Below are positions 1-32,000 of a stretch of DNA of 32,000 nucleotides, piece by piece. The notes under the pieces were generated by a model. The model was not told where the DNA came from, did no database searches, and saw only the letters and a program-made list of their open reading frames with translations. The position numbers were made by a program, and so were the translations under genes. This stretch comes from Candidatus Thorarchaeota archaeon (GTDB lineage Archaea > Asgardarchaeota > Heimdallarchaeia > Hodarchaeales > Hodarchaeaceae), in the NCBI GenBank assembly GCA_048882505.1, contig JBHLRO010000002.1, positions 300,001-332,000 on the forward strand. Reading direction: 5' to 3'. The stretch's first letter is position 1, and each line of letters starts with the position of its first letter.

Positions 1-42
1 ACCGTCACAGGCTCTACCGGGCAGATTAAAAATCTTTACGAA

Positions 43-471
43 GTGAGTGTGAGTAATTTTGTCCCAATTTCTGATAAGCTCGAAATCATCGAGGGCCGAT
101 TGAACGCATTAATCGAAAACCAAACTGATCAACTGGCTGCCGTGGCAGATCTTCGTGATCGTGTACATGCAATTATTCAAGTCGAGTTAGTTGCCTTAAA
201 AGATCGCATTACCATATATCTGGAAGCGAGTGTAAATGAACTGAAAACCTCAGTGACCGAGCGGCTGGCCATGCAAGATGAATCATTGAACAAATTAACA
301 AATATTATAACCCAATTAACCCAAACGATTGCAGCCCTCCCTGATTTATTAAGCCAGGCAATTAACAATGCTGTGGAGGAAAAGGTTGTTGCAGAACTGG
401 CCTCAATGAAAAACGACGTTAGAAAAATGACAGCTTTTATCATAAAAACTCAACGAGACAAAGAATCATAG
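43..471 (+). CDS. Hypothetical coiled-coil/helical-bundle protein (142 aa)
   Basis: GTG-start ORF with continuous heptad-like amphipathic pattern (LEIIEGRLNALIE..., LKTSVTERL..., LTNIITQLTQTI); no catalytic motifs. Confidence 0.75.
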   Translation: MSVSNFVPISDKLEIIEGRLNALIENQTDQLAAVADLRDRVHAIIQVELVALKDRITIYLEASVNELKTSVTERLAMQDESLNKLTNIITQLTQTIAALPDLLSQAINNAVEEKVVAELASMKNDVRKMTAFIIKTQRDKES

Positions 472-506
472 GTAAATGGAGCGTCTAGTCAAGTGTGATA
501 GATCGT

Positions 507-1268
507 TTAGATCGTTATTCGCTCGAAGTTATAGGCATCGAACATACCTTTTTGGGTTAAATACCTAAATACAGTCAAAATTTGGCCACCTCGATCTTCC
601 CCGAACCGTTCCAAACAATCTTTGAACGAAATCATACTGTTCTTGTCCGACATCGCCTCGATCAAATCATCAAACTCCTCAGGGGTGATATCGGATAATC
701 GTTCTTGGAATGGTGGAAAGTCTCGGTAAAAAGAATACAGTTTCCCCGCAAAGGGGGTTATTTCAAAGAGTAACGTTGTTGGGTATTTGAGATATACATT
801 CAGAGGATCAAATTGATCATGTAGAATTAGACTCATTTTATCGCGGAAAAACCAAGCCGAGATTAGAGCTCCAATACCAGAGAAGGCTCCTTTACGGAAG
901 ATAGGGTCACCAAGTTCTTCAGCATAAATTTCTTCTATTTCACGAACAAATGTCCGTAGGTCATAACGTATCTTTAATTCATCACGTTCTTTGTTATCTT
1001 TATCGAAGACAACAATTGCAATGGCCTTGATCCGTACACCTTCCTCCAAAACCATTTCCGCCCCCTCCGCATCCTTCTCGCCGAATTCAATACCCTTTAG
1101 TGACGATTCTGACATTACTTCCTTCCCAAACGTAGTTAATGCCATGATTAGCGATCCCACCATGTCTTGGTCCTGTTCAGTTGCGCCAAAGGACTGGTTA
1201 TAGAGAGTGAACCCCTCATCTGTGATTAAGTAGAAAGCATTCAGGCGTACCATTAGATCGCAGCTCAT
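507..1268 (-). CDS. Longin-like domain protein with C-terminal helical/winged-helix-like region
   Basis: N-terminus FYLITDEGFTLYNQSF...DQDMVGSLIMALTTFGKEVM...IEFGE matches the beta-beta-alpha pattern of longin/roadblock-like domains common in Asgard archaea; start may be ATG 1253. Confidence 0.6.
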   Translation of the reverse strand: MSCDLMVRLNAFYLITDEGFTLYNQSFGATEQDQDMVGSLIMALTTFGKEVMSESSLKGIEFGEKDAEGAEMVLEEGVRIKAIAIVVFDKDNKERDELKIRYDLRTFVREIEEIYAEELGDPIFRKGAFSGIGALISAWFFRDKMSLILHDQFDPLNVYLKYPTTLLFEITPFAGKLYSFYRDFPPFQERLSDITPEEFDDLIEAMSDKNSMISFKDCLERFGEDRGGQILTVFRYLTQKGMFDAYNFERITI

Positions 1269-1338
1269 GAATGAAAGTTTAATTCAGTTTAGAGAAGTAT
1301 CTTCAGCTTATTAAAAAATTGCCATTCACGCGATCCTA

Positions 1339-2304
1339 ATGATAACCACGGCTTATATCCTCGCTGCTGGTAAGGGGGTTCGATTGTACCCGTTTTCTAA
1401 GGTATATCCGAAATCACTACTCCCATTGATTAATCGGCCGATCCTATTTCATTCTATTGAAAGACTTCTAAAAGCCGGAATCATTAATATAGGTATTGTA
1501 GTTCCTACTGAAAGCGCCCAGATCATATCACAAGTTCAAGGAACCTTTCCTGATCTTGAAGTCACATGGATAGTTCAAAAAACGCCACTAGGTACAGCAA
1601 ATGCAGTTATCCAGGTTGAAAAGCATCTAAAAGACGAAAATTTCATTGTAATTGCCGGAGATTCACTTTTCTCTGTCTCCTTTTTACAAACGTTAAGTAA
1701 AGTACATTTGGATGACCAAAATTGGATCACGCTTTCCCTTGAAAAAATGGATTTTGAACTTATGAGGTACTCCTCGACAGTAGATTATCGAGATGGACGT
1801 ATTTGCGGAGTACGTGAAAAACCTCAAACCTTCGATGACACATTCAGTGATCTGAACTCTGCAGCGTGCTACGCTTTTTCTCATTCGATTTTCCCATATT
1901 TGAAACGTGCTCGAAAATCCACACGCAATGAATACGAACTTACATCAGTAATAAATGAGATCATACGAGGCGCTCATCCCGTTGGGGGTGTTAAAACAGA
2001 TAGAGTTTGTCATATTACAACTCCTATAGACCTGTGGTGGTATAACCTCCAATTTCTGAGAACCATAAGACCCAAAGATCCTATTGGTACTCTGATCGGA
2101 AAAGCTGTGTCTGTATCAGGTGAGGTTACACTCAGCAGATCGGTGATTGGGGACCATGTGATTATTCAAGAAGGATGTCATCAGATAGTTGATAGTGTAA
2201 TCTTATCTGACTCAGTATTACAACGAGATTACAAAAATGCTTTGGTCTTGAGAGATTACTGTCAGCAATTCTCACCGGCTCAGATTTCCGAAAGATTTCT
2301 CTAG
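1339..2304 (+). CDS. Sugar-phosphate nucleotidyltransferase (NTP_transferase; RmlA/GlmU-like)
   Basis: ILAAGKGVRLYP...PKSLLP signature, Q-x-x-PLGTA, GDS, EKP, STRNEYELT (cf. RmlA SARGELEIT), short C-terminal hexapeptide-like beta-helix. Confidence 0.92.
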   Translation: MITTAYILAAGKGVRLYPFSKVYPKSLLPLINRPILFHSIERLLKAGIINIGIVVPTESAQIISQVQGTFPDLEVTWIVQKTPLGTANAVIQVEKHLKDENFIVIAGDSLFSVSFLQTLSKVHLDDQNWITLSLEKMDFELMRYSSTVDYRDGRICGVREKPQTFDDTFSDLNSAACYAFSHSIFPYLKRARKSTRNEYELTSVINEIIRGAHPVGGVKTDRVCHITTPIDLWWYNLQFLRTIRPKDPIGTLIGKAVSVSGEVTLSRSVIGDHVIIQEGCHQIVDSVILSDSVLQRDYKNALVLRDYCQQFSPAQISERFL

Positions 2305-2401
2305 ATGGGATTTCTGGTTTGGAAATCTTATTTTATGGGAATTTATTAAGTGGGATTAGACGCATCATTGTAATCACAAGCTCTTGGATATTGGAATAAA
2401 A

Positions 2402-3379
2402 ATGGCCACAAGGGTTACCAGGCTACCACGCCTCTCACGGATGAAAACAACAGGGAACTTCCTAATTTTTTTAGCGTTGGGTTTCTATATTAGCTTGCTT
2501 GCAACGTTGTTTGACCCAACCATCCAGAATCAGGACAATGAATTTCTTCTCTTGAGTCTCGGTTTTATATGTCTTGCCTTTACCTTTGTTATTGATAGAA
2601 TTCTTCGGCGTCCATTTTTTCAGACAGTTTCTGGTTATTTTTCCGAACTGCATGATCGCCGTTTGGATACTCAGCAAATCGCGATCCAAATAGATCAGAT
2701 CGGTTCGCTTCAACCCTTAGGAACATTAAATTCCACATTAAAGGAGATTGATGCACTACGCAGCGAAATATCTGACATTCACCAAAGGACAACTGAAGAA
2801 ATCAGATCTAGTAAAAATCTGATAAAAAAACAGGATATTCACGAAGAGTTAGAGCTCCTATTGGGGATGGCAACAGATTCTATGCGAGAAATTGAAAAAA
2901 AACGGGAAAATTTGTTGTTTTTAGCTAAAACTAGGAAGGTCATGTTGGATACAGTTCGAAAACATCTTTCAAACCCCAAAAATGAAATCGAAGCAGATTA
3001 TCTCCTGTATAAGACAAGAAAAGCTATCCCTGATCATGATATAGATGAGATCTTACTAACACGTATTCTGGAATCTGTACTTGACCGAGGTGAAATCCAG
3101 GGGCAAGTAAGAATTTCCGAAGGAGGAGAGCAACTTTTAACTGTTGACCGTGTGGGACGTGAATTTGAAAACACAGATTCGGTCCATCTTACCTGGACCA
3201 ATGAAGGGGGTTTTCAATCTGAAACTCAATTTTGTGTCATATGTCGGGCCATTATCCTCGTAGAAGAGGCTAGCACATCTTGCCCTAAGTGTTTAAACCA
3301 GTTCCATAGATCACATCTATTAGAGTGGCTTAAGGTCTTTAACCAGTGCCCAATGTGTCATGAACGACTTGTTTTATGA
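2402..3379 (+). CDS. Membrane-anchored RING-finger protein (putative E3 ubiquitin ligase-like)
   Basis: Two N-terminal hydrophobic helices, a coiled coil, and C-terminal CVIC-x12-CPKC-x4-HRSH-x3-W-x6-CPMC. The ORF track starts at TTG 2384; ATG 2402 is preferred. Confidence 0.8.
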   Translation: MATRVTRLPRLSRMKTTGNFLIFLALGFYISLLATLFDPTIQNQDNEFLLLSLGFICLAFTFVIDRILRRPFFQTVSGYFSELHDRRLDTQQIAIQIDQIGSLQPLGTLNSTLKEIDALRSEISDIHQRTTEEIRSSKNLIKKQDIHEELELLLGMATDSMREIEKKRENLLFLAKTRKVMLDTVRKHLSNPKNEIEADYLLYKTRKAIPDHDIDEILLTRILESVLDRGEIQGQVRISEGGEQLLTVDRVGREFENTDSVHLTWTNEGGFQSETQFCVICRAIILVEEASTSCPKCLNQFHRSHLLEWLKVFNQCPMCHERLVL

Positions 3380-3394
3380 AACCTGGCAAAAATA

Positions 3395-3401
3395 TTTTTT
3401 T
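3395..3401 (+). terminator. Oligo-T archaeal-type terminator candidate
   Basis: T7 run 16 nt after the stop of the RING gene. Confidence 0.35.
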
Positions 3402-3495
3402 CATCCAAAATCAGAGAAATTTGGCCAAGGAAACAAAATGAAAACCTTTTCAAAGACCGCTTTGTGACATTTTCTTATTCCATCCTATGAGATTA

Positions 3496-3502
3496 TTTAT
3501 AA
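3496..3502 (+). promoter_or_regulatory. TATA-box candidate for the 3587 gene
   Basis: TTTATAA about 85 nt upstream of the ATG, followed by a GC-richer leader; a GAGGTGA Shine-Dalgarno lies at 3580-3586. Confidence 0.4.
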
Positions 3503-3586
3503 CCCAAGGAATCACCCACCTCCCTTAACGGGTATAGCCCAGTCTCCCGTGAGGTAAGAAATCTACACGCCCTCTTTGTGAGGTGA

Positions 3587-4120
3587 ATGGGAATTAAAGA
3601 ACGAGATGACTTCAAATTTGCAGGTCTTGATGAATTAGAGGCTCAATTGAAGTTGTTCCAGCTGGGAATCGAATCTTTTACCCCGTATGCCAATCAAAGC
3701 AAGGTCGACATGATAATACGAACAGATAATGGGAATCTAGTACGATATGCAGATGTAAAGGTTTGTACGGGAAAGTCCGATAGTGAGAAAACAGTTTGGA
3801 AACTTCCCCTCTCGTTTTGTATGACTGAAGATAGTTTTATACTGTTCACTTTTCGCTTGATAGAGGAAGAGACGGAGCAAACAGTTGAAAAACATTATTT
3901 GGTGCTAAAATTACAGAAATTTCTGGAAATTACCGAAAAACACGGGATCCCTATTGAGGATGACCATTGGGTCATGTCTTTACCTACAAGCGATATAAAT
4001 AAATTTGGCGTTCTGGATAAAAAAAAGAAGATTTCATTCAAAGCTCCACTAGCCAGATCGCTCCGTCAATATCTGGATGTCTGGAAGGAGTTTGAGAACT
4101 GGAAAGAATGGACAGAATAA
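3587..4120 (+). CDS. PD-(D/E)XK nuclease-fold protein
   Basis: E in the first helix (DELEAQ), then KVDMII and YADVKVC give a D...DxK triad in the usual alpha-beta-beta-beta order. Confidence 0.6.
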   Translation: MGIKERDDFKFAGLDELEAQLKLFQLGIESFTPYANQSKVDMIIRTDNGNLVRYADVKVCTGKSDSEKTVWKLPLSFCMTEDSFILFTFRLIEEETEQTVEKHYLVLKLQKFLEITEKHGIPIEDDHWVMSLPTSDINKFGVLDKKKKISFKAPLARSLRQYLDVWKEFENWKEWTE

Positions 4121-4203
4121 TAGCGATTCAACTGAGCAAACTTTTCGCATATCATCAATTGCCTATGCTGCGGAATTAGAGACCAATCGTCAGAATGCAG
4201 GTG

Positions 4204-5001
4204 TTAGACATATAATCCTTTACTTGGGATTAGGCCCTCACTTTGAGTGATTTGACGATTACGGTCTGCCAACTCCATAAGCGACTTCTGAATCTGCTCT
4301 GCATCTTTCAGAAGCCGTGACACATCAATCTCAATATTTTTGACTTTGCCAATCGCCTGAACTAATTTTGCAGCGCCACCAGGATCAGGATAGGAACCTG
4401 CTACTGGTATGAGAAATGTATATCCTAAAATCGAAGTTAATAGCGCTTCATTCATGATTGCTCCCGAAAGGCCCGAAATGAAGCCTGTATGGGGTTTGGG
4501 GAATTCATGAGCTATGAGTTCGGGATCTTCCTTGTAAAATTGGGGTTCAGCTACTAGATAAACGGAATCTGTGCTGGTCTTTCCTTGTGTATCAATAAAT
4601 CCATCCATACAGATAACCTGTCTAGTTCCTATTTCGATTGCCCATTCTAGGAGTGCGTGGGCAAGAAAGTAATATGCTTGGGGTGGGCATGGAGCTTCAC
4701 CGATCATTACCATAAGTTTCTGATCTTTATCGCCATAGATCCGATATGGATATGTCAGGATTCCATCGATAAACACACTTACTGGAGGGATGTGGGGTGA
4801 CCTGATCGAACCAATCCACTCAAGGTTCAGCTCTTGGATCATATGCTTTGCAGCTATATTACCGACCAATCCATGACCCGGAAAGCCTACTGCAACCCAT
4901 TCAGGCTGAAAATCAGCGACACACTCGCAAATGGTGGCATCTGGATCATGTTTTTTTTCCGAACGATGCCTCAGTACAAGTTTAGACGAATCATTATTCA
5001 T
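4204..5001 (-). CDS. PAC2 family proteasome assembly chaperone
   Basis: VGFPGHGLVGNIAAKHMI, PYRIY, MDGF, GFISGLSGAI and YPDPGGAAKL are all characteristic PAC2 motifs. Confidence 0.92.
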   Translation of the reverse strand: MNNDSSKLVLRHRSEKKHDPDATICECVADFQPEWVAVGFPGHGLVGNIAAKHMIQELNLEWIGSIRSPHIPPVSVFIDGILTYPYRIYGDKDQKLMVMIGEAPCPPQAYYFLAHALLEWAIEIGTRQVICMDGFIDTQGKTSTDSVYLVAEPQFYKEDPELIAHEFPKPHTGFISGLSGAIMNEALLTSILGYTFLIPVAGSYPDPGGAAKLVQAIGKVKNIEIDVSRLLKDAEQIQKSLMELADRNRQITQSEGLIPSKGLYV

Positions 5002-5224
5002 CTTATATCCTCACATCGTAACATAGGTAAGTCCAAAGACACCTAAGGGGGTCTAGATGCGGGGAAGTGGAAAGACAGACTCGCTTATAAATTCCTCTTC
5101 TTCGCCTAATAGAAAGGAAACGATAACAAAAGTAATCAAACCAAATGGCTCTGTATTTTAAATAAGATCCAATGCTAAATATTGACATAATACCAAGAAT
5201 ACTGTGACATAGGCTGGCTAAACC

Positions 5225-6508
5225 ATGAGTAGGATTGATCTTGAGGGGAAACGCAAACGAATTCTCACTGTTTTGCGTCAACATCGCGTTCTATCCGCTT
5301 CTTTGGGAATTTTCTTAGTTGTATTCTCCATAATAGCGATCGGTATTCTTAGTACGATCATAACCGCTGGTATGTTTCCGAAATTTGTCCTCGAGAACTT
5401 TAGGATTGTAAGAATTGAGAATCATACGGTCTACACAGATTTATCTTTCATTCTCTTCGACAAGCTAGGTTATTCTGTTCGGGCAAACAAGATAACATGT
5501 ACAATTCAAACTGATTCAGCTGAAGGAAATACCACTCAGATTCTTGCCACGGGGTCAACCATGGAATCCGTGATATTCCCCAGAGGGAGTGCTAAGGTCG
5601 AAAATTTGTCGTTTATGTTTGATGTACCCAATCTGGAATCTTTACTGGGGGTTTTGATCAGCGATGAAGCAATCATTATCCAAGGTCAAATTTATTTAGA
5701 ATGGGGGCTGACCACACCTTATAAAATTGAGTTATCTGGGATTGAAGTTGATTTCTTTCCATCCATATCGATACTAGAGATCCATCCAATTTATCCAGGT
5801 AATGTCTTAGAGGTTCTAGTTCAAACTCAGAATATTCATGGTGTTACCCTGAATATTACTACAGCTTCTTTTCAATTGACCTCTTCTGAATTTGGTTCTT
5901 TTGGAACTGCATACTTTGAAAATACTTCAATTCCCCCAGGTCGTTCAAATGTTTCTTTGTTATTATATTCGAATGGCTCAGAGTTAACCTGGCTGACAGA
6001 ACGAATACTTAACAATGGGACGATACAGGCAAGTATTAGAGAGTTTCAAGGGGAATTCTTATTCGCTCACGAGCATATCAATATTTCTGTACAGGATGGA
6101 CCAAAATTTTTTTGGGATGATTTTACTCCTAGCTTGCACATTTCAGGGATAAATAATATTAATATTAATACCAGCGGGGGTTACTTTGATGTTAATCTAG
6201 AATTTGAAGGACAACCTCTTTGGGGATATAATCTTACCTGTATCAGTTTTGATTTTTACCATCAGCTACTAAATGAGACACTTGGGTCTCAAATAGTGGG
6301 AAGGGGGAATTTCAGTAAAACCATATTTGTTCCTCGCCTTTCCACGGCACAGATCGGTATTCGAATCATGATAATACCTGAAAAAGTCATAGAAATGCTA
6401 ATCGTCTGGACTCAGACCGGGAAGATCAATCTTGACCTTAGGAATGGAATCATTTGCCTCCAATTTTACGAGGTTATCTTTGAAGTGGGATTCACATATG
6501 CCATTTAA
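5225..6508 (+). CDS. Single-pass membrane protein with tandem LEA_2/Ig-like beta-sandwich domains
   Basis: Basic N-terminus, one TM helix (SLGIFLVVFSIIAIGILSTII), then about three beta-rich repeats (N-x-HG/WG-x-x-L-N-(I/L)-T), with many N-x-S/T sequons. Confidence 0.6.
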   Translation: MSRIDLEGKRKRILTVLRQHRVLSASLGIFLVVFSIIAIGILSTIITAGMFPKFVLENFRIVRIENHTVYTDLSFILFDKLGYSVRANKITCTIQTDSAEGNTTQILATGSTMESVIFPRGSAKVENLSFMFDVPNLESLLGVLISDEAIIIQGQIYLEWGLTTPYKIELSGIEVDFFPSISILEIHPIYPGNVLEVLVQTQNIHGVTLNITTASFQLTSSEFGSFGTAYFENTSIPPGRSNVSLLLYSNGSELTWLTERILNNGTIQASIREFQGEFLFAHEHINISVQDGPKFFWDDFTPSLHISGINNININTSGGYFDVNLEFEGQPLWGYNLTCISFDFYHQLLNETLGSQIVGRGNFSKTIFVPRLSTAQIGIRIMIIPEKVIEMLIVWTQTGKINLDLRNGIICLQFYEVIFEVGFTYAI

Positions 6509-7068
6509 TCCCTAGATACAGGCAACAATAATAGCAAAAACCCAGTATCTGCGGATGGGACGTCATTATGAAGGTAGCTTCATGATTCCGACTTGGCCAT
6601 AATTCTGAAGGTAGTCACCAAGTAATAAAATGAGGTCACGTCTTATTCATAGCCCACGATAGAGAGGAGTGGTAGTATGAAAATCAGCTTTATAATAACG
6701 GGCAGACTTTGCGAGGAGTTATCTAAATCTTGATCATAAGATTAAGCAGAATCCATTGGCCACACACCAGATAAACCTCCAGAAATTCGTTCGACGGAAT
6801 CATCCTTTCGGTCTCCGTTTATCTGATTATTGTTTCTAATTCCAACTTCTATAAACAGACGGATTGTTAAAGACTCTCAGATGATTAAGGGGAATAGCAC
6901 TGACATTAGTGTCTCGTGGTACATGAAGTTTTATAAAAGGATGGCTCTAGAAAAGCAGGAAGTTTTCTTCTGGGCTTCTCCTGACCAAAATCATCTTTGT
7001 ATATGTGGTGAAAAACTTAAAGAAATCTACATCTGCGGCCTTTGTTAGCCAATATAGGCGATTAAAGA

Positions 7069-7776
7069 GTGTACCAACGTAGAATTATAGGATTTTTCCT
7101 CCTGTTTTGCGGATATTTAATTTCCATCTTACTTGTTAATGCGGCTGTAACTGCAAACTGGGGAGATATCGTTAATGTCCGAGCTTCGGTCTATTTGGAT
7201 GCCGCCCACACGGAGGAACTTGAGCAGAACATCAATCTCAGCATAACCAATGTCTACTTGGGTAGGGGCCCTCAAGTACCTCCAGAAATATTGGAATCAT
7301 ATCCTGATGCCGATGCAACGTATTTATTGAAATTTAAAGAAGGAATAATTGGAATGGAGGTCGATGAAACCAAGGAATTTAAAATTGACTCCAAGGATCA
7401 TGCGTACTCCAATTTGGTCGGAAAAGATCTTTACTATATCGTTGTACTTCTCGAAATCGTCTATGACGGGCCTGATCCTACTAGCACTACCACTTCCAAC
7501 GGAGGCCCACCTCCACTTCCCGATTTGACATTTCTGCTTGCTGCTGGAGCTGGGATATCATTACTGGCAGGCGGACTTCTCCTCAGAGGATACAGAACCT
7601 CTCAACGTTTGGAGTCAGTTGCTAACGATAAATCACAGAGAACTGAACAACAGGAACAAATTCTTAAAAAAGAGCAGTCTCAGCTTCAGGAATTGCGGAA
7701 ATTAGCGGAAATTCATTCTGATGCTCAAGACGAATCGCAAGGAAAAGATTTAGTCAAATTTCGGCGTAGAAGGTGA
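7069..7776 (+). CDS. Exported, membrane-anchored FKBP-type peptidyl-prolyl isomerase-like protein
   Basis: Signal peptide; WGDIVNV...FKEGIIGMEVDETKEFKI...LVGKDLYYIVVLLEI matches the SlyD/trigger-factor FKBP core; Thr/Pro linker, TM helix and charged tail follow. Confidence 0.7.
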   Translation: MYQRRIIGFFLLFCGYLISILLVNAAVTANWGDIVNVRASVYLDAAHTEELEQNINLSITNVYLGRGPQVPPEILESYPDADATYLLKFKEGIIGMEVDETKEFKIDSKDHAYSNLVGKDLYYIVVLLEIVYDGPDPTSTTTSNGGPPPLPDLTFLLAAGAGISLLAGGLLLRGYRTSQRLESVANDKSQRTEQQEQILKKEQSQLQELRKLAEIHSDAQDESQGKDLVKFRRRR

Positions 7777-7854
7777 CTGTAAACGCCCTTTTATGCCTTT
7801 TCGGCTTATTCTTGGTTCGAATCTCGGGATTATTGAGACGAGGAATAGACCACC

Positions 7855-8274
7855 TCAATAAAGCGTGACATCCTGCCCTTCATCTGCTGGCCCAAGCAAA
7901 CGGTTCGGAAGTTCAGATTCACCTGACAGTATGCGAATCAGATCAAGTCGAGTCAGGAGAAGTATCCCCACTCTTTTAGCTAATGACTGGGCAGGCTCCG
8001 AAAACAGGTTTGAAACAATTAGGACCTTGGAAATGGTGGGAGTAACCTTTAATAGGTCTTCAGCTCGGAGAATCACGTCTATTCCTACAGAACGTTTCCA
8101 GTCTTTAATCATGACGCCAATTGTCTCCCTGATATCACCATTTTGTATCAGCATGGCTATTGGAGTCCCGATTCCTTGACGACGAGGGTTTTGATTCACG
8201 AGGAATCCTCGTTGACGACAATATTCGAGCATTAGAGCTTTTAACTCAAGTAGTTCTAAATTATCATTCTTCAT
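7855..8274 (-). CDS. Mrr-like restriction-endonuclease-fold protein, probably catalytically degenerate
   Basis: Helix-RGF-V...IAML...GVMIKDWKRSVGIDVI...LIVSNLFSEPAQSLAKRVGILLL follows the Mrr_cat pattern. ATG 8274 overlaps the upstream gene's end by 11 nt (ORF track starts at 8316). Confidence 0.65.
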   Translation of the reverse strand: MKNDNLELLELKALMLEYCRQRGFLVNQNPRRQGIGTPIAMLIQNGDIRETIGVMIKDWKRSVGIDVILRAEDLLKVTPTISKVLIVSNLFSEPAQSLAKRVGILLLTRLDLIRILSGESELPNRLLGPADEGQDVTLY

Positions 8275-9412
8275 GAGAGATCCCTTCAAGGGAGTGTGAT
8301 AAATTTCCCAAATCATACGGGGATTGGAACGTATAATGTTCTAAGAGACCGAATAATGTATTATTCGGGCGATAGGCCTTCTCTCGGCCATCTTTCATTG
8401 GCTGTTCATAAATAATATTCTGCTGCACCAGTTGACGAAGATGGTGGCTGATTGTACCTTTACTTTTCTGGAGTAGATCCACAAGATCCCTGTTTTGTAA
8501 ATAAGTTCTTTCTTTCGCCGTCCAAATCTCATTTTGGGCCTCACGAACAAGAATTTCACGAACAAGGGGAATTTTCGTTCCTGACAATTCCGTTAGAGTT
8601 TCCAAATCTACAGAGAGACTAATTCGAAGGTCATCTTTGGTGGAAGAAAATTTAATGGCTTCTTCCAAAAGTCTCACTGCCAATCCTGGGTTCCCGTGGG
8701 CTAGCGGAGGGATTATTTCTAAGAGCTGCCTAAATTCCACTGAAAGAACTTCATCACCACTACACACTTGTAAACGGCTCTTGATGAGATCTTTAATATT
8801 GGGACTGGTTAAACCGGGCATAAGCGTAAAGAATTGGTAACTACGGTTTCCCGATTTAACTATACAATGCCGCCTGTAAGCTTCCCACTCCGCCAAGTTC
8901 ATTAAGAGGCATACCTTTGTACGTTGTGATTTTCCTGCTCCCTCCATGGAGAGTAGGTCGGGAAGGCTTTGGTGGATGACAAAGGCATTGTCGTAGAATA
9001 TTACATCATTATTTTCTTCCGTTTCTTCAAGAGGTGGCTCCTTTCCTACCTGATTTGGCAGAAGATCTCCAAAAAGAGTCTTTAGATCCTGATATTTAGC
9101 CTTATAACCTTTCTGGTGAAAATATTTTGTACATATCCGAGAAAATATGGTTTTCCCGCTTCCTTGCGGCCCTATGAGAAAACGATAGTGAGGAGCTGGA
9201 TCTTTAAGAAATCGAAAAACTTCGGCTACTAGAAGTTCGAAGTTTTGATTTGCCTCTCGACCGAAAAACGCTGTACCATGCTTAAGAGGGAGCAGAGGAT
9301 CACAAGGATCGCATTCCAATCCCTTCGATTTTCTAATTAGCTCTTCTTCAGCAAGCCGTGCCGCTTTTGTAAACAATTCACTAAGTCCAGAGTCGTATTC
9401 CGATGGGTTCAT
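8264..9412 (-). CDS. AAA+ ATPase with C-terminal ArsR-like winged-helix (paralog B)
   Basis: Walker A GPQGSGKT, Walker B-like VIFYDNA, LIKSRL, AHGNPGLAVRLL, HTH DLVDLLQKSKGTISHHLRQL...DGREKAY. Start ATG 9412 follows GGAGG and forms an ATGA overlap with the upstream stop. Confidence 0.8.
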   Translation of the reverse strand: MNPSEYDSGLSELFTKAARLAEEELIRKSKGLECDPCDPLLPLKHGTAFFGREANQNFELLVAEVFRFLKDPAPHYRFLIGPQGSGKTIFSRICTKYFHQKGYKAKYQDLKTLFGDLLPNQVGKEPPLEETEENNDVIFYDNAFVIHQSLPDLLSMEGAGKSQRTKVCLLMNLAEWEAYRRHCIVKSGNRSYQFFTLMPGLTSPNIKDLIKSRLQVCSGDEVLSVEFRQLLEIIPPLAHGNPGLAVRLLEEAIKFSSTKDDLRISLSVDLETLTELSGTKIPLVREILVREAQNEIWTAKERTYLQNRDLVDLLQKSKGTISHHLRQLVQQNIIYEQPMKDGREKAYRPNNTLFGLLEHYTFQSPYDLGNLSHSLEGISHEE

Positions 9413-10758
9413 AAAACCTCCCTCCGTGTAATTAACAATGCCTCTGGGGCGATGTGAAAGCGTTCTTGGGTTAATCGATGGAAAACCGTAATTATTTCTG
9501 CAGCTGCCGTTACAGGAGACTGCCAATCTACATAATATATTTTTGAGCGCCCATCATGAGCATCATCTTTTGCTCTTAGAATTGGAATAGGGCTTGATGA
9601 GATCAAGGGTTTGAGATGATAATTCATCGTAGAAAGATTGACAGCAAACTGGTCAGCCAGATCAGAGCTTCGTAGGCCACCAACTTCGGTGGGAGGAAAG
9701 AAAAAGCGTTCGCGTGTCTGATGATCCAAAATACTAGCGACAATCTCCCGTCGCTTCAGGCTTAATACACTAGTGACCTCCTCATCCGCTGGGGTATTTA
9801 AGACTTCCACTAACTTAACGGCTGCTTCATATCCTAGTTGTTTGATAACAAAATTTGACAACGCAGCAGTTACCTTTTCCTGATCTTGGATGATTAACTC
9901 GTCGAGGCATGCTGTTGCCAAACGTAAAGCTACCGCAGGGAGTCCCAAACTATGGCTTGCAATGTGATCAATTGCCCGTGAAGAGAATAGATCATTGGGT
10001 CGCCGCACAACTTGCAATCGTCGCTGAATCATTCGTCGGATCTCGTTCGTTGAAAATACGGGGTAAAAAAAGTGATCCGGACTGAAACAGCCATAGAAAT
10101 CCCTGGCAGCACTTTGTTGATCCAATTCCAGAAGACCTGCTAATGTTAAACTCCCTAAGAATCCAATAAGAATGACCCCGTGGGGAGCAGCGGCCTCAAT
10201 TTCTTGCACAAATTGGTTTAGGCGTGGAATTGCAGGATTTCCTGTAATCATAAAGTCAATATCATCCAAAAATACGATTAAAGCTTTATCCATTCTTCGA
10301 ATTTGGTCGAGAAATTCTTCGTATGTTGCTAAAGTCGATTTTGAAGCATCATATGGACCAGTTAGCTCTGTAGGGTCGCTCCAATCCGATAAACATGAAT
10401 ATATGGTTTTAAATTCGTTAAAACCGAAATTAGCCCAGTCACGATGGAATTGCCGAGCGAGACACGATTTACCTCCACCTCTTAGTCCATGAACCAAGAA
10501 ATGACGAAAACGGGAACTCCGATCCTGCTCGAAAAGACGAATGGCATTACCCAACTTTACCGCAAAGTCTACCAAGACATCTTCACGGACTATGTGTAGA
10601 TCCGTGGTCATTGGTTCAATATCTTGAATATTTTGCCTGAAAGGATTGTATTTTAACCCAAAACGCTCATACGGACTTTTCTTAACATAACTGCCTGATC
10701 TTCCTTCTTCTAAGGCCTTTTTGATTTTGTCCGCAAGATTTGCCATGTTTGATACCAT
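9409..10758 (-). CDS. AAA+ ATPase with C-terminal ArsR-like winged-helix (paralog A; ExeA/Cdc6-like)
   Basis: YERFGLKYNPF N-terminal motif, Walker A GLRGGGKS, Walker B IVFLDDID, FSTNEIRRMIQRRL, SLGLPAVALRL, HTH DLADQFAVNLSTMNYHLKPL...DGRSKIYYV; alternative start ATG 10746. Confidence 0.85.
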   Translation of the reverse strand: MVSNMANLADKIKKALEEGRSGSYVKKSPYERFGLKYNPFRQNIQDIEPMTTDLHIVREDVLVDFAVKLGNAIRLFEQDRSSRFRHFLVHGLRGGGKSCLARQFHRDWANFGFNEFKTIYSCLSDWSDPTELTGPYDASKSTLATYEEFLDQIRRMDKALIVFLDDIDFMITGNPAIPRLNQFVQEIEAAAPHGVILIGFLGSLTLAGLLELDQQSAARDFYGCFSPDHFFYPVFSTNEIRRMIQRRLQVVRRPNDLFSSRAIDHIASHSLGLPAVALRLATACLDELIIQDQEKVTAALSNFVIKQLGYEAAVKLVEVLNTPADEEVTSVLSLKRREIVASILDHQTRERFFFPPTEVGGLRSSDLADQFAVNLSTMNYHLKPLISSSPIPILRAKDDAHDGRSKIYYVDWQSPVTAAAEIITVFHRLTQERFHIAPEALLITRREVL

Positions 10759-10869
10759 TAAACTAATTAAGTCTATGTACTCGCGATATCACATTAGATG
10801 ATTGGGCCCGGACAGGGCGACACAGTAAACAATATCCCGCCAAATCCACTTGGCCGAATATGACCGAAC

Positions 10870-11432
10870 TATTCAAACATTTGAAAAATTAAACATATTT
10901 TAAGTTTTCCATTTAACGGTATTGGAGGAATATTCGCTCCCCAATTGTACGAATGATTTATTAACAGGAAGATTCTGTGTCCAAATTCCAATAACCATCA
11001 AAAAAACGGGAAAACCAGCCTATGAAAGAATCAAGGTTATCTTTCCCGCAGCTATTCGAACTGCAATAGATCGAAATCGGCTCATAACTGGCTATATTTA
11101 ACGGAAGATCTACAATTTGACTCAAAATTGATTCCTGGTAAAGGTTACGTTACACAAGCCTATTTTACTAGTATTCAAAGCATTTGAAAACCTAATTAGG
11201 AATATTTGGGTACTATACAATCGACTTCATTATCCTTATGGACGCCCCCAAAATCCAGTAGTCATACCATGGTAGTACATATACGTGCTACCTAGGTCAT
11301 ACCAGAATGTGGTAGACGAGATTTCACAGAAGTCGGTAACAAGAGCGGTTTTTTCTGATATTGATGGATTCGACCTATTCATCGAATTTCATATCCATTC
11401 ATTCGATCTATTAGAACTCTTAAGCATTTGAA
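10870..11432. repeat. Dispersed imperfect palindromic repeat TATTCAAA(G)CATTTGAAAA (two full copies, one partial)
   Basis: 10870-10887 TATTCAAACATTTGAAAA; 11172-11190 TATTCAAAGCATTTGAAAA; partial AAGCATTTGAA at 11422-11432. Confidence 0.6.
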
Positions 11433-11757
11433 CGGACGATCTTCAGATTATGACTTCCGATTCACAAGATGGACGACATATTACCCCGGTATTAACACTT
11501 CTTTAGAAAGGGTTGTTTTAATTCATTTTTCGGGCTAGTTTGATGGATAGTGTGATTACATTTTCCTCCGAAATGATTAAAATTGTCTTAAAATATGGAA
11601 AACAATACATCCATGGAGTAATTACTGAGATTCTCCATGTCTGGTTTTTAGATCAATTTTTAGAGGAAAATTAGCTTATTATTCATGGTGGAACAGGATC
11701 AGAGAATGCTTTCTTCAGGTTTTTAATCTGATCAATGGTCTAACCATTTAAAGCCGA

Positions 11758-12594
11758 CTACGTCCTTAAGATCGCCCGAGGGTTCCGTTTCAGTAATAAT
11801 TCCTCATTTGAAAGATTTGGCGTCCATTCGCCTCTCTTCATTAGCTTAGTTCCTTTTTTAATCTTCTTCAAGATATCATTATGGAATTTAAGCGAAGCTG
11901 CAAATAAGATCAAAGTTCGGGTCATCACATTGTCACTGAGTCGTTTGTCAGTTCCTGAGAGTGTAATATCGTATCGGCCTCCGATATCGAACTTTTTACC
12001 GTTAATGAAACCGAATTCGGTGTTTCCTAGTCCGTTGACGACACGATAATCGATTCCAAGTCCCATCTTATGTTTTAGGATAATGGGAATAAAGCCATCT
12101 TGGGTATTCAGGCGGAACGCAAACCATTCGGGAACGAATATCCACCAACCGCCACGGATTTTATTCAAAGAGATCAAATATTCATGACCGTCGAGCAATA
12201 GGTTAAATGCGGGGAATTCCTTTTGTGATGAGATAGAGCGTGTGAATTCCCGTCCTATTATTTCCTCCAGCGTCCCTTGATAATACATGCTTTTGGAAAA
12301 TAGTTTAATAACGAGCCTTTGATTGAGTTGTTCTTCGTCATCCCATAATCCTTCTCGATAACCCAGGTATCCGATGGTCTCTTCATCGCTGCCATCTTTT
12401 TTTGTCTCCTTAACCTCTCCGAAAAGTTTCATATCTCGTGTAAACTGTCGGGATTTTGCCATGTGCTCTTCGTGTTGTTTAATACCGATGATTTCATCGT
12501 GGAGTTTTGTTTTCCATAGGTCTACTATTACCTTTCGTGTTTTAATAGGTGGAGAAGCTTCTCCTCCTTCACCAACTTCTTCTTGTTCAGTCAT
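11758..12594 (-). CDS. Hypothetical protein, possibly LURP-one/tubby-C/scramblase-like beta-barrel
   Basis: Acidic N-terminus (MTEQEE, ATG 12594; track start 12645). Beta-rich repeats such as KHKMGLGIDYRV...GFINGKKFDIGGRYDI...LILFAASLKF resemble the LURP pattern. Confidence 0.55.
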   Translation of the reverse strand: MTEQEEVGEGGEASPPIKTRKVIVDLWKTKLHDEIIGIKQHEEHMAKSRQFTRDMKLFGEVKETKKDGSDEETIGYLGYREGLWDDEEQLNQRLVIKLFSKSMYYQGTLEEIIGREFTRSISSQKEFPAFNLLLDGHEYLISLNKIRGGWWIFVPEWFAFRLNTQDGFIPIILKHKMGLGIDYRVVNGLGNTEFGFINGKKFDIGGRYDITLSGTDKRLSDNVMTRTLILFAASLKFHNDILKKIKKGTKLMKRGEWTPNLSNEELLLKRNPRAILRT

Positions 12595-12961
12595 AGTTCT
12601 CACACTGAGATCTGTGGTTCTAAGAGAAAGAGGTGTCTTTTTCACTTTTAAGCTTAGCTCAGACTATAATAAGCGTGCAGTTATAATCCATTTAAAACGA
12701 ATCCAACCAGGTACGATTTTAACCTATTCCGAAGGATCTATGGATTGCGTCTGGATACATTGGTTGTAACACCAAATGCTTCGCACTACACCACTTGATA
12801 TCAAAGAAATTTATTCCTCTTTGATACAAAGGTTAATCAATGAAAAGCTCTAAAATTCGACCGCGATGATCAAAGCAGATAAAATATTGATGTAAATACA
12901 CGATACATTCTCCTAGGATGAAGTAAGCTAACACGATTATATTGTAAAAGGTGGTTAATAA

Positions 12962-15217
12962 ATGGCCGATAATTTGTTAGATGTAGAACCTCGCATTTAT
13001 CAACAAATCATATTTTCCGAGGTTGTTTCCAATCCTGGGAATACATTGGTCGTTTTACCTACAGGACTCGGAAAAACTGTGATCATGGCATATCTAACGG
13101 CCTATCACCTAAATAAAAACCCTTCAAATCAAGTACTCATATTAACTCCTACTCGACCACTGGTTCGCCAAATCAAGGAAGTATTAGTTGAGGTTATCCC
13201 GAATCTTTCAGATGAAATGGTATTAGAGATCTCAGGGGATGTTCCACCCAGTAAAAGAGAACCTATATACCCCTCTGCTAGGATAATAGTTGCTACTCCC
13301 CAAACAATCGAGAATGACCTAACATTTGGACGGCTTACCTTTGACCGTATCGGGTTGTTATGTGTCGATGAAGTTCACCGCGCTACTGGTGACTACGCCT
13401 ATGTCGGAATCGCCGCCCAAGCCACATGTCAGGTGGTTGGTTTCACAGCTACACCAGGGAATAATACAGAAAAAATCCTGGAGGTGTGCAACAATCTCAA
13501 AATTTCTAAGGTATCGGTCACCGATGCAAGTGATTCGGATGTAAGCCAATATATCTCTATTCATACTCCCAAGGTGGTTTGGATATCCTTACCACCTGAG
13601 TACGAGGAGATTCTTACTAGTCTTCAAACCTTTCAAGATGAATTAATTGCTGAATTAAAAAAAGGCATTCCCGGAATCTTAACCAAGAAATATGTGGGAA
13701 AACGTGAGGCCTTAGAAATCCACCAGAGGGTCATTATGCTTACAAAACAGGATCAAGCATATGGAAATCTCTTGATGGCATCTTCTAACCTAATTAGGGT
13801 TCAACATTTAAAGGAACTCATTGAAAGCCAAGGATTTCCACAAGCCATAAAGGCGATACAAAAATGGCGCCAAAAGCAGGCATCTAAGGCTCTACGGTTG
13901 TTCCTCGAAGATTCTCGCACTCGCAATATTGAACGTACAATGAAGGAATCTGCGTTAGTTCATCCGAAACTTAAACTCCTTGTCAAAGAAATTCAGGCCG
14001 CACTTAGAGTCGACAAAGCAAGCGAGTCGAAAATCATTGTTTTCAGCAATTATCGGGATACTGTTCGGTTCCTCGATGAAGAACTTGGCAAGACAGACAT
14101 CAAGATAGGGATGTTTCTTGGTCACGCCAGTACTAGAGGAGATAAAGGCTTTTCCCAAAGAAAACAGCTCCAAGTACTGGAGGAATTTAAAAACGGCGAT
14201 ATCCAGGTGTTAGTGAGTACATCAGTGGGAGAAGAGGGATTGGATGTGGGAAACTGCGATCTTGTAGTATTTTATGACTCCGTACCATCTGTTGTTCGTG
14301 CAATTCAGCGCCGAGGGCGTGGAAGGATGAAGGAATCGCGAGTAATTCATCTTGTAACCAAAAAAACGCGTGACGAGGCCATGTATTGGGCCATAAAGCA
14401 AAAGGACAGATTAATGAAGACTTTTTTACGAAGGGAGTTACCCGAGTTGCTTGAAAAGAGTGCAGCTTATAAACACCAACCAACTTTGGATCGGTTCTTT
14501 TCAGATGAAACCGAGGAGTCACCAACCGGGGAGTCGGTAGAAGGCCCCCTAATTATTGTTGATTCGCGTGAGATTCGAGATCAGATTCCTCGATTGCTCA
14601 GAAAAGAAGGCGTACGGATCCGACAGGAGAGACTTGAAGTAGGGGACTATCTACTCTCTGATCGTGTAGTGGTAGAATTAAAGACTTATTCCGATTTCAT
14701 CAGATCTATCCACGATGGGCGTTTATTTCAGCCATCCTCCCCGGGTCATGAGTCCCAACTGATGCGATTGGCACAGCAAACGGTTCCTATACTTGTGGTT
14801 CAGTTGGAATCAGAGGAAATCATCCCGTATGGCTCATTGAACTCAATCATGGGAGCTCTTAGTTCAATCATACTTGATTTTCGAATTCCAATCATATTTA
14901 CGCAATCTCCCTCGGAAACAGCAGCTCTTTTACTACAATTGGCAAAAAGAGAACAGCAAGAAAAAGTAAGTGAGATGGTTTTGCCAAGCGCTGGTAAAAA
15001 GACGCACAGTATTAAGGAAATACAGCTGTTTATACTCTCTACCATTCCCGGAGTCAATCATACCAAGGCCAAGAATTTGCTGGAGAGATTTCCCTCAATT
15101 CAGGCAATTTCGTCAGCTGAAATGAATGATCTAATTAATGTGCCTCAAATAGGGGAAAAACTTGCAAAGCGTATTCAGGCAATTTTTAACTCCCCCGAAG
15201 ATCGTGAAATTCCTTGA
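12962..15217 (+). CDS. hef: Hef: SF2 helicase + ERCC4/XPF nuclease + HhH (FANCM/XPF family)
   Basis: PRIYQ Q-motif, LPTGLGKT, DEVH, FTATPG, EEGLDV, QRRGRGR; then IIVDSRE, GDY, ELKTYSDF; two HhH motifs (PGVNHTKA, PQIGEKLA). Confidence 0.95.
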   Translation: MADNLLDVEPRIYQQIIFSEVVSNPGNTLVVLPTGLGKTVIMAYLTAYHLNKNPSNQVLILTPTRPLVRQIKEVLVEVIPNLSDEMVLEISGDVPPSKREPIYPSARIIVATPQTIENDLTFGRLTFDRIGLLCVDEVHRATGDYAYVGIAAQATCQVVGFTATPGNNTEKILEVCNNLKISKVSVTDASDSDVSQYISIHTPKVVWISLPPEYEEILTSLQTFQDELIAELKKGIPGILTKKYVGKREALEIHQRVIMLTKQDQAYGNLLMASSNLIRVQHLKELIESQGFPQAIKAIQKWRQKQASKALRLFLEDSRTRNIERTMKESALVHPKLKLLVKEIQAALRVDKASESKIIVFSNYRDTVRFLDEELGKTDIKIGMFLGHASTRGDKGFSQRKQLQVLEEFKNGDIQVLVSTSVGEEGLDVGNCDLVVFYDSVPSVVRAIQRRGRGRMKESRVIHLVTKKTRDEAMYWAIKQKDRLMKTFLRRELPELLEKSAAYKHQPTLDRFFSDETEESPTGESVEGPLIIVDSREIRDQIPRLLRKEGVRIRQERLEVGDYLLSDRVVVELKTYSDFIRSIHDGRLFQPSSPGHESQLMRLAQQTVPILVVQLESEEIIPYGSLNSIMGALSSIILDFRIPIIFTQSPSETAALLLQLAKREQQEKVSEMVLPSAGKKTHSIKEIQLFILSTIPGVNHTKAKNLLERFPSIQAISSAEMNDLINVPQIGEKLAKRIQAIFNSPEDREIP

Positions 15218-15253
15218 AGTCATTTGGATATAACGGAGTTCAAACTTAATGGC

Positions 15254-15574
15254 CTAGTTTTCTAAACGGGCGTAGAAAAGTTCTAGAGTTTTTTTCATAT
15301 GAGATGCAAATTTCGTCTGATTCTCTCGAAACTGTTGAATTTCATCTTCGAGCGATTTAAATGAACCCTCTAAAGCTTGAATTCGACTTATAGTGTTCCT
15401 ACTCGGCAAGGTTGATTCTAATTCTGCAAGGCGAGTCTCAATGTTTCGTAATGACCCGTCAATTTTCCTCAAATCGTTAGTGAACCCGTCAAGAAGAAAT
15501 TTCAGTCCTTTTACAGTTATTAATTTACCCCACGGGGTGTCGACTGTTAATTCCGATTCCGTCTCATCCTTCAT
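15254..15574 (-). CDS. Small coiled-coil protein
   Basis: Short beta N-terminus (LTVDTPWGKLITV), then long heptads (LRKIDGSLRNIETRLAELE...IQALEGSFKSLEDEI); start ATG 15574 or 15589. Confidence 0.7.
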   Translation of the reverse strand: MKDETESELTVDTPWGKLITVKGLKFLLDGFTNDLRKIDGSLRNIETRLAELESTLPSRNTISRIQALEGSFKSLEDEIQQFRENQTKFASHMKKTLELFYARLEN

Positions 15575-15775
15575 AAGACAAATCCTCATCCTTAGCGGGG
15601 ATTAACGACTTAAACTGAGGAATACCCCATAAATTACGTTTAAAAACCTTTCCAAACCTCATTTCCAGATTTCTAGGTTAGAATTAGGAGTTTTAACTAA
15701 TCTTATAAAGAAAGGTTTAAGAAAGTCTTCGTAGGCATACTAAAAAAGCAGAAAAAGCCTAAAGGTACGTAGAAA

Positions 15776-16009
15776 ATGTCCAAAAGTGACTTTGTGGCCC
15801 TTAATTGTGAGCCATGCCCCATTTGCAAAAAAGCGATTCCCCTTAAAATGAGGAAAAAAGATTACAAACCATCGATTTCGGGGGTCTGTCAGGTTGTGGA
15901 CATCCATGGTCTTGACAATGATGAAGGACACGTTCGCATCCTATATGTAGATGAACGATTCTCAGTTAGAAGCATCTCCGTTATCTCCACAATTGCAAAC
16001 ACTAGATGA
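15776..16009 (+). CDS. Small Cys/His putative metal-binding protein
   Basis: CPIC...DIHG...HVRILYVDERFSVRS; preceded by CTTATAAAG (TATA-like) near 15702. Confidence 0.65.
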   Translation: MSKSDFVALNCEPCPICKKAIPLKMRKKDYKPSISGVCQVVDIHGLDNDEGHVRILYVDERFSVRSISVISTIANTR

Positions 16010-16017
16010 ATCTATCA

Positions 16018-17190
16018 TCAGGGAGGGGATTTGAAGGTTTTTTGGTCCGAAACATTCCATTCCTCAATTATTACATCCTGCCCTTCCTTAAACCACCAAT
16101 AAAAAGGGACGGTAATGAAGAGCTCCGTCGCGTAAAATGGTAAGATTATCATGGCCAGAAACGAAAAATGTAGGATCTGGCTATACGTAGATTGGTTTCG
16201 TACGATAAAAAAGGCGCCAATAAGAATAATGACAACAATGCCAATATACAAAGTATCTAATGTCCCCCAGCGTATGAGTTCGATTAGTAATGGTCCTTGA
16301 GACTGGGCTACCTCACTTCGGAACGATAACAGGCCTTGGTAGAAGAACACAGCTATGATCACATCAATAAGACCAAATGGGAGTGAAAAAATGGCAAGTG
16401 TAATACCCGATAGGAAATACGGACCAAAATTTGTGCGAATGTAGGTCCATTTCGATGTGGATAGACCTTCCTTTGGAAAAAGCCGAAGTTTTTCAATCAA
16501 ATAAAAAAGAACAATAAAACCGACCATATATTTGATTGAGGCTGCCAGTACATAGAAGGTCATTCCGAGGTTGTGTCTTTCTTGGATCTCGTAGAGATAA
16601 TATCCAATCAAAAAAAAGAATAGCATTAATATGGAATTTGTAAACAAGAACGGCGAAACTAACAATCCGAAAAAAGGGAGCCGGCGGCCATTTGGCCAGG
16701 CTACGATTCGTGATACGAACCAATAAGAAGGAATGAGGAGGATGAAATGGAAAGGGACAAACCAATATGTAGCCAAGATAGATACGAGCAAACTTCCTCC
16801 CAAAAGATAAAATATACTGTATGACAACAAATCAGGGGGAAAGTAGTGATAAAAGCCATAGATTATTCCAGAGGGCAGATGGTGTTCGACCACCTCTTCC
16901 TTGTACGGATTGCTGCCTGCCAAAAATGCTTGAACCCCAGAAGTGATAGCATCATCGACGTCCGTATTTTGAATTGCGTACGAAAGGAGTAGGAAGAGAA
17001 ACAATATAATGAAGCCCGAGGTTATCAAATAAAACCATAGTGGGTTTTTGAGACAAGTAGTGAACTTAGTTCGTAAAGGGCTTCCGTCTTCTTTAGAGTT
17101 ATACATAAACCACAGTAGCCATAATCCGAGAAAGATTCCATTATAAAAGAGAGGGCCGAATAGAGTAAAAGGAAGTTCTATAATATTCAT
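16018..17190 (-). CDS. Multi-pass membrane glycosyltransferase, GT-C fold (GT87/DUF2029-like)
   Basis: About 10 TM helices; luminal TDVDDAITSGVQAFLAGSNPY...GFYHYFPP loop; AASIKY motif. Confidence 0.7.
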   Translation of the reverse strand: MNIIELPFTLFGPLFYNGIFLGLWLLWFMYNSKEDGSPLRTKFTTCLKNPLWFYLITSGFIILFLFLLLSYAIQNTDVDDAITSGVQAFLAGSNPYKEEVVEHHLPSGIIYGFYHYFPPDLLSYSIFYLLGGSLLVSILATYWFVPFHFILLIPSYWFVSRIVAWPNGRRLPFFGLLVSPFLFTNSILMLFFFLIGYYLYEIQERHNLGMTFYVLAASIKYMVGFIVLFYLIEKLRLFPKEGLSTSKWTYIRTNFGPYFLSGITLAIFSLPFGLIDVIIAVFFYQGLLSFRSEVAQSQGPLLIELIRWGTLDTLYIGIVVIILIGAFFIVRNQSTYSQILHFSFLAMIILPFYATELFITVPFYWWFKEGQDVIIEEWNVSDQKTFKSPP

Positions 17191-17241
17191 AGGTATCTAT
17201 CCAGAAAACCATCTGCTTTCAAGATATTTAAGGAGATATAG

Positions 17242-17805
17242 CTATAAACGGTCAAAAATGTACAGCCCCGCAAAGATGATCCCAGCTCTCCGGAGTAAAT
17301 TACGGCCATAAATAGGATAATCTAAGGTAAGATGAAAGGCCTTAAATGCATCTCCTTTGAAGTAAAGGATTTCATGAGGAAAAAACTCGTAATAATGACC
17401 TTGTAACACAAGTTCGCCTAGATCTGAGCCAGCACCTCCCAACATACGTCGAACCCAATTTAGCGCGTTTCGCACCAAGGGCCGTGAGGTTGAAGGAACT
17501 ATAATTATCGCCCGATGCTTTACAACTCGTAGCATTTCTTTAATGACCGCTGAAAAATTCCTAATATGTTCAATTACATCAAATGAGACCACATATTTGA
17601 AAGAGCGACTATCAAAGGGAAGATGGGTTCCCGAGGCTTGTAGGACATTGTCGTAGTGTCCCGGACGGATATCAACTCCGATGACATCATATTTTGCCTT
17701 TAGACGCCAATAACAATATTGAAGTCCAGGTACGTTGACATTGCCGCAGCCCACATCCAATATCTGTCCGGATTCTTTGGAGATAAACCGTTCTACCAGG
17801 TTCAT
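17242..17805 (-). CDS. Class I SAM-dependent methyltransferase (Methyltransf_11-like)
   Basis: ILDVGCG motif I, IGVDI, HLPFDSRSFKYVVSFDVIEH, EMLRV. Confidence 0.92.
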   Translation of the reverse strand: MNLVERFISKESGQILDVGCGNVNVPGLQYCYWRLKAKYDVIGVDIRPGHYDNVLQASGTHLPFDSRSFKYVVSFDVIEHIRNFSAVIKEMLRVVKHRAIIIVPSTSRPLVRNALNWVRRMLGGAGSDLGELVLQGHYYEFFPHEILYFKGDAFKAFHLTLDYPIYGRNLLRRAGIIFAGLYIFDRL

Positions 17806-18083
17806 CTTATTAATACAGTATTGCCGGTAAATGTCAACTAAGGTTGTTCACCTCTTCGGAGGAAAAGGATATCAGAAGGATAACTAAAACGTATAGTAGT
17901 ATATATAGTGATGGCTAAGCAGGCGTTTTCTTGTTTCCTTACCTTATGAATTATTAGCTATATGGTCTCGTATGAGGTTTTTTTATGTTGTTTAATAAGG
18001 GAATCTCGAGTTGTATGTACTGAAGCTCAGCTTTTACCTACACCTGATTATTCCACTCTAATCTTGACATGAAGGGATAAACA

Positions 18084-19391
18084 CTGTCTTTACCGGACTG
18101 GTTCATACTCAAAACTCCTCCTGACCTCAGTCTTGACATGCTAGATTGGAAAAAGTTTGCGCTAGATCGAATCAGATTGCTTGAAGATCTTCCGAGAAAT
18201 CCCTCACGAGTGATCCACGACACTTTCCCCTACCATGATGTTGGGCTTCCAGAAATCTATAAGAACTACTTATTGGGCGCCTATTTACTTCGGTTGGTTG
18301 CTGCAACCAATAGAAGACTTGAAGCGTGGCTTATTGAAACAGAAGGAGATCTCTTCCAACAATTATACTTTGATCGTGTCGAGTCACGCGAAGAACGAAC
18401 TGAATTTTTCCAGGCAGTATTTGGTTCGGAAAATGTTATGCATTATGAAGACTTTAAGTCCACCATGGACGAATCTCAAAATCCCCACCTCACCCAATTA
18501 TACGAGGATATTCATTTTGGCCAGAAAGGAGGCTCGCGTAGAGATTTCATCATCTGTGTGCATTTTACTCAAGTCCCCTGGATGGTAGCCAATAGGCGAG
18601 GTTATCTGCGTAAAGGGTGGGTAATATCCAGTGAAACCGATTTTAGGGGGAGCCTCAAGAAGGCCTTTGAACAAAAACTTGAACACGAAATCGAGAAGGC
18701 TCAAAATCTACTGGGTCTTCGTGAGGATATTGACCAAACTGTTCAAGAAATTGAACAACATTTAGCTCAACACGTTCAAATTCGATCCCAATTTGGAGAA
18801 ATTGACCTTGAAGGGTACGATATACACACAAATCCCGAGCTCTTCCCCCCCTGCATGGCATACCTTTCTATGGAGCTTGAACGCTCAGGTAGACTAACCC
18901 ATGTTCATCGTCTTCAATTGGGATTTTTTTTGAAGAAAACGGGAATGTCTGTGGACGAACAGCTCCAATATTGGTATGAAAAGTCAGTAGACAACGTTGG
19001 CGTGAGTTTTTCTACATTCCAACGACAGGCTGGTTACCAAATAAGGCATTTGTATGGTCTTGAGGGAGGGCGTACTGATTATCATGTTCCAAAATGCTCC
19101 ACAATAGCTACAAGCTATTTCTGTCCGTTTGTTCATCTCGCACCTGATCTTTTGACAAAATACTTAAAGGCTAATGCACTGAATCGTAGTAATACCCGGC
19201 CGACTCCAGATAACCAGATTACTCGAATTGTAGGAAGGAGTGCGAGCGATCCTACTCTAGCTTGCACTTGGTTCTTTCGTATTATTTATGGTCGGTCTGC
19301 TCCTCGTAAGATTGTCCATCCATTACAGTGGACTTTGGCCGCATCTGAACTAAAATCGGGATCTAGTGACGAGACACGTGAGGTACAATGA
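18084..19391 (+). CDS. priL: DNA primase large subunit, eukaryote (p58/Pri2)-like; true start probably upstream of ATG 18138
   Basis: FPPCM, HVHRLQLGFFLK, YQIRHLYGLEGGRTDY, PKC, FCPFVH, LAC and HPLQ match the human p58 Fe-S domain with 4 Cys. The frame is open from 18081, and its PP-x13-LDR motif aligns with p58. Confidence 0.95.
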   Translation: MSLPDWFILKTPPDLSLDMLDWKKFALDRIRLLEDLPRNPSRVIHDTFPYHDVGLPEIYKNYLLGAYLLRLVAATNRRLEAWLIETEGDLFQQLYFDRVESREERTEFFQAVFGSENVMHYEDFKSTMDESQNPHLTQLYEDIHFGQKGGSRRDFIICVHFTQVPWMVANRRGYLRKGWVISSETDFRGSLKKAFEQKLEHEIEKAQNLLGLREDIDQTVQEIEQHLAQHVQIRSQFGEIDLEGYDIHTNPELFPPCMAYLSMELERSGRLTHVHRLQLGFFLKKTGMSVDEQLQYWYEKSVDNVGVSFSTFQRQAGYQIRHLYGLEGGRTDYHVPKCSTIATSYFCPFVHLAPDLLTKYLKANALNRSNTRPTPDNQITRIVGRSASDPTLACTWFFRIIYGRSAPRKIVHPLQWTLAASELKSGSSDETREVQ

Positions 19392-20368
19392 CCCTTTACC
19401 AAAAACGACAGCTGATCCGGGATTACTACGCGACGTATTTTGACCTCCAAGACTTGTCCAATATTATTGATCTCACTAATTTCTCATGTCGGGAGTTTGG
19501 ATTTATCAGTCTACACGGAAAATTCTTTAGGAACCTCTCGTTTGACACACCTCATGAGCTTGTCGATTTCTTGGTTGACCGAACCCCAACGGACGTATAT
19601 GTTGGCGCCGTTTTTGACACTCCCCCAACACGGGAGACACCAATTCATACTCTCGAATGGAGGGGTCATGAGTTAGTATTTGATCTTGATCTCACAGATT
19701 ATGATGCGGTTCGGAAGTTCATCTGTTCTTGTCAAGGAGCAGAACAGGTTTGTCACAATTGTTGGCAATTGATAACCCTTGCAATAGAAATCATCGATGA
19801 AACCCTAAGTATGGATTTTGGGCTAGAAAGCATAACATGGGTGTTTTCAGGACGTAGGGGAGTACATGGGTGGATAAAAGACAATATTGGGTTTAATCTT
19901 GATCAGGAACAGCGTAAGGCGATTGTTGACTATATGTCAATTGTACATGGTGAAGGAGAGACTGCTCGTGTTCATGATCGGACAAAACTCAGGTATGATT
20001 TTCGTAAACGTATTGAACAAACTGTTTTCAGGTATTTTCTCAGAAATATCAAGCGGAAAGACTTAATCGAGCTAGGATTCAGTTCAAATTCGGCATCTGA
20101 TGTAATTCGACAATTAAAACATCAGGACGGGATAATCGATGAAAATTTCACGCGAAGATTCAATCTGAATCTCGCTAAGATAAATAAATATGATGAAATC
20201 CTTCGACGTTGGGCCCCGCGAATCGACCACAAGGTAACCATCGATCTCCGTCGGTTGCTTCGACTTCCAACATCTATTCATGGCAAAACGGGCCATGTGG
20301 CTCGTATTCTGCTAACAAAAGATATTCTTTCATTTGACCCCGAGTCTGAAGAATCGATATTTTTATGA
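19388..20368 (+). CDS. priS: DNA primase small (catalytic) subunit, eukaryote (p48/Pri1)-like
   Basis: REFGF, ELVFDLDLTDYD catalytic DxD, Zn knuckle CSC-x5-CHNC, FSGRRGVH, PRIDHKVT...LLRLPTSIHGKTG; ATGA overlap with priL. Confidence 0.97.
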   Translation: MTLYQKRQLIRDYYATYFDLQDLSNIIDLTNFSCREFGFISLHGKFFRNLSFDTPHELVDFLVDRTPTDVYVGAVFDTPPTRETPIHTLEWRGHELVFDLDLTDYDAVRKFICSCQGAEQVCHNCWQLITLAIEIIDETLSMDFGLESITWVFSGRRGVHGWIKDNIGFNLDQEQRKAIVDYMSIVHGEGETARVHDRTKLRYDFRKRIEQTVFRYFLRNIKRKDLIELGFSSNSASDVIRQLKHQDGIIDENFTRRFNLNLAKINKYDEILRRWAPRIDHKVTIDLRRLLRLPTSIHGKTGHVARILLTKDILSFDPESEESIFL

Positions 20369-20590
20369 CGATCAACGACATTTCTTAAAAGCTTAAGCCA
20401 TTAAATTTTCTATTTCAGAAAGAGGGTGGATTTTACATGGGAAAAATCCTTAGAATCCATAATCATGACGTCTTTCCATTCCCTCCTGAAATTACTTCTT
20501 AAATACGTATGTTCAAATAACCATAGAGCTTTGAATATCGTGCCTATTTGGATTCCAGATCCCGAGTGAAAATTGGGTGAGAATCTCGCG

Positions 20591-21439
20591 ATGACAGCCT
20601 TCCAATTACAGAGGTCAGCAAAAGAGGGCAAAATTGAGTACAATACTAGAGTCGTGAACGGACATGAGTTCATAAGGATAATAGGGGGTAGACGCCCATT
20701 TGCCAGGCTAGTGATTATGTTAAGGAAGCGTATCTGGATATTTGCACTGCTTGTCTGCATTATTATCCTTAATGATATTTATCCAGATTCGTCAATCCTA
20801 ATTCCTATCAATAGCAATCTTATAAATTTCCTAGTTGAACCAATCTGGCTTTTTTTTATTTTTCCATCCCTTTTAATTCCGATTGTGATAATAGTCACGG
20901 CATTTGTAGAACTTGTCAATCTATATTCATTCCGTGTCGAATCGTTAAACGGAATAAATCTAGGAGAAATCAGAGGGCAGATTCCCCTGTTCGGTAGAAT
21001 TAACTGGCAGATCCTGGAAAAGGTAAGTAATGATCAGGTAAGTGTAAAACTTCCAGGAGGTAAATTTATGGATGAATCTGGCATTCTTTTCAGTATTGGG
21101 AAGATAAGAACTCAGTTCGGACTCCTACGAGTTAAAACCCCTGTGGAGGCGTTTTCAATAAGAGGAAATAAGGAATATTCGCTTTCAAGAACATGCCAAA
21201 TCACAGATTCGGATAATAATCTTTGTTTCACATTAACCTGGACTAATCCTGATACCACTCTGGCAAACGAACACGAATATCACATTATTTCTCAAGATTT
21301 GTTGAGCCCGTTTCTGACTCTGACCATCTCAGTATGTCTGATTGAAAAACTTCTTACTACTGTTCAAAAATTCGAGCTCCATAGGGATACGCAAGAAATC
21401 GAATTCAAGCAATCTAGTTTTGCTTTTACTAGTAAGTGA
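20591..21439 (+). CDS. Hypothetical membrane protein (2 TM + beta-rich soluble domain)
   Basis: Two hydrophobic segments, then a beta-strand-rich region; GGTGA at 20576-20580 precedes ATG 20591 (track start TTG 20573). Confidence 0.65.
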   Translation: MTAFQLQRSAKEGKIEYNTRVVNGHEFIRIIGGRRPFARLVIMLRKRIWIFALLVCIIILNDIYPDSSILIPINSNLINFLVEPIWLFFIFPSLLIPIVIIVTAFVELVNLYSFRVESLNGINLGEIRGQIPLFGRINWQILEKVSNDQVSVKLPGGKFMDESGILFSIGKIRTQFGLLRVKTPVEAFSIRGNKEYSLSRTCQITDSDNNLCFTLTWTNPDTTLANEHEYHIISQDLLSPFLTLTISVCLIEKLLTTVQKFELHRDTQEIEFKQSSFAFTSK

Positions 21440-21586
21440 CAACAGTACCAAAATCATCTTTATTCCTAGCCAGATTTTATTCTTAGTAGAATTCAGGAAT
21501 GCCGTCTAAGCAATAACAAGATACAATAATATGTGCTTTTCAAATCCCCGGCAGATTTCTTCGCTATTTTAGATCATCGAATAAAT

Positions 21587-22255
21587 TTACTTCCCTTCCA
21601 GCCATACATTATCGTTTATTGTCAGCAACTTCCATTCTGGATCCTTGCACGCGTTATTGATTCGTTCTATCACATTTATTTTACAGTTTTCAAACCAACC
21701 AAAAGAAAATCCCTCCAATAATCCTAAAATGGAGCTCAAGATATGATAGATGGGGCCACCATGAGTCACAACCAAGATGGTGGCCGATAAAGGCGGTAAT
21801 TCCTCCACCCTAATCATAAACTCCTTCAAACGATGCACTAGCATATTTACACTTTCTCCACCAGGAAATCGTTTTGATCGCTCCTTCCAAATCGTATCAA
21901 GGTATGTCTGCTCGTCAGCATTAAGGTTATCCATGTTTCTCCCTGAATAAGACCCTAAATCCATTTCCCTCAGCAATGGGGTGTAAATAACTGGGCAAGT
22001 TACAGCTTCCATTTGCGTGACAATTATTCGAGTTGTTTCAGCAGCTCTAATAAGATCAGATGAATATATCTGGTCAAAATCGTAACCATTTAATCTTAAT
22101 CGTTTTGCCAAATTCACAGCCTGCGTTTTTCCCAGTGATGACAACGGAGAATCATTCTGTCCTTGGTATATCCGCTGGGCATTGGCTTCGCTCTGTCCGT
22201 GCCGAACCAGAAGTATTCGTAACCGATCCCTATCTTGGCTGGAGTGCAAGTTCAA
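21587..22255 (-). CDS. Histidine phosphatase (phosphoglycerate mutase family)
   Basis: LVRHGQSEAN, LSSLGKTQA, YSSDLIRAAET, LREMDLG, PGGES, VVTHGG. Confidence 0.95.
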   Translation of the reverse strand: MNLHSSQDRDRLRILLVRHGQSEANAQRIYQGQNDSPLSSLGKTQAVNLAKRLRLNGYDFDQIYSSDLIRAAETTRIIVTQMEAVTCPVIYTPLLREMDLGSYSGRNMDNLNADEQTYLDTIWKERSKRFPGGESVNMLVHRLKEFMIRVEELPPLSATILVVTHGGPIYHILSSILGLLEGFSFGWFENCKINVIERINNACKDPEWKLLTINDNVWLEGK

Positions 22256-22282
22256 TCTTTAACTTCACCACAGAGGGTTTAA

Positions 22283-22879
22283 ATGTTTGAATTTGATATC
22301 GAATGCTTAAGAATGGCGATTAGTAAGGACCAAGAGCTACATCATGGCCAGTTTTATCCCCCCAACGCTGAGAACACGATTTATTACTGTCGTGTCCATG
22401 ATACAAAAGGATTAATAAAAGATGTGGTCTTGTTTTCAATCATAACTGGCGTTTTCTCCATTCTATTATTTGGTTGGCTAACAATAGGTGTACTCCTTGC
22501 CACATGGATCTTTCTCCTGCTAGTTTTTCTTCCGAGACATTATAAAATGATCCAACTGGATAAACATGCGGCTCTCTACGGTGCAGGGTCTTTTTCCTCT
22601 AGTATTTTCAAAAGAAACTTGTATCAACTGACCAAGATACGGTACAGGGATCTAAAATCGATCAAATTTGACCAGTGGGAAAGAAGATTTCGTGGTAGGG
22701 AATATGACCGAATTGGACGTATACAGATAAAAAGCCGGCTTCAATCTGCACCATTCCATATATTGGTACCTCACAAAGATCTTGGTCAGTTGATAAAGAT
22801 ATTCCAAAAGTACCGTTTCGCTGCTAAGTTTGAAAGAAAGATATCTCCACGGGAATTAATGATTTTATTCTCTTCTTGA
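22283..22879 (+). CDS. Hypothetical membrane protein (2 TM + basic cytoplasmic domain)
   Basis: Two adjacent hydrophobic helices (VLFSIITGVFSILLFGW / LLATWIFLLLVFL), then a PH-like beta/alpha pattern; likely co-transcribed with 22902. Confidence 0.7.
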   Translation: MFEFDIECLRMAISKDQELHHGQFYPPNAENTIYYCRVHDTKGLIKDVVLFSIITGVFSILLFGWLTIGVLLATWIFLLLVFLPRHYKMIQLDKHAALYGAGSFSSSIFKRNLYQLTKIRYRDLKSIKFDQWERRFRGREYDRIGRIQIKSRLQSAPFHILVPHKDLGQLIKIFQKYRFAAKFERKISPRELMILFSS

Positions 22880-22901
22880 ATCCTTTACGCTGATAAAACA
22901 G

Positions 22902-24041
22902 GTGGCTTCTTTGTTTCAATTCCTCACACTGATAACGAGACTAAATAGGACGATGTCCGTAGTTTTGAGCTGCCTTGTGGGATTATCAATCATCATTCCT
23001 TCTGCTCTTTTTTTACCACACAAAGCAATTCTGAATTCGGATGGTGTTTCTTCAATATTACCATCCCATATTTATAGACCTACTGGGTCAATTGCTGCTC
23101 TCCTGGCGCTTGACGACAGCCTCTTAGGTTCAGGTAGTTTTTCGAATCGTTCAACGGTTCAACGGTTATTCAAAGCTTGGTTGGTTCCATTCGAAAAAAA
23201 ATTCGGGATTGACATTCATATTGCAAAAATATGGTTATTCACACCTGATGAGAACGCCTCCCTTTATGATACAATGTCTGCTGTCCAAATTGATCTCCCT
23301 TGGCTTCCAACTCTAACGATAAATAGCACAGATCTGGAGAAAAATGGATACGATATTCTTATGATCTATCAGAAAGAATACAACGGAGGCAGAAATCATG
23401 TTAATGCTATCTTAGGAAATTCATTCATCATTGCTCACAATCAACCAGGCTCGTGGACCACACCTCAATTGATACTACTTCACGAATTGGCGCACCTCTT
23501 CGGGGGAGAACATCTGGAAGGAGGAGAGGTTCCCAGATCGTGGTATGGACGTGCCGCATACTCCATCTTAGATTATGAGGATTTGACATGGATGCGTCTA
23601 TGGGGCTTTAATAAAAGTGATCTACCCGTTGATGACCACAACCTGGATATTATGCTTTGGATAGATCGTCGTAACTATGGTTTTCCGAATTTTATGTACC
23701 GTTTTGATCATAATGATCCTGATCAGGATAATTTTCCCAATTGGTTTGAATATCAGTTTTCACTAAATGCCACGGATTCGGAATCTCCATATAAAGATCC
23801 TGACGAGGATGGCCTTTCTTCGGGACTTGAATGGGAGATTGGCACCTTTCCTAATCAATATGATTCAGATAATGATTCCTATGGTGATAAAGTTGAAGTA
23901 GATATGGATAGTGATCCCTTGGATCCAAACTCTATCCCTCAAATGCACAGATCTACATTTACCCCAGTCTTACAAGGCTTTTATCCAGTTTTAGGATTAA
24001 TGATCTTAATTATCATTTCATATCGAAAACAAACACAATAG
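22902..24041 (+). CDS. Exported zinc metalloprotease (metzincin-like) with Ca-binding TSP3-like repeats and C-terminal TM anchor
   Basis: HELAHLFGGEH (HExxHxxGxxH); acidic repeats DPDQDNFPNWFE, DPDEDGLSSGLE, DSDNDSYGDKVE, DPLDPNS; hydrophobic N- and C-termini. Confidence 0.85.
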   Translation: MASLFQFLTLITRLNRTMSVVLSCLVGLSIIIPSALFLPHKAILNSDGVSSILPSHIYRPTGSIAALLALDDSLLGSGSFSNRSTVQRLFKAWLVPFEKKFGIDIHIAKIWLFTPDENASLYDTMSAVQIDLPWLPTLTINSTDLEKNGYDILMIYQKEYNGGRNHVNAILGNSFIIAHNQPGSWTTPQLILLHELAHLFGGEHLEGGEVPRSWYGRAAYSILDYEDLTWMRLWGFNKSDLPVDDHNLDIMLWIDRRNYGFPNFMYRFDHNDPDQDNFPNWFEYQFSLNATDSESPYKDPDEDGLSSGLEWEIGTFPNQYDSDNDSYGDKVEVDMDSDPLDPNSIPQMHRSTFTPVLQGFYPVLGLMILIIISYRKQTQ

Positions 24042-24046
24042 GGCCC

Positions 24047-24053
24047 TTTTTTT
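24047..24053 (+). terminator. Oligo-T terminator candidate
   Basis: T7 run 5 nt after the protease stop codon, preceded by GGGCCC. Confidence 0.4.
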
Positions 24054-24111
24054 CCTAGATCGCCTAGTATGCATGGAAACGTCTGAATACAAATTTATAC
24101 CTGGAGCTTCG

Positions 24112-25722
24112 TTATTGATTGGGTTCTTTCATATGTAATAATGGAACCCTAAAGATTCCTAATCTATGACGCGTTCCTGAATGGATTTCGATTTCCTCAA
24201 CCAACATCATGCCACTCTCGTACACAGTGACAACTACAAACGTATTTAATCGTCGTGACCTGATTTTTCTACTGGAGAATGTTCCAGAATTAACAAATAC
24301 GGTGTTTTCCACCTGTAATGTGGTCGCATAATGTTCGAACCCTGAAAGAACGAGAGGTACCTGGTTTCCTGTGAGAAAACTAATAACGTCGCCTGCATCC
24401 TGGACACTCCGCTTGAATTTCGCTCGTGGGACGGGTAGCGTTGAGTGATGCATGACCACAACGAAGAATTTGTATGAGCCATATTGATGAAAATCTCGCT
24501 GGATCATTTTAAGTCGACTACGTCCCACATGTCCCGAATCATCAGCACCTGTGTTGATGCCAACCACTCGTACAGTAGGATCTTCGAAGATCGGATCAAG
24601 CGGGCCAACCTGTTCGATAAACATCTCGCGGCCGAATGGTTGGAGATCACGTTTCCCAGGTACAATTAGATACGGTATTTTACTCTCACGAAGTTCGCGT
24701 AATCTCATTTTAGCAAGAGCAAAATCCTCAGGATACGAATCGTTGGTTAAATCCCCACAATGGGCTAGTAGATTTGGCTTCTCTCTAACCATCATTTTAA
24801 TGCCTAAATCATAAACTTCGGGAAGAAAATCATTACCATTAGTAAAATGGGTGTCAGAAAATTGACAGATCTTTGTCAGTACCTTATCCTCGGGCAAAAG
24901 ATAAGGTGTGTAAGTCTTGATCTCACCGTTGGAAATACCTTGGGTAAATTGAACTGGTTGTAAGAATTCCGAATAGGCCTCGATACCCATAAACTTCAGC
25001 TTGATCCGATTTTCATTCATCTTCAGATGAACAAAAGTATGTCCTGCCTTTCCGCGCGTTTTAAAACTGCTAAAGGTACCAGAATTTACTAATAGAAGTC
25101 TTCTATCTCCATTTGAAAGAGAAAACACATTTGGATAATGACGGTGTGCGGTAACAATGATATCGACTCCTGCATCCCAAATAACTTCCCTTACATCGCC
25201 AGCATCTAGGACCATTGCCCGTTCCCTGCCTGTATTTGGAATGGGGAGGAAATGGTGATGAAAACATAATATCTTCACCATATCTTCAGGGTACTTTGCC
25301 AATTCACAAATGGCCTCGATGCCTCGATCTCCTATCATTCCTGTATTCGCATCAGGTTCTGAAGAGTCTATTCCCAAGATGATCATGTTTCCTCCATCCT
25401 CCCTTGTATCAATAAAGAACTGACGTTCCCCAAAGAAGTCTTTCCAGAGCTGATATCCAATATTTCGCATATCATGATTTCCAGGAATTGTGTAGAATCG
25501 TTCTATATTTGAAAAATTCGCATCTAGAACGTTTTTTGCGTATAAAAAATCCTCATACGTCCCAGAATCGGTAATATCACCTAGATGCAATAAAAAAGCA
25601 TTGGGCCGGGCATTAAGAATTTCTTTGACTAGCTTAACGCCCATTTTGAATACTTTTTCATGAAATAGACCTGTGTACTTTGATATATGGGAATCTGAAA
25701 AAAAAATTACCTCATCAGCCAA
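24112..25722 (-). CDS. Tandem calcineurin-like metallophosphoesterase (two domains)
   Basis: Domain 1: SDSH, GDITD, GNHD, HHH, AHRH. Domain 2: SDTH, GDLTN, GKRD, HHS, GFEH. TTG start. Confidence 0.9.
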   Translation of the reverse strand: MADEVIFFSDSHISKYTGLFHEKVFKMGVKLVKEILNARPNAFLLHLGDITDSGTYEDFLYAKNVLDANFSNIERFYTIPGNHDMRNIGYQLWKDFFGERQFFIDTREDGGNMIILGIDSSEPDANTGMIGDRGIEAICELAKYPEDMVKILCFHHHFLPIPNTGRERAMVLDAGDVREVIWDAGVDIIVTAHRHYPNVFSLSNGDRRLLLVNSGTFSSFKTRGKAGHTFVHLKMNENRIKLKFMGIEAYSEFLQPVQFTQGISNGEIKTYTPYLLPEDKVLTKICQFSDTHFTNGNDFLPEVYDLGIKMMVREKPNLLAHCGDLTNDSYPEDFALAKMRLRELRESKIPYLIVPGKRDLQPFGREMFIEQVGPLDPIFEDPTVRVVGINTGADDSGHVGRSRLKMIQRDFHQYGSYKFFVVVMHHSTLPVPRAKFKRSVQDAGDVISFLTGNQVPLVLSGFEHYATTLQVENTVFVNSGTFSSRKIRSRRLNTFVVVTVYESGMMLVEEIEIHSGTRHRLGIFRVPLLHMKEPNQ

Positions 25723-26090
25723 TTCAAAACATCCTGAATGTTATCGTATCGAACTATCAATATAAAATGTTTCTCAGAGTGCAAGATTTCAGTTATGCCA
25801 CGCTTTTACTAGGTTTTTAGTATGTTATAGATAGGTCAATAACGCTTGCATTTAGCCAGGGAAAAATTCGAAAGAAGTTTTCCGCCATTCAGGCGTTTTT
25901 TAAGGGCTAGTTTTTGGAATTACTTCTCTTCCGATCGCTTCAACCGTTTCTCACCTCTATAAGTCCAGTTTCACCGCAATTTGAATTGTTTTAAATATAG
26001 AAAAAGGGCAAATACAGTTGATACCTTATTTCTTAAATGTAGATGAAAGCAAGATCAAGTGGAACCCAGCGGTCAAGGACGATTTGAGAC

Positions 26091-27113
26091 GTGAAAGCTG
26101 TTGTATTAAAGCGACGGGGCACTGCTGATGTTCTCAGAGCGGTAAACATTCCACGGCCCGATACTCCCATCTTGGATGAAGTTTTAATCCATTTAAAGGC
26201 CGCTGGTGTCAATTATGCTGAAATATTGACAAGACGAGGAATATATGGCTGGGTGCCAGCGGAAAGCCAATTTGTTCTCGGCATGGAAGGAGCGGGCATT
26301 GTTGAAGCAATAGGCCCAGATGTCTCCGATTTCTCAATTGGAGATCCAGTGATAGTTGGTTACCAATACGGGTGTCAAGCTGAATGGACAAAGGTCTCAC
26401 AGAGGTACGTATTCCCAGCAATAGATGATTACAGTTTTGAGGAAAACGCCGCCTTTACGGTTTCATTTCTCACAGCCTTCGTGGCTTTAAGGGAGATGGC
26501 TAGGGTGAGGCCAAAAGAATCCTTGTTGATACATGCGGCCGCTGGAGGACTTGGAACTGCAGTAGTTCAACTCGGAAAGGTTTTGAATCTGGAGATTGCA
26601 GGTACAGCAAGCTCCTCAAAGAAGATTACTTTTCTAAAAAGTCGTATGGACATTGATTTAGCAAGCCGCTATGATTCCTTTCAAGAGGAGGTTATCCAAT
26701 GGAAACCAAATGGTGTGGACATCATTATCGAGTCCATTGGAGGAAAAATATTTCGTGAAAGCATCGTTTGCCTCGCACCGATGGGAAGGATAGTTGTCGT
26801 TGGATTAAGCAGCGTAAGCTTCAGTAAATACAAACCATGGACATGGTGGACAGCATATAGGACTCTTCCAAAAGTGAACATACTGAAGATGCTTGGAAAT
26901 TCACAGGGGGTCATGAGCTTCCATTTGGGTCAGCTATTGTTTAAACAGTATCCGAGAATAAAGATTTTATTTGACGAGCTGGTCGAACTTGTGAAAGAGA
27001 ACTCCCTTCGACCAGTGATTGACACGGTCTTTCCGTTAGAATCTATCAATGAAGCGCATAAACGTATTGAAAACCGCCAAAACATTGGAAAGGTTATTCT
27101 TTCAATCGACTAA
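26091..27113 (+). CDS. MDR-family NADPH:quinone oxidoreductase-like (VAT-1/QOR-like)
   Basis: AAGVNYAE, VLGMEGAG, HAAAGGLG nucleotide-binding motif, NIGKVIL C-terminus; no Zn-ligand Cys cluster. Confidence 0.92.
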   Translation: MKAVVLKRRGTADVLRAVNIPRPDTPILDEVLIHLKAAGVNYAEILTRRGIYGWVPAESQFVLGMEGAGIVEAIGPDVSDFSIGDPVIVGYQYGCQAEWTKVSQRYVFPAIDDYSFEENAAFTVSFLTAFVALREMARVRPKESLLIHAAAGGLGTAVVQLGKVLNLEIAGTASSSKKITFLKSRMDIDLASRYDSFQEEVIQWKPNGVDIIIESIGGKIFRESIVCLAPMGRIVVVGLSSVSFSKYKPWTWWTAYRTLPKVNILKMLGNSQGVMSFHLGQLLFKQYPRIKILFDELVELVKENSLRPVIDTVFPLESINEAHKRIENRQNIGKVILSID

Positions 27114-27128
27114 TGAGGAACCGCAATT

Positions 27129-27863
27129 TTGATTTCATTAAGAGAAGTATCTAAGGAGTATGAGCTGGGAGAAGTTAGAGTAAATGCTCTGAAAAACCTA
27201 ACTCTTGATATTGATAGAGGCAAATTTGTGGTACTTCTCGGCCCTAGCGGTTCGGGTAAAACAACCCTGTTAAATCTAGTCAGTGCTTTGGATATCCCCA
27301 CTTCAGGTAAAATTCTTATTGATGGAAACGATATATCATTCTATACGCGAAAACAGCGCGCAGTCTTTCGAAGGCTTACAATTGGCTTCATTTTTCAATT
27401 CTTCAATCTTCTACCTACGTTAACTGCGCTCGAAAATATCGAGTTCTCATTAGATCTAGTCGGTGTCGAGGGTGATATGGGATCCCGGTCATTTGATAAG
27501 CATGTTATCCGAGGACAGGCCTTGTATTGGTTGAAGGAGGTAGGTCTAGATAACCGAGCTTCTCACTTTCCAAGTCAGCTATCAGGGGGAGAACAACAAC
27601 GGGTAGCCATAGCAAGGGCCCTTGCCAAAAATCCGCCCATAGTTGTCGCAGACGAACCAACGGGAAATTTGGATTATCGTAATGGCGTTAAAATCCTACG
27701 GTTAATGAAACGTCTCAATGAAACTACGCAAAAGACATTTCTAATTGCTACACACAACCAGCAGATTGCCAAAATTGCGGATGTAATTATTGGAATGCAA
27801 ACGAGAAGCTATAACATGATAATTCAGAAGCAACCTACCGATCTAGATAATATAATTTGGTAG
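27129..27863 (+). CDS. ABC transporter ATP-binding protein (LolD/MacB-type)
   Basis: [44 protein letters not shown]. Confidence 0.97.
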
Positions 27864-27870
27864 CTAGATT

Positions 27871-30570
27871 ATGAGAGCTCTAACACGGAATTGGATAAAA
27901 AAATCCGTTAGGGACATTTTCCGGCAGAAACTGCTATTCTTTGCCCTCTTAATGCTTTGTTTTTTGGGAATTGGATCCTATATTGCTTTAACAATGGGTT
28001 ATACCAATCTCAGCCATACGTACCAAGGATTCTATTCTCAAACTCGCTTTGCTGATGCTGAATTGTTTACATATGAAGGCACATGGTTTAATTTATCACT
28101 CGTGCAAGCTAGAGTTGCTGAATTTAGTGATAAATACCCCGAGATAGAGAGGGTGGATTTTCGGTTGCTGGCAAAGGTGGGACATAATCTTAACCATTCA
28201 AGCACTAAGGAAGGAATTGATCGAAATTACTACAACGAAGGGAGATTAGTAGGGATAGACTGGAACACAGATTATCGGGTTAATGATCTCTTCTTCGAAG
28301 CTGGTAGTTTTTTCGATAAAGCAACTGAAAACACCTCTGTTCTCATTGAAGCCCATTACGCGCACTATTTTGATCTTGAAGTGGGAGATTCTCAATTTAC
28401 TCAGATTTCTGGAAAGAGTCACAACTTTACAATCAGGGGTATTGTCTATAGCCCTGAATATCTGCTTTTAATTCCTTCTCGATACGATTTTTTACCCACA
28501 CACCGTTTTGGAGTAGGATTTCTTCCCTTAGAACATCTTCAAGCCTATAGTAACCTTACAGGTCTTGCCAACAACATAATTATTAAACTTCGAGATGGAA
28601 CATCTCTCAATGATCGTAACCAGATTATTAATGCACTGACATCTACCTTGAACCAATTTACCAGCAATTCGTTTACTCCCCCTATCTTTCAAGAATGGCA
28701 AATTTCGAATTGGGCATTGCAACTTGATCTAGCGGAAATTCGCGAAATTGCGCTGATTCTTCCGACCGTAATTCTCGGTGTAGCAGGAGTTTCCATCTAT
28801 CTCACCCTTGGACGAATTGTCCAAAGCCAGAAGCGGAGCATTGGAATTGCAGCCTCACTTGGTTACCTACCCAACGATATTTTGATCCATTATAGCTTGC
28901 TGGCTCTTTTCATTGGCGTTGTTGGAAGTATTTCCGGTGTTATAGCTGGCGTTCTCATTTCTGGGGTGGTGACGTGGATTTATTCATACTATATGGGATT
29001 TGGGCTCCTAATTGTTATTGTGCCTGAGGTTTCCGTCATTCTAATAGGTACAGTAACAGGGATTGGTGTAAGCGTGGCTAGTGGTATCTTACCTGCTTAT
29101 AAGGCTAGTCGTATGGTACCCCAAGAAGCGCTGCAGACTACATTACACGTAGAATCAGGCAGAAGATCTTTATTGGAACGGTTATTTGTGGTAAATCCCT
29201 TAGGTTTGAAATTAACTATCCCACTGCGTAATCTCACACGTCGGCGGCTACGCACAGCCGCCACGATAGTCGGACTGATGGCCAGTGTCATGATTTTGGT
29301 TGTAGCCTTAGCATTCATTGACTCTATCGGGTCGGGGGTCCATAGGCAATTCTACCAGACTAGCCAATATGATGTTATCGTAAAGTACGATGGGCTCAAT
29401 TATGCTGATCTTGGTGTAAAAGAAGATATTGCTGCTATCACTGACCTAGATCAACCTATTTTGGCAGTGAATCCTGTTTTACAGGTTCCATCTCTGATTC
29501 ATTTCGGTAATATCGAACAGGAGGTACTGATAACAGCGTTCAACACTACCCAGCCCGAGGTCCACAATTTTCAATGGTCTAGTTTGCAAGATGAGATGCT
29601 TAATGATAGTTTGGTCATTTGTTCAGCTCTAGCGACTCGATTTTCACTTGGTCTTGGGAGTAACATTTCTTTTGATTATCCTAAGGTTCCTGGTATTGAT
29701 CTAGCGTTCTATGCCGCCTCTGAGATTTATAACAATGCCTTATACTACGTGAAACCTGATTTGGAAAAAAATGAGACCTACCACGATTTGGCCAGGATTG
29801 AGGCCCTAAAATTCATTGAAAACGTTTTATCAAGGAGTAAGGAACGACTATCGTTTTCAGATGCTAAAAAAATACCTGTGGCTCCAACCAATGCTTCGGT
29901 GTCAGGGATCTCGGAAGAAATCTGGGGTGGATTCATTTACACTCACATTGGGATCCTTACATCACTAATGGGGCTTGATATCTTCCGAACATCGCCTCTT
30001 AACATCGATTTGACTCCATATTCACAATTAATCATCAAAGTTAAAGATCCTGAGAATGTAGGTCAGTTAGAAATATTAAGAGATAAAATTCTGGAAAAGC
30101 TTGATAATGTAAGGTCAATCGAATTTTTCTATGATTATCGTTTGTCTCTCAACATTGTTATGGGAGTATTCAATGCAGTAGTAGGGGTTTTTCTTATTAT
30201 TTCATGCTTGATTGCAGGCACTTCTGTTTTTACCACTATCTTCATCAATTTCCAGGAAAGGAAACGGGAAATCGCTACCATGCTTTCCTTGGGTTTATCT
30301 GATCGTGAATTCCTAATGATGATGACATTGGAAAATATTGTGCAAGCCATCGTTGGGATAATTCTCGGAATCCCCATCGGTTTATGGATGGCAAGTTGGC
30401 TGCTGGATAATGTAATTCGGGTGTTTTACTTCCAGATTCTTATTCATCAAAGCACCTGGATCCTGTTATGGGGTGGAGTCCTCCTGGTTGTATTAATGTC
30501 CCAACTTCCGGCAATCAAGCACAGTATTCAAATGGATTTAACAGAAGTAGCGAAAGAATTAACAACTTGA
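27871..30570 (+). CDS. ABC transporter permease with two FtsX-like domains
   Basis: Two repeats of TM, large extracytoplasmic domain and 3 TM; QKRSIGIAASLGY and ERKREIATMLSLG motifs; directly follows the ATPase. Confidence 0.93.
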   Translation: MRALTRNWIKKSVRDIFRQKLLFFALLMLCFLGIGSYIALTMGYTNLSHTYQGFYSQTRFADAELFTYEGTWFNLSLVQARVAEFSDKYPEIERVDFRLLAKVGHNLNHSSTKEGIDRNYYNEGRLVGIDWNTDYRVNDLFFEAGSFFDKATENTSVLIEAHYAHYFDLEVGDSQFTQISGKSHNFTIRGIVYSPEYLLLIPSRYDFLPTHRFGVGFLPLEHLQAYSNLTGLANNIIIKLRDGTSLNDRNQIINALTSTLNQFTSNSFTPPIFQEWQISNWALQLDLAEIREIALILPTVILGVAGVSIYLTLGRIVQSQKRSIGIAASLGYLPNDILIHYSLLALFIGVVGSISGVIAGVLISGVVTWIYSYYMGFGLLIVIVPEVSVILIGTVTGIGVSVASGILPAYKASRMVPQEALQTTLHVESGRRSLLERLFVVNPLGLKLTIPLRNLTRRRLRTAATIVGLMASVMILVVALAFIDSIGSGVHRQFYQTSQYDVIVKYDGLNYADLGVKEDIAAITDLDQPILAVNPVLQVPSLIHFGNIEQEVLITAFNTTQPEVHNFQWSSLQDEMLNDSLVICSALATRFSLGLGSNISFDYPKVPGIDLAFYAASEIYNNALYYVKPDLEKNETYHDLARIEALKFIENVLSRSKERLSFSDAKKIPVAPTNASVSGISEEIWGGFIYTHIGILTSLMGLDIFRTSPLNIDLTPYSQLIIKVKDPENVGQLEILRDKILEKLDNVRSIEFFYDYRLSLNIVMGVFNAVVGVFLIISCLIAGTSVFTTIFINFQERKREIATMLSLGLSDREFLMMMTLENIVQAIVGIILGIPIGLWMASWLLDNVIRVFYFQILIHQSTWILLWGGVLLVVLMSQLPAIKHSIQMDLTEVAKELTT

Positions 30571-30677
30571 TTTCGGATTTCTTTTCTGACCTGTAACTTC
30601 AAAAACCCGTGTCCATCAAGGAAGCTTTGAAAGCAATTGATTCGTGTTAAACTATTTATTCAAAAATATAACTTGAG

Positions 30678-32000
30678 GTGATAAAAATATCATTCACTGG
30701 CTTTTTGAATGGCTATTGTCGGAAATATGGCACCTGGCTTATGTTTATCCTTCCAATAATCATTCTGTTTTTCATGCTGACGGGAAACTTTGAACCTGGA
30801 AGGGGAGAACTAGCTATTGCGGGCATTTTCTGGGTAGCACTAGTTCTAAACGCGATCGCTTTTAGTCTTCTCGGATTTTTAAATCATAGGGCGTTTTCTA
30901 ACGAAACAAAACGAAAAACCAATGAGGGATTTCCCATTGAGAGTTTAGAAGGTTTTTCTTCTGTTTCGGGATACGTTTCTTCAACTCGTGCCTCAACCAC
31001 TCTGATCACGATTGTTGTCTTCCTTTCGTTGGCTTTGTACCTTGTGGCAATTTCAGTTATCCCCACGTTGGAGCAATTATTGGTTTTATTTCCCGGATTA
31101 GCCGATTCTCTTCCAGCGGATCTTGTTGACAACCTTAAAACCCTCTTAAGACCCGTTATTCTGTTTTCCGCTTTAGGCTTGGTATTAATTGCGCTGGGAA
31201 TACTATTGATTCTTGAAATCCCCGAAAAACCAGCTTTTGAAGTAGGAGCGTTTTTGAGAGTTTTTCAACCTCGTGTAACGCCACTCAGTCTTGATAATCT
31301 TCTTTCTGATAGTATTCAAGCATTTCTTGATCCAATTACGAAAATGCGTTTTGATGAATGGACGGATTCAATCGCTATGGCATTACGCAAGGATTTCGAA
31401 CCTTTGCTCCCTCCACAAACCAGAATGGAACGGGCCCGTGAAAAAATACTTCTGTTGTTCTATTTGCGAAAGAGAATGCCTCTCCAGCTGCCAACAAAAG
31501 TTTTCGAGGATGAACTTACAGAAATCATTCGGGCGGAACACTTGAGAAGTCTTCAGGAAGGGGAAGCCTCAGGAATTAATTTTTCAGTATTTAATGAGAT
31601 CTTTGATCGCCTCCATAAACGAATCCCAGAGGTATTCGCCACAATCGACCGTTTGATAATAGAACTTACCGACAATCTTGCTAATTTTATGGAAAATGAA
31701 GATATCTGGGTTTCGATTTCTGCCCCTGTAAAGGTAAGTGGAAATCGGCATCCATTTCGAATTTTAGCGTTTGCACTGAATCGAAACACGATGGAGTTTA
31801 GCCAAAAGAAAAGGCCCGTTACTTTTCACTTACAAGGTGCCCAGAATTCCTTTATGGAGAGGATTGAGTACGTCTTTTCGTTGGATGAAGCAGAACGTAT
31901 AGACATTGCAGAAACTCAGCTTCCTTTCGTAAGTTCAAAGGGGAATGACATAATTGGAATTTTAAGCCGTATTTTGCAGATAGGTGACGCGGTTTGGTTT
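30678..32000 (+). CDS. Hypothetical membrane protein (about 4 TM + large soluble domain), truncated at window end
   Basis: Manual translation shows a stop-free frame from GTG 30678 to the end (...MFILPIIILFF...LEIPEKPAFEVG...DPITKMRFDEW...ILQIGDAVWF). It is absent from the ORF track because it has no stop; exact start uncertain. Confidence 0.85.
   Translation, partial: MIKISFTGFLNGYCRKYGTWLMFILPIIILFFMLTGNFEPGRGELAIAGIFWVALVLNAIAFSLLGFLNHRAFSNETKRKTNEGFPIESLEGFSSVSGYVSSTRASTTLITIVVFLSLALYLVAISVIPTLEQLLVLFPGLADSLPADLVDNLKTLLRPVILFSALGLVLIALGILLILEIPEKPAFEVGAFLRVFQPRVTPLSLDNLLSDSIQAFLDPITKMRFDEWTDSIAMALRKDFEPLLPPQTRMERAREKILLLFYLRKRMPLQLPTKVFEDELTEIIRAEHLRSLQEGEASGINFSVFNEIFDRLHKRIPEVFATIDRLIIELTDNLANFMENEDIWVSISAPVKVSGNRHPFRILAFALNRNTMEFSQKKRPVTFHLQGAQNSFMERIEYVFSLDEAERIDIAETQLPFVSSKGNDIIGILSRILQIGDAVWF

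Follow-up and report, generated by a model that had tools for sequence, protein, structure and literature searches.

Organization of the locus

The window, the 32,000-nucleotide stretch of DNA analyzed here, carries three consecutive minus-strand genes, designated A, B, and C, with a long gap and a short repeat array upstream of A. The features are as follows:

9409..10758, minus strand: gene A, A-type AAA+ (Orc1/Cdc6-like) protein with lid and ArsR-type winged helix, 449 aa
8264..9412, minus strand: gene B, fast-evolving B-type paralog of A with ArsR-type winged helix, 382 aa
7855..8274, minus strand: gene C, stand-alone Mrr_cat (PD-(D/E)xK fold) protein, 139 aa
10854..10878, minus strand: degenerate triple 9-bp direct-repeat array, GTTTGAA-TAGTTCGGT-CATATTCGG
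10882..10905, minus strand: AT-rich TATA/BRE-like stretch directly upstream of the array
11052..11063, minus strand: distal single consensus-like repeat, CAGTTCGAATAG, about 315 nt upstream of A
10759..11757, no strand: 1-kb gap upstream of A, with no ORFs and no Rfam matches

Translation of the three genes yielded open frames of 449, 382, and 139 aa, confirming the coupled arrangement described in the initial annotation: A and B overlap in an ATGA at 9409-9412, and B and C share 11 nt at 8264-8274. Orthologous loci, L004, L027, L028, and L034 among them, show these 4-nt and 11-nt overlaps as well. Gene A probably starts at 10746 rather than 10758, since the MANL/MTKL methionine is the first residue in its orthologues and in the ESM Atlas record.

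A and B are paralogous AAA+/winged-helix proteins

Profile-profile comparison aligned A and B over 334 columns with a probability of 98.2% (E = 3e-14), a similarity beyond chance that bears out their proposed paralogy. Both proteins have the previously suggested Orc1/Cdc6-like three-domain build of AAA+ base, lid, and C-terminal winged helix, and both end soon after the winged helix. Orc1/Cdc6 proteins are the closest fold matches of A and the best full-length structural matches, exemplified by the S. solfataricus Orc1-1/Orc1-3 heterodimer on origin DNA (PDB 2qby). All 42 relatives of A belong to Heimdall/Hodarchaeales, and A and B represent an old duplication within an Asgard-restricted Orc1/Cdc6-like AAA+ family with an ArsR-type winged helix.

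The motifs first read from the two proteins were recovered in full, namely GLRGGGKS, FLDDID, SLGLPAVAL, ERFGLKYNPF, and HDGRSKIYY in A, and GPQGSGKT, IFYDNAF, HGNPGLAV, and KDGREKAYR in B. Walker A is invariant in both proteins. Across A orthologues, GLRGxGKS, D168, and the recognition helix NLSTMNYHLKPL show no variation, and the helix is kept family-wide as ST(I/L/M)xYHL. The Walker B and sensor-2 regions read D(D/N/S/C)xD and GIPxVAL in A, and D(N/K/R/Q) and GNPG in B, in which Walker A is intact and Walker B lacks the acidic catalytic residue. Neither the catalytic Glu of Walker B (DE(I/V)D) nor the sensor-2 Arg (GDAR) was found in the orthologue alignments of A or B, and the reported absence of GDAR from both proteins thus stands. 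The accompanying division into an active A and a less active B is not supported: the A residue after the Walker B Asp is D, N, S, or C across orthologues, this Asp is itself Asn in some of them, and the sensor-2 Arg is missing from A as from B.

The Walker B LDDID of A resembles the LDEID of Orc1/Cdc6; as in that family, the A gene adjoins repeats that are presumably bound by its product, and the two paralogs may act together. However, A and B score only 15.9 and 13.9 bits against TIGR02928 (cut-off 181.3), which four loci of the same genome pass with 183-427 bits. Phylogenetic analysis placed three canonical Orc1/Cdc6 proteins of that genome, used as the outgroup after omission of a fourth row (Orc_L007, a wrong ORF), outside the A/B superfamily with an SH-aLRT of 100. 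The winged helix is of ArsR type, with B passing the HTH_5 cut-off and A matching HTH_20 weakly; WHD_Cdc6 (PF09079) found no match in either protein at E up to 1, nor did Cdc6_lid (PF22703) among Pfam matches. In the predicted models, the beta2-beta3 region, the place of the initiator-specific helical insert, contains one helix and a low-confidence loop (A 127-145, B 115-136), as read from the models without direct inspection of coordinates. Further differences from Orc1/Cdc6 are the obligatory Mrr-fold partner and the repeats, which are tandem 9-mers rather than ORB elements.

Profile searches of A, B, and C against solved structures returned nothing significant beyond P-loop and HTH pieces. 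The N-terminal FGLxxNPF of A presumably resembles that of ExeA/AAA_22-type ATPases, and A reaches 12.7 bits against AAA_22 (PF13401; cut-off 27). Some relatives have been automatically named ExeA by JGI. For the PABY2304-type "archaeal ATPase" (PDB 2qen; Pfam ATPase_2), no ATPase_2 match is among those listed for A or B, and sub-threshold matches occur only among more distant family members; we know of no Mrr partner or repeat array for this type.

C is a single-domain Mrr-fold protein

The nuclease-fold assignment of C was upheld by a match to Mrr_cat (PF04471) at 34.2 bits against a cut-off of 21 (E = 2.9e-8), spanning residues 5-115 of the 139-aa single domain. All 16 C family members match Mrr_cat (best E 7e-14), 6 of the 16 weakly match NA-iREase1, and the 117 relatives of C all lie in Hodarchaeales-type assemblies. 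Structural neighbors in the Atlas are Mrr_cat clusters, with TM scores of 0.65-0.73. The N-terminal DNA-reading domain of type IV Mrr proteins is not present in C.

The family-invariant motif of C is DW(K/R)R. As judged without residue-level alignment to the Pfam model or a solved Mrr, most copies have the Asp that would usually come first among the catalytic residues, but the window copy and L010 have Ala at this position and others have Asn or His; K57 is replaced by Arg in the sister lineage, and K60 by Arg in L039 and L040. Complex prediction for A+B+C gave a score of 0.00 with C as partner, which is uninformative either way. A site-reading AAA+ oligomer with a separate REase-fold subunit recalls the two-component logic of McrBC. 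McrB, however, hydrolyzes GTP and has its reader domain at the N terminus, McrC far exceeds C in size, and McrBC belongs to the mobile restriction systems; no relationship to the trio was detected at the sequence level.

The trio is a vertically inherited operon

Of the 20 other genomes sampled from the window's family, 16 have a strong A orthologue. The four family genomes without one are 70-87% complete. The order A-B-C with the same overlaps is found in at least 12 species, and a diverged trio in the order B-type, A-type, C is present in a sister lineage (L046 and L056-L058), whose ATPases reach no better than E values of 1e-19 to 1e-27 against the A profile. The trio thus co-occurs widely across loci, in keeping with the proposal that the three genes form a unit; B, however, is dispensable, as four species keep A and C alone.

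The trio is single-copy and syntenic, with PAC2, Hef, and response regulators as neighbors and, in this window, the primase genes (Hef at 12962-15217, PriL/PriS at 18138-20368). It is not a mobile island, and the locus is a vertically inherited operon across Hodarchaeales. The neighborhoods compared across species contain no defense-island context around the trio. Distant family members have heterogeneous neighbors (molybdopterin genes, an HD domain, HTH_10, and a methyltransferase) and no common partner; one distant pair is followed by NurA and HerA.

This inheritance bears on two alternative readings. One would treat the locus as a domesticated Tn7-like remnant, with C as a TnsA-like REase-fold nuclease and A/B as TnsC/TniB-like DNA-bound AAA+ regulators. 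Tn7-family elements are reported from Asgard archaea, as outlined in a preprint (bioRxiv 10.1101/2025.07.27.667033), and A has a sub-threshold TniB match. That match covers the P-loop only (15 bits against 22.4), the Z score for this reading ties with generic AAA+ modules, and C has no TnsA Pfam match at E up to 1. The failed HMM cut-offs suggest that A and B lie outside TnsC/TniB. With no transposase, TniQ, or element ends present and with stable chromosomal synteny, a Tn7 origin appears extremely improbable.

The other reading is an anti-virus or conflict system, in which A/B would form a STAND/AAA+-like nucleic-acid sensor with a winged helix, C a DNA-cutting effector or an inactive-REase sensor, and the array no more than the operator of a defense operon that represses itself, in the manner of BrxR/CapW-type regulators. 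Linkage of AAA+/STAND NTPases to Mrr-type or inactive REase domains is a known theme of such systems (NA-iREase1, PF22722; Mrr_cat+RuvB_N), where, as in the trio, a P-loop NTPase with a winged helix is tied to a REase-fold module that may be catalytically degenerate. The weak NA-iREase1 matches of C, bacterial Mrr_cat+RuvB_N fusions in the Atlas, the NurA and HerA genes after one distant pair, and sub-threshold matches of A and B to nSTAND, NACHT, and BrxC_BrxD are consistent with this theme. However, the trio genes are separate and unfused, the A/B scores fall short of the STAND cut-offs (nSTAND5 22.1 bits against 34, NACHT 16.7 against 26.7, and nSTAND6 12.1 against 27.7), and neither protein has the C-terminal sensor repeat region of STAND NTPases after its winged helix. 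PADLOC-DB 2.0 returned nothing below E 0.03 for A, only winged-helix parts of CARF/Csa3 models for B, and REase_II at E 0.015 for C, short of a system match. The earlier impression that this is not a named system therefore holds, in that neither a named family nor a PADLOC defense system was matched. The residues expected for catalysis appear poorly conserved in C, and inheritance is housekeeping-like, the trio being near-universal in the family with conserved neighbors rather than confined to patchy islands. A defense role is accordingly unlikely.

A conserved repeat array lies upstream of A

Alignment of the upstream regions revealed a TATA-like box and, after it, a tandem run of three 9-bp repeats, TAGTTCGA(A/T), 120-235 nt upstream of the operon. 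This combination, a TATA-like box plus (TAGTTCGAW)x3, is the sole invariant block of the alignment and is a new observation; the TATA-like box is present in every aligned locus. The window array is homologous to the TAGTTCGAA-TAGTTCGAT-TTGATTCGAT of its relatives and degenerate, the exact TTCGA pair not being preserved. Ca. Hodarchaeum mangrovi (L003) has no array in its upstream region. The window's lowest-GC 60 bp (10857-10917, GC 0.20) includes the TATA/BRE-like stretch. The distal single repeat also has copies in L056 and L058, and the gap contains partial duplicates of the promoter-proximal box at about 11178 and 11422. No homologues of the genes upstream of A in L001 and L004 were found in the gap.

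The array is conserved and essentially unique per genome. In all 8 family genomes searched, the array 16-mer, allowing at most one mismatch, lies ahead of A and is the sole match in 7 of them; the eighth (G256) has a second, one-mismatch match 4.5 kb away. In its exact form the array occurs once in each of the 8, likewise upstream of A. Trios of the sister lineage carry a repeat unit identical to that of the family, and distant family members have TTCGAA arrays of their own. The pattern TTCGA-N4-TTCGA has 30 matches in 10.85 kb of upstream DNA (20 of 31 loci) against 2 in the remaining 403 kb of the same loci, counts that overstate independence, as the loci are phylogenetically related and represent about five independent clades. 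The 4.3-Mb genome contains 24 matches, mostly within coding sequence. Apart from the family gene, the loci that carry the pattern share no common feature.

We presume that A, alone or together with B, binds at the array, whose 9-bp repeats are the most likely target of these proteins. Some family members have a further TATA-like box about 40 nt ahead of the ATG, so the array may belong to a distal promoter or another element. Two further candidates were rejected. A TTCAAA-N2-3-TTTGAA dyad, considered as a conserved operator, occurs only in the window and its closest relative and represents the edge of the degenerate first repeat. TTCGAA, considered as a restricted site, has 1,789 genome copies against about 1,370 expected by our own estimate from base composition. 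No Rfam match was found across the whole window, and RNAalifold of 175-205 nt from eight relatives gave -6.3 kcal/mol with almost no covariation, so that a conserved leader RNA structure is not supported.

The array also raises the possibility of an origin- or centromere-like element, in which the array and its AT-rich flank would be a secondary origin or a segregation or organizing site, A/B the ORC-like complex dedicated to recognizing it, and C a subunit with a structural or nicking function. An Orc1/Cdc6-like fold beside its own repeat array is a hallmark of archaeal origins, and the placement of direct repeats around a promoter recalls plasmid centromeres, for example parC. The near-single occurrence of the array per genome, its coincidence with the lowest-GC stretch, and the nearby Hef and PriL/PriS genes also favor this reading. 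However, the genome has four canonical Orc1/Cdc6 genes elsewhere, the repeats are short tandem 9-mers rather than inverted ORB elements around a long unwinding element, and the AT-rich stretch is only about 60 bp long. No MCM, Cdt1/WhiP, or ParA partner is linked to the locus, GC skew of the 452-kb contig is uninformative (only a broad, weak maximum at about 255-290 kb), and a separate array for each distant family member looks more like autoregulation than many origins. We consider an origin or centromere quite unlikely.

A proposed autoregulatory DNA-binding assembly

The reading that we favor, to which we assign a probability of about one half, is an ATP-switched head-to-tail DNA-binding assembly that nucleates on the array and autoregulates the operon, with C as an accessory subunit. 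The recognition helix ST(I/L/M)xYHL would read TTCGA-core 9-bp units (A-type unit TAGTTCGA(A/T)), arranged as three head-to-tail copies with flanking singles at the TATA-like box. ATP-bound A, together with B where present, would assemble head-to-tail on these units, the AAA+ module serving as a nucleotide switch for oligomerization rather than as a motor. Such an assembly would occlude the promoter and thereby autoregulate the operon, while also giving rise to a nucleoprotein complex on a chromosomal site of which each genome has essentially one. We infer that the Mrr-fold C is recruited to this complex as an accessory DNA-binding or -cleaving subunit.

Beyond autoregulation, we would guess that the operon serves the cell by regulating a DNA transaction. 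Several observations count against the favored reading: no regulon emerged, and with the operon's own promoter as the only clear site no output is visible; in addition, the window array is degenerate and L003 has none. A precedent for Orc1/Cdc6 proteins as transcription regulators is Orc1-2, the DNA-damage-response regulator of Sulfolobales, as summarized in PMC12490963. The roles initially listed (initiation, segregation, regulation, or defense) can be narrowed: the synteny, together with a conserved cis-array of which a genome has essentially one copy, favors a site-specific chromosomal or regulatory role over defense.

A bolder and quite unlikely extension is that two diverged, hydrolysis-impaired AAA+/winged-helix subunits and a degenerate nuclease-fold subunit form a heteromeric ORC-like complex that marks one chromosomal site by polymerizing on direct repeats, as an origin, centromere-like, or chromosome-organizing element distinct from canonical Orc1/Cdc6 origins. 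If true, this would extend initiator heteromerization with non-catalytic subunits, as in eukaryotic ORC, to archaea. The decay of catalytic residues in A/B, with nucleotide binding and DNA reading predicted to be kept in this initiator-like pair, follows the same trend as in eukaryotic ORC subunits.

Our literature searches found no published description of this ATPase family or operon. The locus defines an uncharacterized family of ORC/Cdc6-like DNA-binding ATPases confined to Asgard archaea, along with the sequence that the family likely recognizes, and it turns a "hypothetical" operon into a testable protein-DNA system with a 25-60-bp site, three small soluble proteins, and clear mutants. 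Conservation across Hodarchaeales and placement among replication and repair genes indicate that the trio probably serves core chromosome biology in a lineage that figures centrally in models of eukaryote origin, Hodarchaeales being among the closest known archaeal relatives of eukaryotes. The association with nucleases, Mrr here and NurA with HerA after the distant pair, would also fit defense or repair.

Three overlapping minus-strand genes

Translation of the window revealed three open frames on the minus strand that overlap as the initial annotation had claimed, and all of the motifs it quoted for A and B were found in the translated proteins.

9409-10758, minus strand, gene A, open frame of 449 aa
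8264-9412, minus strand, gene B, open frame of 382 aa
7855-8274, minus strand, gene C, open frame of 139 aa

A and B overlap by 4 nt (ATGA), B and C by 11 nt. Both overlaps were found again in orthologous loci, indicating that translational coupling is a conserved feature and not a product of chance. The true start of A probably lies at 10746, at the second methionine, since orthologues and the ESM Atlas record start there.

A and B resemble Orc1/Cdc6 but fall outside the curated family

Curated HMM libraries gave no family assignment for A or B. Matches of A to AAA_16, AAA_14, NACHT and TniB were all sub-threshold, the sole model passed by B was an ArsR-type HTH_5 at its C-terminus, and the Orc1/Cdc6 model TIGR02928 scored 15.9 bits (A) and 13.9 bits (B) against a cut-off of 181.3. 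Comparison of the trio proteins with PADLOC defence models returned no match.

Profile-profile comparison confirmed that A and B are paralogous, with homology extending over nearly their full length (probability 98.2%, E 3e-14, 334 columns). AlphaFold models (pLDDT 72.8 for A and 79.5 for B) display an AAA+ base, a helical lid and a winged helix in each protein. The Foldseek ranking supports the proposed Orc1/Cdc6-like build: the top match for both was the S. solfataricus Orc1/Cdc6 heterodimer 2qby, followed by eukaryotic ORC/Cdc6 subunits, RuvB and clamp-loader subunits. For the Atlas model of A, the nearest entry was an unnamed archaeal cluster (410 aa), followed by ORC1-type clusters at a TM of about 0.53. 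That A/B and C might constitute a Tn7-derived pair, for which a tied structural score is the sole support, appears highly improbable.

Four canonical Orc1/Cdc6 genes are located elsewhere in the same genome. In a quick tree, three of these, correctly extracted and used as outgroup, fell outside the A/B superfamily (a fourth row, a mis-extracted ORF, was disregarded). Collectively, the sub-threshold TIGR02928 scores, the fold matches and the tree indicate that A and B are like Orc1/Cdc6 in appearance and predicted working, yet are not members of the family as curated. The literature searched contained no paper describing this ATPase family, and a survey of Asgard replisomes covers only Cdc6-1 and Cdc6-2, counting ORC2-5 as eukaryotic gains (PMC12680538).

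Catalytic motifs have decayed in both ATPases

In the 26 A orthologues compared, two features never vary: the P-loop GLRGxGKS and the Asp located three residues past Walker B. The Asp of Walker B itself gives way to Asn in some and is followed by D, N, S or C, while the sensor-2 position reads GIPxVAL, without Arg. The 24 B orthologues share an invariant GPxGSGKT, a Walker B of the form D(N/K/R/Q) and GNPG at sensor 2. Given this decay in both proteins, A and B appear to bind nucleotide but to hydrolyse it weakly or not at all, and the motifs do not bear out the earlier split into one "active" paralog (A) and one "less active" paralog (B).

C passes the Pfam model Mrr_cat, and the invariant block of its family is DW(K/R)R. 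Most copies keep the expected second-strand Asp; it is replaced by Ala in this window and in the window's closest relative, and by Asn or His in other copies. The sister lineage, which carries a diverged trio, has Arg in place of K57. The "inactive REase" model NA-iREase1 weakly matched 6 of 16 C members.

Distribution and synteny

Relatives of A formed 42 clusters (38-95% identity), every one from Heimdall/Hodarchaeales assemblies, alongside 33 relatives of B, which evolves faster than A, and 117 of C. When 1.84 billion representatives were searched exhaustively with a profile, only 12 proteins scored below 1e-30, followed by a graded tail of AAA+/winged-helix proteins of 400-490 aa; those looked up were Asgard, and none of them exceeded a Pfam ATPase cut-off. 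The 300 genomes sampled from the phylum include 20 other Hodarchaeaceae, 16 of which have a strong A orthologue (the remaining four are 70-87% complete); weaker relatives occurred in several other families.

Scanning of fetched loci with custom HMMs substantiated the co-occurrence of the three genes elsewhere: the order A-B-C was recovered in at least 12 species, and the sister lineage (loci L046 and L056-L058) carries a diverged trio ordered B-type, A-type, C, as called from DPLLPL and NLST(L/M)xYHLKPL signatures. Four species possess A and C only, with a 70-nt spacer and B absent from the whole genome. More distant family members occur as singletons or tandem pairs, one followed by NurA and HerA.

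Syntenic neighbours within Hodarchaeaceae are housekeeping genes, namely PAC2, response regulators, a convergent 235-aa membrane protein, a conserved 295-aa protein and Hef; PriL/PriS additionally lie near the trio in this window. Judged from sequence, this synteny, the housekeeping neighbours and the distribution are what is expected of a core operon passed on vertically, and do not resemble a defence island or mobile element. The known theme of AAA+/STAND proteins combined with REase modules, and the link to NurA/HerA, would suit a defence system; against this reading stand the conserved synteny, the near-universal occurrence and the decayed canonical residues of C, and we consider it unlikely.

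A 9-bp direct-repeat array upstream of A

When the upstream DNA of gene A was aligned for 12 species, one near-invariant block stood out, 120-235 nt ahead of the start codon, in which a BRE/TATA-like box is followed by three head-to-tail 9-bp units (TAGTTCGA(A/T), TAGTTCGAT and TTGATTCGAT). An extra unit often lies just upstream of this box, and another near a second, proximal TATA-like box. The window's homologous array is degenerate and sits inside the 60 bp with the lowest GC content in the entire window.

10878-10854, upstream of A, degenerate array (GTTTGAA-TAGTTCGGT-CATATTCGG)
11063-11052, consensus-like single repeat copy

The 16-mer GTTCGAWTAGTTCGAT (at most one mismatch) was found upstream of A in 8/8 family genomes searched and was the sole match in seven; in the related genome G256, another copy with one mismatch lies at a distance of 4.5 kb. 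In the sister-lineage trios, whose ATPases reach no better than E 1e-19 to 1e-27 against the A profile, the A-type unit is present in three copies about 25 nt behind a TTTTTAAA box, and distant family members carry their own TTCGAA arrays of 9-bp period beside AT-rich boxes. TTCGA-N4-TTCGA matched 30 times in 10.85 kb of upstream DNA (20 of 31 loci, which are related by descent, with perhaps five clades independent), twice in the remaining 403 kb of those loci and 24 times in the whole 4.3-Mb genome, mostly within genes. Because the family gene itself is the sole thing common to array-bearing loci, and its winged-helix recognition helix ST(I/L/M)xYHL is kept across the ATPase family, the simplest reading is that family members would bind these arrays.

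The array and A/B could instead represent an origin or centromere-like element, consistent with the Orc1/Cdc6-like fold, the near-uniqueness of the site, its AT-rich flank and the replication-gene neighbourhood. The genome nevertheless has canonical initiators, the repeats are unlike ORB elements and every distant paralog has its own array; we regard this as quite unlikely.

Proposed mechanism

The established basis comprises two Orc1/Cdc6-like paralogs whose P-loops are intact and whose hydrolysis motifs have decayed, together with an obligatory Mrr-fold partner and a conserved direct-repeat array at a promoter-like box, essentially once per genome. We propose, with a probability of roughly one half, that A (with B where present) assembles on the array in an ATP-gated manner and represses its own operon, with C joining the complex. 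The repeats would be read through the winged helix and, as they are direct and spaced about one helical turn, the AAA+ proteins would oligomerise head-to-tail along them, not act as a dimeric palindrome reader. ATP binding would gate assembly, occupancy of sites flanking or abutting the TATA box would repress the operon, and C would be recruited into the complex. With the promoter of the operon itself as the clear site, what matters biologically may be the assembled nucleoprotein complex as such, or else an activity that C provides. As with archaeal initiators, initiator-like AAA+/winged-helix proteins lie beside their own putative binding repeats; new here are the predicted ancient heteromeric pair, the Mrr-fold subunit and the defined 9-bp array.

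Neighbouring genes and further sites

7069-7776, plus strand, 235-aa protein
11758-12645, minus strand, 295-aa protein
12962-15217, plus strand, full-length Hef (helicase, ERCC4 nuclease, HhH), 2.2 kb from the trio
18138-20368, plus strand, overlapping PriL and PriS (DNA primase large and small subunits)

The 235-aa protein, without a Pfam match, has hydrophobic N- and C-terminal segments, a Pro/Thr linker and a charged tail; it is convergent to gene C in every checked locus, including Ca. Hodarchaeum mangrovi (33-35% identity). The 295-aa protein belongs to no Pfam family, and its counterparts in relatives are 73% identical and adjoin Hef in those checked (L001, L004, L010). Hef-trio linkage is kept in several relatives.

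In another Asgard assembly (L013 1284-6848), tandem family members of 442 and 436 aa directly precede NurA-like and HerA-like (DUF87) genes, a second, different nuclease association for the ATPase family. The window's genome also encodes a distant third paralog of 385 aa (C4:159918-161075; locus L053 6919-8076, minus strand) with its own TTCGAA/TTCAAA 9-bp array upstream; it adjoins an HTH_10 regulator and an HD-domain gene, and has orthologues in two sister genomes.

A subset of species (L004, L026, L027, L029, L030, L031; alignment A4/A5) shows more conserved blocks between array and start codon: AAAATCCAAAAATCGAAC, ATGGGTACGGA, GTTYGATGAG and a proximal TTTTGATATAT box. RNA structure was not supported in these blocks, which could serve as additional protein sites or form a second promoter. 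Within the window's 1-kb gap upstream of A, at 11170-11195 and 11365-11435, the promoter-proximal box (TTTCAAATGCTTTGAATA) is partially duplicated and three TCGA(A/T) sites cluster at spacings of 21 and 12 nt; these may be decayed array copies.
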